64,000 nucleotides of DNA, from NCBI GenBank assembly GCA_028023455.1, contig JAQFVV010000002.1, positions 30,504,001 to 30,568,000 on the forward strand. The letters run 5' to 3'. Shown here one piece after another: positions 1-64,000 of the stretch. A program made the translations under genes and the position numbers. The stretch's first letter is position 1, and the number at the start of each line of letters is the position of its first letter. This stretch comes from Epiperipatus broadwayi (Eukaryota; Animalia; Onychophora). A model generated the notes under the pieces. It made no database searches. It saw nothing but the letters and a program-made list of their open reading frames with translations, and had not been told where the DNA came from.

Positions 1-456
1 ATTATGCCAAAAATTTCTCAATTTTTTTACTCATTACTTTAAAAATAGTGAGCGAAAAAATTTTGTAATTTCTTTGAGATTTTCCTTTCTTCATAGTATT
101 AATTGCATAGTTCATCTCTTTAATTCAGACATTGTTATTTCTTGTTTTTATTATTATTATACATTTGTTTGTAAACTCTTCCATACATGTCATTATGCCA
201 TCTCTCTTTATAGTAATAGTTCTATTTTTTCTTTTTATTACTAAAATAATTTTCAAACATCATACTTTTGGGATTTTTAATCCTTTCTATAGTTTTCTTT
301 AGAAATTCTGATTATTATTATTATTAACTGTTTTTCATAAATTTTCCCAGAATTCCAGGCATTCAATTCTTCTTAATGGATTATTTTTAAATTTTTTCAT
401 ATATTCCTTCTTGTCTTTATACATCGTCTTGTCTCAAGTGAAATTTAGACTATAGC

Positions 457-780
457 AACATCACATGATCAACATTTCTTATGCTTACACAATCTGTTAA
501 CGCAGTAGCAACTTCTCCATATGGTATTGCCACCTAGTGCAAGCCATAGTAATTAGTGGATGCTAGAAGGTTAGTGTATAAAAATTCCTATTTAGTATCA
601 TTTTTTAATCATCCCCAGACTAGGTTCTAGCTTATGGTTTTCATCATTTAAGAGCCTTATATCTGAGAGCATTGTATGTAGGTATTTGGATCGAATGCAA
701 TCATCCAGAAAACACCATTTACTTTACAAAACTAAGAACCCCAAATGAGAAAAACATAATAATGTTTTCAAGCAAACTTA
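457..780 (-). mobile_element. HHR-1 retrozyme-like copy, degenerate core near 612-655
   Basis: Matches the family sequence from acatcacatgatc onward; GAAA mutated to GAAC. Confidence 0.75.
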
Positions 781-838
781 TTCACTTGTACAGTGGTACA
801 CATCTGAATACAATTCAATAGTCATCAACATCCTTTGG

Positions 839-1352
839 CTAGGATATTGGATGAGTAGGCATTAGATAGAGATTTTGATGCATTAACCTTCTAGTATCCA
901 TTGATTACTATGGCTTACACTAGGTGACAATATTGCATGGAGACATTAACTGTATTAACAGACTGTGTAAACATAAGAAATGGTGGCCATATAGTGTTCT
1001 AGTGGTTTATTGCCAAACCTAGTCGAAGGATTTTTGTGACTATGGTTATTAAAAAACAAGGACATTAAAATATATAGACACTAAACTAGGTTCATATCAC
1101 TATGACTATATAAGTAAATTAACTTCGATTAAAACATTATTGTGTTTTAGTTTGGGCTCATAACTTATAGTTCTGGAGGAGTGCATTAGATCCAAAATAT
1201 CTGTGCAGTACTCTCAGATCCAAGCCCCCTCCACACACAGAGATGAAAGACATAATCTAGAAACTAGTCTTAGGATATTGAATGTGTAGGAACTGATAGG
1301 AATTTTAATGCACAAAACTTCTGGAATTCATTGATTATTATAGCTTGCATTC
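839..1352 (+). mobile_element. HHR-1 copy: one cleavage-to-cleavage monomer plus a partial repeat
   Basis: Homology starts at about the post-cleavage position and returns to GAAACTAGTC at 1260-69; stem II is AGA/TCT. Confidence 0.75.
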
Positions 1353-1499
1353 GTTGTACTGGGAAAGTTGTTATCGTGTCAAATAAAAATTGTATTATTG
1401 TCAACGAATTCTACTAACATCACTATAAGTGTAATAGCAGTCAAAGGAAATTTTTCAAAACAGAAAAATTAAAAAAAATTTATGCAATGTATCATAATC

Positions 1500-1780
1500 A
1501 GTTAATTACTTGCCAAAAACGTTGCTAACATCAGCTAGGGAAAAGATTTATTCGGTCTCTTTATTTATTAACAGTAGCTGATTACACTTCTGATTAAAAA
1601 AGCCAGATTCATAGTGCTCATAAGGTTGCTGAGATATTGCAATATTTATAGGTAATATTATGAATACTAAGTATGGCTTCTCTACCGAAAGCATGCTCAG
1701 CTATTGTTAATAAATAAAGAGACAGAATAAACCTTTTCCTTAGCCAACATTAGAAATGTTTTTGTCAACTAATTATAAAC
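1500..1780. mobile_element. Inverted-repeat element with a degenerate family 6-like motif
   Basis: ATGAATA at 1660 ... GAAA-GCATGC-TC^AGCT at 1687-1702; arms 1500-1590 and 1690-1780. Confidence 0.5.
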
Positions 1781-1991
1781 AAAATAAGAAAAAGAATAAC
1801 AACTTCAAATATTACATAACAAATTAAATGATTTGGCAACAATTTGTATATAAAACAATCCATTATAAAAAAGTTATCAAGCTATTTGTTGTAACTAAAG
1901 CATAACTTTTTTTTTTTCTATAACTTTTTAAATTATATTTGAATTTGCATTTTTTAGTTTTATAATTTTTAATTTTTTTAATATTTATTTT

Positions 1992-2542
1992 AAACCACTA
2001 AACACCACATGATCACTGTCTCTTATACTAACACATAACTATTATTAAACAGGCAAAACTCTCCATACAGTAGTGCCACCCTGTGCCAACCAGAGTAATC
2101 AATGGATGCCAGAAGACTTGTGCCTAAAATCCCCATCTAGTGCTTACTCATCCAATATCCCCAGACTAGTTTCTGGCTTGTGGCCTGTGTCAGTGAGGAG
2201 CTTTGGATCTGAGAGCACTGCACCTAGATCTTAGGATCTAATGCAACCCTCCAGCAGCCACGTTTTATCTCTACTTAACTACAAAACTATGAGAATGAAA
2301 TTGAAAACACAATAATATTTTCAATCTAAGCTCAATAGCATATAGTTCATATGGGTCTGAACTCAGTTTAGCACCCATACATTTTGGTGTCTTTGGCTCT
2401 TTAAGAACCATAGCCATTACTATCCTATTAGGCGGGATTGATGTTAAACCACTAAACATCACATGATCACTATCTCTTATACTCACCATCTCTTATTGAT
2501 TACAAAGGCTTGCACTTGGTGGCACTACTGTATGGAAAGTTT
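1992..2542 (-). mobile_element. HHR-1 copy, 454-bp unit with terminal redundancy and a short inverted arm
   Basis: aaaccactaaac at 1992 and 2446; degenerate core (CTGACAC) at 2150-2208; inverted arm 2496-2542 runs into a LINE fragment. Confidence 0.85.
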
Positions 2543-2547
2543 GGTGC

Positions 2548-3592
2548 AAATTGATAAATGAAGCAAAGAAAAGAAAGGGTTTGGTAAAGAAACTAACAGT
2601 ATTTTCATATAATAAATATGATGTAGCTAGAATAGTATGAAAGGAAGTTGCAGTAGCAGGGTTAACATATGGTAATGATGCATTATGTGTTAGTAAAAGG
2701 GTTTTAGATTTAGAGAAAGTACAAAGGGAAGTAGGAAGACATGCATTAGATGCAGAGATGTGGACAGCAAAGAAGGCAATTCAAGGAGAAATGGGATGGT
2801 CAAGTTTTTATATGAGAGATGCAAAAAGTAAAATGAAAATGTTTGGTAGGTTGCAGTTTATGGATAGTAAAAGAATAGCAAAAATAGTGTTCAATTGGGT
2901 TATGAGTAAAGGGCAGGTAACAAGATGGGTAAGAAAGGTAATGTGGTATGCGAAAGATTTGGATAAAGAATTTATATCAGTATACTTATATAAAAGATGG
3001 GATGATTGTGTTAGGAGGATTTTTGAATGTTATAGTGGTAAGGAATGGGATAAAAGAATAGAAGCATTAATAAAAAATGGGGAGTTGGAGAACTAGTATG
3101 GAGGGTAAGAAGAATATTGGATGCGAGTTAATTTATGATAATAGTAAGGAAAGTAGTTTATTATTTAATGCTTGAATGGGATCCTTAGCAACAAGAGAAT
3201 ATACATGTAAATGGGAAACTATGGATGATTTAATGTGCAAATTGTGTAAGGAAGGTATGAAAAATATTAGGCATCTGTTGATTGAATGTAAATGCTTGAA
3301 AGCAGAAAGGGTACAGATAATGAAGTTATGGGAAAATAGACATGAACAAAATGACTATACAGAAAGTGAGTTATTAGTTTTTATGTTGGGTTTGCGAAGA
3401 GATAAGGGGGATTTAGATATAAAGGCTATAGAGTTGACAAAGATTATGTTGTGTAAATGGGATGGGGCAGACTACGGGAAGACTTAAGAGTGGCGAATGG
3501 AAAATAAAGTGGCTAACAGGTTTATCTGGGCATAATTGCTGAGATATTTTTGACTTCGTTTAAGGAGAAGCCAAAAATACATCACATCACAT
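2548..3592 (+). mobile_element. 5'-truncated non-LTR retrotransposon (post-RT region, CCHC zinc knuckle, 3' end)
   Basis: Broken ORFs with CKLCKEGMKNIRHLLIEC; ends in a (CATCA)n-type tail, tacatcacatcacat. Confidence 0.85.
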
Positions 3593-4229
3593 GCTCTTAT
3601 TAATTGATAATACACTTAGAACAATAATAATGCATAAAATAAAAATAGTATAATATATATATATTTTAAAATGTTTTTGTTTTAATTTAATGCCTAATCC
3701 ACCAAAAAGCAAAAAAAAAAAAAAAAAATTTTTTTCTTGGACCACAATTTTAACTGTTATATGTAATTTTAAATAATAAAAACATATTCTGATGTAATTG
3801 TTCAGTGAAATATATATATAACTTTAAATAAAAGCATGGGATTTCCATAAATTAATTAATTCAAGCAATACAGTTTATGATCAAATCAAATACTCTATTA
3901 TAGTTTGAATAGATTAATTTGTGGATGCCCCGTAGTTATTTAAAATATGTATCAGTCAAAATTGTGTTCCAAGAAAATTTTTTTTTTGTTCTTTAGTGCA
4001 TTAGTCCTTAAATTAAATAAAAGCATTTCTTCTTAAAAAATATTTTATATTTATACTATTTTTTTTAGTGTTTGCATATTTTGTTCCAAAAATACATGTG
4101 TACAAAATTTGAGATCTCTTCAATAAAAGTAGGTTAAAAATTGGTTACAAGACTTAATCCAAATAAACTAAAAGAAGAAGTAAAATATAATTATTACCAA
4201 ATTCACCACTTCCTTTACTTTGCTGTAAT

Positions 4230-4635
4230 ATCTTATATAAATTCAATTTATCCACTACTTTGAACATTTTTTAGCAAAAACATTTTATTGTATCTATATG
4301 CATATACAATCATATATTTCAACTGTCCTGCAGTCTTCTTCAGAGATAATTTTATTTTAAATTTTTAAAAATAAAAAATATATTTTTAGCAAAAATCTTT
4401 TATTGTACTTATCTTATGTTTCAACTGTCCTGCAGTCTTCTTCAGAGCCAACTTTACTTTAAATTTAAAAAAAAAACAAAAAACGTTTATTTTTAAAAAA
4501 AATTAAAGTAAAATTGGCTCTGAAGAAAACTGTAGGACAGTTGAAACATAAGATTGTGTACACATATAGGTACAATAAAAGATTTTTTCTAAAAAGTGTT
4601 CAAAGTAGTGGATAAATTGATTTTATACAAAATAT
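4230..4635. mobile_element. Inverted-repeat element with Penelope-type HHR-like motifs (family 4)
   Basis: CTGAAGA-A-GACTG-CAGGA-CAGTT-GAAA at 4317-43(-), 4419-45(-) and 4520-46(+); stems I and III unclear. Confidence 0.6.
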
Positions 4636-4664
4636 AATTAATATATAAAATCACTTCAAAACAA

Positions 4665-5460
4665 TTACAAGATTTTTGTTTTATGAAGCAGTGATTTAAA
4701 AAAGGTTTACATAAACAATCAAAAAGGAGATTAAGATTCCATCTGTTTCTTTTTCCATTTTAATTAACTGTAAACACACCTAAAGTTCTTCCTCAAATTA
4801 AACGAAAGTGGTTGCTTAAAAAAATATAGCATCGTCTATTAATGCAAGACTAAAAATTTAGTGCACTGATTTGAATGTGGTTTGAAATGCGATCCACCAA
4901 TCCTGTTAGGCTTGGCAATCCTGAAATATTTCATTGTCATTATAACTGAACTCGTGTATAAAATTTGAAGAAAATATGGTCATTCTGATTTTAAAATTTT
5001 GCATTATTACTTCTATCAAGCATGTGTACAAAATTAAAAAAAAAGTTTTTCCATAGATATAGTTGAAAAATACGTCATAAGATTTTTGTTTTTATTAAGA
5101 TAGTAGTGTAAAAATAACAATTTACATGAACAATATAAAGGGAGAATTAAGATTTCATCCTCCCTTTTTTCTTTCTATATTAAGTATAAATGCTCCTAAA
5201 ATTTCTACCTCAAATTGAAAGTTTTCTTAAAAAATATAGTGACAACTATTAAATATGACTAAAAATTTCCGGATCCAATTTGAATGCAGTTTGAAATTTA
5301 GCCTACTAACATCATTAGGTTGGACAGCCCTAGAAAATTGCATTGTTATATTATGTGGTCATTGAAACTCAACATGTGCACAGTATTTGAAGAAAATTCA
5401 TTTGGTAGAAGTAGGCTAAAAATTGGTTACACGATTTGACCCAAATAAACAAGTCTGAAT
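4665..5460. repeat. Diverged tandem duplication, period about 410 bp
   Basis: aagatttttgtttt...gagattaagatt...aaatttctacctcaaatt blocks recur near 4668 and 5078. Confidence 0.65.
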
Positions 5461-6024
5461 TTAAATAAAAGCCTTGACAGGAAGTACCTTTCTTTTGTCA
5501 ATTATTTCCATATCTAAAGGTATGACTTATACTGCTGCTATACTAAAATATTCACAAGCATATCTCTGGCTTAAAGTTATTATATTATTTCTTTATTAAT
5601 GAACAAATACTTGCATTAGGCAAAAATATTAAGAAATTGTTATGTTCATTATTGTTAATGCATCTAATTTCAAAATATTAATATTACTAATTTTACAACA
5701 ACGAGTGTAATAGGTAGTTGAGTTGTCTACAGATTATGATTACTATAGATATGTTTTGCTCTTATTACACAGGATGTCTATTTTACCTGAGTTACTATTG
5801 ATATCTATGTTATTTGGAAAGAATAGAATAATTAAATTAGCCAAAATATTCCGTTATCATTTCATAATTAAACCACTAAACATCATATGATCATCATTCT
5901 TTATGTGTACACAAGTTGTTTACACAGAAGCTAAACTCTCCATACAGTAGCACCACTCAGTGCAAGCCAGAGTAATCACTGGTGTAAGAAAGTTTGTAAT
6001 AAAATCCCCATCTAGTTCCTACTC

Positions 6025-6083
6025 ATCCAATATTTCCAGACTAGTTTCTAGCTTGTGGCTTTCATCAGTGTGGAGCCTTGGAT
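6025..6083 (-). ncRNA. HHR-1 hammerhead (core intact, weakened stem I)
   Basis: Reverse complement reads CTGATGA-AAGCCACAAGCTA-GAAACTAGTC. Confidence 0.75.
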
Positions 6084-6126
6084 CTGAGAGCATTAAGATC
6101 CTAAGATCAAGATGCAGTGCTATCAG

Positions 6127-6185
6127 ATTCAAGGCTTCTCACTGATGAATGCCACAAGCTAGAAACTAGTCTGGGGATATTAGAT
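6127..6185 (+). ncRNA. HHR-1 hammerhead
   Basis: CTGATGA 6142-48, GAAACTAGTC 6162-71, stem I TTCTCA/TGGGGA; one stem II mismatch. Confidence 0.8.
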
Positions 6186-6200
6186 GAGCAGTGCTCTCAG

Positions 6201-6259
6201 ATCCAAGGCTTCTCCCTGATGAAAGCCACAAGCTAGAAACTAGTCTGGGGATATTGGAT
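6201..6259 (+). ncRNA. HHR-1 hammerhead, tandem second copy
   Basis: CTGATGA 6216-22, GAAACTAGTC 6236-45; 74 nt after the previous copy. Confidence 0.8.
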
Positions 6260-7007
6260 AAGTATACTAGATTGGGAATTTTATGCCCAAACTTTCTTGC
6301 ATCCATTGATTACTCTGGCTTGCACTGAGTGGCGCTACTATACGAGTTTAGCCTCTGTGTATCATTTCATACTGCAGTATTGCATTTAAAAAAAATCTAA
6401 TCCCATCTTTATTTCAAATTTGCATGCAGCATGCTAAAGAATGTTATTCTGTATGGTAACATTTTGGTGATGTTATATCAGTAAATTCAAAAAACTAAAC
6501 AATTTAGTGACATCAAACTGCAACTTCGAATTATATTTCAAAAATTAAGTGTGCCATGAAAAGTTTGTATCCATCAAAAAATTCTTTATAACTTCATCCA
6601 TAAAATTTTTTATATTCTACAACTAAAAATAAATAAGATATTTAAGTTTGAAAGTTTTGACAAGATTCAGCTTTTTCAAAATATTTAGAAAAATTTGAAA
6701 ATATAATTCAATTTTGAATCTGCCATTTACTTGCGTTATAAGTTGGAACATTTTTGGTTATTCAGTCATCCTTGCATCTTTTGAAATAATGAAGGAGTCT
6801 ATGTTGGGTAGGGATAAAATACGCACTTTGAACAAAGATTTTAATTATAATTTAAATATTCATAATATCAGTGCTACAAAAATATCTCGGAACATTAGAA
6901 AATTGTCTGAAGAAAAACAAAAATGAAGGCAAAATATAGAAAGTCACAAGAATGATTTCCGTAACTGAAAACAAATCTTATAGTAAAAAATCAACACAGA
7001 GACAAAA

Positions 7008-7248
7008 TGCAAGTCAGAGTAATCAACGAATGGGGAATGTTTGTGCATAAAACCCCTATCTAATGCTTAGAAACTAGTCTGGGAATATTGGAAGAGTAGA
7101 CACTAAATAGGGATTTTATGCAAAAACCTTACTACATCTATTGATTACTCTGGATTGCAATGAGTGATGCTACTATATGGAGAGTTTTGCCTCAGTGTAA
7201 ACAGCTTGTGTAAGCATAAAGAATGGTGATCATGTGATTTTTAGTAGT
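7008..7248. mobile_element. HHR-1 fold-back fragment with a partial core
   Basis: Only GAAACTAGTC (7070-79) is retained; ends at gatcatgtgatttttagt. Confidence 0.8.
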
Positions 7249-8336
7249 AAGAAATCAACTTGGATTAAGAAAGGGAACAACAAAATCAATATAAAGAAAT
7301 TATTTCATCTAAGAATCAAGATGCCAAATGCTGTGTTGAAAAATATAAATGAATTAAATAAGACAAGAGAATAATCAAATTTTTATACAAAATTGTAAAA
7401 ACATTGAGGTAGGGGGAAAATGAATAAAAAAAAAAGAATTTTGTGAAGAAGTAAATAGTTATGAAGTATCAGGAAATCTTGTTGAAACACGATTTGATGA
7501 ATTATACGGTAGGATATCAACAATATAGTAAATCCAATTGAACCAGGTTTATGGCCAGATATTTTAAATAATAAATTTAGATTATGTATTAAAATTACAT
7601 CTAATTAATAGATTAACACATTCTCCATAAAATTGCTGATGGTGGAACTTTATATCTTATTATTTTAAAACTATGTCTAGCGGTGACAAACAGCATTATA
7701 ATTGATTAACGTACTCAAATCTTGAGATTCAGTTAGTTGCTTTTGTTATATACTGTTTTCTAAAGAAAATATCATTCATGTATATATTCTATAGATGGCT
7801 TTAAAAGTAAAAAAAATTGATAATGATTATTCGAAATCATGAACGTTCTGTTTGTCACTTTAACTTTTATGTTGCTGAGAAAGGATTATTAAATTGGCTT
7901 AATTTAAATTGCATTACTGGTAAGATAATTCAAATTAATATATCTAGAAAAACAGAGTTCAAAGATAACAGTTCTATAGAATTGTGTATGTTATTCTATT
8001 TATAGCTAGTATAAATCTCCAAATTGAATAACTGAATAATGGAAATTCTCTGAGTTTAAACCAATAAGATCCAATGTTGATGAAACATTAAAGAGATTAA
8101 AAACCCAAAGAAATGAATAATTCTTACCATTTGGCACAGATCACAGAAGGAATTTATTGCCACTTTAAGTATAAAATTATCCATCAAATGGATTGCATAC
8201 CTGATATTTCCCACACTAATAATGCTCAAGGCTAAATGGGTTTATAAGCAACGATTAGAAACCAGACAACACTTAGATAATCCCAATAGAGATAATATTC
8301 AATCATCTCAAACACCTTTATTGTTAAAAGGAAGTT

Positions 8337-8443
8337 TCCTTGACAACAGTTTGAGATTGTTGATTATTATCTATATTGGAATTTAAAAGGATGTTGCCTT
8401 GACAACAGTTTGAGATTGTTGATTATTATCTATGTTGGAATTG
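8337..8443. repeat. Short direct duplication (~46 bp)
   Basis: ccttgacaacagtttgagattgttgattattatctat.ttggaatt occurs twice. Confidence 0.85.
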
Positions 8444-9227
8444 TCTGTGTTCTAATGGCTAATGAAAAATTTACAAACAAGAAGCTAATTATTAGTGAAA
8501 CATTTATAGAATTTATTGAAATATTCAAAACAATTGGTGAGAATTAATAAACATGTATTTAAATATAATGAACTAAATTTAGATATCCTGAATTTTAAAT
8601 GACAATTACACAGCAACAGAAATAATATAAAGGATAAATATAAAGGAATACAGTTCTGAATAATTACTTTAAATCATTATGCAACTTATATGCTTTGTTT
8701 ATTACAAAGTTTTAATATGCTAATAATTTGTGATGTACATACTGTTAAATGGGGGGGGGGGGATAATGAAATGTTTGTACTCTTCATTTTCTACTTCTAT
8801 GAAAAGATGAACATTTTTGAAAAAACAAACATATAAATGTAGCATTTAGAACATTATATATTAATTGTGAAGCCAAAATTGACTCAGATGAAGTGGTCTA
8901 CAAACAATTCAAGCAGAATTGTAGTTTGATTCTTACATTTGATAATTAGATCAACAGTTACAGATTATTATGTGTCAATCACCTGTTGAATGTACTCATT
9001 AAGCTATGCCTGAACTCCCAATCTCTTAATTAGAAAAGTAGAAATGAAGAGATGAACTAATATCAATAAACTACTGACAAGTAACCTTTAATAACTCTAA
9101 TTTAATATATTTAATATTAATACATATATATCCCCGTCATTACAGGCTCAATAATTCCATAATCCACACAGTTACTATAAACTAGTACTATTTTCATATC
9201 CAATTTGCAGTCTATTTGAGGACATAA

Positions 9228-9400
9228 ATGTGATGTGGCTATTCCCTTACTGAAGTCAGGAATCTCTGTCACTATGCCCAGAAAAGCTTATTAACCATCT
9301 TACTTTCCCTTTCCATTGCCCACCTTAAGTTTTTCCCCATATTCTTCTCTGTCCTTCTCCATCCCATTTCCACAACATCATCTGTCCAATCTAGGTCCTT
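9228..9400 (-). mobile_element. Diverged 3' end of the same LINE family
   Basis: Reverse complement ends ...gggcatagtgacagagattcctgacttcag...gccacatcacat. Confidence 0.6.
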
Positions 9401-10339
9401 AGACAAATAATATATTCTATGCTGACTTCTAAAAAGAGATAACAGCGGTTCTAATTTCTATTTCAGTAAAGACCTTCAAACTAAATTGAAAGTGTGAAAA
9501 TTCTTCATGAAGGAGGCAATTTTTTATAAATATTAATAAAATACATTTAATAAGTACACAAGCTGCTAACATTAAAATACGGGATTCATGGGATTTGAAT
9601 TGATGACATTTGCTTCCGCTTTGTTTTTTTTTTTAAAATTTAATGGCAATTGAGGCAGGTTTAAGAAATTAACCAAAAATATTTCTGCAGATGTAAAGAC
9701 TGTTTTTAATAGTTTATTACCATTAAATTTATTATAATTAGACATATACACACATATGATAAGGTTTTCAGTCCAATTCATGCTTCAATTAGTCTTACTT
9801 TAATTCCAAATATTATAGATACCCACATGTATGTGCATGCACACACATACACATTGTAAGTTATACTATTTTTACTCTGAGATTGCATACATTTTAATGG
9901 TCTTCGAGGTTTACACAAATAATAATAAAAATCAAGACAACCTGTTTTCTTCCTTAGTTGAGTTTCTGATCTATGGAGGCCAAAAGCCTAGAAAATTATC
10001 TTGTTTACTGCTTCCTACTGCAGAAAAAGAAGATGACAATTACTTCTGTGTAATGGTCTGTCTATCTGCTCTTTTTAGAGTACCCTATCCTTCAAGGGGC
10101 TGCAGAAAGGAGTTTGCTATTAACTGAAAGGAGATCCTTTGATTCCTCTTGGAGGCCTTAAAGGAACGGAGCAGGGTAAATTCCTAATGTCCACTCCATA
10201 CGATCTTGTCGTTGCAGCTGTTATTACAATGTGATTATTCATATAGTATACGAACATGGATGGGCTGCTCACCAACATGCATTAGCCAGCACGAAGAGTT
10301 TATTGGCTTTTTACCTCCAAGTTTAAGAATATTTTTTTC

Positions 10340-10445
10340 CAATATATACAATCATGACAGAAAAGAAGCTAAAGATAGGAAAAGATGGATTGAACTTGGA
10401 GAGACCTTCATCCTGCAGTGGATTGATAATGGTTGATGATGATCC
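10340..10445 (+). mobile_element. RTE-clade LINE 3' end
   Basis: RKEAKDRKRWIELGETFILQWIDNG* followed by a (GAT)n tail. Confidence 0.7.
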
Positions 10446-11623
10446 TTCAGGGCAAATATCTTTAAGTTGATTAATCGAATTTAATCAGCCTGATTTATCA
10501 ACTGTGAAATAAAATCTGTAAAAAAATATTAAATATTTTTTATTCTATTGTTAGCTGCATTTCCTCTGAAGACAATTACTTTTTCTTCTCCATTATATTT
10601 AATTAGATGATTTTCCAAGTTATTTAGCTTTGCTTTTAATTGTGATTTACTTAGCTAACTTTGAATTATACTTAATAGATTCTACGTAATCTTTTTTTCC
10701 TTTACATACTTAACATTTAAATACTTAATTCATTTTAGCTATTTTTAGTATCAACATTTAAATTGTAATGGTCTGGAAGAATTTATTGATATAAATAACA
10801 ATAATGCATTTAATAAAAACCAACATTTCTATTGTTATTTAGCGGAGATAATATTATTAATATATACCATTAAAATAATTGTAAAATGCTTTCAACACTA
10901 ACGTGCCCTTATCAAAGCAAACTATGTAAAACATGGACTCCTTATAAACTTCACTTATAAACAAAGTTCGTAGTTCGTTAGATTGCTTATAAACAATGCC
11001 TGTCAACATTAAGTTTAAATGTATTGTTTACTATACTGTCTGAAATGAATAGTATTTTTAAAAAGCTGCAAATAAAAATAGGAAATAAATCTTCAGGCAT
11101 ACACTTTATTTACACTATGAATTTTGCGCGCATTCTTACAGATAGATACTACGCTGGAGAAACAATTATTGATTTGCATAACAACAGTGATATTCGATTC
11201 AACATTTAATTTACTAACTATTATTAAAAATGAAATATTAAATTTAAGACTAATTGAAGAATTCTTACATAGGACTAAAAATGTAGCGTAGAACATGAAT
11301 ATTTCAGTTTTCATCAAAGACGAATTTAAAGAAAGATTATTTTCTAAAGTGAGAGAAGGGACCTGTTAAAGAATATAGATGCAATTTTTTAATTAATATA
11401 CTTAATGTACAAATAAAGGAAGATTTAAAACATACTAAAATTTAATAATCTTTATTAGTCATTCATTAGACTAGAAATTATGCAATAATGAATACCTAAT
11501 ATTTCTGTAGTGTAATTTATACTACACCATTCTCATGCAAGGTAGGACCCGTTTCTATTCTCTTTTAACACCTTGTAGAGGGGTGTAATCATAAATATAT
11601 GACAAAAGATGTGAAGATCTGTG

Positions 11624-11677
11624 GTCCCCAAGATTCACATTTCATGCTAACCAGCACTCATCAGTTGGTCGAGATCA
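11624..11677 (-). ncRNA. HHR-2 hammerhead
   Basis: Reverse complement: GACCAA CTGATGA GTGCTGGTTAGCAT GAAA TGTGAA TC^TTGGGGA. Confidence 0.72.
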
Positions 11678-11692
11678 CAACCAATATCTTAT

Positions 11693-12241
11693 GTCACATG
11701 ATCATTGTCTCTTATACTAGCACATAATTGTTTATAAACAAGGCAAAACTCTCCATACAATAGTGCCACCCCATGCCAAGCAGAGTAATCAATGGATGCC
11801 AGAAGGCTTGTGCATAAAATCCCTATCTAATGCCTACTCATTCAATATCCCCAGACTACTTTCTGGCTTGTGGCCTTTGTCAGTGAGGAGCTTTGGATCT
11901 GAGGGCACTGTACCTAGATCTTAGGATCTAATGAAACCCTCCAGCAACCATCTTTTATCTCTACTTAACTATAAAACTATGAGAATGAAATTGAAAACAC
12001 AAAAATATTTTCAATCTAAGTCCAATAGCTTATACAATCATATGGGTCTGAACTCGTTTCAGCACCCATACATTTTGGTGTCTGTCTCTTTAACAACCAC
12101 AGCCACCACTATTCTATTAGGCAGGATTGGTGTTAAACCATTAAGCATCACATGATCATCATCTTATACTAGCACATAATTGTTTATAAACAAGACAAAA
12201 CTCTCCATACAATAGTGACACACTGTGCCAACCAGAGTAAT
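11693..12241 (-). mobile_element. HHR-1 copy (1.2 units) inserted in an HHR-2 element
   Basis: tcacatgatc repeats at 11694 and 12148 (454 bp apart); caatatcttat on both flanks. Confidence 0.87.
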
Positions 12242-12397
12242 CAATATCTTATATGACTTTATCATTGTTCAGTATATATATATATATAGATAGGGAATTA
12301 CTACAGTTTAGTACCCTCACTACTTTGACACAAACCATTTGATGGAAGTATTTAAATAATTTTTTATTAGTCATTCATTAGTCTAGAAGTGACTCAA

Positions 12398-12712
12398 TAA
12401 ACATTACATGATCACCATTTCCTATGCTAGCTTATAACTGTTATTAAAACATGCAAAACTCTCTATACATACTGCCACTCACTGCAAGCCAGAGTAATCA
12501 ATGGATGACAGAAGGCTTGTGCATAAATTCCCATCTAGTGTCTACTCAGATCCAAGGCTCCTCACAGACGAAGGCCACAAGCCAGAAACTAGTCTGGGGA
12601 TATTGGGTGAGTAGGCACTAAATGGGGATTTTATGCAAGCCTTCTGGCTTCCATTGATTACTTTGGCTTGCATTGAGTGGCAATACGTATAGAGAGTTTT
12701 GCCTGTTTTAAT
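12398..12712. mobile_element. HHR-1 fold-back element
   Basis: Inverted arms meet near 12545; plus-strand core CAGACGA...GAAACTAGTC at 12565-94 with a GGC/GCC stem II. Confidence 0.85.
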
Positions 12713-12863
12713 AAGTTACCCAATAATGAATAATATTTCTGTAGTATAATTTTCACTACACAACTCTCATGCAAGATAGAATTGATTTCTATCGGCTTTT
12801 ATCACCTTGTAGAGAAATGTAATCATAAACATGTGACTAAAGAAATATGAAAAAAAAAGTAGT

Positions 12864-12917
12864 ATCCCCAAGATGTATATTTTGTGCTGAACCAACCCTC
12901 ATCAGTTATCCCAGATC
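12864..12917 (-). ncRNA. HHR-2 hammerhead, degenerate (G12>A)
   Basis: Reverse complement: CTGATGA GGGTTGGTTCAGCAC AAAA TATACA TC TTGGGGA; lies in a 366-bp-period unit at 12721-13130. Confidence 0.6.
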
Positions 12918-13147
12918 ACAATCTTTTACAGATATATTTATCATTGTTCAGTATATATTAGATAGACAATTACTAAAGCTTAACTGATACATGCCAAACT
13001 TGCTGCTCTCACAACTTTGAAACAAATTACTTAATGGAAGTACGACAATGATTTTTATTAGTCATTCATTAGACTAGAGATTATCCTGTTAATGAATAAT
13101 ATTTCTGTAGTGCAATTTTCCTTACATCTCTCTCACACAAAGTAGAA

Positions 13148-13635
13148 AAAACAGGCAAAACTCATAAACGTATTGCCACACACAGCAAGCTAGAGTAATC
13201 AATGAATGCCAGAAGGCTTGTGCATAAAATCCCTATCTAGTGCCTACTCATCCAATATCCCCAGACTAGTTTCTGTCTTGTGGCCTTCATCAGTGAGGAG
13301 CCTTGGATCTGAGAGCACTGCACCTAGATCTTAGGATGTAATGCAATCCTCCAGCAGCCACTTTTTATCTCCACTTAACTACAAAACTATGAGTCTTAAA
13401 CTGAAAACACCATAATGTTTTCAATCCAAGCCCATTAGCTTATATAGTCATATGGGTATGAACTCAGTTCAGTACTCATACATTTTGGTGTCTTTGGTTC
13501 TTTAATAACCATAGCCACTACTATCCTATTAGGCAAGATTGGTTCTAAACCAATAAACATCACGTAACTACCACCTCTTATGCTTGTGTATAACTGTTAA
13601 AACAGGCAAAACTCACTATACATATGCCACACACA
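13148..13635 (-). mobile_element. HHR-1 copy (about 1.1 units)
   Basis: acaggcaaaactc at 13151 and 13602. Confidence 0.87.
13250..13308 (-). ncRNA. HHR-1 hammerhead
   Basis: Reverse complement: TCCTCA-CTGATGA-AGGCCACAAGACA-GAAACTAGTC-TGGGGATATTGGAT. Confidence 0.82.
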
Positions 13636-13920
13636 GTAGTGTTAAAATGAGATAGAAGCCAGCTACTACCTTGTATGAGAATGGTGTAGTGAAAATTACA
13701 CTACAGAAATATACCTAAAATTATTTTAAATGAATCACATGTATAAAAGTATTAGAAAACAAAGATTTAGAAAATTATCATAAGATTTTGTAATGTTTTA
13801 CGAAAATGATGTAGATGAAGATTTTATTCAAGAAATATTATCTTTAAAAAAATTCATTTTGAATGAAGATGTCAGCTATATCCAAAATATACAATATTAC
13901 ATTATGTTTTACATAATATA

Positions 13921-14100
13921 TTTAATGAACTTTTTCCAAATGTATTAATTGTAATAAGAATTTTTTTTACATTACCTGTGACAATTTCAAGCATTAACTA
14001 TTCTTTTAGTAAATTAAAACTTATAAAAATTATTTCATTTTATAATTTGGGAAGATAAGTTAAACACTTTAGATATGTTAAGTATAGAGAATGTGTTATC
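13921..14100 (+). pseudogene. hAT C-terminal dimerisation domain remnant
   Basis: ELFPNVLIVIRIFFTLPVTISSINYSFSKLKLIK. Confidence 0.65.
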
Positions 14101-14367
14101 AATGAAATAGCAATAAATAGCTATGAAAGCCAATATTCATCAGATATTATTTATCAAATATCATCACGATTTTTCTTTATCAACATAAGACTGGACAAAG
14201 ATAAAGATTTCATTAGTATTCTTCTATAAAGATCTCCTGCATATGTCCATCTTTCAAAATGAACTGTTTAGATTTTATTCCATTTTTAAACTGCCTTTTC
14301 CAAAGATGATCAAGAATTTCTGATTTTATAATCTACTCAATTCTTCTTACATAAAAACCTACATAAA

Positions 14368-15250
14368 AAACATCACATGATCATTATGTCTTATGCTTAT
14401 ATAAATTATTAAAAGTGGCAAACTCTCTCCATATAGTAGTGCCATCTAGTGCAAGCCATAGTCATCAATGGAAATAAGTTTGTGCATAAAATTATTATCT
14501 AGGGCCTATTCATCCAATATTCTAAGACTAGTTTCTAGTTTGTGGCTGTGATCAATGCCTTGGATCTGAGAACCCAGCATCCAAATCTTAGAATCTATTG
14601 CAACCCTCCAGCAGATATCTTTTTTGCCTCTTTAGTTAACTATAAAGCTTCACATGATCACCATCTCTTATACTAGCACATAATTGTTTACAAACAAAGC
14701 AAAACTCTCCATACAGTAGTGCCACTATGTGCCAACCAGAGTAATCAATGGTTAGGGATTTTATGCACAAGCCTTCTGGCATTACTCTGGTTGGCACAGG
14801 GTGGCACTACTGTATGGAGAGTTTTGCCTTGTTTGTAACTATAAAGCTATGAGTCCCAAATGAAAATATAATAATGTTTTAAATTCAAGCACACTCACTA
14901 TGGTTATTAAAGAACAAAAGGCACCAAAATGTATAAGTTCTGAATTGGGTTCAGATCTGTATGAGTATACACAAGTGAATGATCTTGAATGGAAAACATT
15001 ATGGCGTTGTCATTTTGGGTCCATAGCTTTGTAATTAACTTAAAAGGGAAAAGATGAGTGCTAGAGGGTTGCATTGTATCCTAAGATCTAGGTGCAGTGC
15101 TCTCAGATCCAAGGTTCCTCACTGATGAAGGCCCCAAGATAGAAACTGGTCAAGATATTGGGTAAGTAGGCACTGGATAGGAATTTTGATTCACAATCCT
15201 TCTAGAATCCATCAATTACTATGGTTTGCATTGGGTGACACAACTGTATT
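14368..15250. mobile_element. Cluster of HHR-1 copies and a fold-back
   Basis: Minus copy with a degenerate core near 14512-66; hairpin 14655-14840; plus copy with CTGATGA at 15122-28. Confidence 0.8.
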
Positions 15251-15639
15251 GACAAAGTTGCTACTGTTATTCCAACATCTCCAGTCATAATATGATACAT
15301 TTAAACAAATAAGAAAAACTGTAACAATGACAACAACTTTTTGCCATATGATGCAATAATAATGATATACACCTTAAAAAATATCCACTTTAGGGTAAAT
15401 GAATTCAAATATTTGAACAACAAATAAAACAAATATTTTCAAAACTGCTCAAGATATCTTTTGAGACAGAAGATGTAAATAATAGTATATGAATACTAAG
15501 CATATTTACCATATGTGAAAGACAGTAGGAATGTACATAAGAAAAGTAACAAGTGATTAATTGCATTGTAATGAGTTCTAATATTTGTGGCTAAAATAAT
15601 TGAGATAAAATAAAAATATATGTTGTTACAAGATCCATT

Positions 15640-16345
15640 TGGTAGTACCTCACAGTGCAAGCCATAATCAATGGAGATTGCAAGAAGGTTTGTGCACAAA
15701 ATACCCATCTAATGCATACTCAACCAATTCCCAGACTAGTTTCTAGCTTTTGGCTTTCATCAGTGAGGAGCTTTCGGATATGAGAGCACTGCCCCTAGAT
15801 CTTAGGATCTAATGCAACCCTCCAGCAGCCACCATTTACTTTCTTTACTTAACTAAAGCCACGATTCCAAGTGAAAATGATGATTTCAACCCAAGCTCAT
15901 TTGCTTATATAGTAATCCAGATCTGAACCCAGTTCAGTATCTACTCATTTTGGTGTCTTTGGTTCTTTAATAACCATGGGTACACACCAGAATCTTTAGA
16001 CACTGAACTGGGTTCAGATTTGTATGACTACATAAATAAATGAGCTTGAAAACATTATGTTTTCATTTGGACCCACAGCTTTATAGTTAACTAAAAGGTG
16101 GCTTCTGGAGGGTTGCATTAGATCCCAAGATCTAGATGCAGTGCTCTCAGATCCAAAGCTCCTCATTGATGGAAGTCTAGTCTGGGACATTAGATGACTA
16201 AGGACTAGATAGCGATTTTTGCACAAACTTTCTTATATCCATTAATTACTATGGTTTGCACTGGGTGGCACTCCTGTACTGAGAGTTTTGTTTTTGTTTT
16301 AACAGCTTGGATAAACATAAGAAATGGTGGTCATGTGGCATTTAT
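15640..16345. mobile_element. HHR-1 long fold-back element
   Basis: Minus arm has an intact core; plus arm has stem II deleted near 16165-85. Confidence 0.85.
15723..15779 (-). ncRNA. HHR-1 hammerhead
   Basis: Reverse complement: TCCTCA-CTGATGA-AAGCCAAAAGCTA-GAAACTAGTC-TGGGAA. Confidence 0.82.
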
Positions 16346-19300
16346 CTATAGTTCTCTAAATAAGTTTTTTGGTCTTTACAATAATATCATTAAGAATAAT
16401 TTGAGTTTGAATCGCTTTATTCATTTTTTATTATTCCTTGCTATTTCCAAAGTCTCTCTTCATATTATTTTGCAATACATTGCTTCATTTTTGAATTTAA
16501 AGTCCAATATAAAAGTTAGTAATTATGCAGCATATTTTATGCCACGAGCTTTTATTAATGGCTTGGATTAACTTTGCTGCCATTTTATCTTCTTCAGTTA
16601 TTAAGCGCATAATCGAGTATTACGAAAAGATAAAAGTTGAAATTCAAGACTTTAATGCCGTAAGCATGCTTTCGACAGACCATTGTCAGAGTCAGTGCTG
16701 TACTAATTTAGTGGTAAATACAGTGAAATTTCCACAACTATTTGGTCATTATATATTAAACATCATACAAATCGGATTCAGCACTGATTCATTAAAGAAT
16801 ATACTCAAGAAATAATTAGTTTTATATGCTATCAATAAAATTTTAGTCAAAATTATTTATGCAACCTATCATATTATTATTAAACAATACTTTAGTCTAT
16901 CTTATGATTTTCCCAAAAATATAATAGAAAAATTATATACTGTAAATGTATATACTTTTTAATTTTTGTCCAATATCTTAAAAATGTCCAATATCTTAAA
17001 AAAAAAGACCAGATTTTAAAACATCTTGAGTGTTTGGCCTAGTATAAGAGCTAAGCAATGGAAAACATCTCTGAATCAATCTCTGAATGAAAAGAGTGGA
17101 AAAAATGAGGAAGAAAGGATTCCAAATACGCCACTTTTTTAGGAATTTTGGCTTTATTTACTAAATTTTGACACACACTCTGCTGTTTGCTGATGCTATG
17201 ATTCTGATTTCATTGGCCGAAAGTGCACTCAAAACAAATTTTCTATAATCATTACGGAATATTTCTTAAACCAATGTTCAAAATGCTAGTATATATATTT
17301 TACAATTTGTCTAAAAAAAAGAATTTGTTTATTTAACCAATTGCTTGATCATCTGAGCAACTGATTTATTAAATATTGATACCTATTACACCAGGAACCT
17401 TGTGGCATAGCAGTAGGGTACCATTTATGACATGCTCTGGAATTTAAATCCAGACTACGTAAAACTAGAATTTTTTTTTTGATTCCAGTCAGTTTAGGAT
17501 CCCCCCCCCCCCAATAATTAACCCATAATTAATATGCTACTCTTCCTATATTATCCAGTGAGTGTTTAACCAGAGTTTGAAATTGTTATCACCCTGGGAA
17601 TTGGTGAATTTGTTGAATAATGCTTCCTATTTTTATTATTCCTCTATGAAAAATTTGACATGCCCCATGCTATTTAAAGACTTTGTCCTATTACAACACA
17701 GAAAAATATCCTAAAAAATTAATTGTAAAAACCTAAACAAAAACAATATACAAGAACTAAAAAAGAACTAGATTTTAAAAATGAAAAATAATAATGAAAA
17801 AAATATGTATAATAATAAATGGACATTCACGTAATAGTATTATAAGTTGTCATCCAGCTTTTACTAAAACTTACGAAACAACATTAGCTTCTAAATTTAT
17901 AAATAAAAAGTAATGATAATTTTGTGAATAATTCCAGATATAAAAATGTATATAAAGCCATTAAAAAAACTTTTTAAAGCTATGATGATATTAATTATTT
18001 CTCCAAAAAAAATATAATTTAGAAACCTCACAAATGGTTCTGATAATACCAGTATTCAAAGATCATTGATAACATCATGAAATTATAAAAGTGAAGAGTA
18101 TTGAAGCTTGAAAAGAAACATCTTCAAATACATTAGGTAAGTTAAATTTGCAGGGGAATGAGATCTTTAATTATTTTAAACGTTACCTGAAATCTTGATA
18201 TTTTTGAATCCAAAACAAAAATTCCCTTTTGTCAGACATTTGTACGTGAATCATGTAGAAATTTTGTTCAAATTGATGTTAGTGATTCCAAAAGCAAAAT
18301 TTTTAGCAGAATATACCATATTATCATTAAACAGAAAAAAAAATATTGTTCATTAATGATAAAATAATGTAGACACTATTGCATTATGACCAATTTGCAA
18401 TGCCGTCACTAAGATTTTTAATGCCTGTTTTTACATATAATACGAAGCTCCTCTTTCTCCTGTTCTTCCTGGACATAAAGATTAAATAATTAAATAAACA
18501 ACTTTTAATGTATTTAAAATAAAACAACAGTTAGGTTTTTATTAGCATATCCCTCTAAGTTTTCTTCTTCAGTTCTAGTAACCAGATTTTTTTTTAGAAT
18601 CCATTTTCTAAATTTTTCAAGAAACAAACTAAAATTTTTTAGAATCAAATATTAATATAGATGTAAAATAAAAATAATAACTCACCTTTACAAAAATGTT
18701 CAACTTAACGGAGATGCTATAAAAAATTCTTCTGGTACTATTAATTCGACGTTAACCAGTTTTTGAGTAGTTATTCTTGGTTAATATCATGAAATGTTTG
18801 ATTATCGCTTAGTAGAGTCTAATGATTTTTATACAGCCTTGATAAGAACTCAAGTTGAAAGTGCTTGGCAATAGTGTTTCATATTATTTTAATGTCTCTC
18901 TATTTTATACAATAGTTGTATTGTCAGATTGTGATTTAACAGAGATGTAAAAACTGCAAAGTAATAAAAGTTGTGATGTACGTAGGTAATGTCCAATATA
19001 TTTCCATATATTTCTAAATAAGTGAAGTTTTAATATAATAAAAAAGTTCTTATTACATAGTGCCTTTTGATTTTGGTACCCTTTGGATCTGACATTTGCA
19101 TGTGATGCAGGTTTTGAAGACCTTTTGCCATTGGCCCTGCCAATACGTTTTTATAAATGCTTTAAAAATAGTTATATAATAGAAATAAAAGAATCATAGT
19201 TTACTATGGATCCTATCCTATCAGTATAAACAGTTTTGACTTTAGAATCAAAGCTATAACTGATGCTACTATGAATGAAATGGAAATTATAAATACAGTA

Positions 19301-20679
19301 GACAAGTTTCCATGCATTAGTCATATCGAAGGACAAACATTTTCACTATTGTTAAGTTCCACCAATAAGAGTACTTTGTAATAATTTTGATAAAGTAGAT
19401 CATATAAGAATGAAAATTAAAAAAGCCATGATCCCAAGAGACTGAGCATTGCCAAAAGATTCTCTCCAATTAATGATATGAATGTTGAACATCATGGAAT
19501 GAAATTATTGATGACATAATCATTTCCACATACCTTAAGTCATTGATGAAATGCTATTTGAAAAGTGGAATTCCTTTTATTCTTAATTGGGTCACTATAT
19601 CCATAAACAAAGGATTGTGATAAATCCAAAACATTTCAATATTGAAGAAAATAGTTCACCGTCCAATCAGTAGGATGCCAAGAAAGACAACATTAGACTA
19701 CAATGAAGTTGGGCGATTTCATGTAAGCTTTTAACTAAAGCCAATTAAATGTCCAAAAATAAAACAGATCTTGTAGCCAAAGAACTTCACGAAAAATAAT
19801 AGTTGATCAAAATGAGTAAAATGCATGTATATCAGTTGCAACAGTAAACATAAAATTTAATCCAATTTATCTGATCGATTACTTCTCTGTATCATATGAA
19901 CAAACTTTCTTATTTCATTTACCAATTTCTAGAAAGTCTCTTGCTAGGTATTTACAATTTCTTAAGATTCAGTTTAAGATTTCTGCTGTCCATCTATATT
20001 CATCCCTTCAAGCAAAATGGCCAGTCCAACTCTAATTCAGTCTCTTAATTCCTTTAATGATGTTAATAATATTTGTTTATTCTTTTACCCAAGTATTTTA
20101 CTTCCGACCCAATATGCTACTATCCATAATTTGTTGAATAGTCTAAAGTTTCTGTTAAATGTCCAAGACTTAGATCCACAAGTAAAAACTGCTAAAACAC
20201 ACCTTGTAAAAACGTTTTCAAATATGAAACATCATTTTTTTTAAAAGATTAAAATTATTTCTCCCAAAAGGACTTCATCCAAGTTTAATTCTATGATTAA
20301 TTTCATCTTTTATGTTTCCACATAATCAAGGCATTTCTAATTTTTAACTTCTAATATATAATTATCAATCTTTATTATTTTCTTCTGATAAACGCCTTCG
20401 CACATTAGTATAGTCTTTTTTAATATTTATTTTTAGTCCTACTTTCTTCCTTTCATCTGATAACTCTTGTCATAAAGCTATATGATAATCTAATCAATAC
20501 CGACCAATAAGACATTAGCACACAAAGCTAATGAACATTGTTAAGTATTCTAATAAGGTATGTGGAATAACAACTTTTGTAATTCAATAGAAGTAGAATA
20601 AACACTGTCAATGAACAATATCACTACTGTTGGAAGCTAAGTACCTGTAAATTATCTTATACCTTAGAGAAAAACTCGT

Positions 20680-20780
20680 GTGACGCAACAACTTGAACTG
20701 GCCTATCAGTCCTAACGATCTTACCCCACTCTATTGACATGCCTCGATGACATATTATAAATCATAAAAAAGAATCCAGC
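20680..20780 (+). pseudogene. Tc1/mariner catalytic-domain remnant
   Basis: WPISPNDLTPL resembles WPxxSPDLxPxD. Confidence 0.4.
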
Positions 20781-21224
20781 TGCTATTCTGGTATACATGA
20801 ACATTACTGTTGCTCAGTACAAAAGTGTCAACCACAATTCTTACATCTTATTAATAAAATATCTAATAATTATCGCAATTCAACTTAAAATAAATGTAAT
20901 AATAGTCAGAACATGGCAGTAGTAAACCTTCATTCAATAGAGATTGAGAGCATTCACATGATCATGTTTCAAGAACTATCCATTTGGAATTCGGTGACAA
21001 ATTCGTGACTTTTTATTTCACATTTCCAGAATATAATACAATCTACTATTCTAGATGCAAGTAGAGGGATTTGAACTCAGAATTTTTCAGTCTGTTCATC
21101 CTCTACTCCATCAAAGAAGTGGATGGTTGAATAGTTGGAAGGTGAGAAGCTTGAAGCTTGTCCCCATTAAAGTTTGAGGAATTGCTATCTTAATATAATC
21201 TCAGTGATTGTGATATATGTGTAT

Positions 21225-21279
21225 GATCTGGTCCAACTGATGAGTGCTGGTTCTGCAAGAAATACATATATTGAGAATC
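21225..21279 (+). ncRNA. HHR-2 hammerhead
   Basis: CCAA CTGATGA(21237-43) GTGCTGGTTCTGCAA GAAA TACATA TA^TTG; sits in a fold-back element at about 21055-21375. Confidence 0.7.
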
Positions 21280-22490
21280 ATGTATCTTTAGCATGTGTGT
21301 GGTCATGTGTTGTTTCTAGAGATGGAGTGGAGAAATAGATTGAAAAAATATTGAATTCAAATTCTTCTACTTATATATATATATAAGAAACATTCATTAT
21401 AAGAAAGTTACAGTAAAGTAAAAATCTTATAATATTTTTATGAAGGAACTATCACTGACGTACAGAGCAAAAATCTTTGGATCGTTCATTTTGTGATTTC
21501 ACTTTTAAAAAGTAGATGCATACTAGCCCTACCTAAGAGAGAGAAAGAGAGGGGGGGGGAGACAGAGGGGAGAGGTAGAGAGAAAAAAAATATATTGTAA
21601 AACAATGAGCCCATCACAAATGGTATGTAAAATATCAGAAGGCCTTTCATTGTTATGACAATTGTTTGTGTAATAAAGTTTTTATGGATTGAGTCTATGG
21701 ACAAAAATGTATATTTATAGATTCATGGTTCATAGAATTCATTTGAAGATCGGTCTACATTGAAATCATGTGATAGTTGCCCGGACTATGATTTTCTGTG
21801 AGAAATCAATAGAGTCCAATTGTCCGCAAATGGTTATATTATTGCTCCAATAGTGGCCAAATTTTAATGTTTTTTGTGCTAATGTTAAATTTTCCTAGAT
21901 TTTTCAAAAGTGACTGAATATATGCAGACTGAAATAAGGCTGAGGGTAATGGTTAACTTTTGCGAAATTAAACTACTTCTGTGCAAGAGATTTTACATCC
22001 GCTTCTTACTTTTTCTTCTTGTCACTTTTTTTTTAATGATGAAATTATAAAAATAATTACTAGAAAGATAGACTACTCTAAAGGTAAAAAATATACCCGC
22101 AAAGTAACGACTAAGATATATCTGTAAATATATATATACAATGTCTTCCTATATCATGAGATTTGGTTTCATGCCATATATGGATATTGAAATTACAGAT
22201 AATAGTGAATTATAAACAAGGCAAAACTGTCTATACAGTAGTGCCACCCTGTGCCAACCAGAGTAATCAATTATGTAAACAATTATGTGATCATGTGATG
22301 CTTAATAGTGAATTATATTATAGTATGTATTTTTAACATGCTCACACATATATAAAAGTATGTATATGTGTAGTGGTCCAGGTTTGCAGTCAGATAATTG
22401 ATAATACTAAAAACTAGAGAATTAATATCTAATTCTAATGTCTGTATGTGCTATATATGATACATATCATACAAATATCATAATAAATAT

Positions 22491-22713
22491 TCTCAGATCC
22501 AAGGCTCCTCATTGATGGAAGCCACAAGCTAGAAACTAGTCTGGAGATATTGGATGAGTAGGCACGAGATGAGGATTTCATGCACAAACCTTCTTGCATC
22601 CATTGATTACTCTTGGCTTACACTGAGTGGCGCTACTGTATGGAGAGTTTGGCCTCTGTATAAACAGCTTGTGTAAGCATAAAAAATGGTTATCATGTGT
22701 TTAGTCGTTTAAT
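22491..22713 (+). mobile_element. HHR-1 copy, degenerate core (TTGATGG)
   Basis: GAAACTAGTC at 22532-41; a related mini fold-back lies at 22205-22300. Confidence 0.85.
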
Positions 22714-23089
22714 TAGAGAATTACTATCTAATTTTAATAAATGTGTGCGCAACATATGATACATATCACCGCAAATATCATAATAAATAAATATTATTAC
22801 CCATGGATCTTCAGATATCTTCATTCAGCTACAGACCTTGATGATACCATCAAATTTGCTTTTATATCTCTCTAAGTCAGAGAGAGACATGAGACTCTGA
22901 ATCACCATAAATCTATCTTATTTAAAAGACTATAAAGAATATTTTATTACATAAAAATTCATACCCCAAAGTAATGAATATAATAAAAGCTTATAAATTA
23001 TGATAAAAACAATGATTTAAAAATCTACTTAGTCAAGGTATGATTATTGGTAATTTATAATATCCACGAACCTCAAAGCAAATAAATAT

Positions 23090-23755
23090 TACAATAAACT
23101 ATGTTGTGGTTCGAATACAAGGTATTGTTAGTAATCTATCAATGTTGGTTACGATAAACTATATTGTGGTTCGAATTCAAGGTATTGTTAGTAATCTATC
23201 AATGTTGGTTACAATAAACTATATTGTGGTTTGAATACAAGATATTGTTAGTAATCTATCAATGTTGGTTACGATAAACTATATTGTGGTTCAAATACAA
23301 AGGTATTGTTAGTAATCTATCAATGTTGGTTACAATAAACTATACTCCTGGTTCGAATACAAGGTATTGTTAGTAATCTATCAATGTTGGTTATGATAAA
23401 CTATATTGTGGTTCAAATTCAAGATATTGTTAGTAATCTATCAATGTTGGTTATGATAAACTATATTGTGGTTCGAATTCAAGGTATTGTTAGTAATCTA
23501 TCAATGTTGGTTACGATAAACTATATTGTGGTTCGAATACAAGGTATTGTTAGTAATCTATCAATGTTGGTTATGATAAACTATGTTGTGGTTCGAATAC
23601 AAGGTATTGTTAGTAATCTATCAATGTTGGTTATGATAAACTATATTGTGGTTTGAATACAAGGTATTGTTAGTAATCTATCAATGTTGGTTACGATAAA
23701 CTATATTGTGGTTCGAATTCAAGGAATTGTTAGTAATCTATCAATATTGGTTATA
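23090..23755. repeat. 60-bp minisatellite, about 11 copies
   Basis: Unit aaactatattgtggttcgaatacaaggtattgttagtaatctatcaatgttggttacgat repeats directly with no spacers. Confidence 0.95.
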
Positions 23756-25899
23756 ACCTTAAGAGCATTGCGCATGGACAAAAATGCTTTTAATTTAATT
23801 GAGTACTAAGCTAAGTGCTTTCCGGAGATATGTACTCCCATATTCATAATAAACTACGTAAATGCATAATTATTTATCATTAAAATCACCACTCCCACCT
23901 AAGACTTGGTCTATTCTTTAAATTTCTATAATTATCTTTCGGGTTTTCTTTGCCCCCAATCAAATCTATGTGTAAAAAATAGAACCATTTCAATTGTTTT
24001 TATTTTTTTCAATAAACAATCTTTTTTTAATCCATTCTTTTAATACCATGTATTTCTAACAACATATATTTAATTTATCTTTTTCATTTCCCTCAAATTC
24101 ATCTTTAAATATATCCAATCACCTTCCTCCCATACTCTATTTTTTTTTTTAATAATCACAAATCTCTACTCTGCTCAAAATCATATTTTGAACATAATAT
24201 TCAATTAGTTCTTTCTTAATTACAAATTCAATGCATTAGAAAATAATCGGTGTTTTCATTTTAATTTCTCACTTTTTCAACATTACATAACCCATATATT
24301 AAAAATACCAACTGGGTACCATTTTTTTTTTTTTAACTATTAAAATTGATTTTTTAATTCTCACTTCTACTTTGTTGGCTCACATTTATTTTCATTCCAA
24401 ATTTGTTAAAAATCCTTTTTGCCAATTTTGTTACAATCAACTACAGTTTTACTAATGGATGTATATATTCATATAATAAATAAATAAAAAATGAATAATA
24501 GTCGTATATTTTAATCAAAAGCCGAAGTCAAAACTGGAACCATGTTAAAATGAATGGTGATCATATTATAATCCGCAAAATTTAATGCTGTACAGATGAA
24601 GGATAGAATCTGACTAAAATATAAGAGAAAATTATTATTGTTGCCTTTTTTCTTCACAAATATCATTTGAAGAAAGTTTTATTCTTCTCAAGTTTATGAG
24701 TATACATGATAAGTAAGGTAATCAAGCAAAACAATCTTTGAATAGTCTACAAAATATTAAATAATATTTTAAACTTAAGAATATTGATAAATAAATCGTT
24801 GAAAAGAACTGTTCAAATTAAACAAAGTTTAAGAATAAATATAGGGACATGTATATAATAATTAATATTATAAATCTTAAAAACTTACCTTATATGGAAA
24901 TAAGTTTCTAAGAGAGTAATTAATTGTATGTGTAATTATAAGCTAAGATGAATTCCATTGTACGATAACAAACTTTAAGTAATATGTAAATTGATTAAGC
25001 GAACTAATTAAAGCCAAAGTCAAATTACTCCACAGAAGATAAGAAAAACAAAAGAAGAGATGGATATAAAAAGCTAGGAAAAAAAGACTGTTGGCTCTTT
25101 CTGTGGTTGCGGCTATCATCACTGTGTCCATGAGTTGAAAGGCAGTGAAGATCATCATCAGAGGACTTCATTCCCAGGATCTCGGCTCCGGTAGATCACT
25201 AAGCTGACTAGTGCTTTTAACAGACCATCTTGATCTTATTATTATTTTGAAACACCTCAAGAGGCTCTTAGAGGGTTGTGTTATAAAGATGATAAACAGC
25301 AATAAAGATAAAGTGAATTAATAGCTTACCTAAACTGTATAAACATTATTTGCTATTCAGTAATTAACCAGTAAATTAGGCTTGCTCAAATGCAGACTTC
25401 ATATTTATGTCAAAGATCCGTATAGTAATTCTCTTTCTTAATTGTTAATAAATTGTTATTACTAAATATATAATGTTTTGTTATTTGTCGAGTTTATTGT
25501 ATATTTGTTTGCTGGTCACCCAGTCATAGTTGGGAACAGAGCATAGTCAATTACTAGGTGAAAGATCTCATCAACAACCCCTTGAAAGAAATCCAATACA
25601 AAATACAATATTCACCAGATTTGGCATTTTTAGAAAGGTGAAGCTTAGCATGGTTTTCCATCCTTGCTTTATATTCTAGCTAAAAGTAGACGGATAGCCA
25701 TTTATTGATTCTCGATGATTATTTGGTTTTGAATATAGGTTCACTATCTGAAAGAAAAATTCCATTGCCTGTAGAAAATTTTTTTGTTTACTGAGTTTGG
25801 ATTCAAACCCAGATCACAGATATAATAAATAGATTTACTGCTGTTGCATCACAAGACTTCCTATCTATATGTGAGTGTATATAAATAACATTTATATAT

Positions 25900-26060
25900 A
25901 AATATGTAAAAGACCCAAAAAGAGACCACATGTGAGATGGATGGAAGAAATAAGGAAATGTGCAGTGATGTGGAGAAAAGAGGCTAGAGACTGGAGAAGA
26001 TGAATTGAATGTGGAGAGACCTTCATTCTGCAGTGAACTGATAATGGTTGATGATGAAGA
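25900..26060 (+). mobile_element. RTE-clade LINE 3' end
   Basis: RPHVRWMEEIRK...GETFILQ, then a (GAT)n tail; homologous to 10340-10445. Confidence 0.72.
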
Positions 26061-26951
26061 TATGTATATAGATAGATGTGTAAACACAGATGCTCTTCAG
26101 TATTTCTCTAATAAGATATAGTATAAAAAAAAAAACTCAACAATCAACTAGTCATTACTGTCTTTAGTGAGAGGTTTTATGATCATCCTTTCTTGTCAGA
26201 CACCCATTTATTAAACAATACTTACACAAATAGCTAGATTGTCAATTGGATAGATACATTATATTCATTTTTGCATTTTGGTTTGGACTTATTAATCAAA
26301 TAGGATGACATAAAACAGAGACATAGTAATAATTTTGTTAACAGAATTAATATATTTTATTTATTTAAAATATTTATATATTTATCAAAATTGTATAAAT
26401 TCCAAAAAGCATTTCTACAAAAGAAAACCATACTATATACATAAAGAATAATCAGAAATAAAAAATATAATGAACTAGAAAATCATGTAACATTAAAATA
26501 CTAGTAAACTAAAAAAACTTATATATAAAATTCTGTCATGACCATGGTTTTGCTATTGCATAAATAGATCTTCTTAACTGAAAATCAATGAAACATAATA
26601 CATTGATATATAACAGACTTAACCATTCTCATAATCCATTCTAAAGTACACCTATCTTTATTTATCAAAGGAAGCTTTTATAAGATGGATAGCCTTATAA
26701 TTAAGAAGACTAATCATTAGAGTTTATTTAATTCTTCTTCTCAATCCACTTTTGTCATAAAAGACAAGCTCTGCATTGGCAAATAATATATTATGATCTC
26801 TATCTAAGTTCTACAAAGCTGAATTATAATACCTATACATTTTACAGCAACGATAAGAAACTTTACAAACTATATCAGAAATATATTTCCTATCAATAAA
26901 TTGTTTTGGACTATGTAATAAATCAAGACCTTTCTTCAAAACAACTCTCAT

Positions 26952-27124
26952 ACCACTAAGCATCACATGATTACCATTTCTTATGTGTACACAAGCTGTT
27001 TACAGAGGGTAAACTCTCCATACAGTAGCGCCACCAGTGCAAGCCAGAGTAACCTTCTTGCATCCAATGATTACTCTGGCTTACAGTGGTGGCGCTATTG
27101 TATGGAGAGTTTAGCCTCTGTGTA
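26952..27124. mobile_element. HHR-1 mini fold-back without a core
   Basis: Inverted arms of the 3' part of the unit; similar minis at 29020-29130 and 34122-34335. Confidence 0.8.
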
Positions 27125-27281
27125 ACTCTCATATTACCCAATAAATAACTAGTATTATTTATTAATCTGTAAATTGAAGCCTTAAAAGGTAAGAGAAAAA
27201 ATGTTTTCCCTTCTCATTAATTTAAAAATTTTTAAAATCAAACTTACAAATACTTTTATTAAATATAATATTAAAACAGTA

Positions 27282-28050
27282 ATGTGATGTGATGTATTGT
27301 ACCTTCTCCTTAAACGGAGTCAAGAATCTCTCAACAATTATGCCCAGAGAAACCTGTTAGCCATTTTATTTTCTATTCCCAGTCTAAGTTTTCCCATATT
27401 CTGCTCCATCCCATTTCCACAACATAATCTTTGTCAACTTTATGGCCTTTATATCTAAATCCCCCTTGTCTTTTTCCAAACCCAGCATAAAAACCAATAA
27501 TCCACTTTCTATATAATCACTTTCTTCATATTTATTCTTCCATAACTTCATTAAATGTGCCCTTTCTGTTTTCAAGAATTTACATTCAATTAACAGATGC
27601 CTAATATTTTCTATTCCTTCCTTACATAATTTACAGACTAAATCATCCATATTTTTCCACTGACATGTATATTCTCTTGTTGTTAAAGATCCCATTCGAG
27701 CCTTAAACAATAAACTACTTTTTATTATCATATATTAACTCACACCTAATATTCTGTTTATTTCTATATATATTTAAACTCTTTTTACTCTCCATACTAG
27801 TTCTCCATCTCTCTAACTCCCTATTCTTTATTAATAAATCTATTCTTTTATCCCATTCCTTACCACTATAACACTCAACAATCCTCCTAACACAATCATC
27901 CCATCTTTTGCATACCGCATTACCTTTCTCACCCATCTTGTTACCTGCCCTTTACTCATAACCCAATTAAATACTATTTTGTCTATTCTTTTATTATTCA
28001 TAAACTGCAATCTACCAAGCATTTTCATTTTACTTTTTGCATCTCTCATA
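27282..28050 (-). mobile_element. Same LINE, truncated and internally deleted
   Basis: ORFs 27384-28076; tail at 27282-96. Confidence 0.85.
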
Positions 28051-28259
28051 AAACTCTCCATATAGCAGTGCCACAACAGTGCAAATCATAGTAATTAATG
28101 GATGCAAGAAGTTTTTGCATGTAAAATTCCTATCTAGTGCCTACTCATCCAATATTCTCAGACTAATTATTAGCTTGTGGCTTTCATCAATGAACAGCTT
28201 TGGATATGAGGGCACTGTGCATAAATCTTAAGAATCTAAAATTTACGTGGTGTTTTCAG

Positions 28260-28318
28260 ATCCAAGGCTCTTCACTGATGAAAGCCACAAGCTAGAAACT
28301 AGTCTGGGGATATTAGAC
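28260..28318 (+). ncRNA. HHR-1 hammerhead
   Basis: CTGATGA 28275-81, GAAACTAGTC 28295-304, stem I TCTTCA/TGGGGA with G-U pairs. Confidence 0.85.
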
Positions 28319-28407
28319 GAGTAGGCACGAGGGACTTTAGCACAAACCTTCTTGCATCCATTGATTACTCTGGCTTGTACTATGTGGCACTACTGTATGA
28401 AGAGTTT

Positions 28408-28473
28408 GTTATTGGGCATAGTGGCTAAGAGATTCCTGACTCCGAAAAAGAAACAGTCCACAGTGCATCACAT
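28408..28473 (+). mobile_element. Same LINE family, ~65-bp extreme 3' end
   Basis: gggcatagtggctaagagattcctgac...ccacagtgcatcacat resembles the 3' UTR of the longer copies. Confidence 0.6.
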
Positions 28474-30329
28474 ATTGTTTTAACAGCTTGGGTCAGTGTA
28501 GGAAATGGCGATTTGGGTGATATTTAGTGATTTAAATATAATATTCATAATAAAATCAAATAATGATAACTAAGTCAATATAATCCAAAGCAAATTGTTT
28601 TCTTTGAAAATAGTTTATAAGATTACTTGTAGTTGTCTTAAAGTTAATGTAAATCAAAGTAAATTTAGTTCTAATGAAAAAGTTAAAATTCATAAAAGTA
28701 GAGTTAAAAACGCTTTGTAAATTCATGAATTTAATACAGGTATTATCTTATATATATATAAAAAAAAAAAGAATTGAAAAGAAGAATTAAAAAACTATGA
28801 CAATAAATTTTTTTGAATTGGAAGCCATCAGTCTTATAAAGACTTCCTTTGATATTAACGATAGGTGGAGTTTAGAATAAATTATAAAAATGGTTGGTCT
28901 ATTATAAGTAATGATGTTACCTGTTTATACTTCTTCTATATGGTATGTAATAAATATAATAAGTGTGCTTATATACAACTATAGAGAAACTTGTTATTTC
29001 TATAAATTAAATATGGCCAATAAACATCACATGATCACCATTTCTTATGATTGCTTATAACTGTTATTAAAACAGGCAAAACTCACTATATGAGTGAGTG
29101 GCAATATGTATAGTGAGTTTTGCTTGTTTTAAATTAAATATGGCTTAGTGCATTTAAGAACTTATGGCATTCTCATATTCTTAGCAAGATGAACTATAAT
29201 CATAATGGCGAGATGAGTGTAATTATATATATTTGAAGAGATTAAAGTTTATTTAAATTTGATATTAAATATTTAAATTAGTGTCCTTTTTTTGGAGAGA
29301 GGGGAGGATGAATCTCTACAGTTGTTAGCGTTAGACTGTTATATATAAATGAATTTGAGAAGGTCTATTTTTGCATTAGGCAAAACCATGGTTATGACAA
29401 AATTTTAATATAAGTTTGTTATTTTACTAGTATTTTAATATCATATGATTTTCTATTTAATTTTATTTATTATTACTAGGAAAGCATTAAGCAGTATTTA
29501 ATAATAATTAAATAAGAAATATATATGCTAAAATAAAATAATATATATTTAAAAATATTCCAAAAATACATTCAATTACATAAAGTGTCTCAATATTTTC
29601 AAATTAAACATATGACTAATATTTCAATCAATATTATACGTAACAGAACAGGAAGTAACAAGCTAAGAGACAAATAGCATCATCGGTCTCTTGAAGAGTT
29701 TATTTATGTTATATAACTCAGTACAAGTTCAGTTACTTCCTGTTCAGTTACATATCATCTAAGTCATTTATTATTTACAATTAATGTCATAGTATATTTC
29801 TCATACTTATTTTTTCTTTCTGATTTTATATAGCTTAACAAATAGTAATAAAATAAATAATTAGTACATACATAAGCATAAAAGATTAATTAAAACATTA
29901 ATCCTAATCCATTTTTGTAAATTATCTAATGATCATCTGCAAAATATCAAACATAATTTTAATAAATGAACGTACTGCTCTCTATCGTGCAAACTTTAAA
30001 GTTTAGTAGATTTTGAGCAATGTCAGTCAATACCGTAACCTAAAATAAGCAATTTAAGCTGTGCTTGTTTTAGACAAACCAATGTAATTAGCAAATAAAG
30101 TGTTTAGAATCTTGGCATACCTACAGAAGCTGGTTTTAACTGAAACATGTAGCTGAGAACTTGAACTGATGATGGTAACTGTTAGTATTATTTGGAACTT
30201 AGATTCAGGAACTTAGCAGAAGAGCATTTTAGAGTCCTCAGAAGACTCAACAAAGTATGGACAGATGTTAGGAATAACAGAAACAGATGGAAAATGGTGA
30301 AAGAATAGATATTACTGATACTATTTCAA

Positions 30330-30655
30330 CAAAGTATGGAGAGATCCCTTAGGAACAACAAGAACAGATAAAAAATGATGAGAGAACATATATCACCGAT
30401 ACTGTCGAATGAATTAAGAGACTGAAATGGAGCGAGGCTGAACATATTTCTAGAAGAGATGATAATAAATGGACAGTTGAAGTTTCAAAGTGAATCCAAA
30501 GAGATTATAAAAGATCAAGTAAGAGACTACATATTAGTTGAATGGATGACATAAAGAAACCTGCTCACTTGAAGCAGAGAAGAGAACTTAGGGATTGGAG
30601 AAATTGGAATAATCTTGGAGAGATCGTCTACGGATGAAAATGATGATGATGATTA
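30330..30655 (+). mobile_element. RTE-clade LINE 3' fragment
   Basis: IKRLKWS.AEHISRRDDNKWT...WMDDIKK and a (GAT)n tail. Confidence 0.72.
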
Positions 30656-31486
30656 AACTTTAAAATGTGCATAAGAGAGCAGTAAGCATGCTATTCCTTC
30701 ATACATATTTATCTATAATTACACTTATAATAACAGTAAAAGTAGTGACACAATGATTGTTTTATCAGTTTGATAAAAAAATATATATATATAACTTATT
30801 CTAGTAGCTTTATAAATAGACAGATTTTTAAAAATAAAATATTTTTTAACGTAAACATTATTACAATTATCGTAAGTACAGTCATCATATAATAAGGTGT
30901 GTTCCTGGATTAGGTGTTGAATGAAAAATCATTTCATTACACCTATGATTCTTAATCAGTTATACTGCAAGGTGAAAGTCAGCAACGGATTATAAACGAA
31001 AGTACAGCAAGTGTAACGGAAGTAATAAGTTTTCTATATGTATCATGTATATGCACAAACATATTCTGCGACCGAACCAAGCAGCACTGAACTATTAAAG
31101 AGCAGCATGGAGTTATCCATTTGTTATTAATAAAATGATTTTAGGCAAAGCACATTCATAAAACCACATTCATGTTTTATGGTGAATAGTCAAACACTCA
31201 GCGACATTCACATAATGGAAAAAATACAAAATAGATATACACATGATTTAGACCAAAAAAATTCCATACTGCTAGTTTAAAAGATTACTAAAGCATTGGA
31301 ACACGCATGATAGTGTCAATAGCGACTTTGAGTAAAAAGAAGCTTTGCTTAAATTTCAGATTTTGTTTTACTTCGTACAATCATTATCCTATTAACTGAC
31401 TTTACCTCATACAGACACCCACATATGTACGTGTAGTTCAGTACATCCACATATTAGGAAAATATTTCCATTTTTTTCATACAGTA

Positions 31487-31800
31487 TTAAAATTCAATTC
31501 CGAATTTTTCAAAGTTTCTTAATATAATGGACAACTGTAAGTGGATTTTGCCCATTGTAATTGTCTGCAAGCGATATCGATCAGCACCCATGTAAATGAG
31601 GTCAGGATTTTTCAACTGTATCGAACCTCCTACAAAATACATCTTTAATTCTTCCTGCATTGTACCTGAAGGCCTCCATGTAACACAGGTTAATTCATGA
31701 AATCCTGGAGAAGTTGGAACATGACAAAATCCGTATCCATATAGTTCATTGCGACCAAATTTATCATGGTGCCATATTTGAAAATGAAGTTTTGGCCAGC
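31487..31800 (-). CDS. B9D2: B9D2 last coding exon
   Basis: atttatttag acceptor, then (G)[34 protein letters not shown]...GADRYRL...[10 protein letters not shown]. The spliced product is 175 aa, typical of B9D2. Confidence 0.96.
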
Positions 31801-33364
31801 CTAAATAAATAAAACATGCACATATAAAATACATGCGAAAAATGTACAAGTACAATATATCTCTATTTGTGAGTGTATGAATGCATAATGTACATGTAAA
31901 AAATAAATATTCTTAAATAGACCATTGCAAAGCAAAGATTACCCAGCATTCCTAAAAAAAAAACTACAGGAGAAGCTAGTAGGATAGAATATCCTAGTTA
32001 ATCAGGATTTTAGAGATTTTTCTTTTCTGTTTGTCATCCAGCTTATAATAGTTAATTACCTATTATTAACTAATAGTTGTTTACTAGATACAAATTTGAA
32101 GTTTATTTGAAAACAATTACTTAAAATTTCCCATGTTCCACCTAAATTTGAATCCTAATTTACAAGTATGGCAAATAGATGCATTAACCAGTATATATAT
32201 ATATACATGGGTTTTTAGATGTTTTTATATGTACATCAATATAATATATATCAAGCAATGTTGGAATTCTTCTATGGTGGAGATAATTACGTAATTATAT
32301 ATATTTTTTTTACATGAAATCTTCATTAACTATAATTAACTGGGATTGAAAGAATATCATAGATAATACATTCATGAAACAATAAAATTTAATTGTAATT
32401 TGTTCAGACAAAACTTAATATTATAGGCAAATTTACAATGTGATTTAATAAAGATATTTATTCATAAGTGATATAAGTTATTTTTTTAAAATATCAACAA
32501 CAAACTGTTAAAAAAATATCAACAACAAACTGTTAAAAAAAATACTGATATAGGATTAATAATTTAAATGAATTTTCATTAAACATTACATTAAATTCTC
32601 AAAACGTATGTTTTCTTCTTTGCTTGCAGTACGTTGAATAATCAATGACTTTTGAAAGTAAAAAATATATTTCTAGATTTCTCCGTTAAAACTAAACTTA
32701 AAATGCAGTCATCATTAAAGCAAGTGTTAAAAAAAAAGTATTAACCTATTCACAGAACAAACAAGTCTGAATACATTACTAAGATAATTTCCAAGCCGAA
32801 TTCCCAAGGAGTCATTTAAATGAATTTGTAAATATCGCCCACATTTTGTTATATCAATGCCAATTGATTTTGTTTAAATGATTATTTGGGAATCTAGTCT
32901 GTGAATTATCTTTGCCATTTCAGACATTTATTCCATAAATAGATTTATATTCTTAGTGCTATATATTTGATAAGCTGTAAAATTATTTATATATTCATTA
33001 AAATCATTAGAATTTTTTTTAAAAAAGTATTAAAATCAAACAAACAAACAATTTAATTTTTTTAATTGTAGCAAATTTGCATTTTACTCTATGCAAATTA
33101 GTGAATCTATATCATAATTCTTCAACTGGATTTTCATTTCAGCAACCAGGAGGAATTCTCTAACACTCCTTATCCATATAAAGGATGCCCATGATATCCA
33201 TGTGCAATTGAAAAAAATTATAACTTTATTTGTGATAGAAAAAAATTATAAAAAGTATTAGAAAGCTTAATGAACCTAGTTTAAAATAAAATTATTTAGT
33301 AACTCTTCAACACAATAATTTTTTGAAACTTTAAAAATACTTCTTTTTCAGAAATTACTGATCC

Positions 33365-33585
33365 ATGGTTTCAACTGAAAAAAAAAGTAAATTGTGTTCT
33401 TTGATTGGCTAAACTAAAATCTACTGTTGCTGTACAAAGAAAGTTTAGAAGATTACAGTAAAGAACCATCTCATAGGAACCCTATTGCCAAATGGATGAA
33501 AAAATTCAAGGAGACCGGCTCAATCCATGATAAGCCACAGTCTGGTAGACCACGTGTCAACAAAGAGTGTGTAGCACATATGGAA
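33365..33585 (+). pseudogene. Tc1/mariner-type transposase N-terminal HTH remnant (DUF4817-like)
   Basis: VAVQRKFR...IAKWMKKFKETGSIHDKPQSGRPRV. Confidence 0.7.
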
Positions 33586-35536
33586 ACTTAATAAAATACA
33601 ACGAACAACAAAAAAATATATACATTTTCTTGTTTCCAATACATTATACATAAGTTCTCTATCACAAATATTAATAAAGTTATATATATTTTAAATTGCA
33701 CACAGACTTTAAGGACACATCCTGAATATCTACAGGTTCAGTGATTTAAAATCCCTTTGACTATTTTTTAGTCATTTGCAAAAATAATTATTGAATGTAA
33801 TGTAAATAATTTGTTTAAAATTTCAATCTAATTATCAAATCACAAGAGAAACTTGAAACACTAAAAATATTTGATACATCAACAACAATAACAAAAAAAG
33901 AAGCAAGATAAATTCATCGGAAGAGGTAATAAATGTTGCCAATAAATATTTGACATTTTCAGATTGTAAATTAAGTTAAATCATAATAACATTTATGCAT
34001 ATTAGATAATAACAATTTTTGACAATGGTCAAACATAAATTTATCCATTAAAGTATTTTGAAAAGGCCTTAATATAGTGAGAAAACAGGTTCAGCAATAA
34101 AGGAAATATTTATTTGTTATATACCACTAAACATCGCATGATCACTATCTCTTATATTAGCACATAAGTTATTAAACAAGGCAAAACCCTCCATACAGTA
34201 GTGCCACCCTGTGCCAACCAGAGTAATCAATGGATGAGTAGGCACTAGATAGGGATTTTATGCACAAGCCTTGGCATTCATTGATTACTCTGATTGGCAC
34301 ATGGTGGCACTACCATCTGGAGAGTTTTGCCTTGTTTATTTATTATATAGTTGTTTTATTTCAATTGTGTTGGAATTATTATTGAGTAATGAAAGATATT
34401 GATTCATTGTTTAATATAATTATCATTTTATTTTAAATGTTGATATTCAAATGTCATAAAAACTAATAAAAAAAAAATACTTACATTTTAACTGAACTTA
34501 TTGGGACACAAATAACCAACCATTAACAGAAAAGTTAACCAATTTTACCACAAAATAAAATATAACCAAATTAAAGAAAGGAAACCATGCATTCTACTCC
34601 CATACACCAATTCCATAGTTAAACAGCTTAGTAGAAAACTTTCCAAAGACTTTGAAATTGGCCTCCATTCACCACCAATCACTAATAAACTAATTAACAA
34701 CACAAAAGACAAATCACTCCCGAAATGACCCCCCAGGTCGTATATAAAATTACATGCCCCCATAATAACTGCCACACAACCAACTACGGAGAAACTAAGA
34801 CTAATATTGCCACTAGAGTGTCATAGCACAGATATCTATATAACAGAACTAAATGTAAGACAGAAAAAAGCTAAATATTTGCCGAGGACGAAAAAGACTA
34901 CTGGCCACACCTTCCAACCAACAACTGCCAAGATGATATGTTCTGAAAGAAATGATGCTAAACGCCAAGGTACAAAGAAGCTTGCTATATAGAAAGCGAC
35001 CCCACAGCTATAAACAGAAGAGAAGCTTGCTTTTGCATTTCCAAAAAATGGACACTATAGTCAATTTGCATAAATTTACATAAGGCTCTATTACAAGCAT
35101 TTCTCACTTAGTAACGGGCTATGATTATGGGAACTCAGATTTCCTGAAAGCGCTCAAATTATTAATTACTGCACTATATAGCTCCATTACATGTGCATAA
35201 AGCACAATTACAGACTTATAATTTAAAGAAAAATTATAGTTAAAAAAATATTATGAATATTCTCAAATGAAACACATCATATCAATGAAAAAAAACATAA
35301 ATGGCTTTATTTCTTGGGAGTTTATAAGAAGTTTAAGTACTCGAGGGGCCAAAACTGGGAGTGATCTTAAAAATCTTACTCACCAGAGTCTGAAAATGTA
35401 CTAGTGCACTAAGCCACACAGGACTTTAGATATGTCAGTAGCAAACCATTCATATAGTATTGCTACCCAGTACAAGCCATGGTTATCAATGGATACAAGA
35501 TGATTTGTGCATAAAATCCTTATCTAGTGCCTACTC

Positions 35537-35595
35537 ATTCAATATCCCCAGACTAGTTTCTAGCTTTTGGCTTTCATCAGTGAGGAGCTTTGGAT
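35537..35595 (-). ncRNA. HHR-1 hammerhead in a B9D2 intron, sense to the pre-mRNA
   Basis: Reverse complement: ATCCAAAGC-TCCTCA-CTGATGA-AAGCCAAAAGCTA-GAAACTAGTC-TGGGGATATTGAAT; core intact. Confidence 0.87.
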
Positions 35596-35791
35596 CTGAG
35601 AACAATGCATCTAAATCTTAGGATCTAACACAACTATCCAGCAGCCACCTTTTACCTTTTTAGTTAATTACAAAGCCATGAGTCCAAAATGAAAATACAA
35701 TAATCTCATAGCTTTATAGTTAATTAAATAGGTAAAAGGAGACTGCTGGATGGTTGCATTAGATCCTAAGATCTTGGTGCAGTGCTCTCAG

Positions 35792-35849
35792 ACCCAAGGC
35801 TCCTCATTGATGAAAGCTGCAAGCTAGAAACTAGTCTGGGGATATTGGA
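35792..35849 (+). ncRNA. HHR-1 hammerhead (C3>U)
   Basis: TTGATGA-AAGCTGCAAGCTA-GAAACTAGTC-TGGGGA. Confidence 0.7.
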
Positions 35850-36683
35850 GGATTTGGTACTAGATTGGGATTTTATGCATTAAATTTCTTGCATCCATTG
35901 ATTACCATGGCTTGCACTAGATGACCCTACTGCTTGGAGAGTTTATTACTGTTTTAACAGCTTCTGTAAGCATAGAAAAATGATGATCAAGTCATGTTTA
36001 GTGGCTTTAGATATGGCTTATTATGCAACAAAACTTCATCAAATCATCCTAAATTCCATTAATATAAAAAAACTCTGAAGAGTCTGTATACTCTTTGGGT
36101 TTTAAACCAAAATGTTTAAAACACTTAATTAAGTCTAATGAAGACCTAACAAGCTATAAAAGCAACATGACTTGGATTCAAAACTTAAAAATGGCTGCTA
36201 TATAGAAGGCCCATAGTCAGAAACCAATTTGAGTAATTTGGTTGGCACTGCCATCTGGTTTCCAATGATTAAATTATTTTTACATAGATGGCTGCAGATT
36301 ATAGTTTATATAGAGTTGATAATTGTGTTAATGCTAATGTTTAAACTTATAATCTATCCCATAATTTATTTTGCTCATTTCCATCCCCCCCCCCCCCAGG
36401 ATTTTCTTTCTTAAACATTTTTGTAGAAATCCTTTATCATTAAAGCTTTTATAATAGTTAACCACTGCATATGTAAAGCTTTACTGCTATACCTATAAAA
36501 CCAAATTTGTAAATAATAATTTTGAAAATGTGATTCGATATGTGTGCAAATAAACTTTATTAATACATAATTCAAACAATGTTCATTTACATTTCCAAAA
36601 TATGGGTCAGCGAATGATGTTTATTTGTCAAAATTATTATTAGATCTTAATTCTTTGGATATACAATAAAAAAGTCTTGTTAC

Positions 36684-36809
36684 CTTGTAAACCTTTAGTT
36701 GCGTAATGGACATCTATAGGATGACTCCAATATGCAATGGGTTCATTCTGTGGGATATCTATTTGGGTCTGACCTTCATTTTTGCCGGCAAGAATTTTCC
36801 ACGCACCTC
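36684..36809 (-). CDS. B9D2: B9D2 second coding exon
   Basis: tttttag acceptor; reads (G)[41 protein letters not shown](G); gtaac donor; phase 1 at both ends, matching the neighbouring exons. Confidence 0.95.
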
Positions 36810-37284
36810 CTAAAAATGTAATTTGAAATTATTTAATATTTTTAATTTTAAATATATTACTAAAATGTTAGTCAGTATAATACATAACACCTTGTTAATT
36901 AAAACAATAAAATTACATTAATTAATTGCTTTTTAATATTAAGTCTTGTGCATATACTATTAAACTGATTAAAGAAAATATAGAAAGATACTTCATACAG
37001 AGATTAGTTCCGTTCAGAAACTAAAGTTAAATGCTGGACAATGTTTAAAATAAAGAAATTAAAATTTTTAAATATTAAATTTCTACACTTGTTTAAAGCT
37101 GTAGTTTATCAAAAAAATCTAGTGCCTGACTTAAATATTGACAGCGAGCTTTACAATTAGATAAATACTTTTCCTTTCTTTCTCTCTCTCTATTTTGTTT
37201 TTAATTAATGGACATTTTATTTATTTTACACATATATATACATAAATTAATTTTTTCAAATATTCACAAATGTCACTAAATCTA

Positions 37285-37865
37285 TTATTTCCTTTATTTT
37301 GCTGTAATATTTTATATAAATGGAACATGTCTATCTTATTTCAAACAATTTTTAGCAAAATTTTTTTATTGTAGATTTAATTCGACTGCTGCCCTACAGT
37401 CTTCCTCAGAGTTATGATATAATGACAAATAAAATAAAGTATATAAATAATATAAAAATGTATTCAATAAAATTAACAAGTAAAAGAAAAAATAATAATT
37501 AGGGAATTATTAAAAAATAGTAAAAGGAATTATATAAATTAATAGTGGTTCGAGAATATATATGTAGACAGAAAAACGTATGGTTTATTTTATATTTTAA
37601 TTTAATGTTGTATATTTTATTTAATATTAACTGAAATTAATTTATTATATTTTGTTATTTTTATTTTGTTAATTTTATTGTTTACATTTTTTTTTATTGT
37701 ATTATTTATAGCTATTTATTTTATTTGTTATTACATCATAGCTCTGATGAAGACTGCAGGATGGTCGAAATGTCAAATTATATCTGTATATATACAATAA
37801 AAATTTTTTTGCTGAAAAGTGTTTGGTCGACAAATTGAAAAAAAACGTAGATATTTAAGATAATA
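37285..37865. mobile_element. Inverted-repeat element, family 4
   Basis: CTGAGGA...GAAA at 37380-409(-) and CTGATGAAGACTGCAGGATGGTCGAAA at 37744-70(+). Confidence 0.6.
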
Positions 37866-38232
37866 TTAATAATTATGATTATAGAAGTTTTTAACAAGAC
37901 AAAATTTATTTTAGAGGATTAAATTCTGATAATGTAGACAAGTGAAATTGGCATAATAATTGCAAATAAAATAATATTTAAAGGTTTTAAAAAAACATTT
38001 ATTTATTATTTTATCAAATAATTTTCTTCATTATAAATGAAATATTCATGCTGGTAATTTTCTTGAGAACAAAAAAAGTTTAGATAGATAACAATAGACT
38101 TCGAAAGAGAAAGATCTAATTTAAAAACTATAATAAAAAGGACATGAACTCAGACTTTAGAACTTCTCAAAATTATCCATTCCATCTTATACAACTGATA
38201 CACATGATCACATACATGTGAAAAAGGTAAAT

Positions 38233-38287
38233 GATCTCCAATATACTTATTTTATGCTGAACTAGCACTCATCAGTTGGTCCAGATA
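38233..38287 (-). ncRNA. HHR-2 hammerhead, degenerate
   Basis: Reverse complement: ATCTGGACCAA CTGATGA GTGCTAGTTCAGCAT AAAAATAAGTATA TTGGAGAT. Confidence 0.62.
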
Positions 38288-38332
38288 ACCATCTCCCCAC
38301 ACACACACATATATATATATAATATAGACATA

Positions 38333-38640
38333 TCACATGATCACCATTTCATATGCTTACACAGGCTGTTAATAAGAGTATCAAACTCTACATACAGTAG
38401 TGCCACCAAGGGAAAGTCTTCATAATAAATGGATGCAGAGAGGTTTGTGCATAAAATCCCTATTTAGTGCCTACTCATCCAACATCCCCAGACTGGTTTC
38501 TAGCATGTGGCTTTCATCAGTGAGGAGCCTTGGATTTGAGAGCACTGCACCTAGATCTAATGCAACCTTCCAGCAGCCATCTTTTACCTACTTGATTATG
38601 AAGGCTTGCATTTGGTGGCACTACTGTTTGGAGAGTTTAG
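38333..38640 (-). mobile_element. HHR-1 copy with a short inverted arm
   Basis: Family sequence; subfamily variant gctgttaataagagtatc. Confidence 0.85.
38477..38535 (-). ncRNA. HHR-1 hammerhead in a B9D2 intron, sense to the pre-mRNA
   Basis: Reverse complement: TCCTCA-CTGATGA-AAGCCACATGCTA-GAAACCAGTC-TGGGGA. Confidence 0.82.
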
Positions 38641-39734
38641 TATAATGTACACATAACCTTTATCAATATTTTCCTCAACTGTGTGCCACTGAATATTTCA
38701 TTTCTAAAATGGTAATAGGAACATATACTAAAGAGCTAAAGAATGACCATTGACAGAATTAAGGTCTATCTTTTCTACATGATGTATTTCAGGTTCTGCT
38801 TGCCAAATATTAGAAGTTTACACAAAATAAATTTATAAAATATTATAACCAATAAAGGAAGAATCCCCATGTAATGATTTGAGTGCATGACTATAATAAA
38901 TTCCAACAAATATTGATTTGTGAACCATGTGTTTACTTAATGGAAATCACTTCACAGGCTGAAAGTTTCAGAAGCTTACAAATCAGTAAACATAAACATT
39001 ATTTAATTTTAGCCATGGTAAACTACCCCTCCTGTCCACCCCTCTGATTGTCCTTGGTCATATATATGTTAAAAGTCATCTTTATTTTAATTGTAATATC
39101 ATTTAATAGTTATAAGCATATTTAAATTATATTTGTCAAAAGTTAGAATATGTATTTAATTTTCATTATAATGACTCTTTAAAAGTGTGTGTGTGTAGGT
39201 ATGTTTGCAGAATCTTATTGGACAAGAATAATAAACGAATTTCACTTCCTTATTGGAAATAATATTTTATTCCAATTAAGGATATTAAATTATTTAATAT
39301 TACAAATTTTAAATAGTAGTAGTTTTATCTTTTAATAAAGTTATTAATTATATTATTTTTGATTTAAATAAATAATTATTATAAAGAATAAGAATTTATA
39401 GTTATATTTAAAAGTAATCCTATTTATTGTTAAATGTCTAAATATTTATTAATTTAATATTGCATAAAATTGTAGACAATATTAACTTTATGCAGAAAAA
39501 TTCTAGTTGATAACCAATGAAATGGATTTAATTAAGGGTCTCACATCATACTGTCTACAATACAAAATGTAAAGAGCAGATGAAAATTTGGATGAATTGA
39601 TTAAACAGTAACAGTTAATAAACCTATTTCTGTTAGTTATTTAAAATTGAATAAATTTTATCATGTTTTATTTTAAATAAGTTAAAAGTTACCTTCAATA
39701 AGCTGAATAATTATATAACAAACATTTTAAAAGG

Positions 39735-40285
39735 ATTAACTGTGATAAAACACAGTTGCTGAAACTTTAAACATAAAATTACAAATATAAAGCTGAGTGC
39801 TTTCTGGGGACTTAAGCCTCCATAATCATAGCCCAATACAAAATAAATATAAAATATAAATACTTATTCAAAAGCAAAATGTGTACCTCAAAAAAATGTA
39901 AACTAAATCTAAATAAATAAATAAAATAATATAAAAATAAAATACAATAAAAATAAATATTATAACGTCCATATTTTTGAAATACTAAAACAAGAATCAT
40001 TTCTATTAATAGCATTGGGGTTACCAGCTATAAAAGAAGATTCTTTAATCTTACGCTTCACGTCATTCTTCTCTGTACACACTAATTTTGCCTCTACTGG
40101 TTGACATAGGTCTCCAGCCTTATTTTCATGTTATTTTTATTTTGCTTTTGAATAAGTGTTTACATTTTATATTTATTTTGTATTGAGCTATGATTATGGA
40201 GGCTTAAGTCTCCCCGACAGCGCTCAGCTTTATATTTGTAATTTTATGTTTAAAGCTTTAGCAACTGTGTTTTATCATAGTTAGT
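39735..40285. mobile_element. Inverted-repeat element with variant (A3-U8) HHR-like motifs (family 6)
   Basis: AGCT-ATGATTA-stem II-GA(A/C)A-GC(G/A)C-TC^AGCT at 40186-229(+) and 39791-833(-). Confidence 0.6.
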
Positions 40286-42420
40286 TTTTTTTTAATTTAT
40301 TGATTTTTGTTGAAGTATATATATACATTATTTTTAAAAGAATTATAAAGCGATAATGAAGTAAATCAAAAATTCTTCACAGGGAGCTAATCCAATCTTA
40401 GATATTAAATTATAATCAAACCATGGTTGCTATTAGAAGTTTAAAGAAACAGCAACATTATTTTCAGGAAAAAATTGAAAGTAATTATTAACAAGGTTTA
40501 AGAGTTTACATATCTAATAGGGTAAGAATATGTTTTGTTATCTTTTTTATGATTATAATAGTTAATTTACTGAAGAACCTATGAAAATGAGGCATTTATT
40601 TTTAGAGAACCTATATTTATTTGAAATGAACAATTATTATAGAATTGATAAAACACTTGATAGAACTTTCCAGATAAATATCTAATAGTGATTATGAATT
40701 TATTTTAAAAAAATAATGTCATTGGATAGAATGACTGGCATGCTGAAATAAAGTTGAAATCAAATAGGAATAAATAATATGTACTTTTAACAATAATGAA
40801 GGAATTTTCTAGAGTCATTGATGTTTTTATATAATAATAAAATGAACAATAATTAAGTAACTCTTACGTAAAGGATGTGTATCTTTGATGATGAGCTTCA
40901 GGATTATAATTTAAAGAAGGAATTATTTATTTCTATAAAGAATATTAAAGAAAATATGAATTACGATATTTTAATAAACTATAACCAATATATATAAGTA
41001 TATCTGAATTATAAAATTGATACGAAACGATGAACTGATAAAAGTTATTACTAATAGCAGAAAAACCAGTTATATAATATGCTTCTCATGGATAAGGAAT
41101 GTTAAAGTCTAATATTTAATATTTGAAGGAATACTTTAAAATTCATTAAATGTTCAAGATTTTAAGTGCATTAAAGTAAAGTTAAGGAATCTATAATAGA
41201 CAGTGAAGAGTGCTCAGAAATAGAAGAAAACATTATTAATTATGGATATATTTTTTTATTATTATTTTAAAATACAGTATTGTATTTACAACAATGTATT
41301 ATCAAACGGGAGGAGAGCAAAAAAACTACAAGAGAAAAGAAGTTAAAACCGCTGACTGTCGTCATGGTAACAAAGATGGAGTGTTTTGGGAAATTAGTTT
41401 TTTGCTTTTTAAAAAAGAGAAAGTAAAAAATGACAATTGAAAAAGTTTCAATCTAAAATTTTTTATTATTAATGATATATATTTATATGTTTATTAATAT
41501 TTTCAAATTAATAATTTTAATATTTTCAAATTTAAAATTAAAAGTACTGTATACTATACTTATTTATAAAATTGTTTTTGTAGATGTACCAAAGAATTGA
41601 ACGGTAATGGGTAATGTTAATAATATGATTTTATGTATTTTAATATGCATTAAGAATAATGATTTATTTATTTAAAAAGTGGTTTAAATTAAATTATTCA
41701 TTTATTGTACTGGAATATATTTCGTGGTACAGAATGAATAATAATTACAAGTCAAGAAAAAGGTATGTTGCTAAGAGAAATATTAATGTGCAAGAAATGC
41801 ATAATATTCTAAGTGAAGTATGATATAGAATGTGTGCAATATTTAATCTTGACCTTCAGTCTATTAAAAAAAGAAGTAGAATAGATACAAATGAAATTTT
41901 AATATTATATAATAATTATTATTTATTTATTTAATTCATGAAGTTAGACAGCTTAACTATTAACAAGATTTCATAAAGAAATTTATAGAGATTCCGATCT
42001 GGAGATAAATCCAGTAGTAGTTTTATCAAATCCTTCAATTATGCGACTGTAGCCATAAATCTGATAATGATCAAAGATGTAATTCATAGTTTGTATTTGT
42101 TCAAATTTACAAATATCAGTGACCGATAAATTCCATTTATGAAGCAGATGATCACAATGACCATGAATTGTCCTGAATCTATTGATGAGACTCCAGTTGC
42201 ATCTAGAAAGATCAAAAAAATCCAGTTGGTTTTAGTGTTGGATCTGAAAAAATAAATTTATTTGATATTTCATAAGAATTCCAATTTTTACACCATAATT
42301 CTTTGAATGTAGATTCTTGGAAAAAATATCCAAAATGAGAATTTTGATTTGAGTTGACTTTTAGGTGGTAAAATTATATCTCAAGTTATAATAACTACTC
42401 TTTCTTATTGCATTGCCAAA

Positions 42421-42797
42421 TGTATACCATATAATACTAAATTGACCCAGCACTTTACTACTGTTACACAATGCTTTATTTACCTCCGTTCCTTACAGTT
42501 TTGATTGCCCCAGCAATCTTCTTCAGAACTTTATATCTCCTAACCTCAACTATTACAATCAAATATATCCTAACTTCAATTGTTACAATCAAATGTTTGA
42601 TTGTAATAGTTGAGGTTAGGAGATATAAAGTTCTGAAGAAGATTGCTGGAGCAATCGAAACAGTTGAGGTTAGGAGATATAAAGTTCTGAAAAAGATTGC
42701 TGGGCAATCAAAACTATAAACTGTAAGAAAGGGTGGTAAATAAAGCATTGTGTAACAGTAGTAAAGTGCTTGGACAATTTAGTATTATATGGTATAT
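42421..42797. mobile_element. Inverted-repeat element with HHR-like motifs (family 5)
   Basis: CTGAAGA(42633-39)-A-GATTGC-TGGA-GCAATC-GAAA-CAGTT, with further copies near 42499-526(-) and 42687(+). Confidence 0.68.
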
Positions 42798-42944
42798 CTC
42801 AAGTTATTAGCAGGTTCAATCCGATTAAAAGTTTTTTTACATTTTTTTTGCGAGGTAATTTCTTTCCTAATATCTGGTGGAGGATTATGCAAATGAATAC
42901 AAATGGGTTAAGAGGTGCATTAATAGGCAGCTGAAGAAAAGTTT

Positions 42945-43815
42945 ATTATTTATAATTGAAATATCAAAATTATGCTCAGCGCTTTCGAGAGTTACACTGC
43001 TCTCACAATCATAGCTGGGTTTAGTTAAAAAGTGATGGAGTGAAAGTGCATGTCAATATATATATATATTGTTGTGAAAATTTAAATTTATGTAAAATAA
43101 CAAAAAAAAATATATAAGAGAGTCTACTTCTTGGAGAGGAGAAGGATGAATCTTTGCAATTAATAGTATGGGTGAAGATGGCTATGTAATATGCTTTCTT
43201 AATTTACCGCCTTGAGTGGTCTCTTTCAATATACTGAATTGCTGCTGAAGATGGTGTAAATGAATGCCTGGTTAATTTCTGCTGCTTAAAAAAGACAACT
43301 GCAATCCGGCTTAGTAGCTGCTTTCTTGTAAGTGTATTAGTGATGTGCCAATCATGTAGAGAAAGAACCCGAGATCCCCCAAAATAAACAGAATTACACC
43401 TAGTATGAGGGCATTTAATTTCAAAGACAGTACAAGGGGTGGTCTCAGGTTCAAGTTTAATCTTTAAGTTATTTAACAGTCTGTTGGAGGAGGGAGAGAT
43501 GTGAAAAGCGAACGATAAGTAGGTGCAAATACTTCATTGAGAGTTGTAGTGAGGTTAGGAATATATGAAAGAAGAAAGCATGGTCTGCCATCTGAGGGAA
43601 ATGGGGAGTGAATTAGAGTGAAGCTTTCTGTAAAATTGTTTTATTTTATTTTTTAGGATGGTGTGTTTGTTATTTTACTAAATTTAAATTTTCACAACAA
43701 TATATATATACTGACACACACTTTCACTCCATCACTTTATAACTGAACCCAGCTATGATTATGAGAGTAGTGTAATTCTCGAAAGCTTTCAGTATTATTT
43801 GATATTTCAATTATA
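42945..43815. mobile_element. Inverted-repeat element with variant HHR-like motifs (family 6-related)
   Basis: Arms of about 140 bp; motifs at 42974-43016(-) and 43751-93(+). Confidence 0.6.
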
Positions 43816-44229
43816 AAGGATTAACTTCTCTTCAACTGCATATTAGCGCACATCTTAACCCATTACTTGCCATGATAAACATCATATCATTACATAAAAG
43901 AACAGGAAGCAACTGCAAAGGAGTAGACTTAAGTGTACTAGTAATATTTCTCATGATGATGTTTAATTGAGTATTTAAAAGTATGAAAACTTTTTCTCCA
44001 AACTGGGGCAAAATATTCCCAAACAAAATATGCTCATGTCCAGAAAGCTGCCATTAAAACACTAGCACCACAACACCAAGTACTGCAGGCCAGCTTTCCA
44101 AAGAGATAATCCTAGAAATTAATTTAATTATATAATTGTTGTTTCTAATTTCATATAACCTAAAAATGAATATTTAGTTAATTAAAAAAAAAATTGAATT
44201 CATAATTCATGTAATCACCATCAATGTCA

Positions 44230-44400
44230 ATTATTATCAATCCACTGCAAGATGGTCTCTCCAAGTTCAATCCATCTTCTCCTATCTGTAACCTCTCTTA
44301 TCCACATCATAAAGTCTTGCACACTTTCTTATTTCATCAATCCATCTCACATGTGGTCTCATTCTGGGTCTTTTACAATCTCTTGGAATCCAGTTTAAAT
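44230..44400 (-). mobile_element. RTE-clade LINE 3' end
   Basis: Reverse-complement homolog of 25900-26060. Confidence 0.72.
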
Positions 44401-45309
44401 TCATGTAATAAATGTATATAAATAAAAGACTATACTAAATTGGATGTTAAGGCATTTTAGCCATGTAGGAGAGAAAAAAAGACATGGTTTAGTCTTTTAA
44501 AATATTTTAAGAAAACACTTTTGCTGCTTAGTTTATTTGTTTTAAGACCTATAGAGGTCCCTACCTTCGTATTTTTCAGACGCTTATTTCTAAGGTTACA
44601 GCCTTAGTAAATTATTACTTACAAACTAATAATAAAATCTTAAAAAATGAAAACAAATTTTGAAACAATGAGAAGATATGTATAAATGTAATACTCTTTC
44701 ACTAATTGCATTTTTAGATCAAAACAAATATAAACAATAACAATATTAATATATATTAAGGCTATAACCATAAGATTATGCGCCTAAAATATGACAATAG
44801 GGACCTCTACAAATCTAAATATAAGATTAACGACTTTAAAAGACAAGAGTGGCCACTCTTATTTTCGACCTACTTTATAATTATATAGGTGAATCTAAAG
44901 CATTTTGATTTGAGAGCACGAAGCTATTAACTACTTCACTGATTAAGTCCACAATTTCTATACAAGCTAACATACGCAAAATCTTTCGATTTACAACGAA
45001 TCAGTGTGAAGTTCTTATAATTAGAAATGTTTTAATACAATTTAAAGTTGTAATTAATAATTTGTAAAGCGCATACTCATTACGTTATAGTCTTAATATA
45101 TATTACTTACGTAATGAGTATGTGCTTTACAAATTATTAATTATAACAATATTATAAATTACTTATTTACTTTTTAGGATTGCATCTAGCAGTCTTTCTT
45201 TTGTTTAAAAAAAGATGTAAAAATTTTTCTGAATTATTAATTAGCACTTAAAAAATGCAAACTATTTTTTAATTAATTATATTATTCCTTAGATAATATA
45301 AACAGAGAC

Positions 45310-45695
45310 ATTTTTATAAAGCTAAAGCTTTAGTACATGTGCCTTGAGTGCTTAATTTTAGCAAGAGAGACCTCTACACATCATAACACAGGACTCTCTT
45401 ATCTCTAACCTATTTTTCTTAATTATATAGGCAAATCTAAAGCATTTTGATTTGCCTATATAATTAAGAAAAATAGGTTAGAGATAAGAGGGTCCCTCAT
45501 ATCTTTATAAAGTCGAACTAGCTTCATGCTCCCAAATCAAAATGCTTTAGATTTGCCTATATAATTAAGAAAAATAGGTTAGAGATAAGAGGGTCCCTCT
45601 TACCTTTATAAAGTTGAATCTCGTGTTATGATTTGTAGAGGTCTCTCTAAAGCACTCAAGGTGCATGTACTAAAGCTTTAGCTTTATATAAGTAT
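45310..45695. repeat. Nested palindrome / MITE-like fold-back
   Basis: Outer arms taaagctaaagctttagtacatg; inner hairpin around gcaaatctaaagcattttgatttgc; a related piece lies at 44790-44930. Confidence 0.75.
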
Positions 45696-45874
45696 TACGT
45701 GCTGACATTGCGCTTAATAAGAATTAATATTTAGACATTTTTAATAAATATAATAAAGTAGTCATTATTTATTTTATAATAAACTTGACGTAAAACTTTT
45801 TGGCAATGTTGTATTATACATATCTTAATTAAAAAGATAAATAAACAAAAATAATTAAATTATTAATTTTTATT

Positions 45875-46110
45875 AATCATTCATTAGACTCGAGATGATC
45901 CAACAATGAATAATATTTCTGTAGTATGATTTTCACTACATCACTCTCATGTCTACCCGCTTTTAATACCTCATAGAGGGATGTAATCACAACCACATGG
46001 CCAAAGACAAGTGAAAGAGATTTATGATCCCCAAAATGTACATTTTGTGCTGAACCAGCATTCATCACTCGGCCTAGACCACAATTATCAATGTTCAGTA
46101 TACATAGATA
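45875..46110 (-). mobile_element. HHR-2 element with a degenerate core at 46026-79
   Basis: Homologous to 11453-11690 and 12721-12960; palindromic stem III ATGTACAT. Confidence 0.7.
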
Positions 46111-46577
46111 GCTAATAAGTGCAGTTTAAATGATAAGGGTAATGAAAATTACACTATAGAAATATTAAATATAAATAAAGTTAGTTGCTAGAGGGGTTAT
46201 ATGACATTAGAACATCCATGAACTTTAGTTCTTGGGACTGTTCTTTCCCAATGTGTTAAATTGCACAAAACAATAAAAAAATAAAAGACAAATAATTTAT
46301 TTAAAATATTTTTATTAGAAAAAATTCAATTTTTCATCTTTTTCATCTTGCAATATTATTGAGAAGTACAAACTCGATTATTATGGTGGTTTCCTAGGAT
46401 TTATTAGTTATAATAATCAATTATTAACTATTTAGATTTTTTTCCTTTTTTATTTTTCCTTTATAGTAATACATTTTCTGTTTATAACTCAAATCCCTAG
46501 GACTATAAATAAAACTATTTTATTTTGTATTAAATGCTAATAAGTTTTAACTTTATTAATAGAAATTTTGCTATTAA

Positions 46578-46755
46578 ATTGCATTAGATCCTAAAATCTA
46601 GGTGCAGTGCTCTCAGATCCAAGGCTCCTCACTGAGGAAAGCCACAAGCTAGAAACTAGTCTGGGGATATTGAATGAGTAAGCACTAGATAGGGATTTTA
46701 TTACTCTGGCTTGCACTGAGTGGCACTACTATATGGAGAGTTTTGCCTGATTTAA
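46578..46755 (+). mobile_element. HHR-1 copy
   Basis: Intact core; ends at gagagttttgcctgatttaa. Confidence 0.85.
46617..46675 (+). ncRNA. HHR-1 hammerhead (N7=G)
   Basis: CTGAGGA 46632-38, GAAACTAGTC 46652-61, stems intact. Confidence 0.87.
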
Positions 46756-46756
46756 T

Positions 46757-47420
46757 TTAAAAACAGCTGCAATTTTAAAAAAAACAACAAACATACAGTA
46801 GTAAAGTTTAACCAAATGAGTTATACAACTTTATCTTTCTTATTGCATTGCCAAATCCATACAATATTAATATCAATAACGTTCTTTATTACTTTTACAA
46901 TGATTTTTACAACCCATTATTAACGGGCTCCAGCAATCTTCTTCAGAATTATAACAAACACAATTAACAGTTTCGACTGCTCCAGAAATCTTCTTCAGAA
47001 TTATAACAAACACAATACAAGTATGTGAATACTTGTGTTTGTTATAATTCTGAAGAAGATTGCTGGAGCAATCGTAACCGTTAATAGTGAGTTGTAAAAA
47101 AGCATTGTAAAAGTAATAAAGAATGTAAATGATATTAATATTGTATAGATTTGGCAATGCAATAAAAAAGATAAAGTTGTATAACTCATTTGGTTAAACT
47201 TGACTACTGTATGTTTGTTTTTTAAAAAATGGCAGCCATTTTTAAATTATCTAATAGCAACATTTGTATTAATACGGTTAAAACTTATTGGCATTTATTT
47301 GTATTGTGTTTGTTATAGTGTTGAAGAAAATTGCTGGAGCAATCAAAACTGTCAATAATGGATTGTAAAAAGCATTGTAAAAGAAATAAAGAATGTAAAT
47401 AATATTAATATCAAATGAGT
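46757..47420. mobile_element. Inverted-repeat element, family 5, with an extra partial copy
   Basis: Arms 46757-47000 and 47030-47245; cores at 46971-98(-), 47050-77(+) and 47321-53(+). Confidence 0.68.
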
Positions 47421-48286
47421 TATACAGAGGAATTTATCCCAAATTCAAAGCACAACTTCGTAATTAATTAAAGGTGCTCAAATTTACTTTTTGACAATGA
47501 ATAGGTGTCCATGTGATTAATGAATCTTTTCAAATTAAATTTGATTTCTGTTTAAAATAAAAAAAAAATTATTGATAATAATTGACTTGAATATAAGATA
47601 ATCTCATATAATAGTAGAAAGAATCAAATCATCATGGTGCTACTGAAAATGTTTCCCATGCGTTCATTTAGCTATGTTGTGATATTCTGGTAGCCTAGGC
47701 TTATAAAACCAGAAAACTTTTGTCAAACTGAACAATTATTGGAGATAAGCCATCAATTTTTCCAGCACATCAGAAACATTTATATTCTCTCTTCTTCATT
47801 CCATACAAATACAGAAGTTTGTGATTGTTTGATCAACCCATTTAGAGTATCCACATATTTTAAAAAAGGTTATCTTTATTAATACTGTCGATTTTGTTTC
47901 ATGGTTGCTAGGAAAAATATTCGTAGCTGTGATTTACATGTCCATTAAAGAGAGAAAAAATACAGATAGGAATATTCAGACTTTATAAAATTTGCAGGTA
48001 ATATATAATACATTTCTACATACATGAAGCTTGTGATTGCAAAGTAAATTATCCATGCCATTATGAGAATTAACTGAAAATGTTTTTAGAAGTTTTAAAA
48101 AATACTCCAGAAGAACAATCACTCAAAATGGTAACAGAGCTATAAGAGCTAATAGATTTGATTATGACTAAGAACATTTCTCCATAATTATGGATAAATT
48201 CCCATATACTTTGCACATTAAGGGAAGACAAACTGGTAGCTAAAAAATACTTTAGACCAAATAACCTATTATATAGATACAAAAAT

Positions 48287-48600
48287 ATGGTTTGACAAGC
48301 AGCCATGTATAAACTCATGCTTAAAAAATCAAATCGAGTCTTGGTAGGCTTATAAAAAACAAAAATCGTTAGAGAGATTGTTGAAAAGAGAGTGTGAAGG
48401 CATATGAACTCACAAGGACTTCATAACAGAAGAGAAGAATATAATAAATGTGGTTTGATAAGCTATCCATGTATAATTCATGCTTAAGAAATCAAACTGA
48501 GTCTTGGTAGTGGCTTATAAAAAACAAAAATCGTTATCAAGATTGTTGAAAAGAGAATGTGAGGGCATTTAAAATCAAAAGAACTTCATAAAGGAAGAAC
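48287..48600. repeat. Direct repeat, 2 x ~165 bp
   Basis: tggtttga..agc..ccatgtataa.tcatgcttaa...gattgttgaaaagaga occurs twice. Confidence 0.75.
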
Positions 48601-49489
48601 AAGATAACTCTAACTCAACATAATCTTGATAAAAAGTAACAAAAAATTTAATAATAATAAAAATTCAATACTAATGTTTTGTGGAATTCTACGTTATCAA
48701 ACATGAAAGCAAAATCTCAGAAAACTAAGAACTTTTTCATTGACAACAACGATAATTTATGTATTTCAAATGAAATAAAAGAACTATTGTTAATGTCAAA
48801 TATCCTAAGTATACAAAGAGAAAAGTTAAGAGAGAACTAAGAACTAAGGATCTAGGCATGTTGATAATCATTTCAATAAAAGATATAAGGTAATAAGTAA
48901 ATTCACTAATAAAAATCATTTTAAGTTTAACATGGGAATGATGACAACAAAAAGTCGGTAATAAATTATTTGGTGTACACAAATTAATCAACGTAAGACG
49001 CTAGCGAATGGCATAATTACTCCTATAATAAAAGTCGAACTGAGTACACAACAAATGACCAAACATTAATATTAGTTCTTTAATCATATGATTAAATTGT
49101 AATTGATAAAATTTTGAATAATGAAAAAATGAATACAAAATAAATCATTGAATCACTAATATAAATTTCCAAAGATTTTTTTTCAACATACCATAATAAA
49201 AATATATTGTACATGATTATTGAAGCTCAACATTTCTTCACATTTATTTACATCAAATTCAAGGGACATTCATTAATCTATTTATTAATAAATATATATG
49301 CATCCATTTAGAAAATTTATATAATTAAATTTAAAAAAAAATCAGACATTTGGGAACTTATTAACAACAAACTATTACATATCTGATGCTCATACTATAA
49401 AGAAATATAAGATTTTTACAACACAAACATTTTATAGAAATTATAAAATTATAAAGAGAAAGACTTTAACCTTTTCCACATATGTTTTA

Positions 49490-49905
49490 AAAGTTTATAA
49501 TAGCCAAACGATGTATTTTTTTGACTATAGAGGGAGCCCTCAAACCTCGACACAAGATAGGGACTTTATAAAGATAAGAACGGCCATCTTATCTTTAACC
49601 AAAATTCCCATTTATATAGGCCAATCTGAAACATCTTGATTTGAGATCATAACATTAATTCATTGTAAATTGCAAGATTTCACATTAATTTGTCAAAAAG
49701 AAAATAATGGATTTAAATAGGAAGTGAGTAACATCTTCATGCTCTGAAATCAAGATGCTTGAGATTGGCCTATATAAATGGGAATTTAGGTTAAAGATAA
49801 GATGGCCGTTTTTATCTTTATTAAGTCCCTATCATGTGTTGTAGTTTGAGCTCCCTCTATAGTCAAAAAAAGTACATCATTTGGCTATTATAAATGTTTA
49901 AAATG
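49490..49905. repeat. MITE-like inverted repeat related to 45310-45695
   Basis: Arms of about 165 bp at 49490-49655 and 49745-49905. Confidence 0.8.
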
Positions 49906-50169
49906 TCTGTGGAAAAAGTTAAAGCCTTTCTCTTTATAATTACATACCGCCTGCACGCTCGATAAATAATTAGAACAGAAATTATAAAAATACATGCAAA
50001 GATCACATAAAAGAATGGGCAATTTTTCTTCCATACTCATAGTGATATTTTGAATAAACTCATAATTCACGTATTAGATTTTGAAAATTTTAATAAAACA
50101 TTCATAAAGATTTAACATAGATACATGTTCACCATGTAACAAAAAAAGCCTAATTAAATTAAATATTAC

Positions 50170-50257
50170 CTGCAAGTATTCCCCATTTACAAAATAATGC
50201 TTGACTAGGAAATTCAGTAGCGCCAACAATTTGCCCTATAATGTGAACTTCTGCCAT
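50170..50257 (-). CDS. B9D2: B9 domain-containing protein 2, first coding exon
   Basis: Translates [29 protein letters not shown](G), matching the B9D2 N-terminus. Ends at a GT donor (gtaata). A tctttcag acceptor just before the ATG implies an upstream non-coding exon. Confidence 0.95.
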
Positions 50258-50745
50258 GCTGAAAGAATATATGAAATATATTAAAATAAATTTGCATAAA
50301 TATGATAAAAAATTATTGCACCAAGAAGATACAAAATAATGTGAACATGTTAAGATTTGACATTAAGCCGGACTGCCATTCTATTAACTTTTATTGTAAT
50401 TATTTAACAGTGTTTTTATATAGATGAGTAATGCTAAGGTAGATCCCTAAAATATTTTCTGATCATTGGCCTTTGTCATCGAGGTTCACTGAAAAATACA
50501 CAATTATCCAGATACCACATTTTTTTTCTACTTTACTATGCATGATAAGGACTTGAAAGTTTCAACTATTGTAGGATTTAAATCAAGCTGATAGGTGGAT
50601 ATATGCAAATTAACTGAACATTCTGGTTGAACCTATTATCTGATGTTCTTTGATTATTTACAGTTATGACAGATATCTTTAGAGTAATATAAATTATTGT
50701 TTTTGACGAAAATTTAAATGTAAACTAGGACAATGCTTTCGTCAA

Positions 50746-50817
50746 GCATTAGTGGTCGAGAGGTCAGCGACAGCTGCTTTACAAGCAATTGTCCTGGATT
50801 AGCTTCCCGGCTGATGC
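50746..50817 (+). pseudogene. tRNA-like sequence (tRNA pseudogene or SINE head)
   Basis: 72 nt; 7-bp acceptor stem GCATTAG/CTGATGC; anticodon loop TTTACAA (TAC); T-loop/B-box degenerate. Confidence 0.55.
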
Positions 50818-51489
50818 TGTGACACATGAGAACTAGCACAATGCTTACGTAGAGGAACTTAATATAAGTTGTACATATTTTTTCTTATATATAATTATTT
50901 AAAATTATTTCCCGATTTAAAGTACTCTGATTTGAAATATCTAATTGTAAACCTTATGTATCACTAGTTTTGAAAAAAATATTTAACTTTGGCCTATCAT
51001 TTTTATGCCCTGTATAGTCTGCTACAGTGGGAAAATATTTGATTCTGGAGCATTACGTTCTTGGATCAATTTCGGTTCTGGAATTTTCAGGGCTTGAATT
51101 TCTTATAAAATTCCCATCCAATAAAACCATTCGATTATTTATTTATTCATTTTCATAGGAGAAAAATAACAGAATCATAACTTTATAACTTTTTAATTAT
51201 TATTTAAAAATATATTTAAATGATAAGTATTAATTACTTAATATTCTCAAAATTTACCAAATTATTAATATGTTGTTAATTTTATTGGCAATTCAAAGAA
51301 TTGAAATCATAGCGATAATTTTGAGATTATATTTTTAATTAAATGTTTTGTTTGATAAATAATGTTCATCTGCCATGGCAATATCTAATTATTCATGTTT
51401 GGTCACGTGATACTTTCAGATATATATTCTTATTTTTCTCATTTTAGGTTCTTTGCATTTCTTCATATATTCATATATATTTGCTTACA

Positions 51490-51745
51490 ATAACCCCTTC
51501 ATGTACACTTTAATGCGAAAAACTTTTTTTAATGATTCCTTTATTTTCCTGACAGTTTTGACTGTCCTGCAGCCTTCATCAGAGTAATCTTAAATTCCTC
51601 TATAAGTTATTTTAAAACAGAGAAATTTAAGATCGCTATGATGAAGACTGCAGGTGCAGGACAGTCGAAGTTGTCAGAAAAATAAAGGAATCATTAAAAA
51701 ATTTTTTTTTGCATTAAAGTGTATATGAAGAGGTTATTGTAAAAA
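51490..51745. mobile_element. Inverted-repeat element, family 4
   Basis: CTGATGA-AGGCTGCAGGACAGTC-AAAA-CTGTC^AG on minus near 51550-82; mirrored plus copy near 51637-76 followed by AATAAA. Confidence 0.6.
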
Positions 51746-52731
51746 AAAAAAAAAAAAAAGATATTTTCAGATCTTATTTGAGCTGGGAAGTTAAATGAAC
51801 AGCCAAGATTTCATTATTCATATCTTTGTCAATGCTTAAGAACCCAAAAAAGAACAACTTTTCATTTTAACCTAAAAAGATAAGTTCAAATCCATGTCAA
51901 ATATTTAAATACCACATGAATTGATTGTTTCGATGTTGAATATTCAGTCATAGACTTTTAATATTATACCAAGTCAATATTTTATTAATATTTAGCTTGA
52001 AATTATCTATTTTAGAAACGGAGAAAAGCACAAAACTTTAATTAATTATTCCGACTAGACAGTAAATTGGCGCTACTTTGCATAGTCATTTCAAAAGTTA
52101 ATTCACAACTTTGAAAATTTATGTTGACTTACTGAAGTCAATAACACACTAAATTATCATTTTCAATGTAAGGGCCTAAATGTCAAACAAGACAATTTGC
52201 TCATAGTTTAATGGATTTATGCAGTTGTTAGCATTCCAGATGAGGTTGAACTACTTTTGTTTAATTTATATCTTTTTTATATAACATTTTCATATTTATA
52301 ACAGTTTTTTAATTTTTCTCCCCATAAAAAATGACAAAATAATAATAAAAAAAATTAATATATATGTGAATGAGTTAATTTGTCATTTTTATATAATAAA
52401 TTGAGTAAACTAAAAAATCTGTTACATAATTTTAGAAAACCAAGTATTTATTAATTCTAGCTGTTCGTGGAATGGAATGTAATTATTGGTTTCAGCAAGT
52501 TTTACTGACAGAACATTTTCCTGCTTTTCACATATTTGTGTTATGGGCAAAGAATGAGTTACACCTATATACCAGGGGTGAACATGCATGAGGTCAATGA
52601 GAGATGTATGCCATTTTTTCATACATTGTAAAGAGCTACACCATATTATTTCAGTATACAAAAATTAATTAATATATATTGTCAAATTTTATTTAATTAA
52701 TATGATATATTCTATACAAGTTTTAAATGAT

Positions 52732-52947
52732 ATTAAAACAGGCAGATCCAAGGCTCCTCACTGATGAAAGCCACAAGCTAGAAACTAGTCTGAGGATATT
52801 AGATGAGTAGGCACTAGATAGGGATTTTATGCACAAGCCTTCTGGCATCCATTGATTACTCTGGCTTGCACTATTATATGGAGAGTTTTGCCTGTTTTAA
52901 TAACAGTTATGAGCAAGCATAAGAAATGGTGATCATGTGATGTTTTA
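52732..52947 (+). mobile_element. HHR-1 copy with a 13-bp inverted left arm
   Basis: attaaaacaggca at the left end is the reverse complement of the internal tgcctgttttaat; ends at gatcatgtgatgtttt. Confidence 0.87.
52746..52804 (+). ncRNA. Type I hammerhead ribozyme, family HHR-1 (best copy)
   Basis: Stem I TCCTCA(52755-60)/TGAGGA(52791-96); CTGATGA 52761-67; stem II AGC-CACAA-GCT; GAAA 52781-84; palindromic stem III ACTAGT; GTC triplet with predicted cleavage after 52790. Confidence 0.9.
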
Positions 52948-53089
52948 ACTGCTGTATAAAGTATATAAAAAAACATAATTAAGAGAAAGAAATAAAATAC
53001 AAAATAATTCTTTCAAAATTTTAATAATAAAAATAATATATAATAATAAAAATTCAATAATAAAAAGTATAACATTTAACGAACTTTTG

Positions 53090-54815
53090 GTCAAATCTTT
53101 GAAATTTGACTTATAATTTGTTAAAACTATTTGCAGCAATTCTATGAAAAACTGATTGGTAAACTGTGAACAATATTTTGACTTCACGAACTTCACTGCG
53201 GAGTACCAAAAACTGAAGTTAGACAGCAAGAAGTTTTCTTTAAATGGGGATATTTTGCTTTTAGCACTAGTTTCCCAAATTCAATTAGAGAATTAGATTT
53301 ATGATGCATTTGCAATATCTGATCCTCTTTCACCTCTCATAAACTCGAATTCCCCAACCACTATTTCGACAAGTATTATTTCGGAAATTGGAAATCTATC
53401 TTCAACAATATCACAAATAAATAGATTCACAAAATAAGCAAATGTGGATTTAAAAATTTTCAAATCTTCAAACCTACATTTGAACTCCGTTTACAATCCT
53501 TTCAATTTTTCTTTTGTTTCATCTAATTTTTCTTTTGATATTAAGTAAATTTGCTTTTATAAAATATTCTGGACTTAAAATCATGTACAAACAGTTGAAG
53601 TTTAGCTTCAAAACTAAATACAGTTTGTGACAAATCACTAATCATTTTTCTGTTTTCTTGTAAAGCCAAATTAAGTGTTTGCAAATGTTCCATAATGGGT
53701 GTAAGGAATATTAAGTCAGAAAGCCAAGTTTCATTTTCTAATTCTGGATATTTGTTTTCCTTTTTTTTAAAAAAATGTCATGATAGGATTTGTAAGTTGA
53801 CAGTCATATTATAACAGACCATAAGCGGAGATCATGGGGCAATTCATATGTTTCATCATTAAACTTTTCTAAAAAGTTCTTAAATTGACGGTGCATTTTG
53901 GCATTTGTTCTAATTAAATTCACAATCTGCAAATCAATCTTCCACACATTTTTGTCTTTTAAGCACTTCACTATGATGCTAGTGGTCAATTATGCAATGA
54001 AAAGGTATAACACATGGAATTTTAGGTCAATGTTTAAAAAATCAATAAGACCCCAGGTTTTCTCCTATAATTCCAAGAGATCTGTCAGTCACAACATTTA
54101 CAAGTTTATCACAAGGCAATTCCAACATATTTATTACATCATTAAGGATATTTTGCGAGTTGTTTTGGTAAGAGCTAGTAGGTCTAACATTTATTCCTTC
54201 ACATTTATGTCCATAGCGGACAAAAACAACCAATTGTGGAACATCCTGAATGTCCGTAGACTCGTCGAGAGCTAAACTGAATGCTATACAATTTTTCAAA
54301 TCACACATCAAACTATTTTCAAAATTTTTACTAATTTCACCAATATGACACTCAGTTGTACAGTGTGACTTAGGAATTTGTATGATCAATTTATATAGCT
54401 TTGTATTATCCAGATCCAAAACTTTAACCACTTCTTCCAAGTTTCTTTTAATAAATTCCACTTCTCCATATAGTTGAATAGCATGAACAATATTCCAAGC
54501 TATCAAAAAATTAGCTTCACTGGCTCTATCATCTTCATGACTAAAGGAAGACAAGAGTTAAAGACTTGATTGTAATGACGAAAGTTTCTCTGTTCGCAAT
54601 TTTGAATTGGGTGGATATGGAGTTGGAAAATGGGGACGACTTACTTTGTAATGCTGACATAAACTGCTTATTTTAAAGTTTGCAATTGTAACTTTACAAA
54701 TAAGACCCAATGACTTTCCATTATTGTCAATAAAAGCAAATTTTTCTACTCATTCTTTCTGAGAGCCTCTATTTTCTTATCTGTATTTTCATTTTTTGAT
54801 ATTTTCTGATGTCAT
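53090..54815 (-). pseudogene. Degraded hAT transposase (GTF2IRD2/SPIN-Charlie-like)
   Basis: FSLALDESTDIQDVPQLVVFVRY, an N-terminal C2H2-like remnant and C-terminal KFVKSKYCSQ; many stops and frameshifts. Confidence 0.85.
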
Positions 54816-54840
54816 GTTAACAAAAAATTTAAATAAATTT

Positions 54841-55458
54841 CAGCACAAAATACGTCTATTGGTGATTATTTATCTTTTCTACATGTGTGTGGTCATGTGT
54901 ATCAGTAGTATGAGATAGTGTGGATAGTTGAAGGTTGCTTGAAAGTCTGAGTTCAAATCCCCTACATTTACAATTAAATTCCAGGTATAAGAATGCCTGT
55001 ATTTCAAATCGTACACATTAAGCCTGCATTCTGCCTATCCCTCTTCTATGTATTTAAATGGATACTGTCCTATACATGAGGGGTCAGAGTGACTTGAGGT
55101 CAACATGGGCATAAAAACAATATTGGTATCGGCATGGGATTTGGGCATTCTATCATCAGATTTTCAATGGTATGGATGGTTGAGGAGTTGGAGTAGATTG
55201 AAGACTGTCCATTAAAGTATAAAGATTTGCTATCTTAATACAAACTGAGCACTGATTATATATATATGCGTGAGAGATGGTAATCTGGACCAACTGATGA
55301 GTGCTGGTTCAGCACGAAATACGTACATTGGTGATTATTTATCTTTTGTACATGTGTGTGGTCATGTGTATCAGTAATATGAGATAGTATGGATAGGTGA
55401 AGGTGAGTTCAAATCCCTTATATTTACTATTAAGTTCCAGGTATAAGAATGCCTGTGT
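54841..55458 (+). mobile_element. HHR-2 element, 469-bp unit with ~140-bp terminal direct repeat
   Basis: cagcac-(g/a)aaatacgt...gaatgcctgt at 54841-55000 and 55310-55458. Confidence 0.8.
55282..55336 (+). ncRNA. Type I hammerhead, family HHR-2
   Basis: AATC-TGG-ACCAA CTGATGA(55294-300) GTGCTG-GTT-CAGCAC GAAA(55316-19) TACGTA CA TTGGT-GATT. U16.1 is C in this copy but T in the upstream partial copy (TACGTCTA, 54851-58). Confidence 0.8.
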
Positions 55459-56123
55459 TTCAAATCTTGTAAATAATTAAAATCAAAATATCTAATGTTA
55501 ATTCTTGTTTTAAAAGATTTATAAATGGTGCAGCAAACTGTTGAAAAAATAGCCTTCTTAAAATAAAATAAAAACAATTTAAAATAATTAAAAGCAATTT
55601 TGGACTATATTTATTTTGGTTGATATATTCCTGATAATTCTTAAACGTCTGTTTTATTAATAACAACCACCTAAAATAGAAACAACATAACCAAAAACAA
55701 GCAAATACTTTACAGTTTTAATTTCAAGAGTTTCTTTATATAATTGTTTAAAAAGAATATGAAACTCTAAGGGCACTAATTATAAACAATTAAAATGTTT
55801 TTTGAAATTTCCTACATATATCTTTAGAAAGCTTGCAATGAACCTGGAAATAGATTATGCATCATAAACAAGTTTAAATTGCTTAATAAAATAGACTACT
55901 TATCAGATTTTTTAAAAAAAATATAAAATAGGACATTTAGCTGATAAAAAAACGATCACTGAAATATATAAACACAAATCATAAATATACACGTGATCAC
56001 TCCATATGCACATGGAATAATTTTTATAAGATTTGGCAGATGTCATTAACGTATACAGTTTGCCAATATATTTGAAAATATTATGTACTTACATATATAA
56101 TGTTTGTAACAAAATAAAGTCTG

Positions 56124-56210
56124 AACCTACCCTGACACCTCTCTGAGGAGTGCCAAAGCACGAAATATTGCCAAAGCACGAAACCATGGTCAGGGGTTTG
56201 GGGAAAGGTT
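56124..56210 (+). ncRNA. Type I hammerhead, single-copy family with an internal duplication in stem II
   Basis: ACCTCT CTGAGGA(56143-49) GTGC-CAAA-GCAC [GAAATATTGCCAAAGCAC] GAAA(56180-83) CCATGG TC^AGGGGT. Confidence 0.78.
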
Positions 56211-56496
56211 CCTGACAGAGATATTTTAAGTGCTGGCTCTGGCTAAGCATTTATCATAAAGCTTGAAGAGGAATTGGCAATCCTCACTGTTTATAACTTA
56301 CAAGCTTAAGAGATAGGGTCATGTGATCTATGAATTGATCTATGACTCTTATTTTGACTATTCAAGTAATAAAAATGTTTGATAAAAATTTCTACCATAT
56401 TACAAATTTTTTGTGCAATTAAAAAAAATCTGAAATATTAAAAATAAAATCGGATTTCAATGAGAGTCCACCATTGCTATACATTATTAAAAATGA

Positions 56497-56763
56497 AACC
56501 GCTAAACATCACATGATCACCATTTTCTGTTTATAAAAGCTGTTAAACCAGTGTCAGATTCTCCATATACTCAGACAGTGCAAGTCATAATAATCAAAGG
56601 ATGCAAGAAAGTTTGTGCATAAAATCTAAGACTCTTCACTGATGAAAACTAGAAACTAGTCTGTGATATTTGATAAGTAGGTACTAGACAAGAATTTTAT
56701 GCACAAACTTTGCATCCATTTATTATTATGATATGCCCTGGATGGCACTACTGTATGGAGAGT
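56497..56763. mobile_element. HHR-1 fold-back joined to a LINE fragment
   Basis: Core CTGATGA-AAACTA-GAAACTAGTC at 56639-61 (stem II collapsed); the LINE follows tatggagagt. Confidence 0.8.
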
Positions 56764-56765
56764 GT

Positions 56766-57873
56766 AGCTTGGATGAATGGGAGAAAAAATTGATAAATAA
56801 AGCAAAGAACAGAAAGGGATTGATAAAGAAATTAACAGTGTTTTCGTATAATAAATATGATGTAGCTAAAATTGTATAAAAGGGAGTGGCAATAGCAGGG
56901 TTAGCATATGGTAACAATGTATTATGTGTTAGTAAAGGGGTGTTACATTACTTAGAAAAAGTACAGAGAAAAGTAAGAAGACATGCGTTAGATGCAGATG
57001 TGTGGATGACAAAGGAGGCAATTCAAGAAGAAATGGGAAGGCTAAGTTTTTATATGAGAGGTGCAAAAAAAAAAAGTAAAATGAAAATGTTCTGTAGATT
57101 GCAATTTATGGATAATAAGAAAATAGCCAAAATAGTATTTAATTGGTTTATGAGTAAAGAACAGGCAACAAGATGGGTGAGAAAGGTAGTATGATATACA
57201 GAAGATTTGGATAAAGACTTTATTGTCAGTATATTTATATAAAAGGTGGGATGATTGTATTAGGAAAAATTGTTGAATGTTATAGTGTCAAGAAATGGCA
57301 TAGAAGAATAGGTGCATTAATAAAGAATAGGGAGTTGGAAAGATGGAAACTAGTATGTAGAGTAAAAAGAGTTTAAATATATATAAAGTAAACAGAATAT
57401 TGGGCGCGAGTTAATTTATGATAATAGCAAGGAAAGTAGTTTACTATTTAAGGCTCGAATAGGATCTTTAGAAATAAGCGAATATACACATAAATGGAAA
57501 AATATGGGAGATTTAGTCTGCAAGTTGTGTAAGGAAGACATAGAAAATATTAGGCATTTTTAATTGAATGTAAATGATGACAAACAGAAAGAGTACAAAT
57601 AATGAAGTTGTGGGAGAATAAATATAAACAAAGTGATTATACAGAAAGTGTGTTATTGGTTTTTGTGCTAGGTTTTGGGAAAAGATAAGGGAGATTTAGA
57701 TATAAAGGCCATGGAGTTGACAAAGATTATGTTGTGGAAATGGGATGGAGCAGGATAGAGAAGAATATGGGAAAAACTTAGGATGGGGAATGAAAAGGAA
57801 GATAAGGTGGCTAACAGGTTTCTTTGGGTATAGTGCTAAGAGATTCAGGAGAAGCCACAGTTCATCGCATCAC
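56766..57873 (+). mobile_element. Same LINE, longest copy in the window, degraded
   Basis: Colinear with 2548-3592; tail catcgcatcac. Confidence 0.85.
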
Positions 57874-58204
57874 GATATTAAAAATGTATGCCATTGCTGC
57901 CACTGTGGCATGTCAATAGTTCAAAGATAGTAATAGTCCTTTTTTTCCTCAAGGAAGCAATTATCAATTTACATCCATAAAACAAAATTTCTTCTTCGAC
58001 TTCTTTATTGCTTTAGCAATTATTCTTATATATCAGTTAAACAAATACTCCTTTCTTTATACACTTTTTACAATAATACTATCCCTAGGTATATTGGTTT
58101 AAAACATTTCTTTTATAAAAATTAATGATATTATATTAATAATAATGTAATTATAAAAAACAAATAGAGAGGGAGGTATTATTCAAAGTTAAGTAATTAC
58201 AGAA

Positions 58205-58340
58205 ATTTGGGTTCTTAGTTTTTAGGCCGGGTTTGGAAAAAGATAAGGGGGATTTAGATATAAAGGCCATAGAATGGACAAAGATAATGTTGTGGAAATA
58301 GGGTGGGAGCAGGAGAGCAAAAAATATGCAAAAAACTTAG
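58205..58340 (+). mobile_element. Internal fragment of the same LINE
   Basis: ggaaaaagataagggggatttagatataaaggccatag matches the other copies. Confidence 0.7.
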
Positions 58341-58344
58341 TCTT

Positions 58345-58640
58345 TAATTGAAATCACTATAATATTTTCAATGCAAGCTCATTAGCCCAGATAATCATAT
58401 AGTTTTGTAGTTGAGATAAAAGATGGCTGCTGGAGGATTGTATTATATCCTAAGATCTAGGTGCAGTGCTCTCAGATCCAAGGCTCCTCACTGACAAAGG
58501 CCACAAGCCAGAAATTAGTCTGGGGATATTGGATGAGTAGGCACTACATGGGTATTTTATGCACAAGCTTTCTGGCATCCATTGATTACTCTGGCTTGCA
58601 TTGAGTGGCAATACTTATAGAGAGTTTTGCCTGTTTTAAT
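58345..58640 (+). mobile_element. HHR-1 copy, core CTGACAA
   Basis: GGC/GCC stem II; GAAATTAGTC at 58511-20. Confidence 0.85.
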
Positions 58641-59658
58641 TTTTCCTAATGATAAATGATCTCTTTTCTCATATGATGCTTATAATGCATATTTGATTTT
58701 TTCCTATTCCAGTCCACTTTTTAATTTATTAAGACCCTAAATTGTGTATATATCCATGTTCTGAATGTTGGGGGGGGGGGGATTCAGTCTTAGAATCTTT
58801 AAAACTTGTTGAGCATGCTTTTGAGAATCTTAGCATCATATATACCATTCTGTTGTCCAAAAACCAAAAAATGAAATATTTAAATTAGTCATTTACATAA
58901 TGTCCACCTTATTTAAATATCACAACACACCCTGCATATTATGAGTGCTACGATTCTGACCGTAATAGTCGAAAGCAAACTCAGCAAGTTTTAAAGATTT
59001 TAAGACTGAATAATCTTTTATTTTTCAAACATTCAAAACTTTGATATATACACATTACAACTAAAAGAAGTAAAGAATAAACTATTCGAATTAATACCTA
59101 AAATGTTGACCTTTTCAAGCTATAAAAATCTCTCACAACACCGAAAATACCAAATCACATTATTCCTCTCATTAAGCGTAATCCTGTGATTATCAAAAAG
59201 CCATGATAAAAATGGTGTCACAAAATGGCGTTATGTCACAAAAAAAACCTTGAAGTATTCTCTCATCATATGTATTTAATTTCACAGAGAATACATGTGA
59301 AGACTTATAAAAAGTAAAGATTGATTTTAGAAAAGAATCAAGACTATCAATTTAAGATAAGTAGTTGATATTAAGAGCTGAAAGTTAAAATATTTTATTC
59401 TGAAAGAGAAATAAAAAAATAAAATAGTTTGGGTTAGTTCCAAACATCTACAAAACAAACGTTATATCAACTAAAATAAAATAAGACCTTCAAATTGATA
59501 AGAAGTTTTGCAACAAGAGAATATGTATCAAAAAAATACAGCATACAATTATGATAGGTAAAAGTATTATCATTTAGCTTCAATAGTCAAATATAGAGAT
59601 ATTTCAGGAAAGACAAAAAAAAAAAAATTATAATAAAATGATTAGTTAAAACAGTAAT

Positions 59659-60917
59659 ATGATGTGATGTATTGTGGCTTCTTCTTAAACAAAGTCAAGA
59701 ATATCTCAGCAATTATATCCAGATAAACCTGTTAGCCACTTTATTTTCCATTCCCCACTCTAAATTTTACCATATTCTGCATCATCCCATTTCCACAACA
59801 TAATCTTTGTCAACTCTATAACCTTTATATCTAAATCCCCTTTATCTTTTCCCAAACCCAGCATAAAAAACAATAATTCACTTTCTGTATAATCACTTTT
59901 TTCATATTTATTCTTCCATAACTTCATTATATGTACCCTTTCTGTTTTCAAGCATTTACATTTAATTAACAAATGCCTAATATTTTCTATTCCTTCTTTA
60001 CATAATTTACAAAATAAATCACCCATTTTTTTCCATTTACATGTATATTCTCTTGTAGCTAAAGATCCCGTTCGAGCCTTAAATAATAAACTACTTTCCT
60101 TACTATTATCATATATTAACTCACACCTAATATTCTGTTTATTTCTATATATATTTAAACTTTTTTTACTATCCATACTATTTCTCCATCTCTCTAACTC
60201 CCTATTCTTTATTAATAAATCTATTCTTTTATCCCATTCCTTACTACTACAACACTCAACAGTCCTCTTAACACAATCATCCCATCTTTTGTACAAATAT
60301 ACTGATGTGATGTATTGTGGCTTCTCCTTAAACGAAGTCAAGAATATCTCAGCAATTATGCCCAGATAAACCTGTTAGCCACTTTATTTTCCATTCTCCA
60401 CTCTAATTTTTCCCATATTCTGCTCCATCTCATTTCCACAACATAATCTTTGTCAATTCTATAACCTTTATATCTAAATCCCCTTTATCTTTTCCCAAAC
60501 CCAGCATAAAAACCAATAATTCACTTTCTGTATAATCACTTTTTTCATATTTATTCTTCCATAACTTCATTATATGTACCCTTTCTGTTTTCAAGCATTT
60601 ACATTCAATTAACAAATGCCTAATATTTTCTATTCCTTCCTTACATAATTTAAAAAATAAATCACCCATTTTTTTCCATTTACATGTATATTCTTTTGTA
60701 GCTAAAGATCCCGTTCGAGCCTTAAATAATAATCTACTTTCCTTACTATTATCATATATTAACTCACACCTAATATTCTGTTTATTTCTATATATATTTG
60801 AACTCTTTTTACTCTCCATACTATTTCTCCATCTCTCTAACTCCCTATTCTTTATTAATAAATCTATTCTTTTATCCCATTCCTTACTACTATAACACTC
60901 AACAATTCTCTTAATAC
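59659..60917 (-). mobile_element. Two head-to-tail 3' fragments of the same LINE
   Basis: ORFs 59760-60341 and 60430-60951; tails at 59659-71 and 60303-14; joined through atcagtat microhomology. Confidence 0.87.
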
Positions 60918-61437
60918 AAACTCTCCAGACAGTAGTGCCACCCTGTGGCAAACAGAGTAATCAATGGATGTTAGAAGGTTTGTGCATAAAATCCCTATCT
61001 ATTGCCTAGTTATCCAGTATCCCCAGACTAGTGTCTAGCTTGCTTGTGATTTTCATCAGTTAGGAGCCAAAATGTATAAATGCTGAACTAAGTTCAGATC
61101 TGCATAACTGTACAAGCGAATTTGAAAACATTATTGTTTTCATTTTAAATTTGTAGCTTTATAGTTAACTAAATAGATAAAAGGTGGCTGCTGGGGGTTG
61201 CATTAGATTCAAAGATCTAGGTGCAATGCTCTCAGATCCAAGTCTCATCACTGACGAAAGCCACAAGCTAGAAACTAATCTGGGAATATTGGAGGATTAA
61301 GCACTAGACAGGAATTTTATGCATAAACTTTTAGCATCCATTGTTTACAAGGGTTTGCACTGGGTGGGCCTTAGGGTATGAAGAGTTTGCGATTATTTAA
61401 TAGCTTGTGTATGCATACAAAATGGTGATCATGTGAG
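60918..61437. mobile_element. HHR-1 fold-back, left arm joined to a LINE
   Basis: Minus core 61012-68 (GACA for GAAA), plus core 61236-93. Confidence 0.85.
61236..61293 (+). ncRNA. HHR-1 hammerhead (N7=C, ATC triplet)
   Basis: CTGACGA 61251-57, AAGCCACAAGCTA, GAAACTAATC 61271-80. Confidence 0.7.
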
Positions 61438-61564
61438 ATCTTGGTAAGCATGTTTCCTGAAGTAACAAGTTGATCTTCGATCTAAAAATCCTTAGTGCTC
61501 AGTCTGACACTAGCATTGCCCTCCCCTGTGCATGGCAAAAGTGAGAAATGTTTATGACTAGTCT

Positions 61565-61960
61565 TCTTAGTGTTAATAAATGGCTATGAAGCATGGACTT
61601 TAAAAAGAAAGATAAAAAAAAACAACCTGTTTTTGAATTATAGTATTAGAAAAAACTATTTAGAATTCCGTGTACAGCAAAACAGGAGAAATGAATACAT
61701 ATTAGAAAAAAAAAATCTCATTGCTCATGGTCAAAATATTGAACGAGAAATTATAACAATTTGGACATATTATGAGAGCTGATTTATTGGAAAAAATACT
61801 GATGCTTACTAAGTCTGGAAGCAATAATATTCATTTATGAAAAGCATAAAAGATATAATAAATCTAAAGTCATTGAAATGGATAATAAGAACATCAACAC
61901 ATTATGAAGAATAGTAGAGAATGAAGTGCTTTGCAAATGGAATCGTCAGAAGATAACATA
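61565..61960 (+). mobile_element. RTE-like LINE fragment
   Basis: LINGYEAWTL resembles the YGxExW motif downstream of RTE reverse transcriptases. Confidence 0.55.
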
Positions 61961-62297
61961 ACTACAATAAGTATAACAATAAAAAGTTCATATATAAATG
62001 ATTCATTATCTCACTTTACTATACCCATTACACAAATTTATGTTAATTGCAAACATTAAAATTTGAATTTTTGATTCTTCTAATAAACTTGTCACAACTA
62101 GATTTCAAAAGCTACATTATAATGCCTTAATTAAGAGTAAGTAGAGTAATTTCTGACCAAGAAACAAACTTACTGCATTATATCAATATTCAAAACCATT
62201 CACCAGATTTTCATAGTTATAAAACTCTTATAGATGTCTCTATTGCTGTTAATGTGGAATCTTTTCAAGTCTTTTATATATAAAAACCATCAAAAGA

Positions 62298-63045
62298 CCA
62301 TATGATCACCATTTCATATGCGTACACATGCTGTTAATAAGAGTATTAATTTCTCCTTACCGTAATGCCACCAAGTGTAAACCTTTGTAATCGATGGATG
62401 TAAGGTTTGTGCATAAAATCTCTATCTAGTATCTACTCATACAACATCCCCAGATTAGCTTCTAGCTCGCGGCTTTCATCAGTGAGTAGCCTTGGATTGT
62501 GAGCATTGTACCTAGACCTTAGGATCTAATGCAATCCTCCAGCAGCCACGTGTTACTTATTTAGTTAACTATAAAGCTAGGAGACCAAGATGAAAACACC
62601 ACAAAGTTTCCATCCAAGTTCATTCATTTACATAGTCCTATAGATCTGAACTCAGTTCAGCATCTATACATTTCCCCATAGGATAATGGTGACTGCAGTT
62701 TTTAAAAATCCAAAGACACCAAAAATGTACAGATGCTGAACTGAGTTCAGACCTATATGACTGTATAAGCTAATGAGCTTTAATTGAAAACATTATTGTG
62801 TTTTCATTTTGGACTCAAATAATTAACTAATAAGGTAAAAGATGGTTGGCTGCTGGAGGGTTGCCTAAAATATAGGTGCAGTATTCTCAGATCCAAGGCT
62901 CCTCACTGACTAAAGTCACAAACTAGAAACTAGTTTGGAGATGTTGGATGAGTAGGCACTAGATAGGGATTTTATGCACAAATCTTCCTGTATCCATTGA
63001 TTATGAAGGCTTGCACTTGGTGGCACTACTGTATGGAGCATTTAG
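62298..63045. mobile_element. HHR-1 long fold-back element
   Basis: Minus core 62439-97; plus core 62891-949 with an AGT/ACT stem II. Confidence 0.85.
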
Positions 63046-64000
63046 TAGTGTTTTATATATTTTGAAATCGGGGTTAAGACATCAGTTTATCTATTATCAT
63101 CTTGTCCAGCCAACTCTTTCTCTCTTAATTATTTCAATATTCTATCATCCACATATTTAGCGTTCAATTCCTCTTCACTACAATCAACAAATATCTCTTC
63201 AATAATTAATTGTTGTGTGAAATCTTTATAATCTCTTCTATTGAATGTTACAATTTCAATACACTGTAAAAAACGGTAAAATACACCTATTAAAAACAAT
63301 TCTTTTTATGCACGCAGGTATACTTCAATACCAAAAGTATTCCAGCTAAATTTAACAAAGTAAATGTACATACGTATATATGAATTCATACCTACATGTA
63401 AATATACATACATCATGAAAATATAACTGTCTTTAATCTTTTTTTTTAATATAGTACAATTAAAATTAACAAAAAAATTCACTAACCTTACCTTATAATT
63501 TTATAAAATATATTATAAATCAAAATATGATTTACAATAAAAATAATAAGTAATCACAATTGTTTACCAAATAATTATAGTAACTTTAACTCTATGGCAA
63601 CTCGAGTCATTAATCCGTTACAAAAAGAGAAAAATAATTGAAGTTAAAAAAAAGGCAAACAAATAAACAAAATTATTTAATTATATTATTTTCAAAAATT
63701 TACAAACACGGAAAAAATTGTTTACACATTTAAAATTATCTTTCATTTTCTAAGATTATTTGTTTACACACAAAAAAAAAATAGGTCTATTTTATCGATT
63801 ACTTTTTCCGGTTGAAAATTTGATTTATTAGATTTTTATAAAGAATAATCATATGCTAATTTACATTAATAAAACAAATTTATAAAAACATTATATATGT
63901 ACAAAATATTTAAAAAAAATATTCGTAATTTATAAATATTAATACTAGTATGAAAAAGTACTATACTAAATTACAAATTAGCCTTTAGAACTACATATTT

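Follow-up and report, generated by a model that had tools for sequence, protein, structure and literature searches.

The question raised by this locus is how fragments of one LINE family came to be joined, again and again, to the same point of a repeat that carries a hammerhead ribozyme. The original prediction proposed a site-specific LINE that targets the repeat, may be processed by its ribozyme at the 5' end and may supply it with reverse transcriptase. We analyzed a 64-kb stretch of Epiperipatus broadwayi DNA (referred to as the window), and this one window is the sample behind the copy counts given here. Our findings confirm the core of the prediction, that a single LINE family has become joined to one point of the ribozyme repeat repeatedly and in independent events. 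Most likely, the joined copies are chimeric retro-copies that formed while RNA was being reverse-transcribed, and the LINE did not insert into repeat DNA that was already in place.

The HHR-1 repeat and its hammerhead

The unit of the repeat, HHR-1, is 454 nt long, and the part at 1991–2444 of a long arm on the minus strand (1991..2509) serves as the reference. The pattern CTGATGA-N13-GAAACTAGTC is found exactly in eight HHR-1 copies (0 expected), and cleavage is predicted after the GTC of GAAACTAGTC. Across 24 copies, the columns of the hammerhead core (CUGAUGA ... GAAA ... H17) are at least 90% conserved. In the proposed structure, 89% of the cells in helices I, II and III pair, compared with 26–40% when the partners are slid, and helix II shows covariation (AU to GC in five sequences, CG to AU or UA in two). 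Helix I has 6 bp and helix II is short, while helix III has 2 bp closed by a palindromic ACUAGU, which is the form of dimer-dependent hammerheads (PMC4209133). Judged by these features, HHR-1 would be a non-autonomous repeat of the 'retrozyme' type with a canonical metazoan type-I hammerhead. Rfam gave no hammerhead match at the gathering score in the whole window, nor at E values up to 10 in the region 28040–28540; its microRNA 'hits' at the locus merely reflect the inverted repeat. Folding HHR-1 as a circular RNA revealed no consistent accessible loop at unit 387–404.

Nearly every HHR-1 copy is a fold-back with a single TSD, and TSDs of 10–15 bp enclose seven of them. In about 14 fold-backs, one arm ends at unit 450–454 (the 'tail') and the inverted arm at approximately 399–402 (the 'box'). 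Two partial tandems were observed. One (2509 to 1991) consists of approximately 50 nt of the upstream unit's tail and a complete 454-nt unit (2444 to 1991), and the other (12245 to 11695) of an approximately 110-nt partial upstream copy, with motif, box and tail, and a near-complete unit. The copy at 58329–58636 has the classical twin-priming form, with an inverted segment directly 5' of the direct segment. With its partial tandems, inverted 5'-truncated neighbor and tail at one end, the insertion architecture of HHR-1 is Penelope-like, an architecture that has been described before (PMC8557442).

Snap-back (hairpin) second-strand synthesis was considered for the fold-backs and rejected: about 50 nt are present in one arm and absent from the other, and the arms are non-identical even where the TSDs are perfect. 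A LINE origin of the box (unit 392–404) in all short arms was rejected as well: in plain copies, the type of box changes together with the HHR subfamily.

The LINE family

The RNA of the LINE ends in (ACAUC)n-AU. Its coding part in the window is limited to the C-terminal approximately 350 codons of ORF2, with a weak zf-RVT match (E 3e-5, below the Pfam cut-off). The nearest full-length homologues share 31–34% identity over the C-terminal domain and carry Exo_endo_phos and RVT_1. From this C-terminal part and its homologues, the LINE is probably of the AP-endonuclease type; a Protein Atlas search returned no clade name for it.

Each of the five well-preserved LINE copies has HHR-1 attached. A further copy, diverged and 5'-truncated, has HHR-1 on neither side:

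9236..9410, minus strand: LINE#7, diverged LINE 3' end

A conserved 19-mer of the LINE matched 22 loci in JGI metagenome contigs, none of which is homologous to the LINE or to HHR-1, and these were discarded as chance matches. The idea of a SINE with a LINE tail was likewise dropped, as the LINE 3' tail and the HHR-1 unit have no significant similarity in either orientation. The 8-mer CATCACAT, common to the LINE tail and the HHR tails (antisense in every HHR tail), is at chance level.

Junctions between the LINE and HHR-1

Five LINE 3' fragments, ranging from 65 to approximately 1,110 nt, start no more than a few bases from the end of the motif GGCACTACTGTATGGAGAGT(TT), in agreement with the prediction. 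Their 5' junctions locate at 2541, 56764/5, 28050 (minus strand), 60917–60920 (minus strand) and 28408. Each of the five is preceded by ...GGAGAGT(TTT/G) and has the orientation of the HHR, and in each the junction falls at unit position 387–393 of the 454-nt repeat. The motif GGCACTACTGTATGGAGAGT(TT) occurs 24 times in the 64-kb window at up to three mismatches, with 0 occurrences expected by chance. The predicted cleavage is at unit 287 and the end of the motif at unit 389, so that the distance of about 102 nt between cleavage and junction is as had been claimed. On the LINE side, the breakpoints vary (LINE positions of about -16, 1, 268, 466 and 982), and the LINE parts measure approximately 1,052, 1,111, 768, 617 (with a tandem copy of approximately 645) and 65 nt. 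The HHR/LINE junctions contain the microhomologies AGTTTT, GTTT and TTG.

The downstream side was predicted to show the next HHR-1 bases after four of the five LINE tails, and this stands in part. An HHR-like box of 9–13 nt (unit 392–404) follows the LINE tail (...ACATCACAT) at 27273–27281, 59646–59658 and 3593–3603, with unrelated DNA next, whereas no HHR base follows LINE#2. The fragment starting at 60919 is directly followed by a second LINE copy, not by HHR. Only at 28474–28531 does the unit run to its normal end, with a TSD next. This sole case had been taken as proof of insertion into the repeat, a reading that its discordant flanks speak against.

Processing of the LINE 5' end by the ribozyme found no support at these junctions. 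Of the five attached arms, four either extend upstream past the cleavage site or have no core, the core is intact in only one of the five, and no full-length LINE is present in the window.

Structure of compound k

Compound k (56485–57886) consists of the following features:

56485..56495, no strand: left 11-bp TSD, TATTAAAAATG
56496..56626, minus strand: HHR-1 long arm, unit 314–453, its 3' end adjoining the left TSD
56646..56764, plus strand: HHR-1 arm, unit 266–387, joined to LINE#2
56765..57875, plus strand: LINE#2, approximately 1,111 nt, with its own 3' end ...CATCACGA adjoining the right TSD and zero HHR bases between
57876–57886: right 11-bp TSD

A single TSD encloses the long arm, the short arm and LINE#2. 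The repeat is exact, and one of at least 11 bp was found in 10 of 3,000 random placements (approximately 0.3%). The LINE's own 3' end stands here in place of the box end. Since the TSD abuts the canonical LINE 3' end, the LINE was apparently target-primed at an ordinary AT-rich site. A single integration event in compound k appears to have used the LINE 3' end at one nick and the HHR-1 3' end at the other. It is plausible, as originally proposed, that the LINE supplies the reverse transcriptase for HHR-1, although the Penelope-like architecture of HHR-1 tells against it.

Structure of compound f

Compound f (27259–28545) comprises LINE#3, both HHR arms, a 65-nt LINE piece and a tail:

27259..27272, no strand: left 14-bp TSD, TTAAATATAATATT, an exact 14/14 match with 28532–28545
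27273..27281, minus strand: HHR-like box TACTGTTTT, unit approximately 393–401, between the LINE#3 end and the TSD
27282..28050, minus strand: LINE#3, positions approximately 268–1054 of the longest copy, ending in ...ACATCACAT
28050..28239, minus strand: HHR-1 arm, unit 204–390, its 3' end joined to LINE#3, core mutated (TTGATGA, AATAAT)
28231..28407, plus strand: HHR-1 arm, unit 206–389, with an intact hammerhead core at 28275–28304 and predicted cleavage after 28304
28409..28473, plus strand: LINE#6, 65 nt from the very end of a diverged LINE 3' UTR, placed between unit 389 and 392
28474..28531, plus strand: HHR-1 box and tail, unit 392–454, to the element's normal 3' end
28532..28545, no strand: right 14-bp TSD

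The 14-bp TSD encloses the whole compound, with nine HHR-like bases separating the end of LINE#3 from it; a repeat of at least 14 bp was found in 7 of 3,000 random placements. The junction between HHR and LINE#3 sits in the AGTTTT microhomology. At the other end of LINE#3 lies the 13-mer ATTACTGTTTTAA, whose AT belongs to the end of LINE#3 and whose AA to the start of the TSD. LINE#6 is 71% identical to the tail of LINE#1, and its 5' junction is at the GTTT microhomology. Its flanks differ in their relatives: the upstream arm is 93% like the copy at 52886, and the downstream tail is at most 75% like any tail in the window. The TSD of compound f is perfect and LINE#3 has at most 3.5% private changes, yet the arms are only 76–81% alike. 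This pattern is consistent with a single recent event in which the arms were copied from different templates.

Structures of compounds 1 and m

The remaining two junctions belong to compounds 1 and m, for neither of which a TSD was found. The features of compound 1 are:

1991..2509, minus strand: HHR-1 long arm of more than one unit, complete 1–454 (1991–2444) plus an upstream tail of approximately 50 nt (to about 2494), 3' end at 1991
2495..2540, plus strand: short inverted HHR-1 arm, unit 342–389, joined to LINE#1
2541..3592, plus strand: LINE#1, a 3' part of approximately 1,052 nt, with the C-terminal ORF2 region and a CCHC/zf-RVT-like motif
3593–3603: box GCTCTTATTAA after LINE#1, unrelated DNA next

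Those of compound m are:

59646..59658, minus strand: box ATTACTGTTTTAA after LINE#5, unrelated DNA next
59659..60306, minus strand: LINE#5, LINE positions approximately 436–1052, head-to-tail with the 3' end of LINE#4 via an ATCA microhomology
60303..60919, minus strand: LINE#4, LINE positions approximately 466–1049, joined at 60917–60920 (TTTG) to the HHR arm
60917..61067, minus strand: HHR-1 arm, unit 244–389, A-type subfamily, attached to LINE#4, core mutated (GACAC)
61067..61435, plus strand: inverted HHR-1 long arm, unit 58–439

Independence of the junctions

We compared the LINE parts with their attached arms. LINE#3 and LINE#4 are 92.6% identical and their HHR arms 76.2%; for LINE#1 and LINE#2, the values are 84.8% and 74.5%. 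All LINE-attached arms are 74–83% alike, which is the level of random pairs. Since LINE#3 and LINE#4 are close and their arms are at the random level, the junctions arose independently. LINE#5 and LINE#4 are 96.1% identical to each other.

The bases downstream of the LINE behave differently from the upstream arms. The 13 nt after LINE#3 and LINE#5 (the alpha lineage) are identical (ATTACTGTTTTAA) and have a match in only one of about 24 HHR copies. Upstream of LINE#4/#5 in compound m, the arm shares 88–91% identity with A-type copies and 76% with the C-type copy, so that an A-type arm stands upstream and a C-type box downstream. From this mismatch and the identical 13-mer, the box seems to accompany the LINE lineage. 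At LINE#1 (arm D/E-type, box D-type) and LINE#3 (arm in the C group, box C-type), the subfamilies agree.

We further ranked the similarity of the two arms of each fold-back. The ranks are 16/24, 21/26 and 19/38 in the LINE-bearing fold-backs f, m and 1, whose arms resemble each other no more than random pairs do, and 1–9 in plain fold-backs; by a rank-sum done by hand (4 vs 9 compounds), the difference is not significant (one-sided p of about 0.1). Dating by private substitutions was abandoned, the counts from 5 LINE copies and 43 HHR arms not being comparable. HHR arms may be 'old at birth' if they were copied from transcripts of old loci.

The reads were covered as short Logan contigs, about 172,000 of them for one run, which extend over 150–300 nt in repeats. 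The best-supported joints and loose ends among these contigs mostly reflect contigs switching between the two arms.

A proposed template-switch model for the chimeras

In the LINE compounds, the arm with the box end carries the LINE 3' segment between unit 387–393 and the box. We lean, by a little over even chances, to the explanation that the five LINE-repeat junctions are U6/L1-like chimeras, in which a template switch from LINE RNA to HHR-1 RNA occurred within one integration event and twin priming produced the fold-backs. Under this model, both nicked strands of one AT-rich target would prime cDNA synthesis. The template on one strand would be LINE RNA, bare or with a transduced HHR box. 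The growing cDNA would quit the LINE RNA after a variable distance, at a GUUU-type microhomology, and resume on the abundant HHR-1 RNA at a single acceptor point (...GGAGAGUUU). At the other nick, synthesis would start on the HHR-1 3' tail, with the head-to-head joining of both cDNAs as the last step. The acceptor point may be fixed because a processed HHR-1 RNA species has its 3' end there, or because the enzyme holds a 3' module and the bases just upstream of it are the first that can be reached. The 4-nt ATCA joint of the LINE#4–LINE#5 tandem, with neither HHR nor box between, may be the trace of a template jump onto the 3' end of a LINE RNA.

Several observations speak against a template switch. 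HHR-1 borders the LINE on either side in three compounds, with a loss of 0–3 nt, which has the look of a clean insertion; with HHR-1 on both flanks, template switching needs either a box-carrying LINE RNA or two switches. The flanks of LINE#1 and LINE#3 are concordant in subfamily, and 5' end-joining at a DNA target would leave junction microhomology just as readily.

The main rival is site-specific integration. In that case, the endonuclease and reverse transcriptase of the LINE recognize genomic HHR-1 DNA and insert between unit 389 and 392, with a putative nick at ...GGAGAGTTT^, and variable 5' truncation leaves one constant upstream flank, as in R1, Tx1L and R2. The upstream flank is indeed constant within about 3 nt in all five copies, and the orientation is always identical. 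HHR-1 resumes after the LINE tail in four cases (loss of 0–3 nt, the full tail at 28474–28531 among them), and, judged by how far the host arms diverge from one another, the LINE parts look unexpectedly young. However, the downstream target is complete in one of the five, 9–13 nt long in three and absent in one. The TSD of compound k adjoins the LINE 3' end, with HHR absent downstream, and compound m sets an A-type arm against a C-type box identical to that after LINE#3. The flanks of the 65-nt piece are discordant (93% vs at most 75%), and the perfect 14-bp TSD speaks for a young compound f and not for an old fold-back that took up the LINE afterwards. In four of the five cases, the LINE lies in the short arm at 10 nt from the end, and no long arm holds a long LINE part. 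In the small sample of the window, the family also occurs at other sites, LINE#2 at an ordinary AT-rich one and LINE#7 without HHR on either side. We therefore regard site-specific integration as rather unlikely, but as a serious competitor.

Two further explanations fare worse. One ancestral LINE-in-HHR fusion could have spread with later internal loss, which would make the chimeras non-independent. The starts of LINE#1 and LINE#2 are only about 16 nt apart, LINE#3 and LINE#5 share the identical box, and the 'LINE tail + box + tail' block of the 65-nt piece has many relatives of at least 80% in the genome's contigs, with a summed contig depth of 34,000–58,000 vs a few hundred to about 1,500 in unique flanks. 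Against this stand the arms of related LINEs, which are at the random level (76.2% vs 92.6% for #3/#4, 74.5% vs 84.8% for #1/#2), and random deletion would not always preserve a left breakpoint at unit 387–393. The divergence of arms and LINEs contradicts a single fusion, named at the outset as one of the cases that would overturn the prediction, as the sole explanation, and we consider it very improbable. Alternatively, Penelope-like machinery may mobilize HHR-1 with LINE RNA as an occasional passenger, or DNA recombination or repair may act at a fragile palindromic repeat. The partial tandems, the inverted 5'-truncated copy, the approximately 50-nt extension at one end and the variable 10–15-bp TSDs of HHR-1 agree with the Penelope version, as does the absence of significant similarity between LINE 3' tail and HHR-1 unit; the architecture matches PMC8557442, and a preprint derives animal retrozymes from Penelope pLTRs (10.64898/2026.07.22.740005). 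Compound k, however, ends exactly at the canonical LINE 3' terminus, which implies priming by an enzyme that recognizes LINE RNA, and a non-exhaustive scan of ORFs of at least 120 aa found no Penelope-type reverse transcriptase or GIY-YIG. Repair joints would not keep the orientation, the fixed HHR point and the intact LINE 3' ends. We judge this pair of alternatives improbable.

A further point against a template switch of the U6/L1 type is that all five preserved copies are chimeric, far above the frequency of such chimeras, which suggests a systematic coupling. We tentatively put forward, as a possible but doubtful extension, that the LINE lineage and the hammerhead retrozyme form an obligatory pair. 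In almost every integration, the reverse transcriptase would hop to retrozyme RNA at a defined point, and the opposite strand would be primed on the retrozyme tail. The LINE would be the mobilizer and the retrozyme its 5' adaptor, with master LINEs inside retrozyme units.

Comparison with known systems

In the human U6 snRNA/L1 chimeras and the WEIRD-MGL 'MINE' chimeras of Magnaporthe, one RNA contributes a constant end and the LINE a variable breakpoint. The junctions described here resemble them in the fixed partner point against a variable LINE 3' part, the constant orientation, the microhomology at the switch and, in compound k, one TSD around the chimera. In contrast to both, the partner is a repeat with a self-cleaving ribozyme, not an snRNA, and the acceptor is internal to the unit, 12 nt before one end, not a known RNA 3' end. 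Chimeras are also the rule here (five of five preserved LINEs) and lie within inverted fold-backs, and three compounds retain 9–13 HHR bases after the LINE.

Site-specific LINEs include R1 in 28S rDNA, Tx1L in the Tx1D transposon, TRAS/SART, and R2 with its HDV-like 5' ribozyme. The variable 5' truncation, constant upstream flank and fixed orientation are shared with these elements, and a repeat as target with Tx1L. Unlike them, one copy here lies at an ordinary AT-rich target with its own TSD, and the downstream 'target' bases match the LINE lineage, not the upstream arm. Unlike in R2, there is no sign of hammerhead processing of the LINE RNA.

In the twin priming of L1 (5' inversions), both target strands prime cDNA, giving head-to-head inverted segments within one TSD, and both strands appear to have done so here. 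It differs in being nearly universal in the window and in having a fixed second priming site (unit approximately 400 or the LINE 3' end). The arms also overlap extensively and often come from different templates.

The enzyme that spreads the highly abundant hammerhead 'retrozymes' of animals was left as 'LINEs or PLEs' in their 2020 description (PMC7229834), and a 2026 preprint argues for Penelope-like elements on phylogenetic grounds (10.64898/2026.07.22.740005). Our literature search found no report of physical LINE-retrozyme chimeras. If they are what we propose, chimeras within one TSD would record directly that a LINE reverse transcriptase had copied retrozyme RNA, and the template switch would link the spread of animal 'retrozymes' to a LINE enzyme. 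If integration is instead site-specific, a LINE targeting a ribozyme-bearing repeat would likewise be new. In either case, the recurrent junction lends itself to precise tests: it has a single acceptor or target point, its ends are defined, and copies abound in several related species. HHR-1 shares several traits with metazoan non-LTR retrozymes and PLE pLTRs (PMC7229834, PMC4209133, PMC8557442, 10.64898/2026.07.22.740005). Its hammerhead is of type I, its copies include partial tandems longer than one unit as well as 5'-truncated inverted ones, only one end bears a tail, and the TSDs exceed 4 bp. Unlike those elements, its copies in the window are dispersed fold-backs, not long tandem arrays, and HHR-1 is physically fused to a LINE, not to a Penelope-type reverse transcriptase.

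HHR-1 and its hammerhead

The AT-rich window (29% G+C) is crowded by one repeat, HHR-1, which carries a hammerhead ribozyme. GGCACTACTGTATGGAGAGT is found 24 times in the window at ≤3 mismatches, against 0 expected. Copies longer than one unit, 2509->1991 and 12245->11695 among them, served to define a unit of 454 nt, with 2444->1991 on the minus strand as reference. A type-I hammerhead occupies unit ~237–300. Its core reads CUGAUGA, helix II and GAAAC-UA-GUC, and is kept exactly in eight copies in the window; cleavage is predicted 3' of unit position 287. Helix I consists of 6 bp and an outer 6 bp, helix II is short, and helix III has just 2 bp with a closing palindrome, ACUAGU. In the proposed structure, 89% of cells pair across 24 copies, against 26–40% with slid partners, and AU to GC exchanges are present in helix II. 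Rfam models give this hammerhead no score, either over the whole window (gathering score) or at 28040–28540 (E up to 10). Unit position 389 is the last of the motif; beyond it come a box that differs by subfamily (unit 392–404, e.g. TGCCTGTTTAA) and a tail ending at ~450–454 (...GATCATGTGATGTTTAGTGG).

Other features lie among the repeats. Tandem repeats of 60-bp period at 23089–23754 (~11 copies, ~94% identity) have no relation to HHR-1 or the LINE. A minus-strand ORF at 31487–31855 strongly matches the B9-C2 ciliary basal-body domain (E 4e-35) and has the appearance of an exon from a B9-domain gene of the host. At 53898–54554, ORFs of 125 and 170 aa overlap on opposite strands; they have no Pfam match and lie just upstream of a putative second hammerhead family (54841–55458).

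The LINE

The eight LINE fragments in the window encode the C-terminal part of ORF2, with a weak zf-RVT match. The nearest full-length homologues carry an AP endonuclease and RVT_1, which suggests a true LINE rather than a Penelope-like element; identity to them is only 31–34% over the C-terminal domain. All 7 of the 7 LINE 3' ends have (ACATC)n-AT as the 3' UTR terminus. The LINE tail has no significant similarity to HHR-1 in either orientation. We notice that nearly all HHR-1 tails, ten of those in the window (e.g. 2457–2464, 12146–12153, 56507–56514), carry the antisense 8-mer CATCACAT of the LINE 3' terminus. The LINE RNA end is complementary to 8–9 nt of the HHR-1 tail, statistically at chance level, and might have a role in pairing.

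In four public runs, covering three coded organisms, contigs contain both repeats in huge numbers, and the canonical box is the commonest sequence 3' of the motif. A scan of metagenome contigs for further LINE copies gave chance matches alone, and we found no literature report of LINE–hammerhead chimeras. Runs X5, X6 and X9, labelled as related organisms and RNA, cover 27200–28600 with LINE and HHR-1 at very high depth. One 281-nt contig of the RNA-labelled run X6 matches 28413–28600 with two differences, which means that either the locus is transcribed or the library carried DNA.

Repeated joining of the LINE to one point of HHR-1

The LINE parts and the compounds that contain them (arm, one of the two inverted HHR-1 copies of a fold-back) are:

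2541–3592 (+), LINE#1, in compound 1
27282–28050 (-), LINE#3, in compound f (27259–28545)
28409–28473 (+), LINE#6, the 65-nt piece, in compound f
56765–57875 (+), LINE#2, in compound k (56485–57886)
60303–60919 (-), LINE#4, in compound m (59646–61435)
59659–60306 (-), LINE#5, in compound m

The original prediction, that a LINE is repeatedly joined to one HHR-1 site, is borne out. Five LINE 3' parts (~1,052, 1,111, 768, 617 and 65 nt) start directly 3' of ...GGAGAGT(TTT/G), at unit 387–393, all in the orientation of the hammerhead. Three junctions fall in microhomologies (AGTTTT, GTTT and TTG).

LINE#3 and LINE#4 are 92.6% identical and their attached arms 76.2%; for LINE#1 and LINE#2 the values are 84.8% and 74.5%. 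Attached arms thus diverge more than their LINEs, and the junctions are independent events. One ancestral LINE–HHR fusion, named with the original prediction as the case against it, is contradicted as a sole explanation: the divergence among all attached arms equals that among random arms.

Chimeric copies or insertion

Insertion and the making of chimeras in one event alike predict that the HHR point is fixed, that LINE points vary, that orientation stays the same and that microhomology occurs. We somewhat favor chimeric retro-copies formed by template switch in one event, of which the anatomy is observed and the steps are inferred. At a staggered break in AT-rich DNA, both strands would prime cDNA synthesis, one on the HHR-1 tail as template, the other on the HHR-1 box or on LINE RNA. 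The cDNA on LINE RNA would use a GUUU-type microhomology to continue on HHR-1 RNA at ...GGAGAGUUU, and the two antisense cDNAs would be joined head to head.

Site-specific integration of the LINE into HHR-1, as originally proposed, seems less likely to us, though it stays a live rival. In its favor, three compounds look like clean insertions in which 0–3 nt were lost, flank subfamilies are concordant in two of them, and all five preserved LINE copies show the association, far more than sporadic chimeras would yield. Compound k argues against it. An exact 11-bp TSD, a length matched in 10 of 3,000 random placements, surrounds LINE#2 together with two arms, one inverted and tail-bearing, the other with its end at unit 387. 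Because the right TSD copy adjoins the canonical LINE 3' end with zero HHR bases between, LINE#2 was primed at an ordinary AT-rich site; even so, its 5' end is joined to HHR-1, and the opposite end of the same duplication has an HHR-1 tail.

LINE#3 and LINE#5, of one lineage, are followed by the identical 13 nt ATTACTGTTTTAA, found in only one of ~24 HHR copies, whereas the arm upstream of LINE#4/#5 is A-type (88–91% identity to copies of this subfamily, 76% to the C-type copy). The LINE lineage itself seems to carry these HHR-like bases, e.g. via a master copy inside an HHR unit, so the box is no evidence of fresh insertion. LINE#5 joins the LINE#4 3' end directly via ATCA; no HHR or box intervenes, as expected if synthesis jumps off one LINE RNA and onto the 3' end of a second. 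In f, m and 1, similarity between the paired arms does not exceed that of random pairs (rank 16/24, 21/26 and 19/38), although in compound f LINE#3 is young and the 14-bp TSD perfect. At the 65-nt piece, the arm upstream has a 93% match in another copy and the downstream box and tail are ≤75% like any, which is odd for halves of one interrupted copy. The fixed point and orientation of the original prediction stand; insertion into the repeat is not the best fit to these observations. To Penelope-driven or other routes we leave the remainder. All proportions come from one 64-kb window and are hence weak.

Fold-back architecture

Nearly all HHR-1 copies are fold-backs with two arms head to head, ending in the tail (unit 450–454) on one arm and the box (unit ~399–402) on the inverted arm. 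The inversion point differs among them, and in seven of them exact 10–15 bp TSDs abut the ends of the arms. In plain fold-backs the two arms are mutually related (partner rank 1–9 among 10–38 copies) yet non-identical even with a perfect TSD. Two templates, or two units of a single one, therefore seem to be their source, not a snap-back copy.

The inversion centres of compound f (28231–28239) and fold-back a (6090–6116) both locate at unit ~200–206, within the near-palindrome ...TTAGATCCTAAGATCTAGG...; other centres are close to the helix III palindrome ACTAGT. These palindromes may be annealing points of two antisense cDNAs. A LINE fragment at 58198–58330 lacks its last ~90 nt and is followed by an HHR-1 copy, to 58636. 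Unlike the symmetric fold-backs in the rest of the window, this copy has the classical twin-priming form, with an inverted segment (unit 163->86) just 5' of a direct one (unit 155–398) and an 8-nt overlap.

Ribozyme, reverse transcriptase and known systems

The window gives no support for ribozyme processing of the LINE, which was also predicted. The LINE-attached arms begin at unit 342, 266, 204, 244 and 206; four span the cleavage site or are without a core, only one of five cores is intact, and the window holds no full-length LINE. The LINE is a plausible supplier of reverse transcriptase for HHR-1, and compound k argues for it. We remain cautious because HHR-1 has a Penelope-like architecture and shares no 3' tail with the LINE. 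Like HHR-1, Penelope-like elements occur as partial tandems, have a 5'-truncated copy inverted next to them and are extended at a single end (PMC8557442). Helix III of HHR-1 has the dimer-dependent form of metazoan hammerheads (PMC4209133), and animal non-LTR retrozymes share its hammerhead type and terminal redundancy (PMC7229834).
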